Below are positions 1-64,000 of a stretch of DNA of 64,000 nt, piece by piece. The number at the start of each line of letters is the position of its first letter. Positions within the stretch are counted from its first letter, which is position 1. The DNA comes from a virus (taxonomy: Duplodnaviria; Caudoviricetes). The DNA lies in the IMG/VR virus record IMGVR_UViG_3300020577_009322, positions 64,001-128,000 of that record. One strand, 5' to 3'. The position numbers were made by a program, and so were the translations under genes. The notes under the pieces are model-generated. The model searched no databases. It saw only the letters and a list, made by a program, of their open reading frames with translations, and had not been told where the DNA came from.

Positions 1-342
1 CTTTGTAGAAGCAACACATGAAGTACTATAGCCATTAGCAGTATTTTTGTAATCAAAATCATACACACTTACTTCACATCTATTTATATTTACATACCAT
101 CCATTTTCTTCTATCCATTCGATTGCTTGGAGCTGCCAGTTGGCATCACTATGAAATTTGAGTAAACTATCACAATGATAGCGTTTACCATCAGGATATT
201 TACCCCTTTCAGGAAAAGCCAAGTGGATACCAGTGGATCTAGTGTCCTTATTGGATGGATACCATTGTTCCTCTACAGAACCAATCATCTTTGCTATCTC
301 CCTATTCATTTCTATTTCTTGAAGTGTTTCTTCATTTATCAT
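1..342 (-). CDS. Hypothetical protein (truncated by window edge), paralogue of 339..740
   Basis: Manual translation MINEETLQEIEMNREIAKMIG...LKFHSDANWQLQAIEWIE; shares NxEIAKM and FHxDxNWQxxAIExIE with its neighbour. Confidence 0.75.
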   Translation of the reverse strand, partial: MINEETLQEIEMNREIAKMIGSVEEQWYPSNKDTRSTGIHLAFPERGKYPDGKRYHCDSLLKFHSDANWQLQAIEWIEENGWYVNINRCEVSVYDFDYKNTANGYSTSCVASTK

Positions 343-740
343 GATAATGTTTTTAAGTGTTGAGAAAACTGAAAAAGAGCATCAAATATAGCCTCTTTTT
401 TAGTAGGTTGGTAGGAGTGGCAGTTGCAGAAAAACTTCCAAACATCTGGAAAAATCGATCTGTTTTTATCTATGACATGCTCTTCACTGTGAATAGAACA
501 ATGTTTTTTAGTTACCTGAACATAGTAAAATTTCTCTCCAAACTCCTGCAAATTCTCTATATATTCAATTGCCTCATGTTGCCAATTGCAATCATCATGA
601 AAACGGAGTTCCCTAAAGGCAGCAATCCTGATTCCATCAGGTTTTTCCCATTCCCAATATAAGTTATTGACTAGGACTGATCTCCACTTAAGCATTTTAG
701 CTATCTCCTCGTTCTTTCTCGATAATGTTAGTGATTTCAT
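339..740 (-). CDS. Hypothetical phage protein
   Basis: ORF in minus-strand gene run; paralogous to the adjacent gene. Confidence 0.75.
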   Translation of the reverse strand: MKSLTLSRKNEEIAKMLKWRSVLVNNLYWEWEKPDGIRIAAFRELRFHDDCNWQHEAIEYIENLQEFGEKFYYVQVTKKHCSIHSEEHVIDKNRSIFPDVWKFFCNCHSYQPTKKEAIFDALFQFSQHLKTLS

Positions 741-987
741 TGATTTGTTCTTCAGAAGGTGGTAAAATAGTTGGGTTCTTTATTAATAAAGGTAATGCAC
801 ATTGTAGACATATAGCTTCTACTTCAAGAGAAGGGTTTTTAACCATTTCTGCTGTAAATATAGCTTCTGAAGTATCACTTAGCCATACTTTTTCTCCACA
901 CTTTTGACAATTCTTTTCTGTTCCCTTTGTTTGCGGATTTCTGTCCTCTATTCTTTGACAGATTATAGTAAATTTGTTGTCTTCCAT
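697..987 (-). CDS. Small zinc-finger-like protein
   Basis: Two CxxC motifs (CQKC, CLQC). Confidence 0.65.
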   Translation of the reverse strand: MEDNKFTIICQRIEDRNPQTKGTEKNCQKCGEKVWLSDTSEAIFTAEMVKNPSLEVEAICLQCALPLLIKNPTILPPSEEQINEITNIIEKERGDS

Positions 988-999
988 AGATATTAATTT

Positions 1000-1032
1000 A
1001 AAAAGGAGTTCCTTTATAATTAAAGGAACTCC
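1000..1032 (-). terminator. Intrinsic terminator
   Basis: ggagttccttta/taaaggaactcc inverted repeat with A-run (U-tract on minus strand). Confidence 0.7.
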
Positions 1033-1158
1033 CGAATCTATCTAACTTTATTTCTCTATTATATCGGTCATTTAACTGTGACCTTTAATCATTAAATTAT
1101 TAAATTATTATAATAGAGGAGTTGGTCCTCTGTTTCTTGTTAACATAGTGATCGATTT

Positions 1159-1617
1159 TTAAGCCATTACAGCTTCTGGTTTATTAACAGGTTGCAACAC
1201 CGTTTTTACTTTTCTTTCTCTGTAAGTCTTCCAGAAAAGAGTACGGATTAGTTTATTCTCCTTTCTTCTCTCATCATTATCAAATGAGGGAGGAAATAAG
1301 GAAAAGAGAACTTTGGTGAGAGAATAACAGCGTGCCTTTTCTACATCATGTTTTTCTCCCGGCACCAGGCGTACCATTTCTCTTGCAATTTCCTCATTCT
1401 GTTCGTTACTGATTACACAGATGGTGATATCTGGTGTAGGTAGGCACTTTGCCCTCACTAATCTCATAACTTTCCTCAACTCAAATGCTAGGTCAGGCTT
1501 TGTCATCTTCTTTACTGCACTCTCGTCAATTCCGGCTACGTCCAACCATTTCTCCAGGGTAGTATTTTTATACTGCCATCTGATTTTAAATTTTTGCTCG
1601 TTGTGAACTACTTGCAT
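1159..1617 (-). CDS. Hypothetical protein
   Basis: 152-aa ORF in co-oriented run. Confidence 0.7.
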   Translation of the reverse strand: MQVVHNEQKFKIRWQYKNTTLEKWLDVAGIDESAVKKMTKPDLAFELRKVMRLVRAKCLPTPDITICVISNEQNEEIAREMVRLVPGEKHDVEKARCYSLTKVLFSLFPPSFDNDERRKENKLIRTLFWKTYRERKVKTVLQPVNKPEAVMA

Positions 1618-1657
1618 AAAACTTTATTTTATTTGTTAATAATTATTGCATTTCTTG

Positions 1658-1897
1658 TTATTCTATTACTATCTGATTTTCTTTAGTAAAATTAATGTTA
1701 GAAAATTTCTCATCAACACATCTCTCACATATGTGAGCTCCCCATCTCTCCATATCTTTATTAGAACCAAATCCCCACTTTGCTAACATTGTCATATATT
1801 CAAAACCATAATCAGTCTTACAAGATTTACCACAGCAATCACAGATAATATCTTCTACTATCTCCTGTTCTTTTACTTCTTTCTTTACTTTTCTCAT
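1658..1897 (-). CDS. Small zinc-ribbon protein
   Basis: CDCC...CERC motifs. Confidence 0.7.
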   Translation of the reverse strand: MRKVKKEVKEQEIVEDIICDCCGKSCKTDYGFEYMTMLAKWGFGSNKDMERWGAHICERCVDEKFSNINFTKENQIVIE

Positions 1898-2037
1898 TGT
1901 TATTATATTGGTTGTTCATTATGCCAGTCATTATCTGTAAAGAGATAATCAGGTGATTCATACTCTACTATATCTACTTCTTGAAAGAATAGAGATAAAA
2001 TAAGTTTTACTATCTTTTTCATGTTGATAAGTTTTAA

Positions 2038-2110
2038 GGGGTCTCATACAAGATTCGAACTTGTGATCTTCTCCATCAAGGAGATGAGTTCCCACTTCTC
2101 CAATGGACCC
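2038..2110 (-). pseudogene. Degenerate tRNA (5-nt anticodon loop)
   Basis: Acceptor-like stem, D-arm, T-arm acaag-TTCGAAT-cttgt; anticodon stem tctcc/ggaga encloses only ttgat. Confidence 0.55.
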
Positions 2111-2431
2111 ATATTAAAAAGAGGGGACTATCCTACGATAATCCCCTTCTTGTGTGCTCTCTTTCTCCCTTAACGAGAAAAGTCATGGAGTACTTAGATC
2201 TAGAGATTTTTAATCATCTCAACCATCTTATTAAGAGACGGCCAGACGCAACTATATCTCACAGTTAATTGGTAAAAACCAATCATTTTTTATCATGCAG
2301 TAAGAAAAGACTGCAGCCTACTGCCAATATAACTAACCAAATACACCCTTGTGGATAATTATGATAATTTTTAGCTGTTAAGTAGCCCGACATGAATAAT
2401 AAGAAACATGAGAGGATAAAATTACCTAGTT

Positions 2432-2620
2432 TCATTCTTTTTTAGGTTCTAGAGTTTCAATAATGGTTACTTCTGCAGAAGTGTCTAGCGGTGATGGATG
2501 TAATATGATATCATTATCATCTACTCTCTCACCCCTCTCCTTTAGATACATAACGATAGCTTGCTTGATATCTTTGATATCGAGTAGCAATGTTCTTTTT
2601 CTTGTTTCTTTAATTTCCAT
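2432..2620 (-). CDS. Hypothetical protein
   Basis: ORF track; A-rich upstream region. Confidence 0.6.
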   Translation of the reverse strand: MEIKETRKRTLLLDIKDIKQAIVMYLKERGERVDDNDIILHPSPLDTSAEVTIIETLEPKKE

Positions 2621-2638
2621 AAATAACGTTTAAATTAG

Positions 2639-2797
2639 TGCGGGAGAAATGGATTCGAACCACTGACCTCCACCTTATCAGGGTGGTGCTCTATTATTCT
2701 CTTTACATTATAATCGTTCCAAGCTATCTATTGTACACTAGATAACGTACTTAGCTATAACATATTTAGATGAGAAATTCCACTGAGCTACTCCCGC
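2639..2797 (-). tRNA. trnI: tRNA-Ile(GAU) with an ~86-nt hairpin insertion in the D-loop
   Basis: GCGGGAGTAGCTCAGTGG-[insert 2694-2779]-TAGAGC-A-CCACC-CTGATAA-GGTGG-AGGTC-AGTGG-TTCGAAT-CCATT-TCTCCCGCA. Confidence 0.8.
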
Positions 2798-2801
2798 TGT
2801 T

Positions 2802-3116
2802 TTAAAATCTGTATATCTCTAATGCTTCTTGTAAGCAAGGGACTAATTCCTTGATCTTTACTATATTATATAGCTTAAATCCACAGTTTACTACATCTGT
2901 ATCAGACAGACCATAATATATAGCCCAATCATGTATCTGGCCCCTTTTGGCTACCCACTTAATCGTATTCGGCAAGGAAGGCAATGAGAATGGTATTTTT
3001 ATTACATCATCTGTACCATTTTCTATATTACCTGTAGCAAAGATAGTCCCTGGCTTCATTTCCCTTAGATCATCAAGTGATAACTGTGGTGTTATTGGAG
3101 GAAATAAATATTCCAT
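2802..3116 (-). CDS. Hypothetical phage protein
   Basis: ORF track; WVAKRG..DWAIY motif. Confidence 0.7.
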   Translation of the reverse strand: MEYLFPPITPQLSLDDLREMKPGTIFATGNIENGTDDVIKIPFSLPSLPNTIKWVAKRGQIHDWAIYYGLSDTDVVNCGFKLYNIVKIKELVPCLQEALEIYRF

Positions 3117-3436
3117 TATTTTTTCTTTAATATTTTACTTATTGAGACTATTAAATAGATACCTAAACTAACTCCTTGCTCAAAAAGCAGATACAATAGT
3201 AGGAATATAGGATTAAGGGTTATTGCCATTATTAGCGGTGCAACAATTAATAGTATCCAAACTATTATAAAGAGTAGTATATATCTCATGTTATTAGTTT
3301 TAATTAAAAAAGCAGGAACCACCTAAGTGATTCCCGCTAATTTTGTACAAGTAGCCTTATTATAAGCTTAAGACGACTTGCAGATTGCCTGCCAATTCCA
3401 GTGATCTCAGAGATGTAGTAACAATACATTCTTTCT

Positions 3437-3619
3437 TCATGCTGTGGCTAGTTTTAGGTTTTCCAGTTTTTTCTTATAATAAGAGAGATATTCTTCTGAA
3501 GAAATAATCATCTCTTTTACTATTAAAGATTGGTTAGGTATTGTTTTAAGATACTTAATATAATCTTCCTCCCTGTTTACAGTACTCTGTAAAGATAGGA
3601 TAAGCCTGTTTTCTTGCAT
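3437..3619 (-). CDS. Hypothetical protein
   Basis: ORF track. Confidence 0.55.
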   Translation of the reverse strand: MQENRLILSLQSTVNREEDYIKYLKTIPNQSLIVKEMIISSEEYLSYYKKKLENLKLATA

Positions 3620-4231
3620 ACAGCTATTTGATTAATGGATAATTATAGTTACTTTAGTCAACTTATATTCCTTCAATTGTTTTAATACAATTGGATGAGA
3701 TTTTGTACATTTTATTAAGAGCTCTTTTGGTTGTTTTATTTCCAAAGAGATGAGGTGAGGAACATTCTGCTATTTCCAGAAGATTGTTTACCTGTATTAT
3801 GTGACCAAATATACCCGGAAGTTTCTTGTGTTGCAATGTTTTAAATATCATGATTCGTTGATTTGCTGTTCAATGATACGAGATAATAGATGCTGAAATT
3901 TTGTCATAGTAATAAATTTAAGAAGTTAGGAAAATATAGAAATATTCTCCGCTCTAATCCATAAAAGTTGTGATACATTACAGTTTCATAATAACCTCCT
4001 GTTTTAAAGATTTCTAAAAAATACTCAAATAAAAAAAGCAGTGACCATAGCCACTGCCTTTAACCTAAAACTTGCCTACAACGAACCAAAAGTTATGAAG
4101 CTAACTTATACTCTCTTACTGTGAAGAAGTCCAGATTTGGATATCTGGCAAATAACTTATTACGTAGTTCCCTTCTGTTTTTTTCGTAATTACAAGATGT
4201 AATAAAGCCAATCCGATATGAGGATCCATTT

Positions 4232-4450
4232 TTACCCCAACACCGGGCAATTAGGTGAGTTACCATTCTTTACCAATTTTAGAGTTGATTGATATAAATT
4301 TGTAGAAGTAGCCCAATTGACATCTAGAGGATATCCTCCCCATATCATAGAGCATATTACTTCATAAAGTTCTTTTTCTCTCTTCTTCCATTGATAGGGT
4401 AATGTCTTTCCATTTACCTCTTCATAGAAGTAGGTTATCTTCTTAGACAT
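4232..4450 (-). CDS. Hypothetical protein
   Basis: ORF track. Confidence 0.6.
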   Translation of the reverse strand: MSKKITYFYEEVNGKTLPYQWKKREKELYEVICSMIWGGYPLDVNWATSTNLYQSTLKLVKNGNSPNCPVLG

Positions 4451-4637
4451 ATATTATCTTGGTATTTTGATTATCATATTGCAGGGTGTCCAGGTTTGAG
4501 AAGGTTAAAAGAACAAAACAGGATAATCTGGACAAAAACATGGACAAAGCCAGCATGATGCTCTGGGCACCCTGTGAAATAGCCAAGATAACTGTCTTTT
4601 TCTGCATTCAGTTAAGCCCCATTTCAAAAGACGATTG

Positions 4638-4702
4638 CTACCTGGCGATCTCGATCTTTACTTTTTTATTCTTGATCTTCTCTTTTTTGATCAGTTCCAG
4701 CC
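4638..4702 (-). pseudogene. Fragment resembling the C-terminus of a Bacteroidota DbpA-type DEAD-box helicase
   Basis: LELIKKEKIKNKKVKIEIAR* with host-like codons (atc/aag/gag); recognised from memory. Confidence 0.45.
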
Positions 4703-4975
4703 AATTAATACTGTTACTTTATCATTACCTCTTAATTGCACCTTTCCGTCTTGAACTGTTACGCCTGGCAAATTTTGCATTGTTTGTAAAACCGAACCTC
4801 CACTTTGACTGATGTTATCTTCAACTTTAAAAGTCTTTTTATCCATTTCGGTAGTAGCAAGAGTAATTATTGTTCCCTTCTCTGTCTTTGTTCCCAATTT
4901 TAGTTGACTTTTAAGGCGCTCCAATGCGTCTTTTCTACGAATGTTTACCTGTCCACTACTTTGTGATAGCTTCAT
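4691..4975 (-). CDS. Chimeric ORF: phage N-terminus fused to a TonB-dependent receptor plug fragment
   Basis: MDKKTFKVEDNISQSGGSVLQTMQNLPGVTVQDGKVQLRGNDKVTVLI resembles a Bacteroidota TonB-dependent receptor plug. Confidence 0.65.
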   Translation of the reverse strand: MKLSQSSGQVNIRRKDALERLKSQLKLGTKTEKGTIITLATTEMDKKTFKVEDNISQSGGSVLQTMQNLPGVTVQDGKVQLRGNDKVTVLIGWN

Positions 4976-4991
4976 ACAAGAATTTTAATTA

Positions 4992-5201
4992 TTAATTAAT
5001 TGTTACATCACTTTCTGTCAGAAGAGATAATAATGCTCCTACAATATCCTTTACTGTAGCAACATCTCCGTTCTCTGATCCGGGAAATATTTCCTTAACG
5101 GAAGTATCTTCCCTCTTTCCATTAAGATCTTCACGTACCTGGTTCAGCCAATTCTTGTATTCTTCTTTTCTCTTCTTTAGATCTTCAAATCTGTATACCA
5201 T
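4992..5201 (-). CDS. Hypothetical protein (start corrected to MVYRFEDL)
   Basis: The upstream part of the track ORF is an off-frame read of the lipoprotein gene. Confidence 0.6.
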   Translation of the reverse strand: MVYRFEDLKKRKEEYKNWLNQVREDLNGKREDTSVKEIFPGSENGDVATVKDIVGALLSLLTESDVTIN

Positions 5202-5208
5202 AAAAATA

Positions 5209-5697
5209 TTAATGTCTGCCTGGGCTTGAGTAGCTACGGCTGGGTGAGGAATAACTTCTTGAAGGAGAAGAGTAACTTCTGCTTGGTGAAGAATACGATC
5301 GGGGAACAGTATAATCTCTGCTAGGTGGAATATACGTACCATTCGATTTTGAGGAATAGTTATTTCTGCTTGGCGAGGAGTAGTAACTACTGGTCTTAGG
5401 AGTATACTTCTGACTATAGTTACTATACTTAGCTGGTGTATAGTTAGTAAACTCCACAGGATGGCCCTGATAATAGCGATACACATTACTATAACCACCA
5501 TTGTTGAACAATGTATGAAACAGCATATAGTTCATAAAGAAACTACTCTGATCCCCATTGTCATTAACATAAGTTACATTAACCACGCTGTCCTTGCCAT
5601 CAGGTGACCACTCTGCTGTATGACTGGATTGAACACCTGTATTACAGGAAGATAATAGCATTATACCAATTGATAAAGCTATAAAAAACTTCTTCAT
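5209..5697 (-). CDS. Lipoprotein with C-terminal SRSYSSP repeats
   Basis: Signal peptide with lipobox LLSSC; about 4 heptad repeats. Confidence 0.75.
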   Translation of the reverse strand: MKKFFIALSIGIMLLSSCNTGVQSSHTAEWSPDGKDSVVNVTYVNDNGDQSSFFMNYMLFHTLFNNGGYSNVYRYYQGHPVEFTNYTPAKYSNYSQKYTPKTSSYYSSPSRNNYSSKSNGTYIPPSRDYTVPRSYSSPSRSYSSPSRSYSSPSRSYSSPGRH

Positions 5698-5724
5698 TTT
5701 TATTTCTTTTTAGTTGTTAATAAT

Positions 5725-6205
5725 TAGCACCCTCTTGTCTTACTTACACAAGCCTTTCAACCTTGATTAAGTATTAATGACCAGTAAGAGTAGGGTCACA
5801 TAGTTGATTGATTGATCTCCTTACAGTACTCTTCAGATGCATCATGTATTACTACATTACTTAGTCTTGCACTGAGATATGGACCATCTTCCTACAAGGA
5901 TCGGCTCTTATCAAGCCTTGCATTACTACATCAACTACTGCTGAGAACTCATTCGTATTATGGTACCATAGTTTAGACAAGTGTACTTATTACCTTTTAA
6001 TCTATGCTTTCTTTCTCAAGGAAATAATACGTCTACCATTACTGATAGAATTTGTTATGTAGGGAACAGTGCGACACCTTTCGGTGGCTTCCTTCATACG
6101 TCATTACACGTTCTACAAAGTAGGACTTTGATAACCTCGTTGATTATAAGAACAGTGCCCAGTCTATCAACTACATACAGTTTATGTATTATCCTGCATG
6201 GGTAA
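5725..6205 (-). ncRNA. Large structured ncRNA candidate (~480 nt)
   Basis: No credible ORF; at least 5 GNRA-capped hairpins all in minus polarity; 12-bp long-range helix. Confidence 0.6.
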
Positions 6206-6384
6206 AAGATTTATGATAAAGCAATAATTGCTGTAATAGGGGAACCTATCAATGCACAAGCAGCTGCTGCTGTAAATCCATATACGGCCCCAACAATTGC
6301 TACTATAATAATAAATAGTATAAGTACGAATAAAGTTATTTTATCTTGTTTTGTCATTTTTCAAATTTTTATATACTAAATAAG

Positions 6385-6675
6385 TTATTTATCTACCGGA
6401 ACACACATCATATCCTCAACTTGTTCCGCAATATCTTCAGGAGGTAAAATTTCTCTTATGTGAGATAGTGGAAAACCAAGTTCATAATTATGAATATTAT
6501 ACCCAATTATACCTTCCTCAAAGAAAACAACTACTTCTTTTGTTCCTTCACACATACATTCATCCCTAATCATGTATGGTGTTTTTTCATCCATTTGAGG
6601 AAGCCATTTTACATAAGGTTCGTTTATATCACCAACAGCGATTTTTCTACAGACTACGATAGATCCTGGTTTCAT
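6385..6675 (-). CDS. Hypothetical protein
   Basis: ORF track. Confidence 0.7.
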   Translation of the reverse strand: MKPGSIVVCRKIAVGDINEPYVKWLPQMDEKTPYMIRDECMCEGTKEVVVFFEEGIIGYNIHNYELGFPLSHIREILPPEDIAEQVEDMMCVPVDK

Positions 6676-6693
6676 ATGTAATTGTTTTAAAGA

Positions 6694-6933
6694 TTAGTCA
6701 CTTGTATCAACAGAGCAGAATACTTTCTTAACATGATAAACGTACATGGTATCATACCCATCTCTATTCCATTTGATAGATTCCTCCTTTCCATTATCAG
6801 CTGTTTCTTCTCGATATTTTTGGATATCGACAGCACTCCATGAGTTCATCCATCCAAGATTTTTATATCCCAACTTCTCCAGATGATTACGATAATCCTT
6901 ACTACTATTAAACTCACCCAATTCTGTTTTCAT
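6694..6933 (-). CDS. Hypothetical protein
   Basis: ORF track. Confidence 0.7.
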   Translation of the reverse strand: MKTELGEFNSSKDYRNHLEKLGYKNLGWMNSWSAVDIQKYREETADNGKEESIKWNRDGYDTMYVYHVKKVFCSVDTSD

Positions 6934-7043
6934 ATATAACTATTGATTAATAATACCTTACTGTAGGAGTAGTATATTGAACGTTAATAAATAACAATTT
7001 CTCAACAACAGAAATGTATAAACCTTAAAGATTATTTATACAA

Positions 7044-7625
7044 TTATGGTATATATAGAATTGTTGGATTGTTTTTATGAATATCAATATTCGGATAAAC
7101 CGATTTAAATGCTTGAACATCAAATGGTCTTGTAATTAAATGAACTCCATTTTTTGTGTTAAGAATACTTATAAGTTTCGTTCCTTCTGGTCTCAGTGTT
7201 TCAATTAATTTAAGTACGTCATTCACTACCCTACCCTTTTCATCAATATCTACAATCCATTTTTTAGTTCCATTCTCATTGCTAAATGAGCCGCAACATG
7301 AATTATAAGATTTTCTTACACTAGTAAAATCCTTATTCATTATATGGTCAGTAATGCTTTTTAAATTGTGGTAACATATTCTTTCAAAACTTCTTTTGTT
7401 AAGATTGATACATACCCTTGCATTATGGAAATCTGCCAAACACTTCATTTCACCCCAATCCAATTCCAATTCCTCAATAGATTTAATGTAATAGGTTTTT
7501 ATAACATGACTATTACTACCAAGTTCCGCATTGTCTTTTTTGCGCTTTAATATTTGACAGAAGTAAAAATCATCCTTACTATCAAATAAAAGTAGTTTTT
7601 TTATATCGTCAAAATTATCTATCAT
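7044..7625 (-). CDS. Phage protein, possible archaeo-eukaryotic primase (AEP)-like fold
   Basis: WIVDID (hhhDxD) and TKNGVHL (S/TxxGxH) motifs. Confidence 0.5.
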   Translation of the reverse strand: MIDNFDDIKKLLLFDSKDDFYFCQILKRKKDNAELGSNSHVIKTYYIKSIEELELDWGEMKCLADFHNARVCINLNKRSFERICYHNLKSITDHIMNKDFTSVRKSYNSCCGSFSNENGTKKWIVDIDEKGRVVNDVLKLIETLRPEGTKLISILNTKNGVHLITRPFDVQAFKSVYPNIDIHKNNPTILYIP

Positions 7626-7928
7626 TTTATTGTTAATTTAAGAATGACATAATAAAGCCCCCTCCTATTTGCCAGATAGAAGGGAGCAATGAGCTTAGAG
7701 CATCGTGGAGAAGAATTCCATAAAGGTAATTCCCTTGGTTATCCAATAATATAACATTTACACAAGGCATAATGTTATTCCTCCAGATTTCGTCTAGTTT
7801 TTTAATATAAATAATACATCTCTATTATAGACCTTATATAGTCTATAGTCTAACCCATGAGGAACCTAAATTCCTCATGACGCTCTTGGGCTTAATAGCT
7901 TTGGAGAAACTCCCTGGCCCAGACCAGA

Positions 7929-8267
7929 TTAAAGGAAGCTGTAGTACATGTTTGGTGCAGCAGCTTTTACAGCCTTTTTGAAAGCATCATAATCTCCATC
8001 TGCATGGAACTGTTGCCTTGCTGTTTCCAGTGCCACTACCAGATCTTTGGCTTCTTTTTCTTGTTGCCTGATACGGCGTAATGAAGCAACAGAGGCTGAT
8101 ACTACAGTCTGAGCAAGAGAAAGTTGCTCAATGAGCTTCTCCTGCTGTTCTTTGTTCTGTTGTTCTTTCAAACTTTCCAGCGCTTTTTTCACTGAATCAC
8201 TGGTTGGTTTACCTGACATTGAGGCCAATAATTTTTCGGCATCAACTTTTGTTGTAGGTTTTGACAT
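7929..8267 (-). CDS. Coiled-coil hypothetical protein
   Basis: ORF track. Confidence 0.7.
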   Translation of the reverse strand: MSKPTTKVDAEKLLASMSGKPTSDSVKKALESLKEQQNKEQQEKLIEQLSLAQTVVSASVASLRRIRQQEKEAKDLVVALETARQQFHADGDYDAFKKAVKAAAPNMYYSFL

Positions 8268-8633
8268 GTTTTTAGTTTTTAAAATGAGGAATTTTGATAA
8301 TTTCTATATTAATATTCGTAGAAACTCCCTTCCCATGCGAATTGTTTCTTTTGTTTTACATGCACGAATACTAAATGAAGCCCCCGTTCGTTTATTAGTT
8401 AGTAATCTCAACACAATGTACTTGAGAGATAATCAGATGCAGGATATCCTTCTCTGTACATATCATATACAGATTGTCTGTCCTAATACTTTCTCACTTT
8501 TGATAGGTCCATCATAACCTACTAAGCATACCATGAATGTTTTCATTTTGTTCGTTTATAGGTTAACAGCTATATCTTGCTCCAAGTCCATTTTGTCAGT
8601 TGCCTGTCATAATGTCTGGTTTTCGTTTGTTTT

Positions 8634-8882
8634 TTAGTCTAATACCTCCTTCAATCCCTCCTTATCCACAACAATAACTGGCTGATACTCAACGGGAAAC
8701 TGGTTACACCGCTCATCAAAGTTCCAATCGAGGAACCGTAATACCTGCCATAACACAAACCATATTACAGGGAAGTATACCCATCTCTGCAGAGTAGTGT
8801 GAGGTTCTAAACCAAGTAATCCGGTTAATAAAGCTAATAGTATTACGATCAAACCATAAGTAACCCAATAAGTAAATCTCAT
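8634..8882 (-). CDS. Small membrane protein
   Basis: Two hydrophobic segments. Confidence 0.6.
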   Translation of the reverse strand: MRFTYWVTYGLIVILLALLTGLLGLEPHTTLQRWVYFPVIWFVLWQVLRFLDWNFDERCNQFPVEYQPVIVVDKEGLKEVLD

Positions 8883-8970
8883 ATTCTTCTTTTTTTATTT
8901 AGCTGATGAAAAATAAGGGAGTATATAGAAATACACTCCCATTAAAACCCTCAATTTATGAACAAATACC

Positions 8971-9019
8971 GTGAGAGGTTATGGATTCGAACCAATCTAG
9001 TCCCTATAACTCCTCTCAT
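8971..9019 (-). ncRNA. Mini tRNA-like element (acceptor stem plus T-arm)
   Basis: tgagagg/cctctca 7-bp stem enclosing GGTTCGAATCC. Confidence 0.4.
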
Positions 9020-9184
9020 AAAATAGTAATAATCAGAGTAAAAATGAATAAAAACTCTGCTCTTTTGTCATGACACAATGTCAGATAGAGATATTACCTA
9101 AAGCCATTTTAACATTCTTCACATCAGTAAAGGAAGCTGCCATTACGGCAGCCTCCCTAACTTATCATTAATCAAACAGCGATC

Positions 9185-9652
9185 TTAGTCCTGTACAGCC
9201 GGTTTCAGTGTGCGTTTGGTAGAACCCACTGACTGACCGTTCTTAGCGTAGATGCTGTAACGCTCTTTTTGAGCATTCTGCCTGAACTCGTTTGCAGAGG
9301 CACTGAAAGGCTTGGTTGTCAACCATACGCTCCTGTCACGTTTTGCAACGTCCAGAACCAGGTCTTCACCTTCATAGTGACCCATTTGGGTCTCATCATC
9401 CCAGGTAAAATTCTCGTTGTCTTCAAAGGCATCCTGATGCACTTTGATTTCCACCACGTTCTCTGCAGTAACCGGATACACTTCACCATCCAATTCTACC
9501 GTCTGTGAACCCCTCACTTTATCCATTGGTTCCGCCAGCTCCAGGATAGCCACTTTTGTACCATCACTTGTGGTTTGTGGTGTGATCATAGTGAAATCGA
9601 AAGATACCAGAGATAGGTCTTTGATTTTCTTAAACAATGCTACTTTTGCCAT
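9185..9652 (-). CDS. Hypothetical protein (start MAKVALF), paralogue of 9781..10263
   Basis: Shared LAEPxDKV, ENVVE(I/V)K, GxYxG..L(V/I)LD and VWLT..FS motifs. Confidence 0.8.
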   Translation of the reverse strand: MAKVALFKKIKDLSLVSFDFTMITPQTTSDGTKVAILELAEPMDKVRGSQTVELDGEVYPVTAENVVEIKVHQDAFEDNENFTWDDETQMGHYEGEDLVLDVAKRDRSVWLTTKPFSASANEFRQNAQKERYSIYAKNGQSVGSTKRTLKPAVQD

Positions 9653-9727
9653 CTTCTTAAATTTTAGATGATTTGAATAATATATTATCCATCCTCCCAA
9701 CAGTTGGTTTGTGTAAGGGGCAGAAAT

Positions 9728-9763
9728 AAAAAAGAAAGCACACCTTATTAGATGTGCCTTCTT
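9728..9763 (-). terminator. Intrinsic terminator
   Basis: aagaaggcaca...tgtgctttcttttt on minus strand. Confidence 0.65.
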
Positions 9764-9780
9764 ATTAAAGCTATCAGTGA

Positions 9781-10263
9781 TCAATTCTTAGCATACCTTG
9801 ACCATCTTGCCTTGTTCTTCTCGTTCCTCATGTTCTGGCCAAACTTACTGAATTTTACATCAGTCAGCCAAACCTCATCATTACCTGATAAATCCAAGAT
9901 TAAATCACCGCTGTAACTACCAGTCTTGGTCAATTCACTGGTTGGATCATTAGGATCAACCAAGTCAAAGACCCATTTGTTGTCTGGCTCATCTTTCTCT
10001 AAGGCTTTCTCGATCAATTCAACCTTTACCTTCACCTCAACCACGTTCTCCTTGTATGGATGAACACGTTGACTGGCATCATCTGGATTGGCAATGAATG
10101 TTGATGATACAACCTTGTCAATTGGCTCAGCGAGAGTGAAGATTAAGAAATCAACCTTGTTTCCATCAGAATCTGCTGAAGATACCTCTCTTCTGAAGTC
10201 AACAAAAGAGAATTTGCTCATCGGCATTTCAGCCAGTTTGGCACGTAATGAGAACTTTTCCAT
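9781..10263 (-). CDS. Hypothetical protein, paralogue of 9185..9652
   Basis: Same shared motifs. Confidence 0.8.
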   Translation of the reverse strand: MEKFSLRAKLAEMPMSKFSFVDFRREVSSADSDGNKVDFLIFTLAEPIDKVVSSTFIANPDDASQRVHPYKENVVEVKVKVELIEKALEKDEPDNKWVFDLVDPNDPTSELTKTGSYSGDLILDLSGNDEVWLTDVKFSKFGQNMRNEKNKARWSRYAKN

Positions 10264-10310
10264 AAATAGACAGATTTACAATTAGCTCTGTTAGGCGTTT
10301 TGATTAATGA

Positions 10311-10352
10311 GAACCAGCCAGGGAATCGAACCCTGGTTGTTCCAAACTGGTT
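10311..10352 (-). ncRNA. Mini tRNA-like element (T-arm stacked on a stem)
   Basis: aaccag...ccagg-GTTCGATTC-cctgg-ctggtt. Confidence 0.4.
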
Positions 10353-10596
10353 ATTCTTTATCAACATCCAGTAAATACATCATCTTATTCAGACATTGCT
10401 GACTGGTATTAGTAGGAAATGATGCATCAAATGTTCTCCTCCCAATTACTGAGCCTATCTTCTGTATTATTTCAAGCTGAGCTTTATTATTCTCAATTTT
10501 ACCAATTACAGATGTCTTTTCTTCAGTATTGATGATGAACAGACTTTCGTTACTAACTGCAGCCAGCAATCCGCTGGGCATTTGATAATATTTCAT
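10351..10596 (-). CDS. Hypothetical protein
   Basis: ORF track. Confidence 0.65.
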   Translation of the reverse strand: MKYYQMPSGLLAAVSNESLFIINTEEKTSVIGKIENNKAQLEIIQKIGSVIGRRTFDASFPTNTSQQCLNKMMYLLDVDKE

Positions 10597-10807
10597 AGCT
10601 ATTGTTTATGGATTAATAATATACTCACAGTTGTGTCCTGCAATTGTGTAGTTTTTCCAGTTGGCTGGAATGATGCATGACCATTCTTAACAGTCATCAC
10701 CATTGGTGTAACAACATATTTAGTTGATACACAGCTTGTTAATAACAAAGCTAATAATAGAATTTTCATGATTAATGATTTAAATGGTTAATGATTTAAA
10801 TGGTTAA

Positions 10808-11164
10808 TTAATCCTCTTCTGTAGAGATATCTTTGAGCAGATCATCCACTTCCCAGCTTCTGAAGACTGTTATTTTGTCATCATTCTTCCTGACAGAAAC
10901 CTTAAAGGTCTGCCTCTCCTCCTTTGATAGTAAGAAGCTGAGCAATCCCCACAATGAAATGCCCTTTGTTATCCCTGCCTGATACATTCTGCAAAGAAGT
11001 GGATTAGTTACCAATTTCATATGCACTTCACATACAATACGTTCTTTTCCCACATCTTCTGCGGGAAATGTAATTTCTACGTATGATCCGTTCTCACATC
11101 CTTCCATTGCGGATTTGATAACACCGATCACATGTTCTGTTGTTTCTAAGAATCTTTGTTCCAT
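10808..11164 (-). CDS. Hypothetical protein
   Basis: ORF track. Confidence 0.7.
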   Translation of the reverse strand: MEQRFLETTEHVIGVIKSAMEGCENGSYVEITFPAEDVGKERIVCEVHMKLVTNPLLCRMYQAGITKGISLWGLLSFLLSKEERQTFKVSVRKNDDKITVFRSWEVDDLLKDISTEED

Positions 11165-11225
11165 AAATATGAGTTGGTTGACCTATACACCATAAGGTTT
11201 TAGTAAGTAATTGGTTTTAAATGAG

Positions 11226-11429
11226 TTAGTCATTTCCTGACCCTTCCCATTGTTGATTAAGTAATATTATGTCTCTCCTTTCTTCCTCTGCCAGATTATT
11301 ATATCCAACAGCTACAGTGAAGCAGGCAATTGATACAATGACAAGGAAAATGTTGTCTGCAAATAAAAGCAGCAAGATACCTGCCACAAGAAAGGCAGTT
11401 GCAATTGAATTGAAGGTGTTTGTTTTCAT
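11226..11429 (-). CDS. Small membrane protein
   Basis: Two TM-like segments; first gene of the minus-strand arm. Confidence 0.6.
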   Translation of the reverse strand: MKTNTFNSIATAFLVAGILLLLFADNIFLVIVSIACFTVAVGYNNLAEEERRDIILLNQQWEGSGND

Positions 11430-11657
11430 TTTGTTTTGTTTTAATGATTAATGATTATTGTTTATTTTACTTTTTGACTAACTTTTTTCATTTCTAACCA
11501 GACTATACTAAAATTCTCTATATAGAAAGGTGGGGGATACCGGCAGATGACTTCCAATGACCGGGGCCAAATCCTTATATCCTCTCTAAATTAACAGATA
11601 AATAAAAAATAATTTGGAGAATTAATTACTACTAACTATCTTTACCAAAAGAAATAT

Positions 11658-12854
11658 ATGACAACAATATGGACTGGGATACTCCTGGCAACTATAGGGG
11701 GGATAGTCTTATCACTTAAGAATATACCTCATCTTATATATAATAAGATAAAACAGCAAATAGTATATACTGTTAAAGTTTATCAGTATGATGATTTGTT
11801 TGATATGTTAGAGAAATGGTTATCTATTAACCACACCAAACAATATAAGGATGTGGAGGCTTCTCTGCATATTCAGCAAGATTCTCTTCCCCAAGTAGAT
11901 TCTCCCACCAAACATACTCTATCTTATAAGCAGGAGGATACTACCTTTGTTATTAAGTGGGAAGGAAAACGTATTCTAATAACAAAGGAGAAAGAGAAGA
12001 TGGAGAAGATCCAATTAATAAAAGATATATGGTTCCGTAAATATTCCTTAACTTCTATAAAGGGAAAAAGTGAAACTGACTCTCTATTAAAAGAGATAAT
12101 AAGATCCTGCAGAGAGGATGAGAGTAAGAATACTATTAAGGTATACTAAAATAGTTGTTATGGGGATTGGTTTAATGGATCTTTAGTAACCGTTAAACCT
12201 TTGGAGAAAACAATTCTAAATCCTGATAAGAAGAAATATATTATTACCGATATTACCAATTTTACTAACTCAGAAGAATGGTATATAAATGTCTCAATAC
12301 CATATAAGAGGGGATATTGTTTTTATGGACCCCCTGGTACAGGTAAAACTACTCTTGCTCTTGGTATAGCCAATCATCTAAAAAGAAATATTTACTGTCT
12401 TAACTTAAATTGTTTAGAGGATGATAGTAGATTACCTGTTCTTTTTTCTAGTTTACCAGCTAACTCTGTATTATTAATAGAGGATATAGATAAGGTATTC
12501 TCAGGAAGAGAAAATGTAAAGGAAGGAAGTAAAATAACCTTCTCTGGTCTTCTAAATTGTATGGATGGAGCTTTTTATAAACACGGGTTGATTATGATTA
12601 TTACCACCAATCATATAGATAAGTTAGATGAAGCCCTATTACGTACTGGACGTATAGATATAAAAATGGAGATACCTCGTCCCTCAGATAAGGAAATCTC
12701 TGCATATTTGTCATTGTTTTATAATAGTAACATATGTATTACTGGAAATTTTTCACTAACAATGTCTGATATACAGGAGATATGCTTACATAATAGAGAT
12801 TCATCCTCTTCAGCTTATACTGAAATTCTCTCTAAAAATAATTTGCCATGTTAA
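11658..12854 (+). pseudogene. BCS1-like AAA+ ATPase interrupted by an in-frame TAA (12147-12149)
   Basis: N-terminal TM and BCS1_N-like region in frame with the AAA domain (PYKRGYCFYGPPGTGKT, LLIEDID, TFSGLLN, TTNH, ALLRTGRID). Confidence 0.8.
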
Positions 12855-12872
12855 TTATTCTCCATATCTTTG
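12842..12872 (+). promoter_or_regulatory. Bacteroidota housekeeping-sigma promoter
   Basis: TTTG-N19-TATCTTTG. Confidence 0.65.
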
Positions 12873-12965
12873 TGTTATGGAAAAATATTCTAAAGAAGGT
12901 GGTATATGTATTACTACTCACTATTCTAGAATTACTTATTCTCAAATATTAATAAAAGAATTATA

Positions 12966-13205
12966 ATGGAAGTATATACAGATTACGAAAAAGCAATAGA
13001 TATGGATAAGTTATATGGATGGTGGTTTACTTACTCACCATTTATCCAGCAATGGATGGCCTGCAAGACAGAGGATAGAGAAGCCGTATATAATGATTAC
13101 TCCTCACCTAAAGTTATTAAGAGTAAGAAAATAGAAACTCTACAGGAACTGATCATTAGAAGTAATGGAAATATTGAAGAAATGAATAAGATATGTATAG
13201 AATAG
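12966..13205 (+). CDS. Hypothetical protein
   Basis: ORF track. Confidence 0.7.
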   Translation: MEVYTDYEKAIDMDKLYGWWFTYSPFIQQWMACKTEDREAVYNDYSSPKVIKSKKIETLQELIIRSNGNIEEMNKICIE

Positions 13206-13621
13206 ATACACAGACTGGTAAGATATTTACTAAAGAAGAGTTTGAGGAATATTGGAAATCTTGTTGCATATGTGAATATAAGGACCTAGAAAAGGTATGG
13301 GATTCACTGGAGATACTCCCTCCTACGAATAATATTGAGGAGGTAAGAAGAAAGATGTCATATATATATGGATTACCTATTCCTGTAAAGGGAGATCTTA
13401 TAAAACATTCTATTAGTGATCCTAACTCATATTTTGTTGAGAATGTAATTGATGAAGATATATATGTAAGTAATATAGTTACTTATGAGAATAGTAAATG
13501 GATAGGTCCTTATATTAAAATAGAATCTACTACAATTTCCCTCATGAGACAACAACAGATACTGTATAATATATGTATGAATAAATTAAAAAATTTGGTA
13601 GAAGAATGTGTAAAGAAATAA
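13193..13621 (+). CDS. Hypothetical protein
   Basis: Overlapping operon arrangement. Confidence 0.65.
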   Translation: MYRIDTQTGKIFTKEEFEEYWKSCCICEYKDLEKVWDSLEILPPTNNIEEVRRKMSYIYGLPIPVKGDLIKHSISDPNSYFVENVIDEDIYVSNIVTYENSKWIGPYIKIESTTISLMRQQQILYNICMNKLKNLVEECVKK

Positions 13622-13845
13622 CAGTACAGATAAAAACAACAGATGAATTAGGTTTTTCTAATTATTCCTGTTTACATATTTCAACTTTAGAAGAAAAATT
13701 AGGAGATAAATTACCAAAGAGTCTCTCTAAAGAGGCTAGAAAAAAACTAGAATACATTTACTTAAATGATCCTGTTGAGGATCTAATCAAATCAATAAAC
13801 AATAATCCACATTTACATGGATTAATCAAAGCAACAAGAATATGA
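13606..13845 (+). CDS. Hypothetical protein
   Basis: ATGA overlap with the next gene. Confidence 0.65.
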   Translation: MCKEITVQIKTTDELGFSNYSCLHISTLEEKLGDKLPKSLSKEARKKLEYIYLNDPVEDLIKSINNNPHLHGLIKATRI

Positions 13846-14120
13846 TACAACAAGCATTAATAATAACAATGATAGTGATGTTCCTTCATGCAACAACATG
13901 GGAAGGAATGATTTTTGGAAAAATAAATAATATAATTAAACCAGAATCAATACTTTATAAGCCTGTATATGCATGTCCAATATGTATGACACCTTGGTGG
14001 GGAACAATTATATATCTACTATTTTTTCATATATCATTTATTGACTGGGTATTAACTATTGGTTGTGCTGGTGGATTCTCCACATTATCTCTTGCTATTC
14101 TTTCACTTATGAATAAATAA
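13842..14120 (+). CDS. Membrane protein with CxxC (DUF1360-like)
   Basis: KPVYACPICMTPWW plus TM segments. Confidence 0.55.
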   Translation: MIQQALIITMIVMFLHATTWEGMIFGKINNIIKPESILYKPVYACPICMTPWWGTIIYLLFFHISFIDWVLTIGCAGGFSTLSLAILSLMNK

Positions 14121-14163
14121 ATTTGGTAATAATAATTTTATTTGTTATTTTTACAAAAACAAT

Positions 14164-14517
14164 ATGAGAAACTTAGATCATTTATTTACATTTCCAATCA
14201 TAATGGTTGATGGAGATAACGAGGAAAGAAAGGAAGAGAGAAATAGTTTATTGGCTATTGATAATAGTGGAGATGTAGATATAATTGAAGGACAGGCAGA
14301 TGTACCATACTATGATTTTATATCAGTTAGTGATCGTTGGAAACCAACTGAAGAATCTTTAAATAAAGCCATTAATGGAAAATTTGACGCATGTGCTGTA
14401 TTATTTGCTCATTCTGGAACATTTATTGTTCCTTGGACAAAAAAGAAATTTCTCTCTGAATTAAGGGAATTCATTGAAAAACAACCTGAGAGGGGAGATA
14501 TTATTATAGGATTATAA
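14164..14517 (+). CDS. Hypothetical protein
   Basis: ORF track. Confidence 0.7.
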   Translation: MRNLDHLFTFPIIMVDGDNEERKEERNSLLAIDNSGDVDIIEGQADVPYYDFISVSDRWKPTEESLNKAINGKFDACAVLFAHSGTFIVPWTKKKFLSELREFIEKQPERGDIIIGL

Positions 14518-15047
14518 TGGAGAAGTATTATACTATATCTACAGAGAAGGAAATTTTGGACAGCTATAAATTAGCTGAAATGATTAAAAAGGATAATTGG
14601 ATTGATGAGACTACTATTATAGTAACATGTTCTCCGGATTATTCTTCCATAGTTAGTCAGATAGTTAATCATCAATTATCTCCCGCTAATAATAATGAGT
14701 TACACGGGCAAATGTTTTTAGAGATGCCATATCCAACAATGTCTCAGGTATGGAATAGTGAGAGTGGAGAGTGGGAAATGTTTGATAAATATCTTTCTTC
14801 CTGGTTCTTAAAATTAGATAAAAATAATAAATATCTATTCTTAGATAGTGGTACTTTAAGAGGAAAGAATTTTTCCAAAATAAAGACGTTAGCAAGAGGA
14901 AGAATTGACTTTAAGTTAGGAACGCTCTATTTAGAGGAGCAATCAATAGTTACTCCTGATTATTTTGTCGAGAAGTTTTCTTCTGAAGAAAAAGGTGGAC
15001 TATTATTTCAGTGGGAAAACCCACTTAATCCAAATTGGAATTACTAA
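14517..15047 (+). CDS. Type I phosphoribosyltransferase-like protein
   Basis: PRPP-loop-like YLFLDSGTLRGKNF; C-terminal LFQWE. Confidence 0.55.
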   Translation: MEKYYTISTEKEILDSYKLAEMIKKDNWIDETTIIVTCSPDYSSIVSQIVNHQLSPANNNELHGQMFLEMPYPTMSQVWNSESGEWEMFDKYLSSWFLKLDKNNKYLFLDSGTLRGKNFSKIKTLARGRIDFKLGTLYLEEQSIVTPDYFVEKFSSEEKGGLLFQWENPLNPNWNY

Positions 15048-15349
15048 TGGAGAAAATAATAGGAATGCTGAAATTAGCAGATATAGAGATGGTTCGTTTA
15101 GCTATAAACATATTAATACAGAATGGGATTGTAGAAGCTGAGTTATTAATGTTACTCTCTAATATTAATCCTAAATTTATATATGAATGGAATTCAGATG
15201 ATTCTATAGAAATTGTGGAAAGAGATATAATATGGAAAATGAAAAAGAAGGTAGGAATACCTCTACTTGATATGATGACGATGACTGAAATAAATAGAAT
15301 AGAGTATAATGAAGACAAATGGAAATTCACCCTTCCCACAGGAAATTAA
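15047..15349 (+). CDS. Hypothetical protein
   Basis: ATG overlaps previous stop; DxEMxxL motif. Confidence 0.65.
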   Translation: MEKIIGMLKLADIEMVRLAINILIQNGIVEAELLMLLSNINPKFIYEWNSDDSIEIVERDIIWKMKKKVGIPLLDMMTMTEINRIEYNEDKWKFTLPTGN

Positions 15350-15605
15350 GAAATTACTTATTAGTGGTGATAAGGAGATGAGAAATTTAGGGAATGCACT
15401 TTTACCAAATTATATAGATAGTAAGACGCTAAAAATGCTAAGTAGTCCTGATAAAGAAATGGTTAATTTGGGAATTACTATATTAGCAAAGGATTATTCA
15501 TATGATGATATGATTATATTAACAAATAATTTACCACATGTAACAGTATTCTTAATGTGGAATATCTTTGATGGGAAAATGGAGTGGAAAATAAAAGACA
15601 AATAA
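15309..15605 (+). CDS. Hypothetical protein with duplicated SxDKEMxNLG motif
   Basis: Internal repeat. Confidence 0.65.
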   Translation: MKTNGNSPFPQEIKKLLISGDKEMRNLGNALLPNYIDSKTLKMLSSPDKEMVNLGITILAKDYSYDDMIILTNNLPHVTVFLMWNIFDGKMEWKIKDK

Positions 15606-15626
15606 CAATAAAAAAACAAAATAGAT

Positions 15627-15929
15627 ATGGGAAAGAAAAATTCTACAGAAAACAAAACAGGTATTAATCAATTAACTCCTGAACAAGAACAAATGCGTAT
15701 GCAGGTTGTAGATCTGGAAATGAAGGCTCGTTATTGGAAGGCTCAATTTGAGATCCGTAATTACACCCTGGAGAGTGAGAAGTTACAGAAACCTTATGAT
15801 GAATTCCTTCTTAAAACTAAGGAAGCGCAAGATAAGGCATACGCAGAATTTATGGCAGCAATGGAAAAAGAGAAAGCTAATACAGTACAAGAACCAGAAC
15901 AAAGGGAGGTATCAGATGTCAGTAAGTAA
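15627..15929 (+). CDS. Coiled-coil hypothetical protein
   Basis: ORF track. Confidence 0.7.
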   Translation: MGKKNSTENKTGINQLTPEQEQMRMQVVDLEMKARYWKAQFEIRNYTLESEKLQKPYDEFLLKTKEAQDKAYAEFMAAMEKEKANTVQEPEQREVSDVSK

Positions 15930-16263
15930 AAAGAGTGATTTTCATACTGCTCCACAAAATTATCAGGATGTAGATGGAATGAAAACTTTTACTGTTATTG
16001 ATCATGATGTGAAGAGTAAAATGTATGGAAAGGTATCTATGAAGATAGATGAATATAATGAGTTTCTAAAACAATACAGAAAAGAATTAATAGAGAGAAT
16101 ATTAGCTATTCCTGCAGTATTTTGTCCAGAACCTTTTCAATCATTTGTAATCAGAAATGCAGATTCTCCTACCATACAATGGAATGAAGTAATGTTAAGA
16201 GATGAAGGAGTTACTCAAGACAATTTGCGTAATCTCTGTATAATGCTAGAAAATAGTATTTAA
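15916..16263 (+). CDS. Hypothetical protein (start MSVSKK)
   Basis: In-frame ATG overlapping the previous gene end. Confidence 0.7.
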   Translation: MSVSKKSDFHTAPQNYQDVDGMKTFTVIDHDVKSKMYGKVSMKIDEYNEFLKQYRKELIERILAIPAVFCPEPFQSFVIRNADSPTIQWNEVMLRDEGVTQDNLRNLCIMLENSI

Positions 16264-16352
16264 TTTAATAAATTATTTTAACCTACCAAATTATTATCTA
16301 AAATAAATTTGGTAGGTTAATTTATTTTTCGTATATTTTAGAAAACCAACTA

Positions 16353-16721
16353 ATGGAAATCAAGGCTTTCAAAGAAACAGTTTTATTATCAGAGAAGAGA
16401 GATGTTTTACGTTTACACTTATATTTTAAGTTGATCGAGAAACATATAAAGCCTTTTGAGAATGATATAAATATCATGTTAGAGTTATATGAGTTTGGTG
16501 GTTACTCTAATAGTGAAGAACAAAATAACTTTATCAAGAACTGTATAGATAAGAAATTAAAGAAATCACCACAATCTTTACGTAATACCTTATCTAAATA
16601 TGTTAGTATGGGAGTTTTTAAGAAGCCTAAGAACACTATTTTATATATTAATGAAGAGTTCTTACCTAAAGTACAGTGTGATAAGTTGATTCTTCAACAC
16701 ACAATTAGTCATGCAAAGTAA
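16353..16721 (+). CDS. Putative winged-HTH DNA-binding protein
   Basis: KSPQSLRNTLSKYVSMG pattern. Confidence 0.5.
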   Translation: MEIKAFKETVLLSEKRDVLRLHLYFKLIEKHIKPFENDINIMLELYEFGGYSNSEEQNNFIKNCIDKKLKKSPQSLRNTLSKYVSMGVFKKPKNTILYINEEFLPKVQCDKLILQHTISHAK

Positions 16722-17112
16722 CACAAAAGAAATATATAAATTAACTGCAGAGAGAACGGGTGGTGAGGAACAGACATATAAGGATATAGGTAATTTTGTT
16801 TTTACTGCTCTTTATAGACAATTAAGACGACCTAACTCATTAATAATCAGATTAAGAGGAATAGGTTATTGGTATCTACGTCGTCTAAGGATGCAAGCAA
16901 TGGTTGATTTATTTCCTCCTAATTATGAGTTAACAAGAGAAGATTTTAAGGAAGATTACGAATACTTAAAGATAGAAAATAAAAGAGAAGTATATGAGAT
17001 CTTTCAGAAAAGATTAGTTGACTATGCTGAGTATATTAAAGAAAAGAAGGAGATTAGAGATATACGTAATAAAACACAATTCCTCTTAACAGAAGTAGAT
17101 GATGAAAGTTAA
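16711..17112 (+). CDS. HU/IHF-like DNA-binding protein
   Basis: KEIYKLTAERTG...IIRLRGIGYW HU-fold pattern. Confidence 0.6.
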   Translation: MQSNTKEIYKLTAERTGGEEQTYKDIGNFVFTALYRQLRRPNSLIIRLRGIGYWYLRRLRMQAMVDLFPPNYELTREDFKEDYEYLKIENKREVYEIFQKRLVDYAEYIKEKKEIRDIRNKTQFLLTEVDDES

Positions 17113-17410
17113 TAACAGTGAGATACGCTTGGGACCATTAAAATATGGTAATACTTATAAGTTTTCCTATGTCATAACAAATACATATAATTCAGAAGTT
17201 GAATTAAAGTTAATTATGGGATGTAAAAGTTGTACATCGGCTACAATTAAAAAGAATCCACTCCCTAAGGGAGAGGAAACACAAATAGAAGTTCAGTTTA
17301 CCCCAGGCAGTACTGGAGAGCAATTAAAGACTATTACAGTAGTAATAATGACAGGAACAGTAAGAAGACCAGATTTGGTCTTGAAATTTAAAGGAATGGT
17401 TAATGAGTAG
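17099..17410 (+). CDS. DUF1573-like Ig-fold protein
   Basis: GCKSCT motif and Ig-like beta pattern. Confidence 0.6.
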   Translation: MMKVNNSEIRLGPLKYGNTYKFSYVITNTYNSEVELKLIMGCKSCTSATIKKNPLPKGEETQIEVQFTPGSTGEQLKTITVVIMTGTVRRPDLVLKFKGMVNE

Positions 17411-18203
17411 GATAAAATTTATTGAGAAGTCACATAGATATCTAACAGAAGATGGTGAAGATTTAATTAGTGTTAGTAAGTTTACTGAAAGATTTAAGGA
17501 GAAATTAGATTGGGATGCCATAGCTAAGAAATCAGCAGCTAAAGCAACTAAAGCAGGTACACCAACCACTAAACAAGATATCTTAGATAAATGGGCAAAT
17601 AAAAGAGATCGTTCATCAGAAGTTGGTACTCTTTTTCACAGTATCAGGGAAACTGAATTAATTAATGAACATCAACCTATCTTTTATGATGTGATTTGTA
17701 GTAAAAAATTCTCCACTTATGGAGATAATGATAAGTTATCTATTCCCATAAATGAGTTGGAAAATAATACTGTCTATCCAGAATTGATGATATATGATAT
17801 AGAACATATGATTTGTGGTCAATCAGATAAAGTTATTGTTGTAGATAACAAAATACATATTTGGGATTATAAAACTGATGCTGAGATATCCTTTAAAGGT
17901 TATTCTAGTGAATGGGTAAAACCTAGAAAATTACTTGGTCCATTATCACACTTAGATGATGTTAATGGTAATATATATTCTGTAAAGATGTCTCTTTATA
18001 TGTATATGTTATGGAAAGCTAATAAAGGACGCTTTAAACCAGGTGATATTATTATAGAACATGTTGAGTTAGAGAGAGATCCAGAGAATGACAATATACC
18101 AGTACTGAGAGATGGAAAACCAGTAGTATTATCTGTCAAGAAAATACCTCTTCCATATAGAAAGAAAGAGGTAATGAACATGTTAAAAACAATAAAATTA
18201 TAA
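17403..18203 (+). CDS. PD-(D/E)xK nuclease
   Basis: GTLFH, CGQSD, IWDYKT, YxxxxSLY motifs. Confidence 0.8.
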   Translation: MSRIKFIEKSHRYLTEDGEDLISVSKFTERFKEKLDWDAIAKKSAAKATKAGTPTTKQDILDKWANKRDRSSEVGTLFHSIRETELINEHQPIFYDVICSKKFSTYGDNDKLSIPINELENNTVYPELMIYDIEHMICGQSDKVIVVDNKIHIWDYKTDAEISFKGYSSEWVKPRKLLGPLSHLDDVNGNIYSVKMSLYMYMLWKANKGRFKPGDIIIEHVELERDPENDNIPVLRDGKPVVLSVKKIPLPYRKKEVMNMLKTIKL

Positions 18204-18712
18204 TGGTACCTAAAATATTAGATTATGAGGATGGGAGAATAGTAGTAACAGCTAATGCTGCACTTATTCCTGAGATAAAGAATATTATAGACAAATATCC
18301 TAATCCTGAACCATATCTGGCTTATGTGCATTTAATGACTGCTCCTGATTCTCCTTATATTAATTTAGAAGATGATGAGAAAGGTGATACAGTAATATAT
18401 GATATCATACAAACATTAGGTGATTTTGATTCAGATGATGAATTATTAGAGTTAGCTTTAGATAGATTTAAACAATTCTATTCATCTACAGCAAAGAATT
18501 ACTACGATTCTTTGAAGATATCTATAGATAAAATGGCTAAATATTTAAGAGATGAGCCTATTGTTTCTGGTAGAGATGGTAATTTATCTGAAATTATTCG
18601 TATTCATAAAGAAGGGGCAACCAATATCCGTAATTTTAAGGATATTGAGAAACAAGTAGATGAGGAGTTAAAGACTAAAATGAGGGGAAAAAGTAATTTA
18701 GGAGAATATTAA
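18203..18712 (+). CDS. Hypothetical protein, possible terminase small subunit
   Basis: Directly upstream of TerL; helical; C-terminal MRG. Confidence 0.45.
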   Translation: MVPKILDYEDGRIVVTANAALIPEIKNIIDKYPNPEPYLAYVHLMTAPDSPYINLEDDEKGDTVIYDIIQTLGDFDSDDELLELALDRFKQFYSSTAKNYYDSLKISIDKMAKYLRDEPIVSGRDGNLSEIIRIHKEGATNIRNFKDIEKQVDEELKTKMRGKSNLGEY

Positions 18713-18714
18713 TT

Positions 18715-20961
18715 ATGAGATTATGGGAATTTCCATTAACCGTTCAGTCCTATTCTACAAAGGAAGATGCCTGGTCAACTAAAGAGTTTACCACAAAGAA
18801 AGATTTAATAGATTATATTTATTCTGGTTTTAAAATACCAGGAGAATACAATCTTAGAAATACTAAGAAGTGGCAGGAAACAGGCAATCATTATGTTAAT
18901 ACAGTAACTCGTCCTAACTTTGAAGGTGGGCGTTATCATAATTATACTCGTAACTCTATTCAATATAAGAGATGGAGAGATACGGAAAAAGATCGTATTC
19001 TTAAAGGTGTAATATATGATGATATATTCATTCCTCCATTTTATTATTGGTATTTAAATTTCTGTCCAATTTATGATGATTTACTTAAGAAGAAACGTTT
19101 TGGTGATGTATGGGATAGTGATTTGTGGTATATGCAATATTGCATGCTAGCTATCTTACAAGGTAAACATATTGGTGGAGTTAAGGGTAGACAGAAAGGT
19201 TATTCATATAAACATATGGCCATTCTTTATTGGTCATATTGCTGGTTTGAAAACTCTGTTAATACAGTAGGTGCCTATGATGAAAAATTGGTTAAGAAAA
19301 GTTGGAGATTCTTAGAGGGATATCGTGCTCATATTAATAACAATACTCCGTGGAGAAGGGGTCCAACTATTCCAAAAGCACTAGAATGGAATGAATCTCA
19401 GATGGATGAAAATAATCAACCTCATGGTAATCAGGCTATTTTAAAGGGTGTTACCTTTAAACAAAATCCTGAGAATGATGTCGGTGGTAGTCAGACCTTC
19501 TTTAATTATGAAGAGCCTGGTGTTTCTCCAACTATTCTAGAGACAATGGAGTTTATACGACCTGCTGTAGAAAAGGGTAGTGAAACAACTGGTATAATTA
19601 TTGCTTGTGGATCTGTTGGTAATCTGGAGGATGCTGAAGGTATAAAAACAATCTTCTATAACCCAAGAGCTAATAATTTTCTTCCATTAAAAAATATTTG
19701 GGATAAAAGAACAGGATCTTCAGAAGAATGTTGTATCTTTATCAGTGAAGCCTATAATATGATAGGTACTGATGATATTACAGGACGTCCATTTATGGAT
19801 AATAATGGTAATAGTGATGTAAAATTAGCTTTAGATTGGATTGAAAGAAAGAAACAAGAATTAAGAAACTCAAATAAAAAGGGAGAACTAAAACAATTAG
19901 CCATCTCTCAAAAATGTATATCTCCAGAAGAAGCTTTTGATCAGCGTGCAACATCTGAATTTCCTGTTAATTTACTAAGAAAACAGCAAGAAAGAATAGA
20001 ATTAAAATATAAGGAGAACCTATGGGAGTATAAACCACGAAAAGGATTACTGGAAGAAAGAGAAGGAAAAGTAATCCTAAACACAACTAACCCACCAAAA
20101 GAGCATGAATATCCTATTCAGCCAGAGTGGGAAGATAAAAGAGGAGTATGGACTATCTATGAACCACCGGATGAAAAACTGGAAATGTTCACATACTTTG
20201 CTTGTGTTGATGCTATCGAGGTAGATGTTACTGACACCTCCCCGTCAGTTGCCTCGATAGACATATTTAAAACAACTGTAGAAGTTACCTATAAAGACAA
20301 TAATGGAAAACTACAGACACGTATAGAAGGTGATAAGCTAGTAGCAAATTACAGAGGTCGTTTCGACACACCTAAAAAAACCAATGAACAAATATGGCTA
20401 GGTATTAAAATGTATAATGCATTTACATATGCTGAGCGTAATAAACCAAACTTTATCAATTACATGAGAGAGAATGGTAGAGCTGAAAGATATTTAGCTA
20501 AGGAAAGTGATGTTCCTATATTTAAAGATCTAAATATAAAAAATGGTAATTTCCAAGCTAATACCAAATTTGGATTTCATAAAGGAGATAATACAGAAAT
20601 TTGGAGACACTTCAAGGCAACAACAAAAGAGTATTTTTCTACAGAGTATGGCAGAACTACCATGATAAAGAATGGAGAAGAAGAGACTTTGAAGGTTTTT
20701 ACTGGAATTGATAGAATAGATGATTATTGGTTACTGGAAGAATTTATTAGATATGTTGAAGGAAAAGGTAACTATGATAGATTGGTATCTTTTATGGGTG
20801 CATTATTTATCTGTAAAGTATACCAACAAAATCGAATTATCAAAAGAAGAAGTGAAGTAAAAGAAGAGAAAAAAGAAGAAAGACCTATATACAAACCTAT
20901 TAGTATGCTGGGTGGTGGCTACTATCCTGGAAAAAACAGGAGACCTCAATCATTAATATAA
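18715..20961 (+). CDS. terL: Terminase large subunit (crAss-like)
   Basis: Walker A KGRQKGYS, Walker B FNYEEPG, nuclease ACVDAI...NYDRLVS. Confidence 0.92.
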   Translation: MRLWEFPLTVQSYSTKEDAWSTKEFTTKKDLIDYIYSGFKIPGEYNLRNTKKWQETGNHYVNTVTRPNFEGGRYHNYTRNSIQYKRWRDTEKDRILKGVIYDDIFIPPFYYWYLNFCPIYDDLLKKKRFGDVWDSDLWYMQYCMLAILQGKHIGGVKGRQKGYSYKHMAILYWSYCWFENSVNTVGAYDEKLVKKSWRFLEGYRAHINNNTPWRRGPTIPKALEWNESQMDENNQPHGNQAILKGVTFKQNPENDVGGSQTFFNYEEPGVSPTILETMEFIRPAVEKGSETTGIIIACGSVGNLEDAEGIKTIFYNPRANNFLPLKNIWDKRTGSSEECCIFISEAYNMIGTDDITGRPFMDNNGNSDVKLALDWIERKKQELRNSNKKGELKQLAISQKCISPEEAFDQRATSEFPVNLLRKQQERIELKYKENLWEYKPRKGLLEEREGKVILNTTNPPKEHEYPIQPEWEDKRGVWTIYEPPDEKLEMFTYFACVDAIEVDVTDTSPSVASIDIFKTTVEVTYKDNNGKLQTRIEGDKLVANYRGRFDTPKKTNEQIWLGIKMYNAFTYAERNKPNFINYMRENGRAERYLAKESDVPIFKDLNIKNGNFQANTKFGFHKGDNTEIWRHFKATTKEYFSTEYGRTTMIKNGEEETLKVFTGIDRIDDYWLLEEFIRYVEGKGNYDRLVSFMGALFICKVYQQNRIIKRRSEVKEEKKEERPIYKPISMLGGGYYPGKNRRPQSLI

Positions 20962-20966
20962 ATATC

Positions 20967-21485
20967 ATGACAGATAGAAAAGAATACAATAAGGAATATT
21001 GAAAAACTTACAAAAGACCTAGTAGGAAGAAAGGTGCCGTACCTAAGTCTAAGAAGGAATGTGTAAGTTGTACAAAAGAGTGGAAAAGAGAATATTATTT
21101 GAAAAATAAAGAAAAGATACACAAGAGGAACCATAAATGGGAAATGGAAAGAATGAAAAAGGATAGTGTATTTAAGTTGAAAGTATTAATAAGATATAGA
21201 ATAAGAAAGAAAGTTAAGAAAAATAACAACACAACTTCTAATATTCTCGGATGTTCATATAAAAAATTTCACAAATATTTAGAATCCAAATTTGAACCTT
21301 GGATGAATTGGGAAAATCATGGTTTATTCAATAATGAGGAAAACTATGGTTGGGACCTAGATCATATAATACCTATAGCCTCAGCTAAGACTGAGGAAGA
21401 TTTATTAAAATTAAACCATTACAGTAATTTCCAACCTCTTTGTAGTTATATAAATAGGGTTGTTAAAAGAGATAAACATGTCTAA
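20967..21485 (+). CDS. HNH homing endonuclease with in-frame TGA at 21000-21002
   Basis: WMNWENHG...WDLDHIIP...LNHYSNFQPL; upstream in-frame ATG at 20967. Confidence 0.75.
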
Positions 21486-24246
21486 TAGATTAATTTGGGG
21501 TGCTGACCTCTACAAAGGATTTAAATTAGAAAGAAATACAATGCTTGGAGGAGCGGTAAATGATATTTTACCATTCCAAATGCTTACTTTAGAAGAGAAA
21601 ACAATAGACTGGATTAAAGCTGTTGCTGATTTTTATGAGGTATGTGGTTGGAATAATGTTGAGAGACGTGCCCCAAAAATAGATCGAAATTATAAAATGA
21701 GACAAGGATTACTCAATCCTAGTGATTATATTATTAATCCTGATAATGATTTATCACAAGCTATTGGACTAATAGTTCCTCCTCAAAATCAATCCCCCCT
21801 TGAACAATTCTATCCACTTGCTCCAAACTTTGTTGATGTTCTAAGGGGTGAATTTATAAAAAGAGATAACAGGTGGACAATCGAAGCAGTAGACCCTTAC
21901 TCTACCGCTGAAGCTTTTGATAATAAGAAGAGTCAGTTTGAGCAGATAATAATACAGCAAACTCAATTACATAAACAACAGACGTTGGCTGAAATGGGAT
22001 TAACTCAACAAAGTAACCCTCAACAATACGAAGCTGAGATGCAGAAGGCAATGGCTCAATTAACTGAAATAGAATTAAAGAGTAAAAACTTTAGAACTGT
22101 TGGTGTTAAATGGGCTGAAAAAGTATTAAAAATTCATGAAAAGAGATATAATTTACATGAATTAGAACCAGATGCATTTGAGTGTGGCTTAATTACCGAT
22201 AGTGAATTTTGGCATATAGATCTACTTGATGATGATTTCAAGATTGAGTTACTTAATCCAAAGTGGTGTGATTATCATAAAGGTCCTAATGTTAAATATG
22301 TTAGTGATGGGGATTATTTCTTATGGTTTGATTTCATGTCTTCTGGAGATATAGTTAATAAATTTGGAAGAAGAATGAAGGAAGAAGATCTTCTTAAGTT
22401 AAAGGAGATATATGTAAGGAGTGCAAATATTATCGTTCCTGATTATTTAAAGAGTCATCAAGGAAGTCATTATGATTTATCAAAGAGTTGGACGGATGCT
22501 ACAGATTTAAACCCTGTACGTAATGATGCATTACTTGGTCAGGAATTAGCCTATAACTTCATGAGAACCCCAAATTTCGATCATAATATGGAGGTTGATA
22601 TATTCAATCCTGTATTTGGCAGAATGGTTACAGGACGTCCTCAAATGTTTAGGGTGATGAGATTATATTGGAGATCAATGAAAAGAATAGGTTGGTTAAC
22701 TAAGATAGAGAGAGATGGTACTATTAATCCTCCAGAATGGGTGGATGAAAATTATAAGGTTACAGTAGAACCACAATATGATGTATCCGTTGTTAAAGAT
22801 AAAAGTAAGAATAATCTAATATATGGTGAGCATATAGATTGGACATGGACATCTGAATGGAGACAAGTAATAAAAATATCACCTAATCAAAAGCATACTT
22901 TCTGGTTAAATAGTCAGAATACTCTAGAATCTATTTATATCGATGGAGGACCTGTTCCATTCCAATTTAAAGGAAAAAATAATCCATTTGATAGTTTACC
23001 ACCGGTAGAAGGATGTTCATTTTCTTATATTAATAGTACCCCACATTCATTTATTGATCGAATCAGACCTCTACAGATTATCTATAATATCTGTATGAAT
23101 AAGGTACCAAGAAAGTTCTTGGCCGATTATGGTAATAAAGTAGTATTTGATAGAAGAGGAATGGCAGTAAATACCTCTTCTAATGGTGGAAATACTGTAG
23201 ATCCTGTAGAGGCTTATGAGGATAAATTACGTAACTCAGATATATTAGATTATTCATTTAATAGAGAAAGTCTGGAAGGACTTGGTCAACCAGGTTTTCC
23301 ACAAGTTTTACAGTTATCCACAGTTCAGGAGGCCCAAATGTATTTCCAATTAGGAATGCAAATAAAAATGGAAGCAGGAGAAATTATCGGTATATCTAGA
23401 AATAGATTGGGTCAAAATAAAGCTAGTGAAACTGCAACAGGGATTAATCAGGCTATTTCTTATTCTGAAACTCAAACAGAAAAATATTATGAACAGCATA
23501 GTAATTTAATGCAACGTTTTAGACAGAGAATGCTTGATGCTGCTCAATATTATTCTACATTTAAAGAGACCACAAGAGAAGTATATATGAATGAAATGGA
23601 TGAGAATGTATTCCTTGATATAGAAGGAATGGATAATCTATTACCTCATTATAATATATATCTACAGACTCGTGCTAATGTTAGATCTGCATTACAACAA
23701 ATTTCCCAATTCTTAATGGAAGAAAATACTCTTCCTATTAAAGCATCGGCTAAGGTTGAAGCAATTGTTGAGAACAGTATTCCTAAAATTCTATCACTTA
23801 TTAGACAAAGTGAATTGGATCAGGAACAGATTGAGTTACAAAAACAACAAGCTGAGCAGCAACAATATGCTGATCAACTTAAACAGCAGATTGAAATGCA
23901 GAAAGCTAATCTTGCTCATGAAGATCTACAGAAAGATAAGGATAGGGAAACTCAAATTGAAGTTGCTACAATTCGTGCAGAAGGTGGATTACAATCAGAT
24001 AATAATAAAAATGGTCAATTAGATGCTGCTGAGAATTTAACACCTTATTTAAAACAACAAGAAATAGTTAATAAGCAAAAATCTGAAGAAGCTAAAATTG
24101 CAGCAAAACAAACAGCTGATACTAATCAAATGATATTAGCCAGAGAACGTGCAAGAATGGAAATAGAGAAGGAAAAAATTAAGCAAGAGGGTGCATTAAA
24201 AGTAGCTAAGGAAAATAAAACAAAATCCGAGTTAGGAAAAAAGTAG
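21478..24246 (+). CDS. Portal protein
   Basis: Follows TerL; ~920 aa; GISRNRLGQ..SETATG motif; Q/E-rich coiled-coil tail. Confidence 0.88.
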   Translation: MSNRLIWGADLYKGFKLERNTMLGGAVNDILPFQMLTLEEKTIDWIKAVADFYEVCGWNNVERRAPKIDRNYKMRQGLLNPSDYIINPDNDLSQAIGLIVPPQNQSPLEQFYPLAPNFVDVLRGEFIKRDNRWTIEAVDPYSTAEAFDNKKSQFEQIIIQQTQLHKQQTLAEMGLTQQSNPQQYEAEMQKAMAQLTEIELKSKNFRTVGVKWAEKVLKIHEKRYNLHELEPDAFECGLITDSEFWHIDLLDDDFKIELLNPKWCDYHKGPNVKYVSDGDYFLWFDFMSSGDIVNKFGRRMKEEDLLKLKEIYVRSANIIVPDYLKSHQGSHYDLSKSWTDATDLNPVRNDALLGQELAYNFMRTPNFDHNMEVDIFNPVFGRMVTGRPQMFRVMRLYWRSMKRIGWLTKIERDGTINPPEWVDENYKVTVEPQYDVSVVKDKSKNNLIYGEHIDWTWTSEWRQVIKISPNQKHTFWLNSQNTLESIYIDGGPVPFQFKGKNNPFDSLPPVEGCSFSYINSTPHSFIDRIRPLQIIYNICMNKVPRKFLADYGNKVVFDRRGMAVNTSSNGGNTVDPVEAYEDKLRNSDILDYSFNRESLEGLGQPGFPQVLQLSTVQEAQMYFQLGMQIKMEAGEIIGISRNRLGQNKASETATGINQAISYSETQTEKYYEQHSNLMQRFRQRMLDAAQYYSTFKETTREVYMNEMDENVFLDIEGMDNLLPHYNIYLQTRANVRSALQQISQFLMEENTLPIKASAKVEAIVENSIPKILSLIRQSELDQEQIELQKQQAEQQQYADQLKQQIEMQKANLAHEDLQKDKDRETQIEVATIRAEGGLQSDNNKNGQLDAAENLTPYLKQQEIVNKQKSEEAKIAAKQTADTNQMILARERARMEIEKEKIKQEGALKVAKENKTKSELGKK

Positions 24247-24352
24247 GAAAATAGCTAATAATGTAACAATGTATATAACAAGGTTATTTTTATTTGGTGA
24301 ATTAACTTAAAATGTTTATAATCATATTAGTAGAATTAAAAACCAACAAATA

Positions 24353-25552
24353 ATGGCAATAGAAGATGTAAATTTAAAAGATTTTGGTAATCTCTTTGGT
24401 GATCTAAAAGACATAGGAAATACCACACCTGGATTTGGAATGTCAAATGATACAGATGTAGATCTGTTGAATAATGATAATAAGGATGATGTAGATGATC
24501 AAGGCAACCAAAATAATCAGGATGATAATCAGAATACAGATGATCAATCTAAAGATGATAAGGAAAAGAAAGATGCTGATATTCTAAGTACTGATAATAA
24601 AGGTGGTAGAAAACCAAAGTATGATTTCACTGACACATCTGGATATTTTCAAGATAGATTTAAATCTGGAAAATTTGTTCCAATTGAAATGGATGGAGAA
24701 GATGGTAAACCTGTACAATTTATCCCAAAAACGCCTGAAGAATTTGATGAAGTAATCGATTTACAGGTTGATTATAGATTAGAGAAAAAGGCTAAAGAAT
24801 TAGAGGAAAATTGGTATGCAACTAAATCTCCAGCTTGGCAGGCAGTAGCTAAATATGCTGAAATGACTGATGATCCTAGTGAAATTCTTCCATTTCTTCA
24901 AGGTGTTAGAACATTAGAAAGTGTTAGAGATCTAGATCCATCAGATGCAGCTTCTGCAGAAAAAATTGTAAGAGTACGTCTGCAACAGAGGGGGGATGAT
25001 GATGAGACCATAAATGAGCAGATAGATGCTTTAAGAACAACAGATAAGCTAATAACAACGGCTCAGAAATATAAACCATCAATTCTACAGGAAGAGCAGC
25101 AGCAATTAGCTAGTATGCTTAACGAAAAACAAAAGCAACAAAAAGAATATATTCAGATGGTATCTCAAATAAGAGAGAGTGCAATTAAAGCAATTGAAAC
25201 TCCTTTATTTGGAAAGGTTAAACTGAAACAAGATGAGAAAGCTGCTATTTATGAAATGATAGCTGAACCATCAAAAGAAACACAAGGATATCCAATCTAT
25301 TCAGCAATTGATGATTTATTTGCTAAAAATGATATGGAAAAGCTAAAGAAAATAGCACTTATCCTAGCAAAAGAAGATGCATATATGGGATATATCTCAA
25401 ATAATGCAGCAACAAAAACTGCTGGAGACTTACAAACTAAATTAAGAGTGGCAACAGATTCTCGTTCTTCATCAGGAAGTGATGATGATATAGAGGATAA
25501 AAGAGCAATACAAAGAAAACAGTATACTACTGGTGCTCGTTTTGGAAGATAA
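24353..25552 (+). CDS. Acidic capsid assembly/scaffold-like protein
   Basis: Between portal and MCP; D/N-rich N-terminus. Confidence 0.65.
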   Translation: MAIEDVNLKDFGNLFGDLKDIGNTTPGFGMSNDTDVDLLNNDNKDDVDDQGNQNNQDDNQNTDDQSKDDKEKKDADILSTDNKGGRKPKYDFTDTSGYFQDRFKSGKFVPIEMDGEDGKPVQFIPKTPEEFDEVIDLQVDYRLEKKAKELEENWYATKSPAWQAVAKYAEMTDDPSEILPFLQGVRTLESVRDLDPSDAASAEKIVRVRLQQRGDDDETINEQIDALRTTDKLITTAQKYKPSILQEEQQQLASMLNEKQKQQKEYIQMVSQIRESAIKAIETPLFGKVKLKQDEKAAIYEMIAEPSKETQGYPIYSAIDDLFAKNDMEKLKKIALILAKEDAYMGYISNNAATKTAGDLQTKLRVATDSRSSSGSDDDIEDKRAIQRKQYTTGARFGR

Positions 25553-25573
25553 ATTTAAAAACAAATATAAAAT

Positions 25574-27262
25574 ATGATACAATCATCAATTCTGGGCCTT
25601 GGAACATTAGGTCATCCTGGGATATTTATGGGACAATCTAGATCACTTGGTATCAAGAACCATGTTGATATTCCATATGTAACAGCTTTAGCACCTGAAA
25701 AGCCATTGGACTTTGGTGTTCTTGATTTGTGGGCTCTTAAACAGAGAACGGAATCTCCACTTTTGACTATGGCTATAGATAATGCACAAGTTATTTATAC
25801 TGATGCAGACTACTATACATTTGAGTTGCCACAGGCTACTGAATCAACTACACGTTTAGTTAGTGGTGGATTAGATAAAGATAAAATGGGTATGGATGGT
25901 GAAGAAATTCCATTCGTTGTTACTAAAAGAGATTTATCTCCTGGTTCTATCTTTAAATTTGACTTGACATCTCGTATATCATTTACGGTTGTTGATAGAC
26001 CTATTGAACAAATGGGTGAACACTTTAAAGTTTGGGCAGTATTAAATACTAATGCTCAAGTTAAATGGGTTACAAAAGCTGAATTCCAACCACAACGTCA
26101 GATTATAAAATTAGCTGATATAAGAGGTCTTGACTTTTCATCTAACAAAGCAGCTTGGCAATTGTCAGGTGTTGGTATGGCAAAATATAAGAATTATCTA
26201 TCTAATGCCATGCTTCAACAATCATATCGTGTTACATCTGGTGCAGTAGAGTATTTAAATACTAATACACGTATCGATGGTAAACAAATTGCTATGATGG
26301 AAGAAACTATTCTTCAGTTCTATCAAGTAAGAGGAATTGCTGATAATAAGGTTATTGATATGACTAATAGTGAAAACTATAAGACATATTGGGAAAAGTT
26401 ACAAGAAGCTAAAAGTAAAGGTGCTGGTGAAGCTGCTTTTGTTAACTTCTTGGATAGTATTTGTATTAACTTAATGCAGAAGCAAAATAATGACTTAATG
26501 ATCTGGGGTGATCAGGTTAACATCTTGAGAGATGGTTATGATACAACTCGTCTTGTACCAGGTGTATGGTTCCAGTTAGATTTGGCTGGTTACAAACATA
26601 CCTACTCAATTGACACATTTTCACTAGATACATTAACTAATGCTATTAAAGATTTTGAATTTGGTAAAGTTCCATTAAGAGAATCTATCTCAACTAATAC
26701 TTATGTTATTAAAACAGGTAGAGGCGGTTCTGAACTTATTTATCAAGCTTTCATGAAGAAAGGATTCCAAATCCCAGCTCAGGTTCAAAATGGTGATCAT
26801 GGATTTATTACAGGTCAGGCTAATAACTTAACCTATAATGCTCCACGTTTCATTAAATATCAAATTCCAAATATTGGTTACTTGCAGGTAGATTGGGAAC
26901 CAGGTTTTGATCCGGTAAAAGCTGATGAATTTGTTAATCCAGTATTAGCAGGTGGATATCGTCTTACATCTTATACTATGTTAATTGAGGATTATAATAC
27001 CTCTCGTGATAACATTGCTATTATTCGTAAGAATGGTACAAAAATGAGAATGATTGTTGAAGCAGGTGATCAAACTCACCCTCTTTTAAGAATGTCTAAC
27101 AATATTAGTGGTAATAACATTCAGGTTCATGCTGCAAGTGATGAATTGAGTGGTTATCAAGTTAAGTTTGTTAGTAAAGCTGATACAGCAATTGTTAAGG
27201 ATCCAACTAAACTTTTAAAGTTAGTTCCAAAGAATCCACGTACAGGTATTGCAGCTCTTTAA
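25574..27262 (+). CDS. Major capsid protein (crAss-like)
   Basis: Size, synteny, TGRGG motif, C-terminal IVKDPTK. Confidence 0.85.
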   Translation: MIQSSILGLGTLGHPGIFMGQSRSLGIKNHVDIPYVTALAPEKPLDFGVLDLWALKQRTESPLLTMAIDNAQVIYTDADYYTFELPQATESTTRLVSGGLDKDKMGMDGEEIPFVVTKRDLSPGSIFKFDLTSRISFTVVDRPIEQMGEHFKVWAVLNTNAQVKWVTKAEFQPQRQIIKLADIRGLDFSSNKAAWQLSGVGMAKYKNYLSNAMLQQSYRVTSGAVEYLNTNTRIDGKQIAMMEETILQFYQVRGIADNKVIDMTNSENYKTYWEKLQEAKSKGAGEAAFVNFLDSICINLMQKQNNDLMIWGDQVNILRDGYDTTRLVPGVWFQLDLAGYKHTYSIDTFSLDTLTNAIKDFEFGKVPLRESISTNTYVIKTGRGGSELIYQAFMKKGFQIPAQVQNGDHGFITGQANNLTYNAPRFIKYQIPNIGYLQVDWEPGFDPVKADEFVNPVLAGGYRLTSYTMLIEDYNTSRDNIAIIRKNGTKMRMIVEAGDQTHPLLRMSNNISGNNIQVHAASDELSGYQVKFVSKADTAIVKDPTKLLKLVPKNPRTGIAAL

Positions 27263-27414
27263 GTTATTAAAATATACTACAATGGCAAAGAAAAAAGGAA
27301 AAAAAGGATGTTAAAATAAGGAGTCGAAAGACTCCCGGCACAAGAGTAACGCCTCCACGATGGCTGTGCTGGATACCCAACCAAGTTACTAATTAAAAAC
27401 CAACAATTTAGAAT

Positions 27415-28404
27415 ATGAGTACAAGATTTGTAATTAAAAGTACAGCTAGTAAAGCTGAAAAAGAAGGTGATGTTATTATCAGATATACTGGAGTATCAGA
27501 ACCATTTATCAGAGTATCTGAAAGATCTGCAACAAAAGTAGGTGTTGATGGTGCAGGAAATCCAAAACTGATATATAATACAGGTTTAAATCCTGAAAAA
27601 GTAGATTTTTATCAGTGGTATAATAATGAAGAGAAGAAGGCTGTAGTTAAGCAAATAAAGGAATTAAGACCAGAGATAGTAAAAGCATATGGTGGTGAGG
27701 ATGTTATTAATGAAACAAATGCTTATTTCTGGGGAGAAACAAGAGATGTTAATAGATTATCTCTTACTAATAACGATATGGATGTCTTTTATGACACTAA
27801 AATTCCTGTTCATGCATTATTATATTTATCAATAATTTCTGGAGCATTTGGAGAAATAGTTTCTCCAACAAGAGATTGGGCTGAAAGACATCAGATACCA
27901 CACTATCTGGCACTAGAAACTGAAGAATCATTTGATGAAGAAGATGGAATTAAGAGAAGTGATGCTCATGCTGCTTTAGCAGAATTGAGAAGAGATGAAA
28001 CTCCAGAAGCACTATTTATATTAGCATGGTGTATTCAATATGATACAAATGCATTTGGTGCTTATCTTAAGAGTACTCCAATGAAAGATCTGATAAATTA
28101 TCATATCAAATATATTGATGGTAAGTTAGTAACAAAGAGAAAGAAAGATACAGCAAGAGTATTTATTGAATATGCTGAGAAATGGAAAGGGCAACAAACA
28201 CGTCCAGCATTATATGTAGAAGCCTATGTTAAGGCAGGAGAATACTACAACTTTATAAATCAGAGAGAAAAGAAATATGTGATGAATGATGGAACAGTTC
28301 TTGGAAATACAATAGAAGATGCTGTTGCAAATTTGATGAAACTTAAGTACACTCAGGATCTCGAGAAATTGAGAAAGCAAGTGGAAGATAAATGGAAAGA
28401 ATAA
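27415..28404 (+). CDS. Conserved crAss-like capsid-module protein
   Basis: Synteny after MCP. Confidence 0.6.
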   Translation: MSTRFVIKSTASKAEKEGDVIIRYTGVSEPFIRVSERSATKVGVDGAGNPKLIYNTGLNPEKVDFYQWYNNEEKKAVVKQIKELRPEIVKAYGGEDVINETNAYFWGETRDVNRLSLTNNDMDVFYDTKIPVHALLYLSIISGAFGEIVSPTRDWAERHQIPHYLALETEESFDEEDGIKRSDAHAALAELRRDETPEALFILAWCIQYDTNAFGAYLKSTPMKDLINYHIKYIDGKLVTKRKKDTARVFIEYAEKWKGQQTRPALYVEAYVKAGEYYNFINQREKKYVMNDGTVLGNTIEDAVANLMKLKYTQDLEKLRKQVEDKWKE

Positions 28405-29060
28405 TGACTCTCAGAGATATATCAAAAAAAATAGATTTAAGATTAAATAAAGGTGCTTCTGGAGATTATGATAATATCTGGAATTACCAAAAAGAAGAAG
28501 CTCTTAATAAAGCTATTAATGAGTGGGTTAGAAGACAAAAGAGAGGAAAGAATAGTACTCAGGAAGGTGATGAAGAAACTGTAGACAGAATAGACGATTT
28601 ACAGTTATTATTAAAAACTGAAGTTCTTACCACAAGAGATAAAGGTATATTCAATCAAACAAATAAATTACCTATAGATTACTTGTACTTTAAGAGATTA
28701 AGTCCATTAGTTAGTAAAGGAATATGTAAAGGGATAAATATAAAATCTCATCTAAGAGAAGAGGCAAATGTTAACGATTTGATAACAATGCCATCATTTG
28801 AATTTGAAGAGACCTTTCATACAATAATAAATAATAAAATACATATCTATCATAATAAAGAATTCTCAATAGATAAGGTAGAATTAACATACTATAGAAA
28901 ACCTAAAGTATATTCCTTTAAGAAATTAGATACAGTATTAGAGTTTAAAGATGATGTTTGTGAGTTACTTGTAGACGATACATGTAAAATTTTATCATCA
29001 GATATTGAATCAATTAATCAAAAAAACTTGGCACAAGAACGAGCCGAATTCAATAATTAA
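28404..29060 (+). CDS. Putative head-tail ring/adaptor protein
   Basis: LNKAINEWV, LPxDYL, LTYYRKP motifs. Confidence 0.65.
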   Translation: MTLRDISKKIDLRLNKGASGDYDNIWNYQKEEALNKAINEWVRRQKRGKNSTQEGDEETVDRIDDLQLLLKTEVLTTRDKGIFNQTNKLPIDYLYFKRLSPLVSKGICKGINIKSHLREEANVNDLITMPSFEFEETFHTIINNKIHIYHNKEFSIDKVELTYYRKPKVYSFKKLDTVLEFKDDVCELLVDDTCKILSSDIESINQKNLAQERAEFNN

Positions 29061-29082
29061 TAACAAAAATAAATAGAAATTT

Positions 29083-31293
29083 ATGGAAAATTTTAGCTAT
29101 CACGTACCCTTTTATGTGGTTACTGGTGGAATCGACACAGCGGGACATTCATCAGAATTAACAGCTGGTCAAGTTGGTCTGTTTGACAGAGCAACATTTA
29201 GTGTAGCAACAGCTGCAGGAAACGGTAAAGAGCTGTTTTTTGCTCAGGGTGCTATTGGAGGTAAAGATTGGTATGGTCAACCTGTTACCGAATCTCATAA
29301 ATCTCCTTTCTTTTATGGTAAGGATGTTAGTAATATGTACTTATCCCTTCCACAAACTATTCAGAACGAAGAATGGGTTATTGGATTCAATGGTGCTGCG
29401 TCTTCTAAAAGCCTAAAATTTGAGAAAGGTAGAGCAACAAGAGTTAAATTCTTCTTCCACGGAAATCCTATTAATCGTTTCTTTGGAGGTCCAAAAGAGT
29501 ATGTAGTATCATATACACCATCTGAAGATTGTAGTGATCCTTGTGATGGTAATGATTGTCCAGAAGGAATTACTGACTGTCTAACTCATACACAAACATT
29601 AATAGATAGTATTAATACACACACAGAATTAAAGAAATTTGGCGTAACGGCTAAGTTGGTTAACACACCTTATTCTGCAGTAGCTACTAATATGACAAAA
29701 TGGTGTCTTAATGTATGTGATAATGGGGATGTGCAGGCACTTCAGGCTGTAAAAGCTCAGTATCCTTCTCTTTCTATTGTTAGAAAAAGTAGAGTTGGTT
29801 CAACATCAACTTATGAGTTTTGTCAACCAGATGCCCTGGCATGGGAACCAGCTGACTACCGTCAGTCAGGAAGTGTTTCTTTAGCAGTTTGTGGTGTGTG
29901 TCCAGCTGGATCTACATTAACTGCAGGGGCTGATACTTACTTTGTTGATAGAACTGTTACTCCATCTACTGATTTATCAACAGGTGGTGCACAGCAAACT
30001 TATGCTGATTCAGTGGGTACTGCTTATGAAGCAAGCTTAGCTGCTACAATTGCTACAGCTGATGTTAATACTACTACAGATGTTATTACAGAAACTGCTC
30101 ATAATTTTGTTACTGGTCAACCAGTTACTTATGATGATGGTGGTGGTGCTGCAATGACTGGATTAGTAGATAATGCTGTATACTACGTTATTAAATTAAC
30201 AGCAAATACATTTAAGGTAGCTACCACTTTAGCTAATGCTTTAGCTGGAACAGCAATTAATATCACAGGTACAGGTAATAATGCCCAGTCATTTACTCCA
30301 ATCATTACTGCTTCTTTTGTAGCATTAAATGGTTCAGTAGCTCGTGTTAAATTATCAATTGCTCAAGGAGCAACACTTAATACATTACTTGCTGATGAAG
30401 TAAACTTTGAACAATCAGTTGGTGCAACTTGTGTTTTTTCTGCCCCTTCTGATATTGCATGGGTAACTTGTGGAACTGGTATCTCTTCAGAGAGAACAAT
30501 GAAAATTGAAGCTCTTCAAAGAGAGGATTGTAATGGAGGTGATAGATTAGCTGATTTGACATCAATTTTATCAGGTGTTAAAGGAATTAAAATTAATACA
30601 TTAACTAAAATTGCTGGAACAAATTGTGCTGATGATTATACAGTTGTTCAGTCTTCAATTGACTGCTTAGCAGAAGATTGTTTGACAAACAATGTAACTT
30701 TTACTTATGATGAGTTACCAGCATTTGAAAGCAAATATTGGAAACTAGTTCCTCCAGCAGTATCTGCAGATCCTACAAGAAAATGTGGTATTCGTGTTAC
30801 AGCTGGTTATATTGATCCTCAATTTGGTAATTGTTCATTCCAACCAGATGATTTCTATGAAACTGAACCAATTAAAATGGAAGTTTCATTACTTGGTGAG
30901 AATGATAGCAATTGTGATGTAGCTAACTGGCCTTCAGTTCAACAGACAAGAGTTGGTAGAACAGCAAGACAATCAGGTGAATGGGTAGTAAGAGAAGTTA
31001 TCATGAAAACTGATGCCTATCTTAAACACATTAATCAATATTCTTCTGATCCAAGAATGAGAGAAGCATTTGATCAGAATTTGTTAGGAATGGTTGATAG
31101 AAAAGCTTTTTATAAACTATACTATATTACTTATTCTGCTAGTTATGGTCACTCTTTCAGAAAAAATGAGCAAGAGAAGTTTACTACTATCTTTGCTTTC
31201 AAAGAAACAGATCCAACCGTTGCTAGTTTTGAAACTAACATCATTGATGTTCTTACTGGAAAATCTGGTGTAGTTCTTCACGTAAACAGTTAA
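29083..31293 (+). CDS. Virion structural (auxiliary capsid-like) protein with an inserted beta domain
   Basis: Synteny; Cys-rich; inserted AHNFVTGQPVTY...YYVIKLTANTFKVA module. Confidence 0.6.
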   Translation: MENFSYHVPFYVVTGGIDTAGHSSELTAGQVGLFDRATFSVATAAGNGKELFFAQGAIGGKDWYGQPVTESHKSPFFYGKDVSNMYLSLPQTIQNEEWVIGFNGAASSKSLKFEKGRATRVKFFFHGNPINRFFGGPKEYVVSYTPSEDCSDPCDGNDCPEGITDCLTHTQTLIDSINTHTELKKFGVTAKLVNTPYSAVATNMTKWCLNVCDNGDVQALQAVKAQYPSLSIVRKSRVGSTSTYEFCQPDALAWEPADYRQSGSVSLAVCGVCPAGSTLTAGADTYFVDRTVTPSTDLSTGGAQQTYADSVGTAYEASLAATIATADVNTTTDVITETAHNFVTGQPVTYDDGGGAAMTGLVDNAVYYVIKLTANTFKVATTLANALAGTAINITGTGNNAQSFTPIITASFVALNGSVARVKLSIAQGATLNTLLADEVNFEQSVGATCVFSAPSDIAWVTCGTGISSERTMKIEALQREDCNGGDRLADLTSILSGVKGIKINTLTKIAGTNCADDYTVVQSSIDCLAEDCLTNNVTFTYDELPAFESKYWKLVPPAVSADPTRKCGIRVTAGYIDPQFGNCSFQPDDFYETEPIKMEVSLLGENDSNCDVANWPSVQQTRVGRTARQSGEWVVREVIMKTDAYLKHINQYSSDPRMREAFDQNLLGMVDRKAFYKLYYITYSASYGHSFRKNEQEKFTTIFAFKETDPTVASFETNIIDVLTGKSGVVLHVNS

Positions 31294-31316
31294 TATCTAA
31301 AATAAAGAAAAGGTTG

Positions 31317-31348
31317 AGCGTGGTAGGCAGTAGTCTGCCACGCTTTTT
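31317..31348 (+). terminator. Intrinsic terminator
   Basis: agcgtggtaggc-agta-gtctgccacgct-tttt. Confidence 0.85.
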
Positions 31349-31397
31349 AATTTAGAGAATTATTTTAATTTATCATATTTTTTAACTATATTCTACT

Positions 31398-31961
31398 GTG
31401 AATAGAACTGAATTAAATTTAGATGTAGCTAAATCTTTTAATCTTAAGATTATGAGATTAGTAGATACATCTAATTATTTTGATGGAGAAGAAATAGATA
31501 ACTATTTAATAGAAGTTTTACCAGTAAACAGATCAAAATGGGTAACTTTTAATGTTGCAAAAGATTTTTCACTAGTATTAAATTCTTCTAACTTAGGATA
31601 TCAAAAAGTAGATAAAAGCATAGGATTAGCTGATTTACCAGATGGAATATATGAAATAAAACAATCATATAAACCAAATAGTCAAACGGTTGGTCACTAT
31701 TATCATTTACGTACATCTTCATTAATTCTTAAATATATAGAAGTATTAGGAGAACATTTTTCAGAACAATGTGCCAAGGATAAAAGAACATATAGAGAGG
31801 AAGAAGATTTATTAGTATCTATTAGACAATATATAGAAGCTGCGGAATATATGGTTAGTGAAAAGTTAGATAAAGATTCTGGAATCAAATTTTATAATCA
31901 GGCAGTAGATTTAATAAAAAAACTAGAAGATGACTGTGGATGTAGACCTGTTAAAAGATAG
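31398..31961 (+). CDS. Putative structural protein
   Basis: LPDGIYEIK motif; C-terminal CGC. Confidence 0.6.
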   Translation: MNRTELNLDVAKSFNLKIMRLVDTSNYFDGEEIDNYLIEVLPVNRSKWVTFNVAKDFSLVLNSSNLGYQKVDKSIGLADLPDGIYEIKQSYKPNSQTVGHYYHLRTSSLILKYIEVLGEHFSEQCAKDKRTYREEEDLLVSIRQYIEAAEYMVSEKLDKDSGIKFYNQAVDLIKKLEDDCGCRPVKR

Positions 31962-32157
31962 ATTTGTCACTGAAATGGCAAATAAATATAATCAAGAGAT
32001 GTTTTTTATTGAAAGTTGCTTAAAGCACTCATCTCATGCAGATAACTCATTACGTATATTCTTTGAGGAAAATAATAAGATGATATCTTGTGGAAAAGAA
32101 ATAAAATTCTATGATAAATGTCATCCACAGAAATTAACTCTTAATAAAATCCACTAA
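31930..32157 (+). CDS. Hypothetical protein
   Basis: Overlapping operon. Confidence 0.55.
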   Translation: MTVDVDLLKDRFVTEMANKYNQEMFFIESCLKHSSHADNSLRIFFEENNKMISCGKEIKFYDKCHPQKLTLNKIH

Positions 32158-32173
32158 GAGAAAAAAGTATTAA

Positions 32174-33385
32174 ATGAAAAAACTACAAAATTGTATTGTT
32201 GAAAACTGTATACCTACACCAACTTCTTGTAATGAATGGAATGGTGGAGAGATAACATATCTTGGTATATGTAATGGAGACTCTTTAAATAATGTAGTTT
32301 GGGAAATAGTTACTAAGCTACAAGCAATAGCAGGAGACGATTTATCTCAATTTGATTTAGATAGTTTACTTACAATATGTAATCAGCAAGCTCCATTAGA
32401 AGTTAATTTGATTAGTATTCTTAATTTGCTTAAGAACAATCAAATATGTCTTAAGGATTACATTGATACATTAAATGAAAAATTATCTGAATTATCAGGA
32501 GCAGGATCTGTTAATGTTAACTTAAAATGTTTTGCTGATTTTGATAATCTAGGTAATTCTCTATCAATAAATAGAGAGCAATTAGATCAGTTAGTTATTA
32601 ATGCATTATGTGACAATAAAGATCGTATAGAAACATTAGAGGGAAAAGTAATATTATTACAAAAAGAGATAGATGATATTGAAAATAATACAACAATAGA
32701 TGAATTATCTTTTGCTACTTGTATAGATCCAGGAATTAAGCCAACATCTTCTCAAGTTATAATTACAGCTCAAGAAGTCTGTGATTTAGAAACTGCTACA
32801 GGTATACCTACTGATATAGCTTCCGCATTATCTAAAACTGCAACTGATCTTAATCCTGAATTTGGATTAATACCTGGTTGGAATTTAACTCCATCAAATT
32901 GGGCACAGAATTATGGTAATCTTCTATTAGAAGTAGAAGCCTTAAGAAAGCGTCTTATTTTTATGGAGACTAACTGTTGTGCTATTACTTGTGATGATGT
33001 TAAGATTGGATTTACTGCAGTATTTAATGATGATATGACTAGTGTAATAATCAAATTTACTTCAGGTGCAGGAACAAATATACCTTCTGGATTCTTAGAT
33101 ATTGGCTCTACAATAACAATAACAGATGAACAGGGTAATATAGAAGAATTTAATACAGCTGCTCCAGATTTAATTGCTAATAATGCACAAATAGAAGTTC
33201 CAATATCTACATTGATGACAACAGGAGATGTTAATATAAATATTCAAAGTAATATAAGTAATGGTACACTAACATGTAGCAAATGTTCTAATAAGACTAT
33301 AAAGAGACCTTCTTGCTCATTCTGTATATTAACTGCAACAGATACTGTAACAGTTGTTTATAAGGTTTGTACTATAAATTCATAA
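32174..33385 (+). CDS. Cys-rich putative tail/fibre protein
   Basis: Coiled coils plus Cys clusters. Confidence 0.55.
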   Translation: MKKLQNCIVENCIPTPTSCNEWNGGEITYLGICNGDSLNNVVWEIVTKLQAIAGDDLSQFDLDSLLTICNQQAPLEVNLISILNLLKNNQICLKDYIDTLNEKLSELSGAGSVNVNLKCFADFDNLGNSLSINREQLDQLVINALCDNKDRIETLEGKVILLQKEIDDIENNTTIDELSFATCIDPGIKPTSSQVIITAQEVCDLETATGIPTDIASALSKTATDLNPEFGLIPGWNLTPSNWAQNYGNLLLEVEALRKRLIFMETNCCAITCDDVKIGFTAVFNDDMTSVIIKFTSGAGTNIPSGFLDIGSTITITDEQGNIEEFNTAAPDLIANNAQIEVPISTLMTTGDVNINIQSNISNGTLTCSKCSNKTIKRPSCSFCILTATDTVTVVYKVCTINS

Positions 33386-33394
33386 AATAATAAT

Positions 33395-34054
33395 ATGGCA
33401 TCATTACCAAAATGTATATATAAAACAATAGTATTATCTGCAGGTGAGACGTTTGTACTACCGCCTGGTGCGGAGGTAGTAAGTGTATCAAATAGTTCAG
33501 CAATATCGTCAAGTTGTCCTGGAGATTTACCTGAAGTAGCAATAAAATGCTATAGAATTAGATGGGTAGTAAATAAAGATCCGGAAGGAAGAATTACCTA
33601 TATTAGTCCTTTTTTAGGACCACAGGGAATTAGTATACCTAATACAAATAATGCTTGGGAAGATGATGATGATGATAGTTTACCAATAATAATTAACAAG
33701 GTTTATGTTGGTGGACAATTAGTTGATGCGGGATCTATAAATTGTAGAGATCTTGCTTCATTAGAAAGTGTAATTCATGGATCTAGTGGAGGTGGAGCAA
33801 TAACTGAAAGAAAATATTTAACAGGAACTCAATTGGGTGCTCTAACAGTAGCGGAAACAGTCAGTTGGGGAAGTCGTTGGAAATCAGGTTATGTATGGTT
33901 TGAAATATACTTTAAGGCACCTGAAGAAATAGGAAAACAGGTATATTTAGAATTAGGTGGAGGTAATGGAAATATAGCAGACATACCTCGTTTGTTTGCA
34001 GCTGAAATTGATTGTACCGCATATCCAACAACAACAGTAGTAACTAGTTGTTAA
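33395..34054 (+). CDS. Putative structural protein
   Basis: Beta-rich ORF in the structural operon. Confidence 0.55.
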   Translation: MASLPKCIYKTIVLSAGETFVLPPGAEVVSVSNSSAISSSCPGDLPEVAIKCYRIRWVVNKDPEGRITYISPFLGPQGISIPNTNNAWEDDDDDSLPIIINKVYVGGQLVDAGSINCRDLASLESVIHGSSGGGAITERKYLTGTQLGALTVAETVSWGSRWKSGYVWFEIYFKAPEEIGKQVYLELGGGNGNIADIPRLFAAEIDCTAYPTTTVVTSC

Positions 34055-34069
34055 AAATAAAATAATAAT

Positions 34070-34651
34070 ATGGCAGCTTGTTTAATAACAACAGGAGGGA
34101 CTTCAGGAACTTTAAGAATTGACTATAAATTAGGATCTGATAGTAATACTATCTTCTCAAATTATGGTGATATAATATATATTGATGATTCTGCTACAGA
34201 TATAACATACACACGATTAAGTGGAGATGTTACTGCAGCTTCTGGATGTGTAACAATAACTGCACGTCCACAAACATGTTATAAGTTTATATATGATACA
34301 GTTGATGGAACATCACTTCCAACCGATTCTACTATAGACGCTATAGTAGTTGGTACAACATATACATTCACAGAAGCTTCATACAGATTGTCTGGAACAG
34401 AGGCTATTATCTATGGTATAAATACCGAATTAAATAATGATAATATAAAAGTTACAGCAATCAAAGTTGATCAATTAACAGAACCATACTTTAATGTTTC
34501 TCTTATAGTAAAAATTATCGGGACAGATATTCCACGACTAAGAATTGTAACAACAAATGGTAATTATGTTTATCTAATTGGAACAGTATCGGTAGATTGT
34601 GTACCGAGTGGATATATTGATTTAAACACTTCCTCTATACCAGTAATTTAA
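34070..34651 (+). CDS. Putative structural protein
   Basis: Thr-rich beta ORF. Confidence 0.55.
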   Translation: MAACLITTGGTSGTLRIDYKLGSDSNTIFSNYGDIIYIDDSATDITYTRLSGDVTAASGCVTITARPQTCYKFIYDTVDGTSLPTDSTIDAIVVGTTYTFTEASYRLSGTEAIIYGINTELNNDNIKVTAIKVDQLTEPYFNVSLIVKIIGTDIPRLRIVTTNGNYVYLIGTVSVDCVPSGYIDLNTSSIPVI

Positions 34652-34662
34652 AAAAATAAAAT

Positions 34663-35634
34663 ATGCCTTGTAATACAACACCTTGTGATGATAAATGTTT
34701 ACCTTATAATCCATGTTATGATGATTGTGGTTGTTTAAACCCAACTACTTTTGAGTGTGTAACAAAACCTGGAACATGGCCTGCATTAGGAATTACTAAT
34801 GATATGAATGGGGTAGAGGCTTTAGAAGCCTTAAATACCGTTATTAATAATTTAACTATAACCCCGCCATCTCCTGGATCAGACGTTTATGTTAAAGCTA
34901 CATCTGCAGATACAACTGCAAACTACCTTTCTAGTAAGTTAGTAGTTGGAGCATTTTTAACAAAAACAATAGTAAATCCGTCAGGAAATGAACAAATTCG
35001 TCTGAATGTTTCACCTGCAGCCTTGGTTTCTTCTGATTCTGGAAATATTCTAGATATAGGAACTGATGGAAAATTACGTGCTATAGTTACTGTTCCTTTA
35101 CCTGATATTTCAGTAGTTGGAGGAAGTGGTGTAACTGTTACAGGAACAGGTCCATCATCAGATCCTTTTGTTGTATCAATAAATCCATCAATAGAAGTAG
35201 TAAGAAATTGCTTTGATAATGTATGGAGAGATGTTACATTAGTTGCTACAGGAAATGCTAATGTTGTTTATGTTAGTGGAATTCCAAAATATCGTTATCG
35301 TTTTGATGGAACAATAGAATTTAAAGGATCAGCAACTTATACTGTAGCTTTTGGAGCATATTCTACAGGAAATAGAAAATATACAATAACAATTGGGAAT
35401 ATTCCAACAACATGTGTAACATCAGGTGAGCAAGCGGGAGTATCTGACCTGAAGAATATCAATTATATAGATGTACCACAAGCTGGTGCAGATCAAATAA
35501 CGCAACAATATGGGTATATTATTAGAAAATCAACAGCCAATCTAATAGTAGAATTTCAGTCTTCTTTTACCTCATCAACAAGTAAAACAATTGTTGTTAA
35601 CTTCGAGGGAGCTATATCATACCCATCTCTTTAA
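34663..35634 (+). CDS. Putative tail fibre protein
   Basis: Cys-rich N-terminus; fibre-type segments. Confidence 0.6.
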   Translation: MPCNTTPCDDKCLPYNPCYDDCGCLNPTTFECVTKPGTWPALGITNDMNGVEALEALNTVINNLTITPPSPGSDVYVKATSADTTANYLSSKLVVGAFLTKTIVNPSGNEQIRLNVSPAALVSSDSGNILDIGTDGKLRAIVTVPLPDISVVGGSGVTVTGTGPSSDPFVVSINPSIEVVRNCFDNVWRDVTLVATGNANVVYVSGIPKYRYRFDGTIEFKGSATYTVAFGAYSTGNRKYTITIGNIPTTCVTSGEQAGVSDLKNINYIDVPQAGADQITQQYGYIIRKSTANLIVEFQSSFTSSTSKTIVVNFEGAISYPSL

Positions 35635-35670
35635 AAACTCGTGGTTAGTTGGTTCTCCACAAAATGAGTT

Positions 35671-35697
35671 AACGATCCGTTTCTACGGGTCGTTTTT
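35671..35697 (+). terminator. Intrinsic terminator ending the structural operon
   Basis: aacgatccgt-ttct-acgggtcgtt-ttt. Confidence 0.8.
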
Positions 35698-35710
35698 ACT
35701 TTAAAATAAA

Positions 35711-35742
35711 TTTGGTAAATTAAAAATAAAATCGTATATTTG
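35711..35742 (+). promoter_or_regulatory. Bacteroidota-type promoter for tRNA block 1
   Basis: TTTG-N20-TATATTTG. Confidence 0.8.
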
Positions 35743-35746
35743 CACT

Positions 35747-35824
35747 ATGAAAGCAGTAGAAAAATTGTATGGCTGCGGTTGTGGTAAACCAAAACCAGTA
35801 GTGGTTAAACCACCTTCAAGATAA
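35747..35824 (+). CDS. Micropeptide MKAVEKLYGCGCGKPKPVVVKPPSR
   Basis: Directly after the promoter. Confidence 0.45.
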   Translation: MKAVEKLYGCGCGKPKPVVVKPPSR

Positions 35825-35835
35825 AAATAAAAACT

Positions 35836-35922
35836 ATGATAACAGTAAATCATGCATGGCCCATCTTTACGCAATGTCCAACAGGACAATGTGAGGGACT
35901 GTGTACGTGTATTAAGAATTAA
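35836..35922 (+). CDS. Attenuator leader peptide 1 (MITVNHAWPIFTQCPTGQCEGLCTCIKN)
   Basis: H/W/P/F/T/Q/C codons match downstream tRNAs; contains the antiterminator strand. Confidence 0.75.
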   Translation: MITVNHAWPIFTQCPTGQCEGLCTCIKN

Positions 35923-35942
35923 CTCTTAACCACAACCGAACT

Positions 35943-35970
35943 AACCCCTCCATAAAAAGAGGGGTTTTTT
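35943..35970 (+). terminator. Attenuator terminator 1
   Basis: aacccctc/gaggggtt plus T-run, 5 nt before tRNA-Pro. Confidence 0.85.
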
Positions 35971-35975
35971 ATTAT

Positions 35976-36050
35976 CTAGATGTTCCACAGTTGGTTATAT
36001 GGGCTTGCCCTGGAAGCAAGTGTTCGTCAGTTCGAATCTGACCATCTAGA
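35976..36050 (+). tRNA. trnP: tRNA-Pro(UGG)
   Basis: cttgc-ccTGGaa-gcaag; cloverleaf. Confidence 0.85.
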
Positions 36051-36053
36051 CAT

Positions 36054-36125
36054 GCTTTCTTAATAGTAATGGTAGCTACTCTGTTTTGTAATCAGAAAGT
36101 GTCAGTTCGAGTCTGACAGAAAGCT
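36054..36125 (+). tRNA. trnT: tRNA-Thr(UGU)
   Basis: tctgt-ttTGTaa-tcaga. Confidence 0.8.
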
Positions 36126-36133
36126 CTTAACTT

Positions 36134-36205
36134 GGTCCTTTGGGTGAGTGGTTTAACTATTAGTCTGCAAAACTAATTACAGCAGTTCGAATCTGCTAGG
36201 GACCT
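36134..36205 (+). tRNA. trnC: tRNA-Cys(GCA)
   Basis: ttagt-ctGCAaa-actaa. Confidence 0.9.
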
Positions 36206-36274
36206 CAAAGGCTTGTCCTTGAAACAACCTTCCCGTGGAGGGAACTGTAAGACAGTTTAAATAAGAGGATAGCT

Positions 36275-36346
36275 GGAAATATAACTCAGTTGGTAGAGTG
36301 CCAGATTGAAGATCTGGTTGCATCAGTTCGATTCTGATTATTTCCA
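36275..36346 (+). tRNA. trnF: tRNA-Phe(GAA)
   Basis: ccaga-ttGAAga-tctgg. Confidence 0.9.
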
Positions 36347-36351
36347 CATAT

Positions 36352-36423
36352 ACGTGTGTAGTGTAGTTGGTAACACAGCAGTCTCCAAAACTGTATTCAC
36401 CTGTTCGAATCGGGTCATACGTG
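36352..36423 (+). tRNA. trnW: tRNA-Trp(CCA)
   Basis: gcagt-ctCCAaa-actgt. Confidence 0.9.
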
Positions 36424-36428
36424 CTTAT

Positions 36429-36499
36429 TTTCTTGTAGTGTAATGGTAACACATGAGATTTTGGCTCTCATATTTTAGGTTCGAGTCCTAACAAGAAAA
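36429..36499 (+). tRNA. trnQ: tRNA-Gln(UUG)
   Basis: tgaga-ttTTGgc-tctca. Confidence 0.9.
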
Positions 36500-36501
36500 C
36501 T

Positions 36502-36575
36502 GGTGATTATAGCATAATGGTAGTGCAAAAGTTTGTGAAGCTTACAGGTGGGAGTTCGAATCTCCTTAGTCACCC
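36502..36575 (+). tRNA. trnH: tRNA-His(GUG)
   Basis: aaagt-ttGTGaa-gctta; G-1. Confidence 0.85.
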
Positions 36576-36581
36576 TTATAA

Positions 36582-36657
36582 ACTCCGTTAGCTAAACTGG
36601 ATACGGCACCAGAATACGAATCTGGAGATTTTGAGGGTTCGAATCCTTCACGGAGTA
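36582..36657 (+). tRNA. trnR: tRNA-Arg(ACG)
   Basis: ccaga-atACGaa-tctgg. Confidence 0.9.
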
Positions 36658-36952
36658 CAATTTTAAATAATAATTTTCCTAAAATAAAATATATACTATA
36701 TCTTTGTTCTATGATAGGAAAAATAATAAAATCAGATATGAAATCTAGGATCAGTTATAATATAACTGGTTTAGATAAGGGAATATTATTTGTTAATAAA
36801 AATACATCATCATTATCTCCAGATGGATATGAAGGAAAATGTCCACAAGGGGAACTATTTAACAATAATGGAAATAGTTGGAGATCGAGTTGTTGATAGA
36901 GGGAGACTTTCTATAGAAGTAGATGAGAATGGATATGTTACTATAAAATAAA

Positions 36953-36984
36953 TTTGGTAATTGTTAAAAATAGTTGTATATTTG
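36953..36984 (+). promoter_or_regulatory. Bacteroidota-type promoter upstream of tRNA block 2
   Basis: TTTG-N20-TATATTTG. Confidence 0.8.
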
Positions 36985-37027
36985 TGCTGCACTGACCAAG
37001 TAGGCGTGTTACTAAAAATATACAAAC

Positions 37028-37333
37028 ATGAAGAGTACAATTAGAGTGGACTTTCAGGGTCCGGAGACATCGTCTCAAAATGGTTTTGAACCAGTTATTA
37101 GAGTAAATTTAGTAGAAAGTGATGACACACGAGATAAGTTACTAAAGACATTCTTTCAGTCATTAGGTGGAGAAAGTTCCTGGCTACATGTAAAACATGT
37201 AAAAATTGATCAATCGTGTCATTCTGGATTAATTAATGATAGTATAGTAATTACTCCAGTAAAAGAGGCTGATATTGAGAACTTGAAGAAAGAGATAGAA
37301 GATAGAATAAATGATAAGAGAAATATTTTTTAA
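37028..37333 (+). CDS. Hypothetical protein
   Basis: ORF track, after the promoter. Confidence 0.7.
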   Translation: MKSTIRVDFQGPETSSQNGFEPVIRVNLVESDDTRDKLLKTFFQSLGGESSWLHVKHVKIDQSCHSGLINDSIVITPVKEADIENLKKEIEDRINDKRNIF

Positions 37334-37350
37334 ACCTTAAATATAATAAT

Positions 37351-37461
37351 ATGATAATAGGATTAATTATTAGTGGAGTAGTGGGTTTCATAGTTGGAGC
37401 CTTGGTATTTAGAAATAATGCTAAAAAGGGAGAAGAAATTATTGATAATCTTAAAAAGTAA
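37351..37461 (+). CDS. Small single-TM protein MIIGLIISGVVGFIVGALVFRNNAKKGEEIIDNLKK
   Basis: Manual translation. Confidence 0.65.
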   Translation: MIIGLIISGVVGFIVGALVFRNNAKKGEEIIDNLKK

Positions 37462-37473
37462 TAAAGACAACTA

Positions 37474-37542
37474 ATGCAACAATTTTATATGATAGTTAGA
37501 AATATTTTAGGGGCGGATGAAAAATCTGGCTCTAGGGAATAA
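37474..37542 (+). CDS. Attenuator leader peptide 2 (MQQFYMIVRNILGADEKSGSRE)
   Basis: Run M-I(ATA)-V-R(AGA)-N-I(ATT)-L-G-A-D-E-K matches block 2 tRNAs; 3' end holds the antiterminator gctctaggg. Confidence 0.8.
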   Translation: MQQFYMIVRNILGADEKSGSRE

Positions 37543-37567
37543 TTTTACTATCTTATAATAGAAAGTT

Positions 37568-37604
37568 AACCCTGGAGCATATTAAGCTTCAGGGTTTTTC
37601 TTTT
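37568..37604 (+). terminator. Attenuator terminator 2
   Basis: aaccctggagc-atattaa-gcttcagggtt plus T-run, just before tRNA-Lys. Confidence 0.88.
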
Positions 37605-37609
37605 AAAAT

Positions 37610-37684
37610 ACCTTCGTAGCAAAATGTGGCTTTGCTCCTGACTTTTAATCAGAACAAAAATGGGTTCGACTTCCTTCGAAGGTA
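37610..37684 (+). tRNA. trnK: tRNA-Lys(UUU)
   Basis: cctga-ctTTTaa-tcaga. Confidence 0.8.
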
Positions 37685-37687
37685 CTT

Positions 37688-37762
37688 GGGATCTTAGCAA
37701 AAATGATATTTCTTCAGCCTCTTAAGCTGAATAAAAGTAGAGTTCGATTCTCACAGATCCCA
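37688..37762 (+). tRNA. trnK: tRNA-Lys(CUU)
   Basis: tcagc-ctCTTaa-gctga; atypical D-arm. Confidence 0.75.
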
Positions 37763-37772
37763 CATAAGTATA

Positions 37773-37804
37773 TTTGGTGGTTCGAAAATTATTTCGTATA
37801 TTTG
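37773..37804 (+). promoter_or_regulatory. Bacteroidota-type promoter of the HNH gene
   Basis: TTTG-N20-TATATTTG. Confidence 0.75.
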
Positions 37805-37808
37805 ATAT

Positions 37809-38339
37809 ATGAAAGAAAGAATAGAACAATTAAGAAAAGAAGGAAAAAGTTATAGTGAAATATCAAAGATAACTGGATTAGTCAAATCTACAATATCATA
37901 CTATGTAGGAAATAGAACTGGAAAAGGTAAGCTAACAGCTGAAAAAAGAAATTGTAGAAATTGTGAAAAAGAAATCAGTTCTCCAAAAGTTTTCTGTGAT
38001 AAAAAATGTGATTTTGAATATAAACAGAAACTTAGGTTAGATAAATTTGAAAAAAGCAATTTGTGTACAAATAATTCTATTAGAAAAGCACTTATTTCTA
38101 TAAATGGAAATAAATGCAGTATTTGTGAAATCTCTGAAATATGGAATGATAGGAAATTAACTATGCATGTAGATCATATTGATGGAAATTCTGATAATAA
38201 TGATAATAAAAATGTTAGATTAGTATGTCCTAATTGTCATTCTCAACTAGAAACATCTAAAAATAAAGTTAAAAAACAAACAAAAAGAAATAAATACTTA
38301 AGAAAATACAAAGGTTATATAGATGCCCCTGTCGTATAG
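37809..38339 (+). CDS. HNH homing endonuclease with N-terminal HTH, inserted in the tRNA array
   Basis: HVDHIDGN..N...NVRLVCPNCHSQ. Confidence 0.9.
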   Translation: MKERIEQLRKEGKSYSEISKITGLVKSTISYYVGNRTGKGKLTAEKRNCRNCEKEISSPKVFCDKKCDFEYKQKLRLDKFEKSNLCTNNSIRKALISINGNKCSICEISEIWNDRKLTMHVDHIDGNSDNNDNKNVRLVCPNCHSQLETSKNKVKKQTKRNKYLRKYKGYIDAPVV

Positions 38340-38397
38340 TGATTTAATATCTCTCTCTTACAAAGAGAAGACGGCAGTTTGATTCTGCACAGGGGTA
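38325..38397 (+). tRNA. trnV: tRNA-Val(UAC)
   Basis: tctct-ctTACaa-agaga; overlaps HNH stop. Confidence 0.8.
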
Positions 38398-38402
38398 CAA
38401 AT

Positions 38403-38474
38403 GGTTCTATAGTGTAATGATTAGCACAACTCTCTTCTAAAGAGTTAGTATAAGTTTGACCCTTGTTAGGACTA
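38403..38474 (+). tRNA. trnR: tRNA-Arg(UCU)
   Basis: actct-ctTCTaa-agagt. Confidence 0.75.
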
Positions 38475-38514
38475 CAGATGAGTTACCCTTCTCCGTGTAT
38501 TAAAAAGGGATAAT

Positions 38515-38589
38515 GTCTGAATAGCTGAGTTGGTTTCAAGCACTTGACTGTTAATCAAGAGTAGTTGGGTTCGATCCCCAAATCAGACG
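38515..38589 (+). tRNA. trnN: tRNA-Asn(GUU)
   Basis: cttga-ctGTTaa-tcaag. Confidence 0.9.
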
Positions 38590-38595
38590 CTTTAT

Positions 38596-38666
38596 TGTGC
38601 GGTGGTGTAATGGTAGCATATTGGGCTCATAACCCAATGATGAAAGTTCGACTCTTTCCTGCGCAA
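38596..38666 (+). tRNA. trnM: tRNA-Met(CAU), initiator-like anticodon stem
   Basis: ttggg-ctCATaa-cccaa (three consecutive G:C pairs). Confidence 0.85.
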
Positions 38667-38669
38667 CTT

Positions 38670-38885
38670 ATGAAAAATTACATAGAAGATCAAATTAGAA
38701 AAGGTTACAGGGTATACGACCTTAAAGAAATACTCGGAGAAACACCAATGCAATCAGATATAGATAATTTGATTGAAAAATTAGGTCCTAATAAGTTAGG
38801 TGAAGTTGATGAAAATGGTTATCTTTACGTGAAAACAGATCAATCGTGGAGAAATATTTTAGGACAGCGGATGGAGAAATGGTGA
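38670..38885 (+). CDS. Hypothetical protein (start MKNYIEDQ)
   Basis: Track ORF N-terminus overlaps tRNAs; ATG right after tRNA-Met. Confidence 0.6.
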   Translation: MKNYIEDQIRKGYRVYDLKEILGETPMQSDIDNLIEKLGPNKLGEVDENGYLYVKTDQSWRNILGQRMEKW

Positions 38886-39319
38886 ATATAATCTCTCACT
38901 GTAGAGAAATATTAGCAAAAGAACCAGATGCTAAGATATTAATTGGAACTGACTCACAGGATGAGGATGGAAAAAGTAAGTATTGTACTGTAATAGTATT
39001 TAGATATGGATTACGTGGTGCTCACTTTATCTACAGTAAGGATGATAGGAAAAAGATAAGAGATATTTTCACTCGTTTATTTACTGAGTGTGAGTACTCA
39101 CTAGAAATTGCTGAGCATATAACTAAGAATACTAGTTATAAAGTATCAACAATAGAGTTAGATTTCAATGATTTCAAGAAGACAAAATCAACACCTTTAA
39201 TATCAGCAACAAAGGGATGGTGTGAATCTTTAGGTTACTCAGCTACTCTAAAAAGTGGTGAAATGTTTGCTTGTAAAGCAGCAGATCATATCCTAAGACA
39301 TCCATCATTATATAAATAA
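38846..39319 (+). CDS. RNase H-like YkuK (DUF458) family protein
   Basis: LIGTDSQ, RLFTE, IELDFN, CKAADH. Confidence 0.8.
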   Translation: MEKYFRTADGEMVNIISHCREILAKEPDAKILIGTDSQDEDGKSKYCTVIVFRYGLRGAHFIYSKDDRKKIRDIFTRLFTECEYSLEIAEHITKNTSYKVSTIELDFNDFKKTKSTPLISATKGWCESLGYSATLKSGEMFACKAADHILRHPSLYK

Positions 39320-39347
39320 TACTTTCAAACAAAAATAAATTTAGTAA

Positions 39348-39421
39348 GCAGTATACGCATAAATGGTGGTGCACCAGTCTTCCAAATTGGAATAGAGTCA
39401 GTTCGATCCTGACATGCTGCA
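39348..39421 (+). tRNA. trnG: tRNA-Gly(UCC)
   Basis: ccagt-ctTCCaa-attgg. Confidence 0.85.
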
Positions 39422-39483
39422 CCCTTAAGAGAGATTAAATAAAGTCTGCAGCTTTTGGCCAATATTGGTTCTCTCTTTTGCAG

Positions 39484-39555
39484 GGCCCTTTCGTCTAATG
39501 TGTAGGACGACGCTCTTTCCAAGCGTAGATTTCGGTTCGAATCCGTGAGGGGCTA
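39484..39555 (+). tRNA. trnE: tRNA-Glu(UUC)
   Basis: acgct-ctTTCca-agcgt. Confidence 0.85.
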
Positions 39556-39561
39556 CAATAA

Positions 39562-39635
39562 GGTCTATGGATGTGGCAGGGTGTGGCTACTGGATTGTCA
39601 ATCCAGGGAGACGGGTTCGATCCCCGTATAGACCG
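39562..39635 (+). tRNA. trnD: tRNA-Asp(GUC)
   Basis: ctgga-ttGTCaa-tccag. Confidence 0.85.
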
Positions 39636-39692
39636 CAACGAGGAACATGGTAATTCATGTCTGAGGCTGAAAGAAGCAATCCCCTCGTCTAT

Positions 39693-39765
39693 GCTTCTAT
39701 AGCTCAATGGTCAGAGCAGGACGCTTATATCGTCAAGGTTTCCAGTTCGAGTCTGGATAGAAGTA
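39693..39765 (+). tRNA. trnI: tRNA-Ile(UAU)
   Basis: ggacg-ctTATat-cgtca. Confidence 0.8.
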
Positions 39766-39770
39766 CATAT

Positions 39771-39843
39771 TGGAGTGTAGCTCAAATGGTAGAGCGCCTG
39801 CCTGATACGCAGGAGGTACAGGGATCGTTACCCTGCATTCCAA
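39771..39843 (+). tRNA. trnI: tRNA-Ile(GAU)
   Basis: cctgc-ctGATac-gcagg. Confidence 0.85.
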
Positions 39844-39970
39844 CGGAGTGTTACGCATAGCCTCTCAACGATGTAGCGTTTCTCCTCGGTAGCCCGTCGA
39901 CGTAATCCGAGACAGTTCATTACCTAATAAGAATGAGTTAGGGAGATATGGGAAACCTGCTCCCGATTTT

Positions 39971-40043
39971 GGGGATAAAGCTCTAGTGGATGAGCATCTG
40001 CCTTGCACGCAGAAGGTTAGGAATTCGAGTTTCCTTATCTCCA
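39971..40043 (+). tRNA. trnA: tRNA-Ala(UGC)
   Basis: tctgc-ctTGCac-gcaga; G3:U70. Confidence 0.9.
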
Positions 40044-40089
40044 CAAATAAATTTGGTAAATATAAATATTTGTAGTATTATATAATATA

Positions 40090-40161
40090 ATGAAGAAACT
40101 ATATACATATTATTCGTTAAGTCTCTTGTCCTTAAATGGACTAGCTAGGAATACTATGTGA
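40090..40161 (+). CDS. Attenuator leader peptide 3 (MKKLYTYYSLSLLSLNGLARNTM)
   Basis: 11 of 12 consecutive codons are Leu/Tyr/Ser, matching block 3 tRNAs; contains the antiterminator agctagga. Confidence 0.8.
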   Translation: MKKLYTYYSLSLLSLNGLARNTM

Positions 40162-40192
40162 TAACAGTGGGCAATCGTTAGATCATTCGTGT

Positions 40193-40223
40193 AAATCCTG
40201 GCTTTAATTAGTCAGGATTTTTT
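40193..40223 (+). terminator. Attenuator terminator 3
   Basis: aaatcctggct-ttaatt-agtcaggattt plus T-run, just before tRNA-Leu. Confidence 0.88.
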
Positions 40224-40227
40224 ATTT

Positions 40228-40301
40228 GTGGGTATGGCGGAATTGGAATACGCAACAGGTTTAGACCCTGAAATTTAAGAGTTCGAGTCTCTTTACCCAT
40301 A
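40228..40301 (+). tRNA. trnL: tRNA-Leu(UAG), short variable arm
   Basis: acagg-ttTAGac-cctga. Confidence 0.85.
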
Positions 40302-40307
40302 CTATAT

Positions 40308-40381
40308 GTCCTTGTGATGGAATTGGAATACATGTCAGACTTAAAATCTGAATTTTACGGGTTCGAGTCCCGTCTTGGACA
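40308..40381 (+). tRNA. trnL: tRNA-Leu(UAA), short variable arm
   Basis: tcaga-ctTAAaa-tctga. Confidence 0.85.
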
Positions 40382-40386
40382 CATAA

Positions 40387-40469
40387 GGAAGAGCGCATTG
40401 TGAGAGCTTATCCGTCCTGAAAACGGTGAAGGTGTAATAGCTGTGAGAGTTCGATTCTCTCCTCTTCCG
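40387..40469 (+). tRNA. trnS: tRNA-Ser(UGA)
   Basis: tccgt-ccTGAaa-acggt; long variable arm; atypical D-arm. Confidence 0.8.
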
Positions 40470-40474
40470 CTTAT

Positions 40475-40557
40475 AGAGAAATGACAGAGTGGTAATGTAG
40501 CAGTTTGCTAAACTGTAGATGGTAACACATCCGTGAGTTCGATCCTCACTTTCTCTG
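40475..40557 (+). tRNA. trnS: tRNA-Ser(GCU)
   Basis: gcagt-ttGCTaa-actgt; long variable arm. Confidence 0.9.
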
Positions 40558-40562
40558 CAGAT

Positions 40563-40646
40563 GGGTATGATGGTAAATGTGGTTAAATCAGGAGACTGTA
40601 AATCTCTCGTCATTAGACTGTTGGAGTTCGATTCTGTACATACCCA
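40563..40646 (+). tRNA. trnY: tRNA-Tyr(GUA)
   Basis: ggaga-ctGTAaa-tctct. Confidence 0.9.
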
Positions 40647-40662
40647 CAATTATTTTTTTATT

Positions 40663-40706
40663 TAAATGGAGTCTTGTACCTTTGTTGGGCTAAGACTCCA
40701 TTTTTT
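40663..40706 (+). terminator. Terminator ending the tRNA array
   Basis: aaatggagtctt/aagactccattt plus T-run. Confidence 0.8.
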
Positions 40707-40853
40707 GTTCAGGCAGGAGGATACACTATGAAAATAGTGCTACTACGTCTAAGGATGCTTATGTCCCCTAAGTAGATTGGGAGGGGGCTGGGGGGTGGGT
40801 CAGAAAATAAATTAAAAATAAATTTCGCTATATCAAATATTCATTGTAACTTT

Positions 40854-41036
40854 GTGGAAACAAAACAGAAAAATATGACAAAGAAAATTACAGAACACTT
40901 GAAAAGAAACAACAGTTATTTTAAATGGTCAGCTAAAAGATTAGCAGATAAGTTTGGTTGTTCAGAAAGAACTATCACAAATATTATCAAGACTCTTGCA
41001 CCAGTTAAGAGAACTTATTTAAATAACTTAAAGTAA
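40854..41036 (+). CDS. Small HTH protein
   Basis: SAKRLADKFGCSERTI. Confidence 0.7.
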   Translation: METKQKNMTKKITEHLKRNNSYFKWSAKRLADKFGCSERTITNIIKTLAPVKRTYLNNLK

Positions 41037-41040
41037 GAGA

Positions 41041-41877
41041 ATGTTTAAGAAGGAAATAGAAGCTTTTTTACTAGAAAAAAGAGGATACTTGAAGAAGTCA
41101 CCTTTACATGTGGCTAAAGCTATATGGAAATCTTCAATAAAACACAGTAAACCAAAGACTCAAGCAGATGTAGAGAAAGAATTAGAGGTAATCAAGGATG
41201 TTCAGGCCACAATGAGACTAGTAACTGTCCATCCACAGGATTCTGCAGATAACAGTATTTTGGAAGCTTACGAAAAGATAGTAGCTGAGAAAAATCGTCC
41301 AAGAAAAAAGTTATTCTTTGATCTAGAAGTATCAGCTAATATCGTATTCTCTTGGAGAATTGGTAAGGATGTAGATCTATCACCAGATAGTATTATTCAG
41401 GAACGAGCTATTATATGTGCTTGTTATAAGTGGGAAGGAGATGATAGAGTTTATTCTCTAAAGTGGAATAAAGGTGATGATAAAGATTTATTAGAAAAAT
41501 TCTCAAAAATTATAGATTCAGCAGATGAGGTAGTTACCCAAAATGGGGATGCATTTGATATTAAGTGGTTAAGAACACGCTGTATCTATCATGGAATTCC
41601 AGTATCACCAAAGTTCAATTCAATTGATACTTTAAAAATGGCCAGAAGTGGGTTTAAATTTAACTCCAATAAATTAGATTATATGGGAAAGTTTCTGTCA
41701 CTTGGACAGAAAATAAAGACAGAATATAATTTATGGAAGGATATTACCTTAAATAACAGTAAGGTGGCTATGGATAAGATGGTTGAGTATTGCAAACAAG
41801 ATGTTACACTGTTAGAACAGGTATATCAAAAATTACAGGCTTTCTCACCAGTTAAGAAGTTCAAATACAAACTGTAA
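41041..41877 (+). CDS. RNase H-like (DEDD) 3'-5' exonuclease
   Basis: FFDLE, QNGDAFDIKW, IDTL, YCKQDV. Confidence 0.85.
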   Translation: MFKKEIEAFLLEKRGYLKKSPLHVAKAIWKSSIKHSKPKTQADVEKELEVIKDVQATMRLVTVHPQDSADNSILEAYEKIVAEKNRPRKKLFFDLEVSANIVFSWRIGKDVDLSPDSIIQERAIICACYKWEGDDRVYSLKWNKGDDKDLLEKFSKIIDSADEVVTQNGDAFDIKWLRTRCIYHGIPVSPKFNSIDTLKMARSGFKFNSNKLDYMGKFLSLGQKIKTEYNLWKDITLNNSKVAMDKMVEYCKQDVTLLEQVYQKLQAFSPVKKFKYKL

Positions 41878-41899
41878 TAAAAGTCCAAAACTACTGATT

Positions 41900-41930
41900 A
41901 CCCCTTATTCTTAAGGGGTTTTCTGTTTTT
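41900..41930 (+). terminator. Intrinsic terminator
   Basis: acccctta-ttct-taaggggt-tttc. Confidence 0.7.
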
Positions 41931-42018
41931 AACATATGAGGTTAATTTGTGTTTCTTATTAATTTTTAGTATATTGTAGTAGGAATAGTCCATAATTAAA
42001 TAATTTTATAAGTGAAAT

Positions 42019-42540
42019 ATGTATTCAAATGATTTGAAAGCTCCAAGAATGAAAAAATCTAAGTATACAGAACATGTTGTTACTGAAGATTTATATAGAG
42101 CTTTTAAGAAGAAGTTTCCAGAATATAAGAGGATGAAATGGAGAGAATTTTCAGATAAGTGGAATGATATAGCTGAGACTATTAGGCAGGAAGCCATTAC
42201 TAATCCACTGGGAGTAAAGCTGGGAAGTTATACAGGTGAACTAAAATTACAGTTCCATAAACCTGACCAGAAGATGTTAAATATTCCTCTATCAATGAAG
42301 TTAGGAAAAGCTATAAATTATGTTAACTTATTAACTAGAGGAAAAACGGCATCAATACGATGGGAAAGAAGATGGGCTGTAAAATTTAATAAAATACTAC
42401 AATTCTTTGCCTTCTCCCCTTGTAGGGAACTACATAAAATGGCCAAGAAACAAGTAGATACTAATCCAGATCGGTTAAGAATGATACGCCCAACTACCGG
42501 AGGATTTCATGTCTGGACTGAAATAAAAAAGAAGCTATGA
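42019..42540 (+). CDS. IHF-like protein of the crAss tail module
   Basis: GVKLG..GELKL pattern; synteny. Confidence 0.55.
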   Translation: MYSNDLKAPRMKKSKYTEHVVTEDLYRAFKKKFPEYKRMKWREFSDKWNDIAETIRQEAITNPLGVKLGSYTGELKLQFHKPDQKMLNIPLSMKLGKAINYVNLLTRGKTASIRWERRWAVKFNKILQFFAFSPCRELHKMAKKQVDTNPDRLRMIRPTTGGFHVWTEIKKKL

Positions 42541-43211
42541 CAAAGCGTACAGCAATAGATTTATTTAGGGAAGAATTAAGAGAAAGAAACGCTGATTCTA
42601 AATATAGTAATCAGTTTCTTTATAATGAGTTAATTAAACATTCTAGATGGCTAATTAAAAGAGAGGTATCTGGAGGACGTATTTATGTAAATAACTCATT
42701 CTTTCAGACCCTATCTTGTATAGAAGTAATAGAAACTTCTACAATAGATACATGTTGTCCAGTTAAGACAAATTGTAAAATATATCGTACAAAAAATAAG
42801 TTACCAGATATGTGGACTGATAATGGGGGACCTATTATCAAGGCTATAAACTCAGTTGATAATACTACTAAATTTATCTTTACTAATCCAACTACATGGC
42901 AAAGTAAGAGAAATGATCCATATTTAAAAATGGGAGATAATAAATATGTATTTTATAGTGATGGGTATTTATGGTTTCCTGAACATAATCCTCATCGTAT
43001 TAATGTATATAGTTTCTTTACTGATGATATTTCAGATAAAAACGAATGTACAGAAAATAAGTCATGTGTTCGTTTTTTAGATACTAAATTTATGTTACCA
43101 GATTGGTTAGAGGCAGAAATGTTTGCAAAAGCCTTAGAACAGGTAGCAGGAATAAGTAAGAAATTGCCTGAAGATGAACAAATCGATAAGAATGTTAACA
43201 GAAAAAATTAA
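42537..43211 (+). CDS. Putative tail ring protein
   Basis: Synteny in the crAss tail module. Confidence 0.55.
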   Translation: MTKRTAIDLFREELRERNADSKYSNQFLYNELIKHSRWLIKREVSGGRIYVNNSFFQTLSCIEVIETSTIDTCCPVKTNCKIYRTKNKLPDMWTDNGGPIIKAINSVDNTTKFIFTNPTTWQSKRNDPYLKMGDNKYVFYSDGYLWFPEHNPHRINVYSFFTDDISDKNECTENKSCVRFLDTKFMLPDWLEAEMFAKALEQVAGISKKLPEDEQIDKNVNRKN

Positions 43212-43339
43212 TATCTCAAGAATTAAAAGAAAGATGGAGTAAAATAAAATTGGGAAAGAAAATATCCAATGAAACCAAACTCAAAATGTCAGAAGCTGCA
43301 AAATCAGCATGGACAAAAAGGAGAAAAATATGTCTATAA
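43211..43339 (+). pseudogene. NUMOD3 homing-endonuclease remnant
   Basis: ISQELKERWSKIKLGKKISNETKLKMSEAAKSAW. Confidence 0.55.
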
Positions 43340-44175
43340 ATGATAAAACGTTTGATCATCGTCCAATAGAGGAACTGATGGCAATTGTTAAAAATGACTT
43401 TAGAAAATTTGATGCTGAAAATCTAATTGATGAAGGTAATCTTATCAAGACAGTAATGTATTGTAATGACAAGCTAGGTATCCCTATTAGGGAAGTTAGG
43501 GAAGTGGCTATTCCTGTAGAGGATTTTAAGGGAGAATTACCTAAAGATTTTGAGAAAATATATTATGTGTGTGGACTACAATGTAGTAATACAGCTGTAA
43601 GAATAGATAAAAATCCATTTGATAATAATGTTGATCAGGATGTTATTTATAATGCGCACTTAAATAGAGATCAATTAGGGTGTGTAGAAAATTATCAAGT
43701 TGTTGTTGAAAGAAAAAGTAAAGAAATTGTTTATAGATATGGAGAATGGACTACTTTAGAGGTATCACCATCTTCTCATAAACACTGTCATATAGATTCA
43801 CCGAATAAAAGGAAACATGGAAAATATCAGGTAGAAATAAATGATGATCATATAAAGACACCTTTTAGAAGCGGAATCCTATATATAATGTATATAGGAA
43901 TGATGAAAGATGAGAATGGAAATATTACATTTCCTTTCCATCCTATGATTACACCTTACTACGAATGGACAATTAAGGAAAAAATCTTAATGGATATGAT
44001 CTTTAATAGTGATGGAAATGTAGGTGATATGTTAAAGTTGGCTCAACAAGAACGTCTAAAAGCATGGTTAGATGCATTTAATTTTACTACAGAGAAGGGT
44101 TATGGGGAGTTTGTACAATATCAGAAGAAAAAAGAATTAGGTTGGTACAATAGATGGTTTAAATATTTACAATAA
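43330..44175 (+). CDS. Tail tubular/ring protein
   Basis: ELPKDF, YIMYIGMMKDENG motifs; synteny. Confidence 0.6.
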   Translation: MSINDKTFDHRPIEELMAIVKNDFRKFDAENLIDEGNLIKTVMYCNDKLGIPIREVREVAIPVEDFKGELPKDFEKIYYVCGLQCSNTAVRIDKNPFDNNVDQDVIYNAHLNRDQLGCVENYQVVVERKSKEIVYRYGEWTTLEVSPSSHKHCHIDSPNKRKHGKYQVEINDDHIKTPFRSGILYIMYIGMMKDENGNITFPFHPMITPYYEWTIKEKILMDMIFNSDGNVGDMLKLAQQERLKAWLDAFNFTTEKGYGEFVQYQKKKELGWYNRWFKYLQ

Positions 44176-44657
44176 TGATATTACATTTATCAAAAGACGT
44201 TAATTATGAAACGTTTAATGCTTTAGTTAAAGCTTTTAACGCATTAACTACAAATGATTGTTTACATATATACTTTACTTGTCCTGAAGGAGGATTAACA
44301 GATGTTTCCGAAGCTATAATAGATTTTATTAATAAAAATAAAGATTATATAGGAATGACTTTTTATGGTGAGTTGTTTTCATCAGGAATGGTAATTTTCT
44401 TATCAACACAATGTGAGAAGAAAATATTACCATTTACTAGAGGAATGTATCATTTAGCATGGCAACAAATGGATATAGCAGAGAATGGAAAACCGTCTTC
44501 AGAATATGATATATTTTCAATGAAGGAAATGAGAAAATCTAAAGAAAAGAATCTTTCTTTTCTTAAAACTACAAAATTATCAGAAAAAGAAATAAATGCT
44601 ATTAGGAAAGGAAAAGATGTCTATTTTTCTTATGATCGTATGTTAGAATTATTATAA
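44175..44657 (+). CDS. ClpP-like serine protease
   Basis: YFTCPEGG, ELFSSG (Ser), GMYH (His), KDVYF. Confidence 0.7.
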   Translation: MILHLSKDVNYETFNALVKAFNALTTNDCLHIYFTCPEGGLTDVSEAIIDFINKNKDYIGMTFYGELFSSGMVIFLSTQCEKKILPFTRGMYHLAWQQMDIAENGKPSSEYDIFSMKEMRKSKEKNLSFLKTTKLSEKEINAIRKGKDVYFSYDRMLELL

Positions 44658-47600
44658 TGCCTGAACAAAATACTTCAGTAGTAAATACTACCACTACATC
44701 AAAAGCTGGATTAATAACAGATTTAAATGCTTCTTATATAAGTAAGGAGCAGTACAGTCATGCTAGAAATGCAGTAAGAAATAGTAAAGATGGTGATCTT
44801 GGAACTATTAGTAATGAACCTTCAACTTCTTTTTGTTTTCAAGCACCTTATGATATTGTAGGACATGTTGATTTGCCAGATGATGAGGTAATGATATTTT
44901 CTGGAGATGGATCATCTTCAGAAATAGGAATTGGGAATATTAAAACATGTGTATATAGAAAGATATTAGATTGGCCATGCTTAAATTTCTCTACTAAATT
45001 TCCAGTTACAGGAGTATCTAAAAAACATTTTAATAAAGGAACAGTTGTATATTTTACAGACAAGCATAATCATATAAGAAGAATAGATTTGAGTAAGATA
45101 AATAAAATCACATCATGTGATGATATTTTGTTATTCAAGAATATAGATTTACCATGTATTACCGTTAAAAAAGGACAAGTTGGTAATATACCAAATGGTA
45201 TGTATTCTGTTGTAATGGCATATACTGTTGATAATCAATTATTTACAGATTGGTTTTCTATAACTAATAGAGTACAATTATATTCAACAAATAATTCTAA
45301 TTCATTAGAGGTTAAAATCTCAGGATTAGATAAAGAATTTGATAATTTTCAGTTAGCTGTGGTTGGAACTTATGTAGATCCAGTAACCAAAGGGGCAACT
45401 AAATTAGCAAAGATAGTAGGAACTTATTCCACAAAAATAGGTTCTATATCAATTACTGATTTTCTTAATACTACTTATAAAGAGATACAATTATCTGATT
45501 TAGTAATCAAAAAGAATACTTGGCAGAAAGCTGGTATTATTTCATCTAACTCTAATCACCTAATGTTTGGTGATCTAGTTGGTAGAGATGAGGAGAATTA
45601 TCAGTTAAAGGCAATGACAATTGAAAGTGAGTATGTAATTGAACAGGTTCCTGCAGATTATTACGAAGTAGATGGAAGTGATGTTAGTTATTATGCAGAT
45701 GAGAACTACGATTTTTATATAAATGGTGTGTATAGTTCCGGGGAAGAAACAGATAAATATCATATTCCTGGAAGAAAATCTACTAAGGATGATCGTTCAC
45801 TAGTATCATCAAAAGATGTATACGAATATGATACAGATTTACAGGATTGTGACCCTGTTACAAAGATAGAGAAATGGCAAGTATATAATACTGCAGATGA
45901 GGTTACACCAACAAATGACAAATTTAAGTGTGATAGAAGAGTATGGGGAACTGGAAAAATGGGATATTTTGAAAGTACAGATTTATATCCTGATAATAAG
46001 GATATGTTTGGAGAAGATGCCAATAAACCAATTCGTTATCATAAATTTCCTGATGAGTGTAAGATATCTCGTTATTCAGTAATAGAGGGAAAAACTTATG
46101 TTAATATTAAAGGAGTTCGTTTTAAGAATATTCCAAAATTTGATAATCCTGATATTGTTGGTTATAAAATAACTCGTTCAGATAGAAAAGGTGGAAATGG
46201 AACTGTTGGAGCAAGAGGATTAATGACAAATGTTCGTAGTTATTTCGATAGTACTACAAATCAGACTGTTATGTATAATAACTATACAGTTAATGATTTA
46301 AATCCAGATATTTATCTATCATCTAAACAAACATATTATAAAAATAATAGTGAGCACGATTTTGTTCCAGTAGAAGATTACTATAAGGATCGTTTTAACT
46401 TCTATTCACCTCACACTTCTTTTGAACCACGCTATACATTAGGTAGTGAAATTAAGATTGAAAGTGAGGAAATAGCTCAGGTAACCGGTAAATTTGAACC
46501 AGTATTTAATCACCCTCAACAAAAATTACTTAATCAGTTTGCCTTTTGGGTAGCCGCCTCTGTAGGATTTATTGAGGCAACATTAACATTATTAGGAAAA
46601 GGAAATGCCAGAGTTACAACTTCATCTGGTGAAGTATTGGGTCAACAAAATAATACACATTCAGATGTAACATCTACAATAGATTATAACTTATCTACAG
46701 TAGAGGACTTAATAAACTTTGATGTTATTGGATTTCTAACAGGGTCATTAGTATCAGTTACTGGAGTTCGTTCAGCAGCGGGAGGATTAAGTAAAGTAAC
46801 TCAAATTGTTAAGGTTATTAAAGCCGCTCTTACTATAATAGCATCACTTGCTATTAAAGTTCCCTTTTCTATTTTAAATGGAATTCAAGAGGCGGATAAA
46901 ATCTTTGATATTATCTATAAGTTTACCGGATATACCAATTATGTTTATCAATATAATGCTCATGCCCTTTTTAATCAATCAATATGTGTAAATCCTGGAA
47001 ACAAAAGAAGACGTCTTAAAAGAGATGCTTTATATATTCCATCCGATATAGTTACCATAGATGATACAGTATATAATAATTTACTTAGAGAGAAAACAGT
47101 ATATCTTCATTTAAATAATGAAGTTAAAAATCCTGTAAATAAAGATAATAGTAGATTAACTATCTCATCAGCTAATATATGTGGAAAACCGGATACCCAA
47201 GTAACATCAACAGGATCAGCATTTTATGTAACAAGTAAGATTGTTAATCCTAATCAATATGGAAGTTTAGGTTCATCTTCTCCGGTATCAATGCATTCTT
47301 GCGTATTAAGATTTAATGAAGAAAAACCACAGCCAGGATTACCAAATCCTGAACCCATCTTGACAACTTCACCCATTTTATATGGAGGTGATTGTATAAT
47401 TACTCGTTTTCAATTTATGAAGAAAATGAGATTCTTTAATCAGGATTTATCTTCCGTAAATGAGGGAACAAATTCAGGATATCCAGATGGTACAGAATAT
47501 GATTATAAATTATATAGAAATATAGCTTATCCACGTTACTGGATGGACACAACTAAATATGATTTTGCAGAAATAGTAACTGGAAAATCATTATCTTTAT

Positions 47601-49324
47601 CTAGCTTTTCACGTACGACTCAGAGTAGGCATAATTTAGATTGTAAGAAAAATAATGATGGAAAGGCTTTAACTCGTATAGATGATGCTTATATGTATCT
47701 ATCTAATAATGTAGTTATGGACTTTTTTGTTGAATGTGATTATAATATTAACTTTAGAGATAAAACTGAACATCCTTTTTATTCAAAAAATAATACTAAT
47801 ATTTCTCAGATATTTCGTTCAGATAGATTAGGATTTGCAGAAGAATTTTCTATTAATAGAGCATTTTCTGATATCTATACAACAGAAATATATCTTCAAC
47901 AACAAAGAAGTGACTTTGATCCAACTAATCCAATACCAGTAATTCAAAAGAATTCTGTTATTTATTCCCTTCCTTCATTTAATTTACAGAAGGCTGATAA
48001 TTGGCAATACTTCTTACCTGCAAATTACTTCTCATTCAGTGAGACAGACTTTGGTAATTTAACTAGTATGCATAAATTAGATGAAGATAGAGTAATATTC
48101 TTATTCTCTAAAGCCTCACCTTTTGTAACAATGGGAAGAAGTCTTCTTCAGTTAAGTGGTCAAACTGTTACTATTGGTGATGGTGGATTATTTGCCCAGG
48201 ATCCAAGAGAAATAATGCCAACAGATAATAACTATGCTGCATGTAATAGTAGATATGCTTTTTCTAATACTCATACAGGAAGATATTATCCATCAGAAAG
48301 ACAAGGTCGTATAATAAATTATGGTCAATCGTTAGATGATATAACAAGAGAAGGAATAAGTTATTGGTGTAAAAATTATATGCCAATCTTTTTATATAAG
48401 TACTTTCCTAATTATGAAGAGATAGAGAATCCTATATCAGGAGTTGGTTATTTAACATCTTTTGATTCATTTAACGAGACTATTTATATAATAAAAAGAG
48501 ATTTCTCTCCAAAAAAGGAATATATAAAAGATATAACTTATAATAATGGAAATTTTTATTATAAAGATATGTTAATCTCATTAAGAGATTCATCCTATTT
48601 TAATGATATTTCTTGGACCCTATCATATTCTCCTGGAGATAAATCATTTGTTAGTTGGCACGATTGGCATCCTGATTGGGTTATTCAAACTGATAACCAT
48701 TTTATGTCAGTTAAAGGAAATAAAGTATGGAAACATAACGAAAGTTATGATTCATTCTGTAATTTCTATGGTATAGATTGGCCATTTGAAATAGAGTTCT
48801 TAAGTAGTAGTGGACAACAAGTAGAGATAGTTAGAAGTATTGAATATATATTAGAAGCATATCATTATAAAAATATGGGAAGGGATCGTTTTCATTTACT
48901 TAATGAAAATTTTGATAGACTAATAGTTAGTAATACTGAACAAATATCCCCATTATTAAACTTGGTACACGGATCTGCAGATCCATCTATCAATTTAGAT
49001 TATCCTAAAATAAATATCTCTAATGCAATTAGCTATGATGTTATATTTTTTAAAGAGGAAAACAAATATCGTATTAATCAATTTTGGGATTCTGTAAAAG
49101 ATAGAGGAGAATTTACAACAACAGAAGTTCATTTATTTCCTACAGATGAAAGTGGATATAAGCAGATAATAAATCCTATGGCTATTGATATTAACAAACC
49201 AGAAGAAGAAAGAAAGAAATTTAGACATTATTATAATAAATTTCGTCTTATAAAGACTGTATCTGGTCCAACTAAATTTTTGAGTAAACTATTAAATATT
49301 AAAAAATTAATATCATTTAAGTAA
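44657..49324 (+). CDS. Tail stabilisation/muzzle protein
   Basis: 1555 aa; YSHARNAV..GTISNEPS N-terminus; WTLSYS...WHDWHPD. Confidence 0.8.
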   Translation: MPEQNTSVVNTTTTSKAGLITDLNASYISKEQYSHARNAVRNSKDGDLGTISNEPSTSFCFQAPYDIVGHVDLPDDEVMIFSGDGSSSEIGIGNIKTCVYRKILDWPCLNFSTKFPVTGVSKKHFNKGTVVYFTDKHNHIRRIDLSKINKITSCDDILLFKNIDLPCITVKKGQVGNIPNGMYSVVMAYTVDNQLFTDWFSITNRVQLYSTNNSNSLEVKISGLDKEFDNFQLAVVGTYVDPVTKGATKLAKIVGTYSTKIGSISITDFLNTTYKEIQLSDLVIKKNTWQKAGIISSNSNHLMFGDLVGRDEENYQLKAMTIESEYVIEQVPADYYEVDGSDVSYYADENYDFYINGVYSSGEETDKYHIPGRKSTKDDRSLVSSKDVYEYDTDLQDCDPVTKIEKWQVYNTADEVTPTNDKFKCDRRVWGTGKMGYFESTDLYPDNKDMFGEDANKPIRYHKFPDECKISRYSVIEGKTYVNIKGVRFKNIPKFDNPDIVGYKITRSDRKGGNGTVGARGLMTNVRSYFDSTTNQTVMYNNYTVNDLNPDIYLSSKQTYYKNNSEHDFVPVEDYYKDRFNFYSPHTSFEPRYTLGSEIKIESEEIAQVTGKFEPVFNHPQQKLLNQFAFWVAASVGFIEATLTLLGKGNARVTTSSGEVLGQQNNTHSDVTSTIDYNLSTVEDLINFDVIGFLTGSLVSVTGVRSAAGGLSKVTQIVKVIKAALTIIASLAIKVPFSILNGIQEADKIFDIIYKFTGYTNYVYQYNAHALFNQSICVNPGNKRRRLKRDALYIPSDIVTIDDTVYNNLLREKTVYLHLNNEVKNPVNKDNSRLTISSANICGKPDTQVTSTGSAFYVTSKIVNPNQYGSLGSSSPVSMHSCVLRFNEEKPQPGLPNPEPILTTSPILYGGDCIITRFQFMKKMRFFNQDLSSVNEGTNSGYPDGTEYDYKLYRNIAYPRYWMDTTKYDFAEIVTGKSLSLSSFSRTTQSRHNLDCKKNNDGKALTRIDDAYMYLSNNVVMDFFVECDYNINFRDKTEHPFYSKNNTNISQIFRSDRLGFAEEFSINRAFSDIYTTEIYLQQQRSDFDPTNPIPVIQKNSVIYSLPSFNLQKADNWQYFLPANYFSFSETDFGNLTSMHKLDEDRVIFLFSKASPFVTMGRSLLQLSGQTVTIGDGGLFAQDPREIMPTDNNYAACNSRYAFSNTHTGRYYPSERQGRIINYGQSLDDITREGISYWCKNYMPIFLYKYFPNYEEIENPISGVGYLTSFDSFNETIYIIKRDFSPKKEYIKDITYNNGNFYYKDMLISLRDSSYFNDISWTLSYSPGDKSFVSWHDWHPDWVIQTDNHFMSVKGNKVWKHNESYDSFCNFYGIDWPFEIEFLSSSGQQVEIVRSIEYILEAYHYKNMGRDRFHLLNENFDRLIVSNTEQISPLLNLVHGSADPSINLDYPKINISNAISYDVIFFKEENKYRINQFWDSVKDRGEFTTTEVHLFPTDESGYKQIINPMAIDINKPEEERKKFRHYYNKFRLIKTVSGPTKFLSKLLNIKKLISFK

Positions 49325-50802
49325 TGCCATTTTTATCAAAATCTCAATCAAAAGCATGTTTTGCTACACATGGATTTGGTCATAATGTGAATTGTGATGA
49401 ATGGGCAAAATCTACTAATTATAAGAAGTTACCTAATAAAGTAAAGCATATGAAGCATAAATCGAAATATCGTAGTGCACAAATGGGAGGCGTTCCAATA
49501 GGACATTATGATAAAGTAACAGATAGTTGGCAAGAAGATGAAGTCGGACAAGACTTATTTGGTATAAAGAAAATGCTTACTCCTCAATCTACACAAGAAG
49601 GGTGTCCACCAGGTTATTATTTTTCTTCCCCAGAAGGAAAATGTGTTCCAAATTTTACTAGTCAATCTATACCTTCTTTATTTCATCCAAATCCAGAATT
49701 TGAAGAAGGTTTATTAGCAAATAGAGAAAGTTCTACTATTTCTAATAAAGAAAATTCTATACCAAAACCTATTGGAAGCAGACCATCTTCTCCAAAGATC
49801 GATCCTTATTTTGCTTTACATGGAGTAACTACAGGTCTATCTTGGTTATCTGGAATTGTTGATAGAAATAGACAAAATCAATATCAACAAAATCAATTCT
49901 CCTCCCTTGGCCAGAATAATCCATCTCCTGTAGAAAATTATCAACCAAACCCATTTTCCTTATATAGTAAATATGGAGGATCAATAAAGAAGTATCAACG
50001 GGGTGGACGTTCTCCTATTATGGTAAATAATCCTAATGATCCTCGTTTAAAAGCTTATAGTGATAGTTTGAATTTGTATAATATGTCACAATATGATATA
50101 AATAATAATGATTTTGTTAATGATTGGAAAAAAAGAGAAGATATTAAAAATAAGACAGGTAAAGATGACGCTAATATTACTTTAAAATCTTTTATTAAGG
50201 CGTTTGATAATGGTTCAAATAAATTTTTACTTTCTCAAAAATCACAAATAAAACCAATAAAACAAATTTTTGATGATGATGTGAATATTAGTAAAGGTAA
50301 AATCGAACCTTTACTTAAAGATGTATATAAAAAACCAGTACAACCAGTAGTATATCAGAAACCACAATTAAAACTGATAGAACAACTTGAAAAGATATTT
50401 CCAAAACCAACCCCTGCACAGAGTAGACCAGCTCAAATTACTACTCCTCAACAGAGTGTAATACCAGAACCTCAAGGAGATTATGTATATGGTCCAGCTA
50501 ATAGTGTAATAGGTACAAATGTAAATGGTAAGTTTGTACCATATCAAGGTGAAAATACAGTTGGAGCTAATGGTAGTCAAAGAGGAAAAGTTAATAAAGC
50601 TGATTCAGATTTAATGAATGATACAGAAGCCCTTAAGAAGTATTTAAGAGGAAAGGGATTACAATTTAAAAAAGGTGGAAGTTTTATGGGGATAAATCCT
50701 GATCATAAAGGGTACTGTACACCAATGTCGAAATCAACTTGTACACCTCGTAGAAAGGCATTAGCAATGACTTTAAAAAAACATCATGGATTTCATAAAT
50801 AA
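49324..50802 (+). CDS. Putative virion cargo protein
   Basis: MPFLSKSQ start; repeated xxxGG motifs. Confidence 0.55.
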   Translation: MPFLSKSQSKACFATHGFGHNVNCDEWAKSTNYKKLPNKVKHMKHKSKYRSAQMGGVPIGHYDKVTDSWQEDEVGQDLFGIKKMLTPQSTQEGCPPGYYFSSPEGKCVPNFTSQSIPSLFHPNPEFEEGLLANRESSTISNKENSIPKPIGSRPSSPKIDPYFALHGVTTGLSWLSGIVDRNRQNQYQQNQFSSLGQNNPSPVENYQPNPFSLYSKYGGSIKKYQRGGRSPIMVNNPNDPRLKAYSDSLNLYNMSQYDINNNDFVNDWKKREDIKNKTGKDDANITLKSFIKAFDNGSNKFLLSQKSQIKPIKQIFDDDVNISKGKIEPLLKDVYKKPVQPVVYQKPQLKLIEQLEKIFPKPTPAQSRPAQITTPQQSVIPEPQGDYVYGPANSVIGTNVNGKFVPYQGENTVGANGSQRGKVNKADSDLMNDTEALKKYLRGKGLQFKKGGSFMGINPDHKGYCTPMSKSTCTPRRKALAMTLKKHHGFHK

Positions 50803-50810
50803 TAACAAAA

Positions 50811-51329
50811 ATGGAAGTAATTAAAAGAATTAAAAGAAAAAATTCATTTGCTACTGATTCTGTTCTAAATATTCTAAATCTTAGAATAGAACAAGAAGAA
50901 CAATCTTCTCGTCTATACCACTCTATGTCAATATGGCTTAATGATAAAGGATATATGGGAGCATCAAAACGTTGGCAATCTGATGCTGATGGTGAAATGG
51001 AACATGCAAATTGGGCAAAAGAATATTTACTTGATTTAGGTGTTAAACCTATAATACCTGCATTAAAACAACCTCCACAGGAATTTGAGGGATTGGCTGA
51101 TATAATCAGAAAATCATTTGAACATGAAATTGTTGTTACTGAACAATGTAATGATTTAGCAAATCAGGCACTTCGTACTAATGATAATCTTCTTTATCAA
51201 TTAGCAAACAAGTTTCTACAAGAGCAGCAAGAAGAGTTAGGTAAACTTCAAACGCTTCTTGATAAATTAGATGCATTTGGTGAAGATAAAATTGCAATGA
51301 GATTATTAGACAATGAATTAGGTTCTTAA
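50811..51329 (+). CDS. ftn: Ferritin
   Basis: Ferroxidase pattern E..SSRLY, EMEH, FEHE, FLQEQQEE. Confidence 0.85.
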   Translation: MEVIKRIKRKNSFATDSVLNILNLRIEQEEQSSRLYHSMSIWLNDKGYMGASKRWQSDADGEMEHANWAKEYLLDLGVKPIIPALKQPPQEFEGLADIIRKSFEHEIVVTEQCNDLANQALRTNDNLLYQLANKFLQEQQEELGKLQTLLDKLDAFGEDKIAMRLLDNELGS

Positions 51330-51330
51330 T

Positions 51331-52152
51331 ATGGATTTACAATCAATACTAGGATATAGTAAAAATTCTCCCTATATTAATAATCCCTATCTGGATATTC
51401 ATAGTCCAGAAGGATTAATTGATATGAGTAATACAGCTATTGATTTAATAGGAATAGATAATCAAGGGAATAAAAAGAAAATGAAGGCATTCAATAAAAA
51501 TCCATATAAGTTTAATGGAGATGTAATAAGAGAAATTCCTTATCAAAGAGGAGGGAATGTCTATGATTTCCTATTTAAAGATGATGAAGAAGATAATGAT
51601 AAAAGTTTGGAGAAAGATGCTGATAAACCATCAGCACCATCTACTGCAGAAATACCTCAGATTAGTAATGATGAATATGAGAGTACATTAGCAATGGCTA
51701 TGCAATCCTATAATGATCCATTTCTAAATAGAAGACAATTTCAATCTATTCCACACGGTTTAGATGCTAATATTAGCAGTGAGGATATGAATATTGTTAC
51801 TCAATCTGCACAGAAATATAATATACCGCCTGAAATATTAGCAGGAATATATGGAGCAGAAACATCATTTGGTAAAAATATACATCAATCTTCAGTTGGG
51901 GCACAGGGACCATTTCAATTTATGCCAGCAACAGCTAAGCAATATAATGTAAATCCATATGATTTACAATCTTCTTCAGAAGGTGCTGCTCATTATTTAA
52001 GTAATTTATATAACCAATTTGGTAACTGGGAACAGGCTATAGGAGCTTATAATGCTGGACCAGGGAATATAAGAAAGGGAAGAATACCACAAGAAACAAG
52101 AAAGTATGTACCTAAAGTATTAGGATATGCTCAATCATTAAAAGGAAAATAA
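51331..52152 (+). CDS. Lytic transglycosylase (SLT), probably virion-associated
   Basis: AETS, GAQGPFQFMPATA, AYNAG, ETRKYV. Confidence 0.9.
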   Translation: MDLQSILGYSKNSPYINNPYLDIHSPEGLIDMSNTAIDLIGIDNQGNKKKMKAFNKNPYKFNGDVIREIPYQRGGNVYDFLFKDDEEDNDKSLEKDADKPSAPSTAEIPQISNDEYESTLAMAMQSYNDPFLNRRQFQSIPHGLDANISSEDMNIVTQSAQKYNIPPEILAGIYGAETSFGKNIHQSSVGAQGPFQFMPATAKQYNVNPYDLQSSSEGAAHYLSNLYNQFGNWEQAIGAYNAGPGNIRKGRIPQETRKYVPKVLGYAQSLKGK

Positions 52153-52153
52153 T

Positions 52154-54007
52154 ATGAATAAAGTACCAGGAGTAGGAGATAATAAGACATATAAGGATAT
52201 GTATCCTTTTAATCAGACACGTTATTTTACAATAGATAAGAAAGCCTTATCTTCTGTTAATGCCAGTCCTGATATTAACAGTACTATTAAGGAAAATCCT
52301 TATCGCAGTAATGTTGAAATTGAAAAAGATGAGGTAGTATTACAACCAGATTTATCTGCTCTCTTTAAAGCTAAAGGGAAAACCCACAAGCAAGGTGGTA
52401 TTGATGTTACATTAAGACCTGATTCTTTTGTTTTTTCTAATGATCCAACATTAGCATTTTCAGAGAGTGATCATAAATTATTTGAATTTAAAGAAGGTGG
52501 TACTTTTAAGAAGGATAAAAATACACCAGCTGATGTATTAAAGAGAAATATTGATGTTAAGCATTATAATACTTTAATAGCTAATATAACTGATATAAAA
52601 AAGGATGACCTAGCTAAAAAATCATCTGCAATGATGCTTGAAAAATATATAAAAACATTAGGAGGGATAGCTTATCTACAAGAACAAAAGAAAAATTTTC
52701 CTCAGGGATTACCTGCATTTTCAGATGGAAGTGCTCCTGTATACAATAGTAATGTTAAAGAAAAAGTTATGGAACAAAAGCAATATGCTAAATATGGAGG
52801 AACAATTAATCCATATTCTGTAGGTGGGCCAATTCTACCATGTCCTTGTGGAAAGGATGCTAATGGTAAATGTTTACCTTGTTCAGATGATGTGTATAAT
52901 AGTATTCTTCCAAAAGCTAGGAAAGTTGATAAAGCACTACCAGGTTATGATCCACTTTATACAGCCCCTAATGGAACTAAATTATATGGTAAATTTGGAG
53001 AAAAAAATGTATCAACTCCTTATAATGGACCATTAATGTCAAATGATAAATGGAGGGCTTTTCTGGCTTCTCCACAAGGAATTAAATGGAAACAAACAAG
53101 AGCCACACAGGATACTGAAGATTATCTACGCATAGATCCATCTAATCCAAATCCTCCACAAGATAATCCAGGAGGAATAGGGGGAAGACCATATCAAGTA
53201 ACTCCACAAGTATCTATTATTCCAGGAGATGTTACAGGTGCTTCTATGCAGGGTAAAGATATTAATTGGCAATTTTCACCTTGGCAAAAAATAAGTCAAG
53301 GTTATAACTTGGCAAAATTAGCCTCTGTAAAGCGCTACATGCCTTATAGAAGTCATTTAAATGCTAGTTATATAGATCCTTCTCTTGTTAATTCAGAGCA
53401 AACTGTTGGGGATATGAAAGCTTCATTTAATCAAAATTTAAATGGAATTAATTCCCTTTCTCCTATTCTGAGAAATGCTCAGGCACAATCTACTTATGGT
53501 CAGTTACTTAACCAGATTCCAGGAGTTCGTTCTCAATATGATAATCAAAATGTTGGGATAATTAATCAGTTTAAACAATATAATAATCAGATAAAGAATA
53601 ATGAAAGTGTCCAGAATATGCAAAATGACCAGAATTATTATCAACAAGTAGTTACTGGTAATGTTAATTTTGATAATATGAAAACATTCCTTGGAGATCA
53701 ATACATGAACAATTTAATGGGAGATGTTCAAGATAATCAAGCACTGGCATATAACTTAGCTACTCTTAAGAATCCTGCTTATGGATATAACTTTCGTTCT
53801 GGAAACTTTTATCGTAATCCAAAAAGTGTACTGGATGTTGATTCAACAAGTAATACACAAGAAAATTTGATAGAATTAGCCAAATCACTTAGATCGCAAG
53901 GATTTGGAGAAAAGTTAGTCGGAGATATAATAAAAAGTAAAGCCTTCCAGACATGGAATCCAACTCAAAAAAAGGGTGGAAGAATAGGATATAATCCATA
54001 TAAATGA
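52154..54007 (+). CDS. Putative virion cargo protein
   Basis: VEIEKDE..GKTHKQGG motif; Q/N-rich C-terminal half. Confidence 0.6.
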   Translation: MNKVPGVGDNKTYKDMYPFNQTRYFTIDKKALSSVNASPDINSTIKENPYRSNVEIEKDEVVLQPDLSALFKAKGKTHKQGGIDVTLRPDSFVFSNDPTLAFSESDHKLFEFKEGGTFKKDKNTPADVLKRNIDVKHYNTLIANITDIKKDDLAKKSSAMMLEKYIKTLGGIAYLQEQKKNFPQGLPAFSDGSAPVYNSNVKEKVMEQKQYAKYGGTINPYSVGGPILPCPCGKDANGKCLPCSDDVYNSILPKARKVDKALPGYDPLYTAPNGTKLYGKFGEKNVSTPYNGPLMSNDKWRAFLASPQGIKWKQTRATQDTEDYLRIDPSNPNPPQDNPGGIGGRPYQVTPQVSIIPGDVTGASMQGKDINWQFSPWQKISQGYNLAKLASVKRYMPYRSHLNASYIDPSLVNSEQTVGDMKASFNQNLNGINSLSPILRNAQAQSTYGQLLNQIPGVRSQYDNQNVGIINQFKQYNNQIKNNESVQNMQNDQNYYQQVVTGNVNFDNMKTFLGDQYMNNLMGDVQDNQALAYNLATLKNPAYGYNFRSGNFYRNPKSVLDVDSTSNTQENLIELAKSLRSQGFGEKLVGDIIKSKAFQTWNPTQKKGGRIGYNPYK

Positions 54008-54071
54008 CACTACCTGTAAATAACATTAAATATTAATTGGTTTTCAATGAATTATATTGTATCTTTGTAAG

Positions 54072-54911
54072 ATGCAAAGAAGATTAAATAAAGAAGAAAT
54101 AGAAAAATTATGTGAAATGTATGAAACTGGTAAATATACATTTTTAGATTTATCTTCATATTTTCCAGTAACAAAGGATGCTATTAGAGGTTTATTACTT
54201 AGAAGGGGATATAAGGCTAAGTCTCATTCTGAATTGAATAGAAAATATTCACTAAATGAAGAATTTTTTGATGAAATAGACACTGAGGAAAAAGCCTATA
54301 TGTTGGGATTTATATATGCTGATGGATGCAATTATCCTGAATCTACAAGAATTTTACTAGGTTTGGCAGAAAAAGATAAGGAAATATTAGACAAATTTTC
54401 TATTTTATTGGAATCTTCAAGACCATTACAGTATAGAAAATCTGTTGGAACAAGTGCGCCTCAATATATCTTAAATATATCTAGCAAGCATATGTCTAAT
54501 AAATTAATAGAATTAGGAGTTGTTAAAGCTAAATCTTTAATTTTGACTTTCCCTAAATGGTTAAATAAAGAATTATATCATCATTTCATAAGGGGTTATT
54601 TTGATGGAGATGGTTGCATTACTTCTTCATCTCCTAATAGAAATAAAGAAGGTAGAAAATCAGATGTTAAATGGAGTATTGTAGGAACTGAAGATTTTGT
54701 AATTAACATTCAAAGAATAATGATTGATAAATTAAACTTTAATAAAACCAAAATTAGAAAGCATAAAAGTGCATATTATTTGGAATATAAAGGTGGAAAA
54801 CAAATAGAAACAATAAAAGAATGGTTGTATAAAGATGCAACTATTTTCCTAAAAAGGAAATATAATAAATTTATAAATTATGCCAGCAACCTCGCCATTT
54901 CAGGGCAATGA
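54072..54911 (+). CDS. LAGLIDADG homing endonuclease
   Basis: YMLGFIYADG and FIRGYFDGDG; TATCTTTG promoter element at 54060-54067. Confidence 0.9.
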   Translation: MQRRLNKEEIEKLCEMYETGKYTFLDLSSYFPVTKDAIRGLLLRRGYKAKSHSELNRKYSLNEEFFDEIDTEEKAYMLGFIYADGCNYPESTRILLGLAEKDKEILDKFSILLESSRPLQYRKSVGTSAPQYILNISSKHMSNKLIELGVVKAKSLILTFPKWLNKELYHHFIRGYFDGDGCITSSSPNRNKEGRKSDVKWSIVGTEDFVINIQRIMIDKLNFNKTKIRKHKSAYYLEYKGGKQIETIKEWLYKDATIFLKRKYNKFINYASNLAISGQ

Positions 54912-57741
54912 TTATCAAGCTGTATCTCAGTATAGACCATATTCTTTAAGAGTTAACGATATCTTCAAAGCCAATTCAGCATTAGATGCTTATTGGGATG
55001 ATGGGGCACGTTCTGTTAAGAAAGCTTATGAGAATGTTGTCGACTTGAAATTACATACGACTGAAAATAGACAGATAAGAGATCAATTTGTACAAGATGC
55101 ACAAAAACAGATAACTAAAATATCTTCTATGAATTTAGCTGATCCATCTGTACAGAGACAGGGAATTGATATATTTAAGCCACTATATAAAGACCAGAAT
55201 ATAGTTGGTGAAGATTATGTTATAAGAAACGGAGAACAAGAGTTAGCTACAGGAGAAACATTTCGTACAAAGGATGGTGGTAAAAACTATAATCCTTTAT
55301 CTATAGAAAATATTAAGTTTGAACAGAATTTACTATCTATTGATCCAGCTAAAGGTGGATTGAATAAAAGAGATGGATGGAAAGCTATAGTTAATAATCA
55401 ATCTACCTATACTCCATATACAGATATAAGTAAAGAATACAAGCAAATTCAGGATGCTGTTAAAGCAGAAGAGATCAAAAATGCATCCATTTCTGGAGAT
55501 CAATGGTATATTGAGGAAGTTAGTAAGAAAGGTGTAAGTAAGGATAGAATGCAAGCCGCTATAGAAGAAATGGGAAGTCCTCAGTTAAAAGAACAAATGA
55601 GAGTAGAGGGAAGAAATATTTATTATAAGAAGTTATCTGCAGATCCTACGCAAGTTGATGGATATTTCCAGTCTCTTGCAGGTTCTTATTATGATACAAA
55701 AATTAATGAATTAAAAAATAGAAAAGCAGAGATAGAATATAATAATTATATGACTCCTGATAAACCTGAATATGCAGCTAAGAAGCAATCATATAAGAAT
55801 ACATCAGAGGAGTTAGATAAAACTATTACTTCTCTTGAAACTAAATATAAGCCTGATTATATAAGAGAATTTAATGGATTATCCAATTTGGATAATCTAT
55901 CATCTAATATCTCAAAAATAGAGCAGTTATGGCAACAGTCATCTATTGATAATTTATCAGGCAAGTTAGCTTATGAAACCTCTTCTAGAGAAATAAAAGC
56001 TAATCCTGCCAAAATAGCTAAGGAAAATCTGAATCTAGGAATGCAACGTTTACAGGAGACTAAACGTCATAATTTGTCTACTGAACAAATTGATCTTCTT
56101 AAGAATATAAATAAATCTACAGGTAGTGCTGGAGGTGGAAATAGTAATTTCCTTTTACCTGGAGGAAATGGAACAGCAAATGTTCCCGTAAATTATAATA
56201 CACCTTCTCAAAAAGATCTTGATACCTTTAGAAAGGTAGCAGATACAATGCAGAAAGAGTTCGATAATAATGATGAACCAATAAGAGAGGCTGCTGTAAC
56301 AAATATTGTTGGTAATCAAGCCTGGAATTCTATTCAGGATCCGGCAAATGTTGGTAAGAAAACAAGTGATGTTTTAGTGGATACTGAAATACAGAAAGCT
56401 GCTGAATTCTTAAAAGCGTATAGTGACAAGCATACAGCAGAAGAATTACAAGTTGGTAGAATTCCTATACTTAATAAACCTATTTTAGTACCAAAAGGAT
56501 TATCAATTGATCAATATAAAGAGTATTTAGGAAATTTGTCAGCAGCCGGATTTAAAAATATAGTAGGAAAGCTAGTAAAATCTGATGTAGATTTAACCAG
56601 TGATTTAATTGGAAAACTAGCTACAGAAAATGGAGTAGACAAAGCAGCTAATTTTAGAAACACATATAACAATACTTTAAGAAATCAAATGAATTTATCT
56701 GCTAATATAACAAATCAAGTAGCGGAAAAATTAGGAGATTATGCATCACTTTTTCGTAATAACGGTAAAGTAAACTTAACAGATAGTGAAATTGCAGATG
56801 CATACAATAAAGGCATTCAATCTAATAAATTAATTGCTCATTATAATGTAGTAATAACACACCCTTCAAGTAACCCAAATACAACGGAAGAAAAATATAT
56901 TCCTCTTACAGAAAAAGAATTTAATGATTATAAGTCTGGAAAAGTAAAAAATTATGACGGGTACGTAGTTAGTCGTGTACCATCATTAAGTGAATTTTCT
57001 TCTACCATAAGAAGAAAAACGGATCCAGTATATTATCGTCTTAAGATGGAAAATAATCAAGCTGGAAATCAATATACTTATAATGATAAGAATAATGAAG
57101 AGAAGATTGCTGCATTAAATCGTTTTGAGACAATTTCTCCAGATGTACAAGGAACAGATGCTACTCCTGATAATAAGGAAATATTTAGTTTTTTAAAGAG
57201 TAATGCAAAACATTTGATTGCACAAGAAATAAAGACACCTGGTCCGGATGAAACTTTACCATCAGTTAAATTTACTATGGAAAACTTTGGAACAGGTAAA
57301 GAACAAGAGGAATTAAAGAAAATGGTTGATAAAGTTAACTCTACATGGTTCAGAACTACCGATGTTCCTGCAGATTATTTCTCTAAAGGAAACTCTTCGG
57401 GATCTGTAAGATACAGGGGAGCCTATGTTTCTTATATTCCATCTAAAATGCCAAATGGTCAAGAGGCAGGAATATTTATAAGAAATTTATCTACTAGTCC
57501 TGCTACTATTGAACCTGATATCCAGGTTAAGAATTTATATGTACTGAGAGATATTAATAAAGGTCCAGTAGAAGAAAATAAACTATACATAACAAAAGAT
57601 CTAGTAAAGAAACAATTTCAAGATAGTCATAATAATACTCCTATAGAAGTATATATGCAAAATGATGTTGATGAAGTTAATCGTTTTTTATCAGCATTAG
57701 TAACCAACATTGAGCAGAAAAATAAAGTAAAAGAAAAGTAA
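54880..57741 (+). CDS. Large putative virion cargo/ejection protein
   Basis: 953 aa; synteny. Confidence 0.6.
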   Translation: MPATSPFQGNDYQAVSQYRPYSLRVNDIFKANSALDAYWDDGARSVKKAYENVVDLKLHTTENRQIRDQFVQDAQKQITKISSMNLADPSVQRQGIDIFKPLYKDQNIVGEDYVIRNGEQELATGETFRTKDGGKNYNPLSIENIKFEQNLLSIDPAKGGLNKRDGWKAIVNNQSTYTPYTDISKEYKQIQDAVKAEEIKNASISGDQWYIEEVSKKGVSKDRMQAAIEEMGSPQLKEQMRVEGRNIYYKKLSADPTQVDGYFQSLAGSYYDTKINELKNRKAEIEYNNYMTPDKPEYAAKKQSYKNTSEELDKTITSLETKYKPDYIREFNGLSNLDNLSSNISKIEQLWQQSSIDNLSGKLAYETSSREIKANPAKIAKENLNLGMQRLQETKRHNLSTEQIDLLKNINKSTGSAGGGNSNFLLPGGNGTANVPVNYNTPSQKDLDTFRKVADTMQKEFDNNDEPIREAAVTNIVGNQAWNSIQDPANVGKKTSDVLVDTEIQKAAEFLKAYSDKHTAEELQVGRIPILNKPILVPKGLSIDQYKEYLGNLSAAGFKNIVGKLVKSDVDLTSDLIGKLATENGVDKAANFRNTYNNTLRNQMNLSANITNQVAEKLGDYASLFRNNGKVNLTDSEIADAYNKGIQSNKLIAHYNVVITHPSSNPNTTEEKYIPLTEKEFNDYKSGKVKNYDGYVVSRVPSLSEFSSTIRRKTDPVYYRLKMENNQAGNQYTYNDKNNEEKIAALNRFETISPDVQGTDATPDNKEIFSFLKSNAKHLIAQEIKTPGPDETLPSVKFTMENFGTGKEQEELKKMVDKVNSTWFRTTDVPADYFSKGNSSGSVRYRGAYVSYIPSKMPNGQEAGIFIRNLSTSPATIEPDIQVKNLYVLRDINKGPVEENKLYITKDLVKKQFQDSHNNTPIEVYMQNDVDEVNRFLSALVTNIEQKNKVKEK

Positions 57742-60700
57742 TGCCAGATTTAATAAATCCCACATTTGATACTAAGATAGATCAGCCAGATATTCCAGTA
57801 GTTGTTGATACTCAATGGAATAGACCAACTGTTCAAATACCAGATTCTTTAAAACAATCTCAAGCGTTGTTTCAGGAACCAGGTGATGTATCTTTAATGG
57901 ACTTTACTAACAAGGTAAATAATCACTTAACTCCAGATCAAGTAAAGAGAAATAATGAAGATGCTAATATTATGGCATCTCTTACACCTAAAATTACTAC
58001 TCCATCAAAAGAAGTCCCTTTCAGATATTTCTCATCTATTGATGCGATGCGCTATAAGCAGAATAGTAGATTATGGAATACTCAAGGATACAATCCTGAA
58101 GTTCCATCTGATATTACAGATGCTATCTATGATTTTCATGAGACTAAATGGGAGTCTATTAAGAATATTTTACCAAAATTATGGTCAACAACTGCCTTTT
58201 CCTTTAAGAATTATTTTGCAGAATATGCAGATACAGCTCGTGCTATTTCACAATTAGATGCTAATTTATTACATGATAGTCAGCGTTTTGAAGATTATCA
58301 AAACGACCAAAATGAATTAGAAGCATTAAATCCTGACTATAAAACTGATAAAGAAGTTAAATGGTGGCAGTTAGGTAGAGGGGATTATTGGGAACAATCG
58401 GCTTCATCTTTAGGATTTACTATTGGTACAATAGCTGCAGCGGTAACAGAAAATGTTGGTATTACACTGGCAACAGGAGGATTAGGAGAATTTGGTGAAT
58501 TATATAATTCACCTCGTAAAATATATAAAGCAATTTCAGATTATTATTCTTTAAAAAGAGCCTATTCTTTAGTAAAAGGTGCCCTAGGTGCTAAGTCACT
58601 TGTTGGTAGATTAGGTAATGCAGCTAATATTTGGAGATTAACAAATGGTGCACTATCAGAAGCTGCTTTTGAAGGAGCAACAATTGCTTATGATTATTTA
58701 CAATCATATAAACAGAATTACATAGATAAATATGGCAGAAATCCTTCTGAAGAAGAAATGAAGGGTGCAAAAATGGCAGCTAATTCTATGGCTAATGCCA
58801 CCATCTTATTTGAGACCCCTTTCTTAATGGCTAGTAATGCTGTTCAGTTTGGTAACTTAATTGCTCCAAAGACAATTGGAAAATTAGCTAAATTGGGAGA
58901 AAAGGGAGCCTTTAAGTTAGGTACCGAGTTGATAGATGGATTACCAAAGACAATAGTACAATCAACAGAAAATCAAGCAAAAAATATATTCACTAAATAT
59001 GGAGAGAAAGGATTACATGCTATAAAAAATGCTACATGGGAAGGTACTGAAGAAAGTTATCAAGCATTGGTAACTACTTCCACTCAAAAGTATTATGGAG
59101 ATAAGTATAAGAATGGAGATGATGGAGATATAATGAAAGCTCTCGGAGCAGGATATGATTATATTACTTCTAATCAAGGTCTAATAGAGTTTTCTGCGGG
59201 ATTTGCTACAGGAGAAATTTTTCATTTAGCTGGAGTACCTCTACATATATTTGCTAAACCTTCAGTAAGAACTGCTGAAGAACAAGCTACTTATAAGAAA
59301 GCTAATCCAGATGCTACAGATATTGATGCTAAATACAAAACTAATGTATTAAACAATGTCTTTGGATATGGAATGGATAAGATAAATAAAGAGAGAGAAA
59401 AAGCTAATCTGGAAGAAATAGCTAAAAAGCTCAATTCAGTTGATCTTGAGAAATTCTTAAAAGAAGAAGGATTTTTATCATTAGTAAAAGATAAACAAAC
59501 TCAGTTTGCTTTAGCAAAGTATTTACAAAATAATGATCAATTTAATATGCAGAATGCTCAAAATCTGCAGTTAAATCGTTACTTATATGCTGGTTTGACT
59601 ACAGGTAAAATTGATTTACAAATAGATAAATTAAAACAATTTGCTAGTCAAGATTTTCATACCTTGAGTGAATTTTTTGGGTTAGATGAAAATGATTATT
59701 CTACTCAGGAAGATAAAGATAAATTTATTAACGGATTTAGAGCATGGACGGCTGAATTAGGTAATAAAACTAAAGAATTTGAAAGAATTTTTAATCAACA
59801 AAAGGATTCATTTTCTTCTATTATATCTGCAGCAGCTAAGGAACATGATAAAAATTTATCAATCAAGAATAGTTTTCTGACCGATCTACAAAGAAAATAT
59901 TCAGAAGATAATATAGAAAATCTAAGTAAGAAAATATCATCTGATGAGATCACTCAGTTAAATGATATGAATGTAGCTACTGTCGCATCACATTTTCGTT
60001 TCTATGCTGTAAATGAAGCTGTAAAAGCCTCTGTATTTTCTCAAGTTGGTATGGATGATGCTGCTAATCGTGCTAAAGATATTGTTAGACAATTAGTTAA
60101 GAATGATTCTACTCATACCTTCTATCATGAATTAGGAAGTTTCTTTGATATTGGTTATAGAGAAAATCGCCTTAAGGACTTACAAAGTAAAGTAGATTTA
60201 GCCAAATCATCTAATGATGAAAATTTATCATTATATGAACAGCAGTTAAATTCTTTTAAAAGTATGACCAAGAAATTAGATGGTCAATTTAATAGAGCTT
60301 CTAACTATAATATAGATAGTGTTGCTAATAGTATTCTTGATTATTTACACAATACTCAAAGAGAATTAAACAACTTAGATAATTCTACTTCATTAGAGGA
60401 TCGTATAGCCAATCAAGAAGTGGGACAATATTCTCTTCTTAAAGAATTTGTTAAGTTACAAAAATCTCATCAAGAGAATCTTAACCTATATAATTATTTA
60501 TCTTCTCAGGCTAATAGAGAAGATTATACCCGTTTCCAGTCAAGAAAATTAACAGACTTCTTCTCTAAAGCTGTAGAGTTAACTGATAATGAGGAAAAAG
60601 ATAAGCAAGTTAAAGAAGCTGTTGATAATAATGGAGTTCAGGAAGCTGAAGTAGTGAAATCTTATGTTAAAAAGACTGAAGAACCTATTCAAGTTTCTAA

Positions 60701-61676
60701 CACTTTATCAGAAAATACAAAAGTAGAAAGTAAACCTAAATATAATATTGATAATGTTAATGCATTAATATTAGCTATTATACAAAAAAACTTTCAGAAG
60801 ATTTCTGATTTAAAATCAGAGATAGCAAAAATTCCAAAAGATTTAGTAGAAGAAAGAGTTAATTTACTTATCTCAAGAGTTGCTACATATAAGAAACCAG
60901 AGAATGCTAATAAAATAAAAGAAGAATTTAGAAGGATTTTTGGTGAAGATTTCTTACAGAATTCTCCTACTCCAAAAGTAGAGGAAAAACCAGCGGTTAA
61001 ACAACCATCTACTAATCCTTTAGATAAGATTAAGATAACCTTAACTCCACAAGAAGATAAGAGAGCTGATATAGAAAGAAGAAGACAAGAAGAACTAAAT
61101 CAAAAAACTGATGCAGGGTATTCAATTATTGCATTGGACTATTTATTTACAGGAGGTAGAGATGTAATACAATCTACTGATTATTTATTACAGGCTTTAG
61201 TTGGAGGATTTACAAGTGCAGCTAAAGAAATAAATGATATTAGAAATAAATATGCTGATAAGTTAGGTAATATTAAAGATGATATTAACTCTGATGTTTA
61301 TAATCAAATGATGTTAGAAATTAGGGATGTTATAAATAAAAATTATAATGACCCTAAAGCAAATGAAATTTTTGATAAAATATTAAAAAATGCAACAGGA
61401 TTTACAACTAGAGAAGGAAATCAAACAAGTATTGAATTAGATAAATTAAATGAACAAAATGATTCTAAAATCAATGCTAAATATTATGCAGAATTAGCTG
61501 CTTTAGGAGCTACTACAACCACTTCAATTAAACCCGGAGTAGAAGAATTATTCGATGAAAACCCTGAATTAGCTAATGCTGTATATTCAAAAATATTAAC
61601 TAATTCTGGACTTTCTTCTGAAAATTTATTATCTTTGCTATTGAAAGATAACTTAATAGAAAAACAATGTCCATAA
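57741..61676 (+). CDS. Large putative ejection protein with hydrophobic channel-like segments
   Basis: 1311 aa; Gly/Ala-rich segments; EGTEE motif. Confidence 0.6.
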   Translation: MPDLINPTFDTKIDQPDIPVVVDTQWNRPTVQIPDSLKQSQALFQEPGDVSLMDFTNKVNNHLTPDQVKRNNEDANIMASLTPKITTPSKEVPFRYFSSIDAMRYKQNSRLWNTQGYNPEVPSDITDAIYDFHETKWESIKNILPKLWSTTAFSFKNYFAEYADTARAISQLDANLLHDSQRFEDYQNDQNELEALNPDYKTDKEVKWWQLGRGDYWEQSASSLGFTIGTIAAAVTENVGITLATGGLGEFGELYNSPRKIYKAISDYYSLKRAYSLVKGALGAKSLVGRLGNAANIWRLTNGALSEAAFEGATIAYDYLQSYKQNYIDKYGRNPSEEEMKGAKMAANSMANATILFETPFLMASNAVQFGNLIAPKTIGKLAKLGEKGAFKLGTELIDGLPKTIVQSTENQAKNIFTKYGEKGLHAIKNATWEGTEESYQALVTTSTQKYYGDKYKNGDDGDIMKALGAGYDYITSNQGLIEFSAGFATGEIFHLAGVPLHIFAKPSVRTAEEQATYKKANPDATDIDAKYKTNVLNNVFGYGMDKINKEREKANLEEIAKKLNSVDLEKFLKEEGFLSLVKDKQTQFALAKYLQNNDQFNMQNAQNLQLNRYLYAGLTTGKIDLQIDKLKQFASQDFHTLSEFFGLDENDYSTQEDKDKFINGFRAWTAELGNKTKEFERIFNQQKDSFSSIISAAAKEHDKNLSIKNSFLTDLQRKYSEDNIENLSKKISSDEITQLNDMNVATVASHFRFYAVNEAVKASVFSQVGMDDAANRAKDIVRQLVKNDSTHTFYHELGSFFDIGYRENRLKDLQSKVDLAKSSNDENLSLYEQQLNSFKSMTKKLDGQFNRASNYNIDSVANSILDYLHNTQRELNNLDNSTSLEDRIANQEVGQYSLLKEFVKLQKSHQENLNLYNYLSSQANREDYTRFQSRKLTDFFSKAVELTDNEEKDKQVKEAVDNNGVQEAEVVKSYVKKTEEPIQVSNTLSENTKVESKPKYNIDNVNALILAIIQKNFQKISDLKSEIAKIPKDLVEERVNLLISRVATYKKPENANKIKEEFRRIFGEDFLQNSPTPKVEEKPAVKQPSTNPLDKIKITLTPQEDKRADIERRRQEELNQKTDAGYSIIALDYLFTGGRDVIQSTDYLLQALVGGFTSAAKEINDIRNKYADKLGNIKDDINSDVYNQMMLEIRDVINKNYNDPKANEIFDKILKNATGFTTREGNQTSIELDKLNEQNDSKINAKYYAELAALGATTTTSIKPGVEELFDENPELANAVYSKILTNSGLSSENLLSLLLKDNLIEKQCP

Positions 61677-62281
61677 GCGGTATATATAAAATAACAAATA
61701 TAATAACTCAAGATAGTTATGTTGGTTCTGCTGTAAATTTAAATAGCAGAAAAAGAACTCATTTTGCCAACATGAATTTGTCAAAACATCCTAATAAACA
61801 TCTACAAGCATCTTGTAATAAGTACGGTATTGATAATTTTCAGTTTGAAATTTTAGCTAATTGTCCTAAAGAATATTTATTAAAACTTGAACAGTTTTTT
61901 ATAGATAGTTTAAAACCTACTTTCAATAAAAGAAAAGAAGTTAATAGTAATTTAGGAATGATATTAACAGAAGAACATAAACAAAAGATTTCTGAAAGTA
62001 ATACTAATAATCCTAAAAGAGTTGGTAGAAAGTTATCTGATGAACATAAAGAAAGTATTAGAAAATCTCACTTAGGTAAAAGTCTTTCGGAAGAAACCAA
62101 ACAAAAAATATCTGAAAAGTTTAAAGGTGAAAATCATCCAATGGCTAAACTTAACCAAGAAAAAGCTAATGAAATTAGAACTTTATTTGGTAAAATGAAA
62201 ATAAAAGAAATAGCTTCTAAATATAATATTTGTGTAGGAACAGTAGAAAAAATTAAAAGTAATAAAATATGGGTTGCATAA
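61667..62281 (+). CDS. GIY-YIG homing endonuclease with NUMOD3 repeats
   Basis: SGIYKI..YVGS; HKQKISES/ETKQKISE repeats. Confidence 0.9.
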   Translation: MSISGIYKITNIITQDSYVGSAVNLNSRKRTHFANMNLSKHPNKHLQASCNKYGIDNFQFEILANCPKEYLLKLEQFFIDSLKPTFNKRKEVNSNLGMILTEEHKQKISESNTNNPKRVGRKLSDEHKESIRKSHLGKSLSEETKQKISEKFKGENHPMAKLNQEKANEIRTLFGKMKIKEIASKYNICVGTVEKIKSNKIWVA

Positions 62282-64000
62282 TAAAATATAAAAAACAATC
62301 AATACCAGAAGAACAATTTCTTCAATATCTTAATAAGCAAATTGCTATTAATAATTTATTTGAAACAAATGGTGATTTTGCTTCTAAAATTTATGAAGCT
62401 TTAGGGTTTAATAAACAAATAAATGAAATAGCAGATACTAAAAAAGTAGATGAATTTATTAAAAAATATAAAGATGCTTTACCAAATATTAAAGATGGTA
62501 AAACGTTAATATCTCATTTGCAAACTGTTTCTAATAGGAATACAGGAACAACTAAACAGTTTGCAGATTTAATAATTAAACTATCTAAATCAAATAAAGG
62601 ATTAGAAAAATTATTAAATAATCCTAATTTATATGCTAAACCAAACAGTGTAGGAGATGAAGGAGCTTTTCATTGGTCATTGTTTAATAATTTATCTGTT
62701 AACAAAATTGTTTTAGAATTAGACCATTTTAAAACTAATACTTATGATGATGTTTTTTTACATGAGTTAATTCATAATTTAACCACTCAATTTATTGTAA
62801 AAGATTCTGATTTATTTAATCAAAATTTTTATAATAAAGTAAAAGAACTATATTCTGTTTTTGATAACCATCTTGAAGCTAACAAAAAAGTAAATGAACC
62901 TTTACTTAAATCTACAAAAGATGATGTTAAAAACCTTAAAAGGCTAAAAGAATATTTTGAATTCTTACCCTCAGATGCTATTCAGCAAGAATTATTGTTT
63001 GGTAAAATAGGTAGTCTATCTACCGTTAAAGATGTAAAACTTGATTATAAGTCATTAGAAAATAAGTCTAAACAAGATGTTATAAAAGAATTAGAAAGAT
63101 TATTATCTTTTAAAGAAAGTAGAATACAAGAAATAGAAAAAGGAGATAAAGATTACTATTATTTTAATTCTAAAACATTTAAACAAGAAAATGTTCTATC
63201 TGAATTTTTAGCAACTTTTATAAATGATGCTAACTTTAGGGAACAACTTAAAAACATAGACTATAAAAACAATAAATCTATTTTTCAAGCTATTATTGAT
63301 TTAATATCTGAATTTATAGGATTAACTAAAAATGATAGTTTGTATAATGAATTTGTTTTAAATCTTACAAACTTTATTAATAATAATGATTATTCTACAA
63401 TAGCTGAACAAACACAAAAAACAGCTTATCAAAATAGAATAAATTTACTTGAACAACAAAAACAACAAGCTCAACAACTATATTCTCAATATCTACAACA
63501 AAATCCTAATGGTAGTATAGAACAGTTTAAAAGTTGGATTAGTAATAGAAACACTTTTGATAAAGAACTTGCTCAAAAAATACAAGATAAACTTCAAAGA
63601 CTATATCCTGAAATTAAATTAAATATTACTAATAATCCTATTTGGGAAAAAGGTGATAATGTATTTAATCAAGAAGAATATAACAATCAAGTTAATTATA
63701 GATTGAAAGCTACTGAAAAAGTATTAGATAATTTAGCTAAAATTAAACAATGGGAGTCTAATAAATCTATTGATAAAAATACTTTATGGAAAAAAATAGG
63801 GGAATTGGGTATTTCTAAACAACAATTAGAATTACTAAAAGAATCTGAAGGAAACACTATAGAAGAAAAGTTAACAAATTTTGTAGCTAATTATAGTTAT
63901 ACTGTAGAGATTAATACTGCTAAAGAAAATCTTAAAATACCTAAAGTTGATTATCCAAATGTTAATTCAATATTTATCAATGGAAAAGAATATAAAAAAA
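62269..64000 (+). CDS. Large protein with a zincin metallopeptidase domain (runs off the window; absent from the ORF track)
   Basis: MGCIIKYKKQSIPEEQFLQYL...DVFLHELIH...SEFLA; frame appears open to the window end. Confidence 0.75.
   Translation, partial: MGCIIKYKKQSIPEEQFLQYLNKQIAINNLFETNGDFASKIYEALGFNKQINEIADTKKVDEFIKKYKDALPNIKDGKTLISHLQTVSNRNTGTTKQFADLIIKLSKSNKGLEKLLNNPNLYAKPNSVGDEGAFHWSLFNNLSVNKIVLELDHFKTNTYDDVFLHELIHNLTTQFIVKDSDLFNQNFYNKVKELYSVFDNHLEANKKVNEPLLKSTKDDVKNLKRLKEYFEFLPSDAIQQELLFGKIGSLSTVKDVKLDYKSLENKSKQDVIKELERLLSFKESRIQEIEKGDKDYYYFNSKTFKQENVLSEFLATFINDANFREQLKNIDYKNNKSIFQAIIDLISEFIGLTKNDSLYNEFVLNLTNFINNNDYSTIAEQTQKTAYQNRINLLEQQKQQAQQLYSQYLQQNPNGSIEQFKSWISNRNTFDKELAQKIQDKLQRLYPEIKLNITNNPIWEKGDNVFNQEEYNNQVNYRLKATEKVLDNLAKIKQWESNKSIDKNTLWKKIGELGISKQQLELLKESEGNTIEEKLTNFVANYSYTVEINTAKENLKIPKVDYPNVNSIFINGKEYKK

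Follow-up and report, generated by a model that had tools for sequence, protein, structure and literature searches.

A conserved, structured RNA family of phages, inferred by sequence comparison, whose members frequently adjoin tRNA and tmRNA genes

A gap without open reading frames and the family to which it belongs

Between two minus-strand genes of an environmental phage lie some 480 nt in which no protein appears to be encoded, and the question raised by this locus is what such a gap holds instead. The window that we analysed is a stretch of 64,000 nucleotides, bases 64001-128000 of a complete 155,463-bp IMG/VR virus genome with direct terminal repeats. PHROG terminase, portal and head proteins were detected in this phage, which has 27 tRNA genes and a standard genetic code and whose DNA is present in river and wastewater metagenomes, no RNA run being among the datasets listed as containing it. 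The gap interrupts a row of small genes on the minus strand and lies about 30 kb away from the tRNA arrays. It is bounded upstream by an ORF of 48 aa that weakly matches families of small membrane proteins (6211-6357, minus strand) and downstream by a gene for a 162-aa protein with a lipoprotein-signal-like N-terminus (5209-5697, minus strand), which has no homology to the genes downstream of other members of the family described below. The first-pass annotation had proposed that the gap lacks a credible ORF and contains a large, ornate, minus-strand phage non-coding RNA. The first of these proposals is readily verified, in that TAA, TAG and TGA all occur in each of the six frames, leaving no ORF under any reading of the stop codons; recoding of stop codons in this standard-code genome is excluded as the cause of the gap on the same grounds. 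The 480-nt gap is therefore truly non-coding.

Relatives of the gap were not found by the most direct routes. Neither the gap itself nor the 6 kb around it gave a blastn match among GenBank phages, and the flanking proteins used as probes found no related loci. A search with the large terminase (TerL) yielded ten related IMG/VR records, and comparison of the gap with these whole records gave co-linear patches in two of them, one of which has two sites. All of the patches fall in ORF-free gaps on the same strand as the adjoining genes, and alignment of the four gaps revealed an invariant ACGAAUGAGUUCUCAGCA and several further blocks. A 15-mer from this invariant block matched at least 117 viral loci, of which about 85 were confirmed by a profile over 100-400 positions, and when a second scan was started from P1, a hairpin at some distance from this block, it found 70 loci, of which about 45 were new. 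The family thus assembled from two independent seeds comprises at least 117 distinct core sequences at 119 IMG/VR loci, on contigs of 4 to 373 kb.

We built a core covariance model, R1, from 60 sequences including the window's copy; it covers helices P3, P4 and P5 and the invariant single strand, and it was used together with domain-wise alignments in place of a full-length (315-position) covariance model. R1 finds the window's copy on the minus strand at 88.4 bits (E = 2.4e-23, model positions 1-122). This copy is in the seed; copies that are not score comparably (93.8 bits for Cellulophaga phage phi14:2, 81-110 bits for copies in metagenome-assembled genomes). The model finds one copy and no second in the window's own genome, two in the relative G001 and one in G003, and duplicated copies also occur as a tandem pair in L105 and as two copies in L154.

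One genome from each of about 185,000 prokaryote species was scanned for an exact 19-mer, which matched only three contigs, all from metagenome-assembled genomes and all confirmed by R1; one is from Sphingobacteriales and two are labelled Clostridium sp. A further 150 genomes from the class of the Sphingobacteriales assembly gave a single weak match of 30 bits. Judged from these scans, the family is carried almost only by phages, many of them infecting Bacteroidota, and is rare in cellular genomes. Four DNA sequencing runs contained identical low-depth contig fragments of the window's phage, without readable micro-diversity, and the same four runs also yielded short pieces of other family members. 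In the literature, a search on the invariant 12-mer GAGUUCUCAGCA returned unrelated primer matches only, and the sole earlier description that we found of what is probably a member of the family is that of unnamed transcripts of phi14:2, to which we return below.

Architecture of the element and the evidence for its fold

The element occupies 5724-6205 on the minus strand (about 480 nt, R1 88 bits) and is read from 6205 to 5724. Its 5' limit was placed at the start of a conserved subtype module, about 90% common to G001, and its 3' limit at the invariant GGGUGCUAA. Across the family the order from 5' to 3' is P1, the P2 domain, P3, P4 (enclosing P5 and a variable hairpin), the single strand GAGUUCUCAGCA, P7, P8 and the tail. 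All of the family helices map to the window's copy with 100% canonical pairs, and all of the invariant blocks are kept.

The 5' end of the window's copy carries features of a subtype that is common to six other loci (L012, L041, L073, L081, L083 and L103) and differs from the main type in having a 5' hairpin (P0) and a local helix (P0b) and in the loop of P1. P0 lies at 6174-6200 (6200-6194/6180-6174) with the loop GAUAAUACAUAAA. Six subtype members contain seven such hairpins, all with 7/7 pairs and built from six different stem sequences, around a near-invariant loop, AUAAU(A/U)CAUAAA. P0b (6139-6171; 6171-6166/6144-6139) forms 6/6 pairs and encloses a variable insert; the same arrangement, GUUGAU...AUCAAC around inserts of differing length, is found in subtype members, and its support is weaker than that of the other helices. 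The P1 hairpin follows at 6122-6137 (6137-6135/6124-6122). Main-type P1 has the form AGGU-UAAACAUUGAAU-ACCU, and the window's hairpin agrees with it in position and stem (AGG/CCU), with the subtype loop UUAUCAAAGU where the main type has UAAACAUUGAAU.

The long-range helix P2 (6056-6118; 6118-6113/6062-6056; 6/6 pairs in the window) encloses a variable domain, and beyond it stands P3 (6032-6049; 6049-6043/6038-6032), the GNRA hairpin UCUAUCA-GUAA-UGGUAGA, which is recovered by RNAalifold and in which all 6 pairs covary. P4, a second long-range helix (5954-6031; 6031-6025/5960-5954), reads CGUAUUA/UAAUACG in the window against a consensus of UGUGUUG/CAACACA and encloses both the variable hairpin P6 and P5 (6008-6024; 6024-6021/6011-6008), a UUUC/GAAA stem with 4/4 covarying pairs and a conserved loop, CUUGAGAAA. 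Both of these marks of the family are present, namely UGAGAA of the P5 loop at 6018-6013 and the invariant strand GAGUUCUCAGCA at 5950-5939.

The 3' domain begins with P7 (5800-5938; 5938-5930/5808-5800), which has 9/9 pairs in the window and closes a 121-nt variable insert with several hairpins; some family members are without P7. In the family P7 is followed by GUGACCCUACUCUUAU, the P8 hairpin and AUAAGAAAGAGGGUGCUAA, and the window's 5808-5724 likewise passes from P7 through GUGACCCUACUCUUA and P8 to the 3' end AGAGGGUGCUAA, all pairs being canonical. P8 (5729-5796) consists of the nearly invariant P8a (ACCCU/AGGGU, 5796-5792/5733-5729), P8b (UCUUAC/GUAAGA, 5789-5784/5743-5738) and a variable tip, the last two of which covary. 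The 3' end itself, GGGUGCUAA at 5724-5732, is invariant or nearly so in 46 aligned members. Two further features were considered and set aside. A general terminal helix AGCACC/GGUGCU was rejected, AGCAC-like upstream strings being present in few members only, as was a tmRNA-like tag frame, GCA AGU AGU UAA, after the invariant strand: it falls within P7, does not persist as a reading frame across the family, and is missing from members that have no P7.

How much of this is more than the folding propensity of any RNA of this length? Folding the single sequence is uninformative, with z = -1.26 for the minus strand and -0.04 for the plus strand relative to shuffles, and the unconstrained minimum-free-energy structure of the window's copy recovers only P0, P3 and P4. 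The case for structure beyond chance rests on comparative evidence, not on folding energy. RNAalifold, given 60 core sequences, predicts P3 and P4 independently, and 13/13 of their pairs show changes on both sides. When P3, P4 and P5 were scored on a MAFFT alignment, 94.1% of cells were paired, compared with 76.5% after shuffling and about 40% when the strands were slid, and 204 cells had changed on both sides as against 46 in shuffles, a value reached by none of 500 shuffles. P4 alone is paired in 99.3% of cells, with double-sided changes at 7/7 pairs. The P7/P8 domain (46 sequences) is 88.9% paired against 38-49% when slid, P7 having compensatory changes in 5/7 family pairs, and the P1/P2 domain (25 sequences) is 94% paired against 31-65%, with compensatory changes in 6/8 family pairs of P2. 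The P1 stem hardly varies among those 25 sequences, and other members have stems GUCG/CGAC, GUGG/CCAC and CUCA/UGAG. Because P1 and P8a are almost invariant, their pairing is unproven by covariation. Taken together, abundant compensatory changes support the predicted helices P1-P5, P7 and P8, with little covariation in P1 and P8a, and the minus strand is identified as the RNA sense by the GNRA loops and the many G-U pairs. The alignments show, as far as comparison alone can, an RNA structure of several helices conserved by purifying and compensatory selection, and it is these family-wide changes that bear out the proposal of a large minus-strand non-coding RNA.

One tertiary contact can be proposed. 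The P5-loop UGAGAA (6018-6013) is complementary to UUCUCA (5947-5942) within the invariant strand, which suggests a pseudoknot. Since the first set of members had itself been selected on the invariant strand, we examined 50 members seeded on P1. In 37 the two elements are canonical and 13 are variants; of these, eight keep 6/6 pairs (one by a double change from G-C to A-U, in L162, and seven through wobbles), three lose the terminal pair and two lose two pairs. Support for the putative loop-strand pseudoknot is thus modest, with one double change, seven wobbles and two contradicting members.

Family comparison also sorts the individual hairpins on which the first-pass annotation had based its proposal. 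All of those listed here exist in the sequence. The tctatca-GTAA-tggtaga hairpin (6032-6049) is family helix P3, and P8 has as its tip the GAAA-capped hairpin at about 5750-5767. The cacc-GAAA-ggtg hairpin (6075-6086) is located in the variable domain enclosed by P2, and atgta-GTAA-tacat (5844-5857) in a variable insert, as are the hairpin at about 5917-5928 and the other remaining GNRA hairpins. Several of the hairpins first noticed are thus, on the present alignments, parts of variable inserts and stand outside the conserved core. The repeat GCACTGTTC does occur twice on the minus strand (6064-6072 and 6150-6158), with a chance expectation of 0.09 in the window, and its conservation is absent in relatives.

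A 12-bp helix joining 6166-6177 to 5798-5809 had likewise been proposed. The complementarity is there, arising because GUAGUUGAU occurs twice, and the pairing itself is disfavoured by the family, in which 5800-5808 pairs with 5930-5938 (P7) and 6166-6171 with 6139-6144 (P0b). In subtype members the 3' strand of P7 forms 8, 8, 7 and 6 pairs with the P7 5' strand as opposed to 6, 7, 6 and 4, respectively, with the 5' module, and one subtype member has no 5' copy of the P7-pairing sequence at all. P7 is the better assignment, then, because the 3' strand pairs at least equally well with its local partner and because one member lacks the alternative.

Genomic neighbours, expression and known RNAs

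An encoded protein partner was sought in 77 neighbourhoods and no consistently recurring family was found: none occurs in more than 9 of the 77, the most recurrent being an SPFH/Band-7 lipoprotein, HNH endonucleases and unknowns. RNA genes are the more regular company. At 11 or more of 60 loci ARAGORN and Rfam identify a same-strand tmRNA no more than about 1 kb away, in most cases a short distance downstream. At one locus (L088) the tmRNA begins 6 nt past the tail of the RNA, and at another (L136) a tRNA ends 2 nt ahead of P1. Members often abut tRNA genes, with only a few nucleotides between them at several loci, or precede a phage tmRNA gene on their own strand. A tmRNA above the Rfam cut-off is present in 19 of 49 carrier records and in one of 38 control records (quasi-random IMG/VR records, being chance matches of the first scan), a few additional carriers have one below the cut-off, and the density of tmRNA genes is roughly 5 per megabase in carriers compared with 1 in controls. 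This enrichment is real, yet genome size and lineage act as confounders. The copy in the window has no tRNA neighbours, and ARAGORN finds no tmRNA in its whole 155-kb genome; the tmRNA link is therefore a tendency of the family and not a rule.

The only experimental support for the family comes from a relative, and there is no expression evidence for the window's copy. The cultured marine phage phi14:2 (Crassvirales), whose host is Cellulophaga baltica, carries a complete member on the plus strand (KC821624, 2912-3360; R1 93.8 bits), taken here as the type example of the family, with P1, P2, P3-P5, the invariant strand, P7, P8 and the GCUAA tail. It is of the main type, as distinct from the window's subtype with P0, P0b and its different P1 loop. 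GenBank has only three tiny antisense ORFs there, which RefSeq has since deleted. Strand-specific RNA-seq of this phage, covering four time points both with rifampicin and without it, detected two rightward, abundant and persistent intergenic RNAs, termed 'long non-coding RNAs', which are seen already at the first time point and keep their level as other early transcripts fall (bioRxiv 10.1101/2020.03.07.982082). Drobysheva et al. reported transcription of the gaps only, giving no structure, family or function, and wrote that the functions of these RNAs 'remain to be determined'; their paper uses Yutin's gene numbers and places one RNA at the g004-g005 junction (bioRxiv 10.1101/2020.03.07.982082). 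The two longest plus-strand ORF-free gaps in the left arm of phi14:2 are 2905-3589, which contains the element, and 4102-4601, in which we found an unannotated tmRNA with the tag GSSVQKLAMVA*, and the two gaps flank one substantial gene. Because the element and the tmRNA fill the two longest gaps, we infer that the published RNAs are most probably the family member and this tmRNA, the g004-g005 junction being record positions 2905-3589 by inference from the gene layout. On that identification the family member is transcribed from its sense strand, early and persistently, and is very probably one of the phage's most abundant transcripts.

Does the element belong to an RNA already known? Rfam 15 gave no match at the gathering threshold over the whole window, and at E up to 10 the region 5500-6450 had only three chance-level matches (E 3.6-9), far below gathering. 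Nor did any family match the element at gathering in 18 other member loci, and no curated family exceeded chance level in the phi14:2 member at E up to 10. The Rfam 15 models of introns (groups I and II), RNase P RNA, self-cleaving ribozymes and riboswitches left both the element in the window and the phi14:2 member unmatched. The covariance-model search that the first-pass annotation had called for (ROOL, GOLLD and introns) has thus been run without a match to any catalogued family, and its impression of a ROOL- or GOLLD-like style that could be assigned to no family holds for the shared genomic habits, phage-borne and near tRNA islands, and for the absence of any Rfam match.

ROOL is a large multi-junction RNA with pseudoknots, found in phages and prophages and often near tRNA islands, with no protein partner and no function known (PMC5737381; PMC12286853). 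The new family resembles it in being large and multi-junction, with a pseudoknot that is so far putative, and is similarly borne by phages near tRNA islands, without an encoded protein partner. However, the Rfam ROOL model does not match it, even at E up to 10 in the window and phi14:2; its members are 300-480 nt compared with a ROOL mean of 581, they have far more invariant nucleotides, and their hosts, where known, are Bacteroidota. GOLLD is also phage-borne and tRNA-adjacent, sometimes with tRNAs inside or beside it, its function too is unknown, and a conserved 3' part with a more variable 5' part is common to it and the new family. In contrast, no match to the Rfam GOLLD model was obtained, the new RNA is less than half the size of GOLLD (over 800 nt), and its sequence and secondary structure are unrelated. 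tmRNA (RF00023) neighbours the family more often than anything else does, sharing its strand and its RNA islands, and both are pseudoknotted, phage-borne and a few hundred nucleotides long. That the element might itself be a tmRNA was rejected, there being no match with RF00023 or ARAGORN and no tRNA-like acceptor/T domain as a rule. As far as these model searches can tell, the family is a large one uncatalogued in Rfam 15, and a new class among the known large ornate phage RNAs.

What the element may do

We think it reasonably probable that 6205-5724 on the minus strand is the gene of a structured RNA of about 480 nt that is transcribed with its neighbours, is stable, and may have a role in trans. 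Co-transcription has good odds in our view because no terminator was found around the window's element and the single strong promoter-like match near it lies inside the RNA. By inference from the phi14:2 data, the family RNA would quite likely accumulate as a stable free RNA, and where it sits in an array of RNA genes it would, we expect with similar confidence, be excised by the tRNA-processing enzymes that trim the adjoining tRNA or tmRNA. The RNA may then act in trans, either alone as an RNA assembly or with host factors. By analogy with ROOL and GOLLD, whose niche this would be, such action might fall within the phage's toolkit for translation and tRNA/tmRNA; no partner has been shown, and we advance the idea as a serious possibility that is held only tentatively. 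Such long unpaired stretches without variation, namely the P1 loop, J2/3, the core strand and the 3' tail, imply a partner, a catalytic role or an assembly role, and none has been identified. A narrower proposal would be that the family is a large RNA with a catalytic or scaffolding role in maturing, protecting or redirecting tmRNA, tRNAs or host trans-translation in infection. A role with a tRNA or tmRNA partner would explain the invariant strands, the site directly upstream of tmRNA and the rRNA-like persistence in phi14:2, and we nonetheless lend this particular proposal little credence at present.

Another way to view the locus is as a cis-acting element of an operon, for instance a long leader, a module for processing or stability, or a signal governing expression of the gene or RNA behind it. 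The layout is compatible with this, since the window's copy stands in a same-strand row of genes, its 5' limit 6 nt after the stop of the upstream ORF and its 3' end 27 nt before the ATG of the downstream gene, without a terminator and with its only strong promoter-like match internal. In three relatives the next gene begins 20-30 nt past GCUAA, and two Cellulophaga phages, phi4:1 and phi17:2, contain only the P8/tail module, 17 nt ahead of a gene (ahead of its start codon in phi4:1, where the family core is found nowhere in the genome). However, the downstream feature varies across the family between tRNA, tmRNA and unrelated ORFs, with no protein family exceeding 9 of 77 neighbourhoods, and at least nine helices, a pseudoknot and long invariant strands exceed the needs of known leaders. 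The phi14:2 intergenic RNAs, moreover, remain abundant as other early transcripts drop. The 3' tail was considered as a general promoter or expression signal and rejected, its motif having a single occurrence in the whole 155-kb genome. We regard a purely cis-acting role as unlikely, without excluding it.

The stable RNA gene that we favour could instead owe its form to self-assembly, as a closed multimer (a cage or scaffold) resembling ROOL and GOLLD by convergence and not by homology. The habits shared with those RNAs (phage-borne, near tRNA islands, without an encoded protein partner) speak for this, as do GNRA loops, invariant single-stranded loops (that of P1, UAAACAUUGAAU, among them) for which an internal partner has not been identified, and the very probable high abundance of one member. 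Set against them are the shorter length of the family RNA than that of either ROOL (mean 581 nt) or GOLLD (over 800 nt) and the lack of any self-complementary conserved loop, for which no systematic check was made. There are no data on oligomerisation, and we give the idea little weight.

Two other readings fit the data poorly. It is most improbable that the element is a mobile or self-processing RNA, such as a degenerate group I or II intron, a retroelement or guide RNA, or a self-cleaving ribozyme array. Its neighbours do vary between phages, copies are duplicated (G001, L105 and L154) and HNH endonuclease genes adjoin 5 of 77 members; but Rfam intron, ribozyme, retron and guide-RNA models give no match at E up to 10, reverse transcriptase, TnpB/IscB and maturase are absent nearby, and each flanking gene is intact from its own start to its own stop, which leaves no exons to join. 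Scarcely conceivable is conservation at the level of DNA with the RNA structure incidental (an origin, a packaging signal or a protein-binding array), for although the long invariant blocks GAGTTCTCAGCA and GGGTGCTAA are compatible with protein-binding DNA sites, pairing is kept by compensatory changes in seven helices, the frequent G-U pairs would be A-C on the opposite strand, the element is always oriented like the neighbouring genes and RNA genes, and transcription in phi14:2 runs rightward, along the element's sense strand.

To our knowledge only a few large, complex classes of bacterial and phage RNA are known (rRNA, RNase P, group I and II introns, tmRNA, OLE, GOLLD, ROOL and raiA), and we know of none among them that has not shown unusual biochemistry. 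The structured RNA gene inferred here would add to these a new class that is widespread in environmental phages of 20 to 370 kb and travels with tRNA and tmRNA genes. Recognising it also corrects annotation, in that the phi14:2 RNA and tmRNA had previously been tiny antisense ORFs or unannotated. A cultured model exists in phi14:2 on Cellulophaga baltica, with public strand-specific RNA-seq, and the role of large phage RNAs near tRNA islands is therefore directly testable.

Paired copies and partial forms of the element

Some phages carry the element twice, either as a tandem pair separated by a few hundred bases or with 5.6 kb between the copies, and in these two-copy phages the second copy is the more divergent. 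The pairs lie at 4073-4198 and 4426-4539 in L105 and at 1222-1361 and 1464-1591 in L154 (both IMG/VR loci with family members), and at 97786-97901 and 103539-103720 in G001, a phage record related by its TerL.

In Cellulophaga phage phi4:1, only the 3'-terminal P8 hairpin and its GCUAA tail are present, with GGGCGCUAA (L204 2990-3100, KC821632.1 about 131463-131573); gp172 begins 17 nt downstream, an arrangement that recurs in phi17:2. The phi4:1 genome has no copy of the family core at any position, and the P8/tail unit of these two phages is a module that stands alone or else a remnant.

The tip of P8 is variable, and in a minority of members (L013 about 1590-1615, L092, L023 and L051) it includes a hairpin like a T-loop; UAGG-UGCGAAU-CCUA and CAGG-UUUGAAU-CCUG are two examples. 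Together with the stem and the single-stranded 3' tail, such a tip resembles an acceptor/T-arm minihelix.

A probable flanking signal, gaps and tRNA genes

Directly past the 3' end of the RNA lies an AT-rich stretch (AAUUAUUAACAA.UAA; window 5708-5728, minus strand) that occurs a second time at 1627-1645, upstream of the gene at 1159-1617, and similar stretches occur at four sites in the relative G001. This phage group probably shares the stretch as a promoter-type or 5' UTR signal that lies outside the RNA.

The same minus-strand arm holds four more ORF-poor gaps of 300-535 nt (1897-2432, 3851-4232, 7625-8131 and 8882-9185), none of which is matched by R1, the covariance model of the family core; they may contain other small RNAs or promoters. 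ARAGORN calls a minus-strand tRNA-Ser(tga) at 2038-2109, unreported by the Rfam tRNA model at gathering. Two dense plus-strand arrays (35976-40646) hold 23 tRNAs by Rfam, and the whole genome has 27 by ARAGORN; no tmRNA was found in it. In other phages, Rfam tRNA matches of 99-122 nt immediately adjoin family members (L111 1259-1380, L060 616-714 and L023 6148-6257). ARAGORN makes no call at these sites, which may be tRNA genes carrying insertions or introns.

An unannotated tmRNA gene in phi14:2

In Cellulophaga phage phi14:2, ARAGORN places a plus-strand tmRNA gene (tag GSSVQKLAMVA*) at L203 3413-3882, or KC821624.1 about 4031-4500. The gene is unannotated and occupies the second long intergenic gap, where the GenBank entries are only tiny antisense ORFs (gp013 and gp014). 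The second abundant 'lncRNA' in the published RNA-seq of this phage (bioRxiv 10.1101/2020.03.07.982082) is probably this tmRNA.

Follow-up and report, generated by a model that had tools for sequence, protein, structure and literature searches.

Three predicted leader-peptide attenuators upstream of the tRNA gene blocks of a crAss-like phage

RESULTS

A phage tRNA array consists of three blocks, each preceded by a short ORF and a terminator

We analyzed a 64,000-nucleotide window of a 155-kb phage genome with a GC content of 31.6%. The region at 42537-44175 matches the families PF25702 CrAss_Ring_2 (3.3e-20) and PF24228 CrAss_Ring_1 (2.3e-7), which are also present in the genomes of the relatives described below. 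Based on the crAss tail ring proteins and the gene order, the genome is classified as crAss-like (Crassvirales). Using ARAGORN, we identified 24 tRNA genes on the + strand between 35976 and 40647, and Rfam detected a weak 25th tRNA-like element at 40387-40468 (24.8 bits), the counterparts of which in relatives are called as Ser-TGA at a lowered calling threshold. The array covers all 20 amino acids. With the weak element included, this agrees with a first-pass annotation made from the sequence alone, which had described 25 tRNAs for all 20 amino acids in three blocks.

The region contains 14 terminator-like sites, compared to 3.9 expected. Within the array, the only such hairpins on the + strand are at 35943-35966, 37568-37596, and 40193-40220, and each is located 8-13 nt upstream of the first tRNA gene of a block. 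This distance leaves no room for a promoter, and therefore, transcription of the tRNA genes requires read-through. All three strong intrinsic terminators are preceded by a short leader ORF that ends approximately 20-30 nt upstream; these ORFs have 28, 22, and 23 codons, in line with the 22-28 codons previously noted. Thus, the layout of leader ORF, terminator, and tRNA block is repeated three times. A hairpin followed by a T tract, read from the sequence, closes the array at 40665-40706. All cassette features described below, as well as the ORFs upstream of the leaders, are on the + strand.

Elsewhere in the genome, three isolated tRNA genes are located on the opposite strand, and two of these lie directly behind terminator hairpins. 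A codon-matched leader was found at none of the three. As two of them follow hairpins without a matched leader, a terminator beside a tRNA gene is not specific by itself.

Leader ORFs list the amino acids of the downstream tRNA block

Cassette 1 starts with a promoter-like site of the Bacteroidota type (TTTG, approximately 19 nt, TAnnTTTG; P1, 35711-35742) identified in a pattern scan; motifs of this type are also found 5' of the leader cassettes of relatives. A small ORF of 25 codons (L0, 35747-35824) separates P1 from leader 1; it is rich in Gly/Cys and then in Lys/Pro, is kept in the relative L094, and is fused with leader 1 in the relative L090. Leader ORF 1 (35836-35922) contains a codon run at 35851-35892 for His, Trp, Pro, Phe, Thr, Gln, and Cys, i.e., seven of the eight amino acids of block 1 (Pro-TGG, Thr-TGT, Cys-GCA, Phe-GAA, Trp-CCA, Gln-TTG, His-GTG, and Arg-ACG; 35976-36658). 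Terminator 1 (35943-35972) has an 8-bp G+C-rich stem and a T tract. A strand inside leader ORF 1 (35892-35898) is predicted to pair with the 5' arm of terminator 1 and would thus act as antiterminator; at −8.5 kcal/mol (z −1.7), this duplex is the weakest of the three in the window and is stronger in relatives.

In cassette 2, the pattern scan identified a promoter-like site (P2) at 36953-36984, and leader 2 comes third among the ORFs of its operon and is not promoter proximal. It follows two co-oriented ORFs, one for a 101-aa protein of an uncharacterized family (37028-37333), which is also encoded directly 5' of leader cassettes in relatives, and one for a 36-aa hydrophobic peptide (37351-37461). 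The run in leader ORF 2 (37474-37542) spans 37489-37524 and has codons for Met, Ile (ATA and ATT), Val, Arg (AGA), Asn, Gly, Ala, Asp, Glu, and Lys, interrupted by one block-foreign Leu. In this way, the run includes every amino acid, 10 in total, for which block 2 has a tRNA (Lys-TTT, Lys-CTT, Val-TAC, Arg-TCT, Asn-GTT, Met-CAT, Gly-TCC, Glu-TTC, Asp-GTC, Ile-TAT, Ile-GAT, and Ala-TGC; 37610-40044). The predicted antiterminator strand (37528-37551; core, 37529-37537) could pair with the 5' arm of terminator 2 (37568-37602; 11-bp stem and T tract) with a duplex energy of −20.7 kcal/mol (z −5.1) or, alternatively, with the codon-run region to form a 1:2 hairpin. The 12 tRNA genes are all located behind leader 2, as the first-pass annotation had it; however, they are not contiguous, and the block is split by an ORF for an HNH endonuclease (37809-38339) and by ORFs at 38670-38885 and 38846-39319 (PF04308). 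A further promoter-like site from the pattern scan, 5' of the HNH ORF (37773-37804), could allow 10 of the 12 tRNA genes to bypass attenuator 2.

Cassette 3 has a promoter-like site (P3, 40052-40085) with a good −33 element and a weaker −7 element, which was read from the sequence and coincides with a promoter scan row at 40053-40081. Leader ORF 3 (40090-40161) has a run at 40099-40134 for Leu (CTA, TTA, CTC, and TTG), Tyr, and Ser (TCG, AGT, and TCC), with one block-foreign Thr, and covers all three amino acids of block 3 (Leu-TAG, Leu-TAA, the Ser-TGA-like element, Ser-GCT, and Tyr-GTA; 40228-40647). The antiterminator strand predicted inside this ORF (40142-40151) gives a duplex of −12.3 kcal/mol (z −2.7) with terminator 3 (40193-40226; 11-bp stem and T tract). 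Thus, the reported complementarity between the 3' part of each leader and the 5' arm of its terminator is present in all three cassettes.

The claimed correspondence between leader and block holds for all three leaders, and it is imperfect. Leader 1 lacks an Arg codon, although block 1 includes Arg-ACG, and each leader has a few block-foreign residues, which in leader 1 are Ala, Ile, Gly, Val, and Asn. In simulations that scored run length and coverage using small-ORF residue frequencies, P values for leaders 1, 2, and 3 were 1.2e-3, 3e-5, and 1.7e-4, respectively; the corresponding ranges were 1.2e-3 to 2.8e-4, 3e-5 to 1.1e-3, and ≤1.7e-4. Beyond amino acid identity, the leader codons largely fit the anticodons of the block, as for ATA and ATT with Ile-TAT and Ile-GAT, AGA with Arg-TCT, and CTA, TTA, AGT, TCG, and TAT in leader 3. 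Most codons occur once and not in tandem, mostly with one or two codons per tRNA of the block, and consequently, sensitivity may be modest.

Leader composition co-varies with tRNA content in diverged relatives

For comparison, we used 19 cassettes from 10 genomes, i.e., the window phage and nine diverged crAss-like metagenome relatives, the neighboring proteins of which are approximately 40-60% identical. All three cassette types are present in L090/L092 and L094. In leader 2 of L090 and of L094, 13 consecutive own-block residues include each of the 10 block-2 amino acids, and leader 1 of L090 likewise has an unbroken run with all 8 amino acids of block 1; the residue order in these runs is unlike that in the window. 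Where blocks differ, leaders differ accordingly. In L098, a Thr/Trp/Cys run precedes a block with only Cys, Trp, and Thr tRNAs, while in L099, a nine-residue run has exactly Gln, Phe, His, Trp, Pro, and Cys and is followed by exactly those six tRNAs. The 14-residue run of L100 additionally contains Ile, Lys, and Asn, as does its block, and an eight-residue run in L107 covers all seven tRNAs of the block. L096 fits less well: its leader 1 has Cys codons and its leader 2 lists Asp, Ile, and Ala, while the search of its blocks did not identify a Cys tRNA or tRNAs for Asp, Ile, and Ala, respectively, and the match of leader 2 is not significant alone. As a negative control, we searched the tRNA array of crAss001, a cultured Bacteroides phage (MH675552, 1683-5807), and found no leader/terminator cassettes; this array starts directly after a promoter-like site.

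Simulated P values across cassettes ranged from 1e-3 to below 5e-6. Permuting the block assignment over all 19 cassettes, which are homologous between genomes and therefore not independent samples, gave a P value of <5e-5, a result that held when we took the best ORF from whichever frame, and permutation of the block-1-type leaders alone gave 0.003-0.006. Arg codons are also split: those in the core of leader 1 are CGC or CGT in four of five cases, with Arg-ACG downstream, and those in the core of leader 2 are AGA in seven of seven, with Arg-TCT downstream, while CGN makes up 24% of Arg codons genome-wide. The match between leader codons and downstream tRNAs is thus non-random, and leader content co-varies with block content in the nine relatives.

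These observations bear on the possibility that the small ORFs encode functional micropeptides, e.g., a Cys-rich product of leader 1, with the terminators being ordinary operon ends or insulators and the likeness in composition incidental. In favor of it, leader-1 peptides have Gly-Leu-Cys-like residues in common toward the C terminus, ORF L0 is conserved, and some isolated tRNAs in the genome follow terminators without matched leaders. However, the residues conserved at the C terminus are encoded where the antiterminator strand lies, and within the runs, the amino acid set is conserved and the residue order is not. Moreover, the set changes along with the tRNA block in L098, L099, L100, and L107, the permutation result stands against an incidental likeness, and the 8-13 nt between terminator and tRNA cannot accommodate a promoter, so that the tRNAs depend on read-through. 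We consider this explanation highly improbable.

Alternative helices and their geometry are conserved

Complementarity between the 3' part of the leader and the 5' arm of the terminator reaches significance in 17 of the 19 cassettes (median z, −3.2), and the antiterminator sequences differ between cassettes while the pairing is kept. Among 30 terminators ranked genome-wide for upstream complementarity, the three in the array take ranks 1, 2, and 5. In a four-genome alignment, terminator 2 is 100% paired with five compensatory pairs, antiterminator 2 is 94% paired with two compensatory pairs, and one column covaries with both its terminator and its antiterminator partner. Based on minimum free energy, the leader regions fold far better than shuffled sequences (z −4.5, −7.0, and −3.3 for cassettes 1, 2, and 3, respectively).

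We also folded the leaders with a ribosome mask, which is a thermodynamic model only. In nearly all cassettes, the terminator arm was sequestered with the A site on the run and freed one to three codons past the run. In some runs, the last one to three codons fall outside this permissive window; these codons (e.g., Glu and Lys in leader 2) are too near the antiterminator strand, and a ribosome stalled there should mask it.

In about half of the cassettes, and unlike in trp, folding indicates that naked RNA already forms the antiterminator. This default, together with the tRNAs located directly behind hairpins elsewhere in the genome, would suit terminators that are leaky, or hairpins that serve processing or stability at the 5' end of a tRNA precursor, with leader ORFs that only load ribosomes for coupling or protection and do not sense codons. 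Such an arrangement leaves the codon-to-tRNA match, the co-variation, the Arg codon split, and the position of the run relative to the antiterminator strand unexplained, and we find it very improbable.

DISCUSSION

The codon-to-tRNA match, its co-variation across relatives, and the compensatory changes in both helices support the attenuator logic put forward in the first-pass annotation. It is very likely, from comparative sequence analysis, that the three cassettes are ribosome-mediated (leader-peptide) transcription attenuators that each gate one phage tRNA block. Host-type RNA polymerase would initiate at a Bacteroidota-type promoter, and a ribosome would translate the short leader ORF, in which the codon run would serve as an inventory of the codons that the tRNAs in the downstream block decode. 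With a shortage of usable charged tRNA, the ribosome would stall in the run, the 3' part of the ORF would remain free and pair with the 5' arm of the terminator, and polymerase would read through into the tRNA block. With fast decoding, the ribosome would cover the antiterminator strand and the terminator would form ahead of the first tRNA gene. The net effect would be a multivalent negative feedback, in which a block is on if its own codons are slowly decoded and off if supply is sufficient. In Salmonella, mutation of hisR or hisT leads to derepression of the his operon, which indicates that leader-peptide attenuators respond to the amount and quality of tRNA and not to the amino acid alone.

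The cassettes share the hardware of described attenuators: an upstream short ORF, enrichment of cognate codons, a terminator, a mutually exclusive antiterminator, and, in the folding model, a suitable stall geometry. As in ilvGMEDA (Ile/Leu/Val), thr (Thr/Ile), trpL, hisL, pheL, and leuL, a leader with regulatory codons, here predicted to be translated, precedes an intrinsic terminator, the antiterminator shares the 5' arm of the terminator, and ribosome position would select the helix; as in ilvGMEDA and thr, one leader would sense several amino acids. All described members of the family control biosynthesis, transport, or synthetase genes, those of the enterobacterial amino acid operons controlling biosynthetic enzymes, whereas the cargo here is tRNA genes. 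The phage cassettes would therefore work like the leader-peptide family and differ by cargo. They also differ from enterobacterial attenuators in listing up to 10 amino acids, mostly once or twice, rather than tandem repeats of one to three; in that their output would feed directly back on the sensed quantity, decoding capacity; and in that the host is presumably a member of the Bacteroidota and several of the leaders either look leaderless or come after other small ORFs. In Escherichia coli, pheST (pheM leader) likewise places a component of the translation apparatus under leader-peptide attenuation; however, it controls phenylalanyl-tRNA synthetase and senses one amino acid. T-box riboswitches also report the state of a specific tRNA by transcription antitermination, but they bind uncharged tRNA directly, via a specifier codon and the T-box motif, without translation, whereas the proposed sensor here is the ribosome. 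An Rfam scan of 35400-41000 at E values up to 1 identified no T-box (RF00230) or other cis-regulator, the only hits being of the tRNA type or chance plastid motifs, and we rejected a T-box identity on this basis.

Clustered tRNA genes amid homing endonuclease ORFs are also found in crAss001 and T4. Transcription of the T4 cluster yields a precursor that is then processed, and we know of no attenuator reported for it. The first-pass annotation knew of no description of attenuation controlling phage tRNA genes; likewise, we found no published account of leader-peptide attenuation on tRNA genes in the literature searched. By its sequence features, the mechanism is classic ribosome-mediated attenuation, while the tRNA cargo and the inventory-type leader are new to that literature.

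Feedback, codon mismatch, and tRNA-cleaving defense may each act as trigger, and the scenario of anticodon-nuclease defense or starvation in the first-pass annotation is one among these several candidates. With tRNA-cleaving defense as trigger, the purpose would be inducible counter-defense rather than plain supply feedback: the leader would sense stalling caused by host defense through anticodon nucleases or similar effectors that target particular host tRNAs for cleavage, and it would induce the replacement block. Substitution for host tRNAs that become cleaved or depleted in the infected cell is a known role of phage tRNAs, a leader that lists all tRNAs of its block, most of them by one or two codons, suits detecting the loss of any single species, and none of our analyses contradicts this purpose. 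We nevertheless regard it as possible but less likely than not, since no defense or anti-defense gene was linked to the cassettes, the array covers all 20 amino acids while known anticodon nucleases hit a few species, and feedback on the A/T-rich codon demand of the phage explains the design without defense. Under leader-peptide attenuation, each tRNA block is probably made only when ribosomes slowly decode the codons of that block. Should counter-defense be its purpose, the cassettes would constitute a ribosome-based damage sensor of the tRNA pool that switches on exactly the replacement block.

Three leader-terminator-tRNA cassettes in the array

The phage contig that includes the window is 155,463 bp long with a G+C content of 31.6% and encodes the crAss-type tail ring proteins PF25702 and PF24228. 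Using ARAGORN, we identified 24 tRNA genes on the plus strand at 35976-40647. A 25th, weak tRNA-like element is located at 40387-40468, and its counterparts in relatives are called as Ser-TGA at a lowered threshold; together, the 24 tRNAs and this element represent all 20 amino acids. Only three terminator-like hairpins map to the plus strand within the array (35943-35966, 37568-37596, and 40193-40220), and in all three the next tRNA follows at a distance of 8-13 nt. Each hairpin is preceded by a short ORF on the same strand, i.e., leader 1 (35836-35922; 28 codons), leader 2 (37474-37542; 22 codons), and leader 3 (40090-40161; 23 codons). The first-pass annotation had described three cassettes of this type, and the ORFs, hairpins, and tRNAs were all located as described, while four corrections to the description are needed. 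Block 2 is broken up by an HNH homing-endonuclease ORF (37809-38339, between Lys-CTT and Val-TAC) and two other ORFs. A promoter-like site (37773-37804) precedes the HNH ORF, and leader 2 comes third among the ORFs of a small operon. The proposed match between the residues of a leader and the tRNAs of its block is strong but imperfect.

In the relative L094, the HNH gene has a different position, after terminator 2 and before the first Lys tRNA, and the block 2 tRNAs run without a break from Lys to Met; therefore, the interruption of block 2 by the HNH ORF looks secondary. The arrays of relatives contain endonuclease ORFs (HNH, LAGLIDADG, and Endonuclease VII) in differing gaps.

Four inter-tRNA spacers of 56-126 nt (36207-36274, 39424-39483, 39637-39692, and 39845-39970) gave no tRNA call and may represent small RNAs or decayed tRNAs. 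The spacer between Cys and Phe has counterparts in L094 and in L090, the locus of another relative, with a similar 3' end (GTGAAAAA, followed by a G-rich stretch). Both Leu tRNAs in block 3 (40228-40382) are only 75 nt long and lack a long variable arm, as also observed in L094, while the L090 genome has a Leu-TAA of 87 nt; in other respects, block 3 (Leu, Ser, and Tyr) corresponds to the bacterial long-arm tRNA set. The opposite genomic strand encodes three isolated tRNAs; two follow terminator hairpins, and none has a matched leader. tRNA-Ser(TGA) (2038-2109, minus strand) immediately follows a strong terminator-like hairpin and lacks a codon-matched leader, the same holds for Leu-GAG elsewhere in the genome, and Arg-TCT has no hairpin upstream.

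Leader codons match the tRNAs of the downstream block

The codon run of leader 1 specifies His, Trp, Pro, Phe, Thr, Gln, and Cys, i.e., seven of the eight amino acids of block 1, with Arg absent. In leader 2, a 12-codon stretch covers all 10 block 2 amino acids plus one foreign Leu; in it, the two Ile tRNAs are represented by both ATA and ATT, and Arg-TCT by AGA. The run of leader 3 is made up of codons for Leu, Ser, and Tyr (CTA, TTA, TTG, TCG, AGT, and TAT), in keeping with Leu-TAG, Leu-TAA, Ser-TGA, Ser-GCT, and Tyr-GTA. Each run carries some residues foreign to its own block. In simulations with random peptides of the same length and residue frequencies from small ORFs of the phage genome, the chance of the observed run length and coverage was 1.2e-3, 3e-5, and 1.7e-4 for leaders 1, 2, and 3, respectively.

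Leader composition follows block composition in relatives

Near and protein-level searches using the array and the 101-aa protein encoded upstream of leader 2 identified no relative among GenBank phages. One syntenic array in IMG/VR, L090 (extended by L092), was reached through a neighboring structural protein; it remained the sole useful contig in IMG/VR scans with a 157-aa protein encoded within the array, the 101-aa protein, family alignments, and an antiterminator DNA motif. Metagenomic contigs with members of the 101-aa family provided eight further loci with tRNAs, giving a set of 19 cassettes from 10 genomes. In L102 and L104, the 101-aa family protein is present and tRNAs were not found. 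Among 80 loci of relatives recovered through the DNA-polymerase exonuclease gene, no tRNA array was found near that gene, and one relative has tRNAs without cassettes.

In close syntenic genomes, the three leader types are kept and the residue order within them is reshuffled. Leader 2 of both L090 and L094 contains 13 consecutive own-block residues that cover 10 of 10 block 2 amino acids, and leader 1 of L090 contains 13 such residues that cover 8 of 8 block 1 amino acids, including Arg. In distant genomes, the tRNA blocks differ and the leaders differ to match. Thus, L098 has the run TTTWCT upstream of Cys, Trp, and Thr tRNAs; in L099, a nine-residue run names exactly the six amino acids of the block (Pro, Phe, Cys, Gln, His, and Trp); the L100/L101 block comprises these six plus Asn, Lys, Met, and Ile, and its 14-residue run adds Ile, Lys, and Asn; and in L107, an eight-residue run names all seven tRNAs of the block. 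The leaders of L096 name amino acids whose tRNAs were not found there. The match extends to codon choice for Arg: CGC or CGT is present in four of five leader 1 cores, upstream of Arg-ACG, and AGA in seven of seven leader 2 cores, upstream of Arg-TCT, with CGN making up only 24% of Arg codons genome-wide.

When block assignment was shuffled among the 19 leaders, the observed score was reached 0 times in 20,000 trials, and this result was unchanged when the best ORF in any frame was permitted for every assignment. Because the cassettes are homologous, they are not 19 independent draws; with the shuffle restricted to the ten leaders of the block 1 type, p was 0.003-0.006.

The leaders are predicted to form mutually exclusive RNA structures

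The three leader regions of the window fold far better than shuffled sequences (z = -4.5, -7.0, and -3.3). With terminators in relatives identified by folding 55 nt upstream of each tRNA, the 3' segment of the leader ORF is significantly complementary to the 5' arm of the terminator in 17 of 19 cassettes (median z of -3.2), and this pairing is kept although the sequences differ among genomes. Among 30 terminator-like hairpins genome-wide, those behind the three leaders hold ranks 1, 2, and 5 for upstream complementarity. In an alignment of the leader 2 switches from four genomes (the two most distant of six members misaligned and were left out), terminator pairing holds in 100% of the cells and includes five compensatory pairs; for the antiterminator, the figures are 94% and two. 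One column covaries with both alternative partners.

We also moved a 28-nt ribosome mask along the nascent transcript one codon at a time and folded the RNA at each position. In nearly all cassettes, the terminator arm is sequestered with the A site on the codon run and is freed 1-3 codons past the end of the run. In leader 2 of the window, the run region pairs additionally with the antiterminator strand, which gives the full 1:2, 2:3, and 3:4 arrangement as in the trp attenuator.

Genes neighboring the cassettes

The 101-aa protein (37028-37333) belongs to an uncharacterized family of 60 metagenomic members without a match in Pfam or PHROG. Its predicted fold is strand-strand-helix-strand-strand-helix (pLDDT 78.6), and a comparison with PDB gave no convincing match (best TM of about 0.3). 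The gene is repeatedly located directly 5' of a cassette (window, L092, L094, L098-L101, and L105-L107), preceding leader 2 in the window and leader 3 in the L090 genome. A 13-nt motif, TGACCAAGTAGGC, is identical in the 5' untranslated regions of the gene in the window (36993-37005) and in L092 (minus strand), and may be a conserved RNA element; the two proteins are only 45% identical.

Within the array, 38846-39319 encodes a 157-aa PF04308 (RNaseH_like) protein (E = 6.4e-19), and at least six relatives (L094, L096, L106, L107, and two further contigs) have a homolog in the equivalent position; the protein may function in tRNA processing or as another enzyme related to tRNA. Upstream of leader 1, a small ORF, L0 (35747-35824), starts 4-5 nt past a -7 promoter element and encodes Gly-Cys-Gly-Cys-Gly followed by a Lys/Pro-rich stretch. 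L0 is conserved in L094, is fused in frame to leader 1 in L090, and may have a loading or pausing role for leader 1. Several leaders begin right behind a -7 box, in the manner of leaderless genes. At 36711-36951, between block 1 and the promoter-like site P2 (36953-36984), two ORFs of 61 and 53 aa overlap in different frames and may represent a frameshifted or decaying gene.

Proposed mechanism and comparison with known attenuators

Each cassette has an upstream match to the Bacteroidota-type promoter consensus of the Bacteroides literature (TTTG, about 19 nt, and TAnnTTTG); this promoter type points to the host RNA polymerase. From sequence, the cassettes are best read as ribosome-mediated attenuators that very probably gate the tRNA blocks. 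Fast decoding would let the ribosome mask the antiterminator strand, and transcription would end immediately ahead of the first tRNA; a ribosome slowed at any codon of the run would preserve the antiterminator, and polymerase would proceed into the tRNA block. The ribosome would thus gauge decoding speed for a defined codon set and the phage would respond with the matching tRNAs in a closed feedback loop. Since the product of a cassette is the tRNA itself, this feedback on decoding capacity would be direct and negative. The his operon leader responds to the amount and quality of tRNA, beyond the amino acid alone, as in hisR and hisT mutants. Slow decoding could be triggered by the A/T-rich codon demand of the phage early in infection, by starvation, or by tRNA-cutting host nucleases. 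The promoter-like site ahead of the HNH ORF may bypass attenuator 2 for most block 2 tRNAs.

At the sequence level, the phage cassettes share every defining feature of leader-peptide attenuators, and differ solely in cargo: all described examples known to us control biosynthetic, transport, or synthetase genes, whereas the cassettes carry tRNA genes. Among known systems, the nearest are the multivalent leaders of ilvGMEDA and thr and the leader of pheST. T-box riboswitches likewise sense tRNA, but without translation; an Rfam scan of the region detected no T-box motif, and we rejected T-boxes and other Rfam cis-regulators. Searches of the full-text literature outside subscription journals yielded no report of tRNA genes, in phages or otherwise, being controlled by attenuation. 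In the cultured relative crAss001, a Bacteroides phage, the tRNA array (MH675552; 1683-5807) begins directly after a promoter-like site and has no leader-terminator cassette, which argues that the design is lineage-specific rather than general for such arrays. The crAss001 array is a useful negative control. Judged from sequence and comparison, the regulatory design is real and statistically strong, and the cassettes are a new variant of a known attenuation mechanism.

Phage tRNA genes are usually viewed as constitutive cargo that offsets codon-usage mismatch or replaces cleaved host tRNAs. Here, classic attenuator logic would be applied to the tRNA genes themselves, and leader-peptide attenuation could take the form of an inventory that lists up to ten amino acids. 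A leader whose composition equals the downstream tRNA set is a sequence signature with which any genome can be screened, and the cassettes would be compact natural parts to sense tRNA availability. With these cassettes, the idea that phages sense tRNA depletion by host defenses becomes testable.

Follow-up and report, generated by a model that had tools for sequence, protein, structure and literature searches.

A probable leader-peptide transcription attenuator ahead of the first tRNA block of a large tRNA-carrying phage

Phage tRNA genes are usually viewed either as constitutively expressed aids to codon usage or as substitutes for tRNAs that host defences remove, and the control of their expression has, to our knowledge, been little described. 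The locus described here, in which a short open reading frame (ORF) and an intrinsic terminator stand directly before the first tRNA block of a phage genome, raises the question of whether these tRNA genes are regulated and, if so, by what signal. Leader-peptide attenuators are well known from the amino-acid operons of enterobacteria, where trpL, hisL, pheL and leuL, and the multivalent leaders thrL and ilvL, provide the classical examples. We consider it probable, with good though not full confidence, that a ribosome-mediated (leader-peptide) transcription attenuator gates the first tRNA block of this phage, so that the phage probably makes the tRNAs of the block when ribosomes read their codons slowly.

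The window, by which we mean the whole stretch of DNA analysed (64,000 nucleotides), runs from base 64001 to base 128000 of a virus record that is 155,463 bases long and has direct terminal repeats. It contains 24 tRNA genes, all on the + strand and spanning 35976-40647. The elements at the head of this array, in window coordinates, are as follows.

35671-35694, + strand: intrinsic terminator closing the upstream structural-gene unit; 10 pairs, 5 of them G-C, with a T tail
35706-35742, + strand: promoter-like motif, AAATAAATTTGGTAA-N17-GTATATTTG, of the TTTG / TAnnTTTG type, recognised as a repeated motif
35747-35824, + strand: first small ORF (from the ORF list), 25 codons, MKAVEKLYGCGCGKPKPVVVKPPSR, a conserved GCGCG peptide gene
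35836-35922, + strand: leader ORF (from the ORF list), 28 codons and TAA, MITVNHAWPIFTQCPTGQCEGLCTCIKN, conserved as an ORF
35851-35880, + strand: candidate sensing zone, codons 6-15 (H A W P I F T Q C P), from masked-ribosome folding
35854-35865, + strand: region 1, gcatggcccatc, codons Ala7-Ile10, partner of region 2 in the ribosome-free RNA (minimum free energy structure)
35889-35904, + strand: region 2, in which 35889-35897, atg(t)gaggg, supplies the 5' strand of the antiterminator and 35893-35904 is the partner of region 1
35912-35929, + strand: inner hairpin, ttaaga (35912-35917) / tcttaa (35924-35929), from folding
35943-35972, + strand: intrinsic terminator aacccctc/gaggggtt, with arms at 35943-35950 and 35959-35966 and a T tract at 35967-35972
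35976-36658, + strand: tRNA block 1, Pro(tgg), Thr(tgt), Cys(gca), Phe(gaa), Trp(cca), Gln(ttg), His(gtg) and Arg(acg)

The coordinates and sequences given for this locus in the original prediction are all exact, and the inner hairpin that it placed across the stop codon is found at 35912-35929, with the stop codon (35920-35922) in its loop and the antiterminator enclosing the whole. The terminator at 35943-35966 has 8 pairs, 5 of them G-C, a loop of 8 and a computed energy of -13.0 kcal/mol; it follows the leader ORF after a spacer of 20 bases, and tRNA-Pro begins nine bases past the hairpin and three past its T tract. Region 3, ccctccat (35946-35953), overlaps the 5' arm and the loop of the terminator. 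Contigs of four DNA runs aligned to 35650-36100 carry an identical leader throughout.

The terminator at 35671-35694, beyond the upstream structural gene (34663-35634, from the ORF list), separates the leader transcript from transcription coming from upstream, and the leader ORF sits between tRNA-Pro at 35976 and a putative promoter at 35706-35742, taken as such from its repeated motif, which we assume to be of the Bacteroidota type (TTTG/TAnnTTTG). Allowing at most one mismatch, the promoter 11-mer has 19 matches in the window where shuffles give 5.9 +/- 2.6, the copies at 35708, 36950 and 40049 being exact; the full two-box motif in a common context lies at 16308, 35711, 36953 and 37773, and the same motif precedes the leaders of relatives. 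A second promoter motif was sought between the terminator and tRNA block 1, and within the block, and none was present; since no other copy of the motif serves the block, it would be transcribable only through the 35943-35966 terminator. The first small ORF, at 35747-35824, is parted from the leader ORF by an A-rich gap of 11 bases and has homologues at varying positions in L001, L003, L004, L009, L010 and L015; it is not itself part of the switch.

Does the leader then contain the codons that such control would require? The anticodons of block 1 read, under strict wobble, 14 of the 27 leader codons after Met1 (P=4.4e-5), against a background of 17.3% such codons, here called in-set, among the 35,667 codons of the genome's long ORFs. 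At the level of amino acids the count is 15 of 27 against a background of 22.2% (P=1.7e-4). The leader was originally described as covering seven of the eight block-1 specificities and lacking only Arg, and this description holds: H, W, P, F, T, Q and C are all present, and a CGN codon, for Arg-acg, is absent. The concentration of 11 in-set codons within a 14-codon span is reached by 4 of the genome's 946 ATG ORFs of 15-60 codons, the leader itself included, and the longest consecutive in-set run is six codons (FTQCPT), the shortest among the sequences with a full block. The codon composition of the window leader exceeds chance. The genome has three such leaders, and in a three-by-three comparison with its tRNA blocks 1, 2 and 3 each leader is matched best by its own block, the strict codon counts being 14, 11 and 1 for leader 1, 3, 12 and 2 for leader 2, and 1, 7 and 10 for leader 3; leader 2 does not reach significance by itself, since half of all codons are read by block 2.

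The second requirement of an attenuator is that the position of the ribosome should decide between alternative folds of the RNA. We modelled this by masking a ribosome footprint at each codon in turn, with an assumed extent of -15 to +12 about the A site (a change of 3 nt shifts the resulting zone by one codon), and by folding transcripts that end before the 3' arm of the terminator, as a co-transcriptional model. In the window, with no ribosome on the leader, the probability that the terminator 5' arm is paired upstream is 0.07, because region 1 holds region 2. With the A site at codons 4-14 this probability rises to 0.74-0.83; at codon 15 it is 0.68, or about 0.5 in a fold restricted to RNA 3' of the ribosome, and at codons 16-26 it falls to 0.06 or less. 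The structure of the permissive state pairs leader bases A54-T55-G56 and G58-G62, with T57 bulged, with ccctc-cat around the inner hairpin. The pairing of atg(t)gaggg (35889-35897) with ccctccat (35946-35953) that was originally proposed is what ViennaRNA predicts once region 1 is masked, and in the predicted duplex all six core bases of the terminator 5' arm are sequestered, as the proposed disruption of the terminator would require.

This behaviour is not peculiar to the window. When the RNA 3' of the ribosome is folded alone, a permissive zone at about codons 2-15 is obtained in all 13 sequences now available (the window and 12 relatives, described below), and the in-set codons of the 13 leaders fall preferentially within it, 143 of 204 codons inside the zone being in-set against 52 of 157 outside, a comparison that is descriptive since the sequences are related. 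The four Cys codons to which the original prediction drew attention are indeed present, but their role as sensors was overstated: Cys14 is the only one of the four inside the permissive zone, and in the footprint model a ribosome stalled at Cys19, Cys23 or Cys25 would cover region 2 and so favour termination.

The energetics of the two states are less simple, and the folding check that was originally proposed has accordingly a divided outcome. The cut-transcript folding described above, in which the antiterminator depends on ribosome position, was adopted after equilibrium folding of the full leader gave no effect of the ribosome in the window: at equilibrium the terminator has a probability of 0.75-0.80 at every ribosome position and the antiterminator state, 4.2 kcal/mol less stable than the terminator state, is not competitive. 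The corresponding difference ranges from -2.7 to +9.0 kcal/mol in the relatives; the equilibrium run took the six outermost pairs as the core, a choice that lowered the values for L009, L003 and L012. Because its antiterminator state is the less stable and loses at equilibrium, the window switch could work only kinetically, that is, co-transcriptionally. In the trp attenuator, too, the antiterminator is less stable than the terminator and the switch is kinetic. In five relatives (L003, L004, L009, L010 and L014) the default fold of the ribosome-free RNA is the antiterminator.

Measured against chance, the antiterminator duplex of the window is unexceptional, with an energy of -12.7 kcal/mol, a z-score of -0.8 and p=0.21 (21% of 1000 dinucleotide-preserving shuffles of the region-2 side equal it). 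The relatives' duplexes have z-scores of -2.4 to -6.4, nine of ten at p<=0.02 and the remaining one, L014, at p=0.06. With other duplex geometry the window gives p=0.125 and 0.057, and seven relatives give 0.027 or less. The paired fraction of the terminator 5' arm, 0.83 in the window, is reached by 2% of 200 shuffles. When the 18 terminator-like hairpins found in the genome are ranked by upstream complementarity, the terminators of the tRNA blocks come 1, 2 and 4, the present attenuator holding rank 4 and the other two switches ranks 1 and 2, in agreement with its original designation as the weakest of the three antiterminators. The window copy is the weakest on every measure, and appears to be partly eroded.

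It is in the relatives that the helix is best seen. Their antiterminators are bipartite, a GAGGG-type core pairing with the terminator 5' arm and a TGTATATGTAT-type stretch pairing with an ATACATA-type stretch of the spacer. The flanks around the common GAGGG/CCCTC core are lineage-specific and yet complementary, as illustrated by the following pairs.

L012: TGTGAGGGTT / AATCCTCACA
L009: GAAGGCTGC / GCAGCCTTC
L003: AAATTGAGGGTGGTT / AATCACCCTTGATTT

Every base of the terminator 5' arm is sequestered in 12 of the 13 sequences, and eight of nine bases in L009. RNAalifold, applied to a MAFFT alignment of the 13 truncated leaders, predicted zero consensus pairs, because the variable spacer misaligns region 3 and L014; support for the helix is expressed here as per-sequence energies against shuffles together with inspection of the duplexes, and not as formal covariation counts.

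Relatives of the locus were found by searching IMG/VR and metagenomes with the upstream structural protein (4, 11 and 14 loci). Removal of duplicates and of truncated contigs left 12 further distinct leaders, each 57-66% identical to that of the window. We left out as duplicates L002, L007 and L008, which have the leader of L001, and L022 and L023, which have that of L011; L013 and L016 duplicate the records of L003 and L004, L005 and L006 belong to the window's own genome, and L017, L019, L020, L025, L027-L029 and L031 end before or just past the structural gene and so lack the region. A search of a phage collection returned no cultured relative: DNA matches were found only at the level of the tRNAs, and tblastn with the upstream structural protein gave zero matches.

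The architecture is the same in all 13 distinct sequences: an ATG ORF of 26-31 codons, a stop codon 22-33 nt 5' of a hairpin, a T tract behind that hairpin and, within about 10-14 nt, the beginning of a tRNA or tRNA-like sequence. As these homologues are related, their agreement does not amount to 13 independent observations. Eight relatives have in-set runs of 11-16 consecutive codons, listed below; L021, L024 and L030 among them, like L026, are metagenome leaders that were picked by a filter for short ORFs with more than 35% in-set residues, so that their composition is circular, and their homology is visible in common nucleotide motifs and in position.

L010: 16 codons, QRTHTQWFTCPQCPCT
L009: 14 codons, QRTHTWFTCPQCPF
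L021: 14 codons
L001, L012 and L024: 13 codons each
L014: 12 codons, THTTCPQWFTPT
L030: 11 codons

The CGN codon for Arg that is absent from the window leader is present in the leaders of L009, L010/L011, L012, L021 and L024, and in L009, where tRNA-Gln(ttg) is accompanied by tRNA-Gln(ctg), the leader uses both CAA and CAG. L014 speaks against the match, in that neither ARAGORN nor Rfam found Thr, His or Trp tRNAs there, though its leader has those codons. Three tRNA-sized gaps in this sequence do fold as cloverleaves with seven-base loops containing UGU, GUG and CCA, one of the three beating shuffles, and we tentatively regard the gaps as divergent Thr, His and Trp tRNA cloverleaves on the strength of these model folds.

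If the leader reports on the tRNAs behind it, its content should change with theirs, and one lineage allows this to be followed. In L003, L004 and L026, whose structural protein is 33-40% identical, tRNA-Cys stands alone behind the terminator, and a promoter and protein genes come after it; the Rfam tRNA model finds one tRNA in the whole 39-41 kb record of L003 and of L004 (records that are ~31-32% complete). The leaders of this lineage, MIINKNIYEPCCAQCQIEGGCIICIKK and two variants of it, contain five Cys, including a Cys-Cys pair inside the permissive zone, and lack His, Trp and Phe. In L015 and L018, which are nearer to the window (structural protein 63% identical), the 3 kb downstream is without tRNA and such a leader ORF is absent; the Rfam tRNA model finds zero tRNAs in the whole L015 record. 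The correspondence between leader content and tRNA content amounts to one or two events in evolution and goes in the direction that the attenuator reading predicts.

Conservation of the leader might also be that of a gene in its own right. The C-terminal CEGxCxCI motif is kept in most relatives, as it would be if the locus were an ordinary small gene with its own terminator, encoding a Cys-rich micro-protein (C-x4-C-x3-C-x-C), with the tRNAs supplied by constitutive leaky read-through and the codon match a product of coincidence or shared ancestry. L014, however, reads the conserved GAGGG...TGTATGTATACTAA in another codon phase than all the others and ends ...ISGGALYVY, losing the Cys motif and still retaining the in-set run, the GAGGG core, the terminator and with them the switch. 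Because the phase differs, the 3' half of the leader is conserved as RNA and not as Cys-rich peptide, and the micro-protein was mostly rejected on account of this change; the TGT triplets there, those of Cys19, Cys23 and Cys25 included, take part in RNA helices and are complementary to the ACA/CAT codons of region 1 and to the spacer stretch. The leader peptides of the window and L001 are ~55% identical, which is similar to the 65% of the adjacent structural protein and thus in keeping with an ordinary gene, as is the chance-level energy of the window antiterminator. The same may be said of L001, L010 and L011, in which a promoter and an HNH endonuclease gene part the unit from the intact tRNA block, the HNH insertion splitting the apparent 5' half of a tRNA directly past the terminator; given this insertion, the tRNA block of these three also has its own promoter. 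An independent small gene would leave unexplained the z-scores of the relatives' antiterminators, the location of the in-set codons in the permissive zone, the match of leaders 2 and 3 to their own tRNA blocks and the absence of the ORF from phages without those tRNAs, and the leader peptide, like that of the 35747-35824 ORF, matches 0 families in Pfam and PHROGs at E<=0.1. We consider this explanation unlikely.

Conservation of the 3' half at the level of RNA and not of peptide, and the default formation of the antiterminator in the five relatives named above, would also suit a translation-independent RNA element in which the ORF is incidental, one that responds to tRNA binding as a T-box does, to a protein or to temperature, or that serves tRNA-precursor processing. 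An incidental ORF is hard to reconcile with the fact that 13 of 13 sequences, though 34-43% divergent, retain an ATG, a 26-31-codon frame and a stop 22-33 nt ahead of the hairpin, or with a 5' half that is conserved as a run of particular amino-acid codons and not as a helix. An Rfam cmscan of 33000-43000 at E<=1 returned tRNA-type matches and a few weak chance matches, and none, whether T-box or other family, within 35700-35975; this and the conserved ORF led us to reject a T-box-like element, and we hold the translation-independent explanation as a whole to be improbable. That a random short ORF and a terminator should have come to lie ahead of a tRNA block by chance is the least credible of these proposals, indeed barely so: the in-set density of the leader is reached by 4 of 946 short ORFs and the window antiterminator energy is ordinary, but the leader is a single ORF in a defined position (P=4.4e-5) and 12 other distinct sequences have kept the unit in full.

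The attenuator reading that was originally put forward is thus supported by the 13 of 13 leaders, the clustering of codons in the permissive zone, the antiterminators of the relatives and the match to tRNA content, and mainly, at the level of sequence, by the relatives. The parts of the unit, their conservation, the codon match and the alternative folds that depend on ribosome position in silico were computed here; what we infer from them is that the motif acts as a promoter, that the leader is translated, that ribosomes stall on it and that read-through is regulated. Transcription would start at the promoter motif at 35706-35742 and the 28-codon leader would be translated behind the moving RNA polymerase. 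A ribosome slowed at codons 6-15 (His, Trp, Pro, Phe, Thr, Gln, Cys and Pro), which would be decoded by the tRNAs encoded directly downstream, would cover region 1 and leave region 2 (atg-t-gaggg) free to pair with region 3 (ccctccat); this pairing would occupy the terminator 5' arm and the polymerase would read through into tRNA-Pro...Arg. Were decoding fast, the ribosome would lie over region 2, or at the stop codon between regions 2 and 3, and the terminator would form, as it would with no ribosome at all, through pairing of regions 1 and 2. The outcome would be a negative feedback loop in which the tRNAs are made when their decoding is limiting.

The features that define a leader-peptide attenuator at the level of sequence, namely a leader ORF, enrichment in cognate codons and an intrinsic terminator, are all present. 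As in the attenuators of amino-acid operons, a short leader ORF enriched in regulatory codons precedes an intrinsic terminator, the position of the ribosome would be the signal and the predicted folds of the RNA involve four regions with 1:2, 2:3 and 3:4 alternatives. The phage unit differs from them in that its targets are tRNA genes rather than enzymes and are phage-borne, that its signal would be the decoding speed of the tRNA pool rather than amino-acid supply alone, that seven to eight amino acids are represented, mostly once or twice each and with no run of a single residue, and that its leader has no sequence match to the leader families of Rfam. The pheM leader, which attenuates pheST (phenylalanyl-tRNA synthetase), is alike in applying leader-peptide attenuation to a component of the translation apparatus, with feedback on the supply of charged tRNA; unlike the phage leader it is chromosomal and acts on a synthetase, with only one specificity. 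T-box riboswitches are also terminator/antiterminator switches that report the state of a tRNA, and they control genes of the aminoacylation pathway, but they bind uncharged tRNA directly, without translation, via one specifier codon; conservation of the leader ORF speaks for a read-out by the ribosome instead.

A long array of tRNA genes, the trn operon of Anabaena sp. PCC 7120, is described as induced under translational stress, and its control is ascribed to a protein repressor, TrcR, in the passages of two reports considered here (PMC8421152, PMC10272220). On that description it resembles the phage unit in being an accessory tRNA array whose expression goes up when translation is impaired; the words 'attenuat', 'leader peptide' and 'terminator' are absent from those passages. 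Full-text literature searches returned no description of leader-peptide attenuation of tRNA genes. What we describe is probably a known kind of control, that of amino-acid genes, acting here on a new class of target, the tRNA genes.

We also lean, with somewhat less assurance than for the single locus, towards the wider view that in large tRNA-carrying phages each tRNA block is under closed-loop control by its own leader, attenuator 1 being the His/Trp/Pro/Phe/Thr/Gln/Cys(/Arg) channel, and that leaders co-evolve with tRNA content. If this is true, the leader is a checklist of the codons of its block, which measures the speed of decoding and opens the terminator if decoding is slow, be it from a mismatch in codon usage, from host shut-off or from host defences that cleave or deplete tRNAs, and it shrinks to a Cys-rich form where only tRNA-Cys remains. 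The succession of promoter, checklist ORF, terminator and tRNA would provide a sequence signature for searches of metagenomes. The unit would constitute a compact natural sensor of the charged-tRNA pool, and would lead to testable predictions on the timing of the phage's need for tRNA. It would represent direct feedback in a virus from decoding speed to tRNA supply, operating on many specificities simultaneously.

The leader unit is accompanied by a second conserved mini-ORF, and its surroundings, together with those of the tRNA array behind it, hold several further features, which are listed here with the loci of related phages (L numbers) in their own coordinates.

Features of the window and of related loci
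Window 35747-35824; L001 9095-9139; L003 9500-9598; L004 about 9496-9588; also L009, L010 and L015: mini-ORF for a ...YGCGCG(K/G)(P/K)... peptide
Window 34663-35634: structural protein gene upstream of the leader unit, with homologues aligned
Window 37351-37461; L001 9143-9220: short ORFs with hydrophobic products (MIIGLIISGVVGFIVGALVF..., MWFIFGILLGFFIG...)
L001 9361-10016; L010 and L011 about 4400-5041: apparent 5' half of a tRNA, then promoter motif, HNH endonuclease gene and intact tRNA-Pro
L014 4816-4887, 5124-5195 and 5203-5273; L030 4893-4966: tRNA-sized gaps between detected tRNAs
Window 16308, 35711, 36953, 37773 and 40049; also in relatives: promoter motif AAATAAATTTGG-N17-19-GTATATTTG

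The place of the GCGCG mini-ORF is not fixed: in both the window and L001 it precedes the leader, in L003 and L004 it is located 3' of the tRNA-Cys, and in L015, which has no tRNAs, it stands alone. Its peptide found no match in Pfam or PHROGs. The structural protein has a Cys-rich N-terminus that is invariant among the aligned homologues (...PCYD-CGCLNPTTFEC...) and matched no family except DUF5114, below threshold; the adjacent ORFs (32174-34651) are likewise Cys-rich. The hydrophobic ORFs, scattered between leader units, possibly encode small membrane peptides.

In L001, L010 and L011 the apparent tRNA 5' half lies immediately 3' of the terminator, and in L010 the new, intact tRNA is followed by a matching 3' half. 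This arrangement resembles the insertion of a homing endonuclease into the tRNA gene that heads the block. In the window, HNH genes lie at another place in the tRNA array (37809-38339).

Window 40387-40468, where ARAGORN found no tRNA, gave a weak tRNA-Sec-type Rfam match (24.8 bits), shows TGA in the loop by eye and has a tRNA-Ser(tga) as its syntenic counterpart in L001; it is probably a fifth tRNA of block 3, Ser-tga. The gaps in L014 and L030, detected by neither ARAGORN nor the Rfam tRNA model, give cloverleaf folds that present UGU, GUG and CCA (L014) and UGG (L030) in the manner of anticodons; these may be tRNA genes that have diverged or are decaying.

The repeated motif is a strong one and is predicted to act as a promoter. 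Because an ATG frequently stands just 4 bases 3' of its second box, the sequence suggests that transcripts from these putative promoters would be leaderless or near-leaderless mRNAs.

Follow-up and report, generated by a model that had tools for sequence, protein, structure and literature searches.

In the trpL leader of Escherichia coli, charged tRNA-Trp is sensed at two tandem codons, and amino-acid synthesis is controlled through the alternative pairing of four RNA segments: 1 with 2 when no ribosome is present, 2 with 3 when the ribosome stalls, and 3 with 4 when it reaches the stop codon. The multivalent attenuators of enterobacteria sense several amino acids at once, the ilvGMEDA leader through Leu, Val and Ile codons and the thr leader through Thr and Ile codons. 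In these systems, a short leader with codons for several amino acids is combined with mutually exclusive protector, antiterminator and terminator hairpins, such that a stall on any of the sensed codons leads to read-through into genes for biosynthetic enzymes. Leader-peptide attenuation is also found on a gene of the translation apparatus, i.e., in the pheM leader of pheST, an aminoacyl-tRNA synthetase operon, where tandem Phe codons sense one amino acid and the product is a cellular protein. In T-box riboswitches, it is likewise the status of a tRNA that selects a terminator or an antiterminator before translation-related genes; here, uncharged tRNA is bound directly, with a specifier codon making the contact together with a conserved T-box sequence, and translation is not needed. 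As for the tRNA genes carried by phages, current ideas hold that they compensate for differences in codon usage or replace tRNAs destroyed by host defences.

Here we describe a unit in a phage genome (unit 2) which, judging from its sequence, is probably a trp/ilv-type, ribosome-mediated (leader-peptide) transcription attenuator that would control the phage’s own tRNA genes, a reading to which we assign a probability of about 0.8. Like the ilv and thr leaders, the unit combines a short leader carrying codons for several amino acids with mutually exclusive protector, antiterminator and terminator hairpins, and a stall on any sensed codon is predicted to cause read-through; like trpL, it can be divided into four segments with the corresponding pairings. 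Unlike the ilv and thr leaders, its output is tRNA genes and not biosynthetic enzymes, it samples ten amino acids mostly once instead of clustering repeated codons, it is carried by a presumed Bacteroidota phage and lacks a Shine-Dalgarno sequence, and it is one of three units that partition a near-complete tRNA set. With tRNA genes downstream, along with a homing-endonuclease gene and an RNase H-like open reading frame (ORF), it does not fall into the class of amino-acid biosynthesis attenuators. Unlike in trpL, the sensed species and the product belong to the same class of molecule, which would close a direct feedback loop. It differs from pheM in the number of amino acids sensed, in the use of mostly single rather than tandem codons, in its RNA product and in being viral, and from T-boxes in having no T-box match while retaining a conserved open frame.

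The stretch of DNA analysed (hereafter the window, 64,000 nucleotides) corresponds to bases 64001-128000 of one 155,463-bp contig, which has a G+C content of 31.6% and carries 27 tRNA genes. The gene products of this genome include a large terminase, a portal and a major head protein, and its terminase shares ~26% identity with the terminases of crAss-like, Flavobacterium, Cellulophaga and Azobacteroides phages. This kinship, taken with promoter-type sites of the TTTG/TAnnTTTG pattern and with genes that lack a Shine-Dalgarno sequence, suggests that the phage infects a Bacteroidota host. No close cultured relative was found, as a blastn search of 36600-38400 against phage records matched HNH genes only. 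Relatives were retrieved using the structural protein encoded just upstream of tRNA block 1, together with a gapped DNA pattern derived from the leader, and among them, four additional lineages share the three-block layout (L001, L088/L090/G002, L091 and G001). When the RNase H-like ORF was used as query, no relatives were found in viral contigs and three distant matches (30-37% identity) were found in phage records; the exonuclease gene as query yielded 80 loci, none of which contained a tRNA array.

In each of the three tRNA blocks of the window, a terminator adjoins the first tRNA and a short ORF precedes that terminator. Block 2 holds twelve tRNAs for ten amino acids, located between its own terminator (terminator 2) and the next one on the + strand, and its main features, along with those of its leader, are as follows:

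37474-37542, + strand: leader ORF 2, with 22 codons plus a stop codon (37540-37542) and a homologous frame in relatives
37489-37524, + strand: predicted sensor run 2, leader codons 6-17, covering all ten amino acids of the block-2 tRNAs
37610-37763, + strand: tRNA-Lys(UUU) and tRNA-Lys(CUU), called by ARAGORN, with Rfam tRNA scores of 42.5 and 38.2 bits
38325-40044, + strand: the rest of block 2, i.e., tRNAs for Val, Arg(UCU), Asn and Met, an ORF, and tRNAs for Gly, Glu, Asp, Ile(UAU), Ile(GAU) and Ala
38846-39319, within block 2: RNase H-like ORF (Pfam RNaseH_like PF04308, E 6e-19)

An earlier note on this DNA, made from the letters alone, had taken the leader for an ORF of 12 codons. The actual frame is the one of 22 codons listed above, and position 37474 is the start that is homologous in the relatives. 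The same note had named conservation of the ORF in relatives as a test of its reading, and we found an open frame of 27-28 codons, in the same place and with a homologous ATG, in all four further lineages. The leader starts in an A-rich context without a Shine-Dalgarno sequence, and such start sites are normal in Bacteroidota. Leader 2 is presumed to be translated.

The run at 37489-37524 encodes Met Ile Val Arg Asn Ile Leu Gly Ala Asp Glu Lys. When checked against the list of tRNA genes, it indeed contained ten of the ten block-2 amino acids within twelve codons, with Leu as the sole extra. Its codons include ATA and ATT, matching the two Ile tRNAs, AGA for tRNA-Arg(UCU), and the rare GGG and GCG, which make up 7% of the Gly codons and 3% of the Ala codons of the genome, respectively. 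The proposal that the run is isoacceptor-specific was only partly upheld: ATA, ATT or ATC, and AGA are present in 5/5 lineages, but AAG, the codon of tRNA-Lys(CUU), never occurs in the run, making the checklist incomplete at the level of isoacceptors. Most of the amino acids are sampled by one codon, which may mean that the leader senses severe tRNA loss and not mild starvation.

We evaluated the run against chance in two ways. Using the amino-acid composition of this genome’s long ORFs, we calculated an exact probability of 3.3e-5 for a 12-residue window to include all ten, and the union bound across the 11 windows of the ORF is 3.7e-4. Empirically, in a six-frame translation of the whole 155-kb genome, 2 of 310,856 twelve-residue windows held all ten, one of them being leader 2 itself, and no such window was present in the genome’s long ORFs. 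There is little freedom in this test, since block 2 is bounded by terminators (37568-37596 and 40193-40220) and not by the analyst’s choice. A chance origin of the codon run is unlikely and was rejected on both the exact calculation and the window counts.

We then considered how the RNA of this region might fold. Three elements were delineated:

37485-37558, + strand: protector hairpin (segments 1:2), part of the minimum-energy fold without a ribosome
37529-37537, + strand: 5' strand of the antiterminator (core of segment 2), within leader codons 19-22
37568-37596, + strand: intrinsic terminator (segments 3:4) with 11 pairs, followed by a T tract up to 37604

In the protector hairpin, the part that codes for the run forms pairs with the ORF's 3' end and with bases past the stop codon, an arrangement that would sequester the antiterminator strand when the ribosome is absent. 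The minimum-energy fold of 37474-37604 consists of this hairpin plus the terminator (-44.5 kcal/mol, z -7.2), and the same combination was obtained in G001 (z -5.8) and L091 (z -4.6). The pairing between 37529-37537 and 37570-37578 that the earlier note had put forward, 9/9 with one G:U, was confirmed on the letters. Together with an inner helix, this antiterminator is the structure of lowest energy for 37521-37585 (-22.0 kcal/mol, z -5.0, a value reached by 0/200 shuffles), compared with -17.2 kcal/mol for the terminator alone. The latter is built of a 5' arm (37568-37578), a loop (37579-37585) and a 3' arm (37586-37596), and ends ~6 nt 5' of tRNA-Lys.

A structure this strong (z -7.2), in which a hairpin adjoins the 5' end of a tRNA, i.e., the site cut by RNase P, could conceivably act as RNA only, either in the processing or stability of the tRNA precursor, or through direct codon-anticodon sensing as in a T-box, without any translation. 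We regard such an element as highly improbable here. No Rfam family other than tRNA was detected in 37474-37604 at E values up to 1, T-box included, and a T-box identity was rejected on this basis; moreover, all five lineages have a frame of 22-28 codons that is open and begins at a homologous start, and the match to the amino-acid set, which is found in one reading frame, would be left unexplained.

Returning to the leader-peptide attenuator, we modelled the effect of a stalled ribosome by treating every codon of the leader as a stall site, with the RNA free to pair from a point 11 or 14 nt beyond the first base of the A site. When the ribosome was placed at codons 1 to 15/16 of leader 2, 9-10 of the 11 terminator arm bases paired upstream, and when it was placed at codon 17 onward, or at the stop codon, none did. 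The Glu and Lys codons that end the run lie at the edge of the productive stall zone, where a stalled ribosome would mask much of the antiterminator strand. Lys, the amino acid of this edge-of-zone codon, is also that of the two tRNAs which, alone in block 2, lie solely behind attenuator 2. Extending the scan to 18 units (three blocks in as many as six lineages, together with outgroup leaders from L003, L004 and L097), we found that stalls within the cognate run permitted the antiterminator in 18/18. In most units the ends of the stall zone and of the run were about two codons apart at most, and in leader 2 of L088 and L091 the run reached up to five codons past it; the distance from stop codon to terminator stem was 20-34 nt. 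At attenuator 2, codon-dependent stalling and regulated read-through are predicted.

The complementarity between the terminator arm and the RNA upstream of it exceeded that of dinucleotide shuffles for leader 2 of the window (z -4.3), as well as for leader 2 of L088 (-4.9), L091 (-3.6) and G001 (-4.6). Among the 24 terminator-like hairpins of the genome, a strong excess of upstream complementarity was seen only before block 2 (z -4.8) and block 3 (-3.3), with the other 22 ranging from -1.7 to +1.3, including the hairpin before block 1 (-1.6). The protector hairpin, the terminator and the complementary strand are kept in all four other lineages. In seven units, the antiterminator strand was located in codons 18-24 and formed 9-13 pairs with the terminator arm, and in L001 the letters are wholly different with 11 complementary pairs kept. 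Pairing was further counted on an alignment (A3) of five leaders. For the antiterminator, 97.7% of cells were paired, with two compensatory pairs, a count that 83/500 shuffles also reached, the alignment covering five lineages only; for the terminator, 100% of cells were paired across the five sequences, again with two compensatory pairs, and 31/500 shuffles reached that count. With five sequences, these compensatory counts are not statistically decisive by themselves. Within the shared arm, it is the same two columns that covary with both of its partners, and sliding the partner by one column reduced pairing to 62% or less.

The content of the run is likewise retained in the relatives. In each of the four, leader 2 contains all ten amino acids in 10-15 consecutive block-2 codons, in shuffled order: L001 and G001 accommodate them in exactly ten codons (per-window P 1e-6), and L088 and L091 within 13 codons. 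Where the third position of the run is occupied by Ala instead of Val, Val is found later in the run. It is thus the amino-acid inventory of leader 2 that is conserved and not its peptide sequence, as expected of a sensor but not of a functional micro-protein. At the codon level, Ala is encoded by GCG in 4/5 runs, GGG and GTG are also used, and these rare G-ending codons are the ones read by U34 tRNAs.

Two sister units with the same arrangement lie on either side of unit 2:

35836-35966, + strand: sister unit 1, with its leader at 35836-35922 and its terminator at 35943-35966
40090-40220, + strand: sister unit 3, with its leader at 40090-40161 and its terminator at 40193-40220

Block 1 encodes tRNAs for Pro, Thr, Cys, Phe, Trp, Gln, His and Arg(ACG), and leader 1 has His, Trp, Pro, Phe, Thr, Gln and Cys inside nine codons. 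Block 3 encodes two tRNAs for Leu, together with Ser and Tyr; in the window, Leu, Ser and Tyr account for 12/22 codons of leader 3, and across leaders 3 their share is 45-55% vs a background of 20%. The leaders also differ in their Arg codons: Arg is encoded by AGA in every leader 2, and by CGA, CGA, CGT and CGC in the four leaders 1 that have Arg, CGN codons making up a share of 0.22 of the Arg codons of the genome. This split matches the presence of tRNA-Arg(UCU) in block 2 and tRNA-Arg(ACG) in block 1.

Two side observations were made around these units. Between tRNA-Leu(UAA) and tRNA-Ser(GCU), the stretch 40387-40468 gives a weak tRNA-Sec match (24.8 bits, E 0.15); relatives have a tRNA-Ser(UGA) at this place, and the stretch may be an unusual or decaying tRNA. 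A small ORF at 35747-35824 encodes a conserved Gly-Cys-Gly-Cys-Gly-Lys-Pro-Lys core and is preceded by a promoter-like site in every relative. It recurs at 11093-11137 in L001, 11070-11135 in L085 and 11500-11598 in L003, and is fused in frame to leader 1 in G001; being present in a tRNA-less relative too, it is not tied to the tRNA blocks.

The leaders of the relatives were also compared with their tRNA content. L085, whose structural protein shares 63% identity, is devoid of tRNA genes in the flank; leaders 1-3 are absent, with only an unrelated small ORF present. In the more distant L003, L004 and L093, a single tRNA-Cys lies behind a terminator, and the leader-1 homologue of these tRNA-Cys-only relatives carries two TGT codons in tandem within the stall zone and lacks His, Trp and Phe. 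Against the proposed matching, G002 has lost the tRNAs for Val, Arg and Asn with its leader 2 unchanged, and in the L090/G002 lineage tRNA-Trp was not seen, yet TGG is kept in leader 1.

These comparisons bear on the possibility that the switch is real but reports translation capacity in general, i.e., overall elongation speed or ribosome availability during shut-off, stress or antibiotic exposure. Ten amino acids represented mostly by single codons would amount to a broad sample of decoding, the ten amino acids of block 2 already make up 59% of the background, and the fold evidence fits a general and a specific sensor alike. A general sensor, however, has no need of leaders with disjoint, block-matched compositions, of the partition of Arg codons into AGA and CGN between leaders, or of Cys-rich leaders in relatives with tRNA-Cys only, and for these reasons we find this explanation improbable.

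We further characterized the promoters and inserted genes around block 2, of which two are central:

36953-36984, + strand: nearest promoter-like site upstream, of the Bacteroidota pattern (-33 TTTG, ~20 nt, -7 TAnnTTTG)
37773-38339, + strand: promoter-like site (37773-37804) followed by an HNH homing-endonuclease gene (37809-38339)

The upstream site would drive the ORFs at 37028-37333 and 37351-37461 and then leader 2. Near-identical promoter-like sites are found at 35711-35742 and 37773-37804, such that three copies flank the tRNA region, and in L001, L088 and L091 the promoter motif is located immediately 5' of leader 2. Window-wide, the generic Bacteroidota -33/-7 pattern is in mild excess (6 occurrences vs 2.6 in shuffles), a sigma-70 promoter scan gave no excess over shuffles, and no full promoter motif was found in the gap of ~6 nt between terminator 2 and tRNA-Lys. 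The HNH gene overlaps tRNA-Val with its 3' end and, having its own promoter-like site, likely provides a bypass of attenuator 2 for the tRNAs from Val through Ala. The RNase H-like ORF would share a transcript with the tRNAs, and its product may act on their precursors; a gap of equal size separates tRNA-Met and tRNA-Gly in all relatives, and in L001 a homologous ORF is found there.

HNH genes with promoter-like sites occupy different array positions in different lineages, often exactly between the terminator and the first tRNA. Besides the gene at 37773-38339 of the window, they were observed at 11380-11925 in L001 and upstream of tRNA-Pro, tRNA-Lys and tRNA-Leu in L090/G002. In G002 the HNH insertion follows a duplicated 5' part of tRNA-Pro, and in the L090 lineage the 3' arm of the terminator was rebuilt after the insertion, with the antiterminator complementarity kept. 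Other modules around the attenuators are also shuffled between lineages. A hydrophobic ORF of ~25-36 codons is conserved with a variable position relative to the leaders (37351-37461 in the window, 11143-11220 in L001, and a hydrophobic small ORF just 5' of leader 2 in G001), and the 101-codon ORF at 37028-37333, which precedes leader 2 in the window, has its homologue before leader 3 in G001.

A terminator in front of a tRNA is not diagnostic by itself, since two isolated tRNA genes of this phage, tRNA-Ser(UGA) and tRNA-Leu(GAG), have the strong terminator of the preceding gene directly 5', with no leader ORF and no antiterminator:

2038-2147 of the window and 34043-34170 of the genome (outside the window), - strand: the isolated tRNA loci

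By analogy, terminator 2 could mark the end of an operon next to an unrelated micro-protein gene, with the tRNAs expressed by constitutive leak-through or from internal promoters. In line with this, leader 2 comes third among the ORFs of a small operon in the window, HNH promoters lie inside the array, and the sequence of leader 1 is itself conserved and includes four to six Cys. Nonetheless, the arm complementarity at unit 2 is far above that of shuffles and of the 22 other hairpins of the genome, and it covaries; the leaders are missing where the tRNAs are missing; and leader 2 conserves an inventory, not a peptide. An ordinary operon end is thus, in our view, an unlikely account of this locus.

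Under the preferred reading, that of a leader-peptide attenuator, the unit would operate as follows. RNA polymerase, starting from the upstream promoter, would transcribe the 22-codon leader with a ribosome translating alongside. If all of codons 6-17, one or two for each amino acid of the block, are decoded fast, the ribosome would arrive at the end of the ORF and cover 37529-37537, the terminator would fold, and transcription would stop ~6 nt short of tRNA-Lys. Slow decoding of even one of these codons, its tRNA being scarce, would stall the ribosome on segment 1, freeing segment 2 to pair with the 5' arm of the terminator, and this 2:3 pairing would let the polymerase read into the tRNA block. 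In case no ribosome is present, the 1:2 hairpin would form and the terminator would win. The outcome would be a negative-feedback supply circuit, in which each block is transcribed only while the tRNAs it encodes are limiting, be it early in infection, upon host shut-off, or after tRNA cleavage by host defences. Such a circuit would be self-limiting, as its product is the very molecule that is sensed.

We found no report of leader-peptide attenuation of tRNA genes in the full-text literature searched, which is not proof of novelty; if the proposed reading is true, unit 2 would be the first case as far as that literature shows. It would mean that the phage gauges, for each codon, how fast decoding proceeds and tunes its tRNA synthesis accordingly, and it would provide a simple and portable sensor of individual tRNA availability. 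The attenuator also makes the hypothesis that phage tRNAs replace depleted ones directly testable with reporters. More speculatively, the three units might function as block-specific, partly isoacceptor-resolved sensors of the tRNA pool that induce replacement after host shut-off or attack by anticodon nucleases, serving as an inducible counter-defence and a supply homeostat, a strategy that is perhaps general to tRNA-rich phages.
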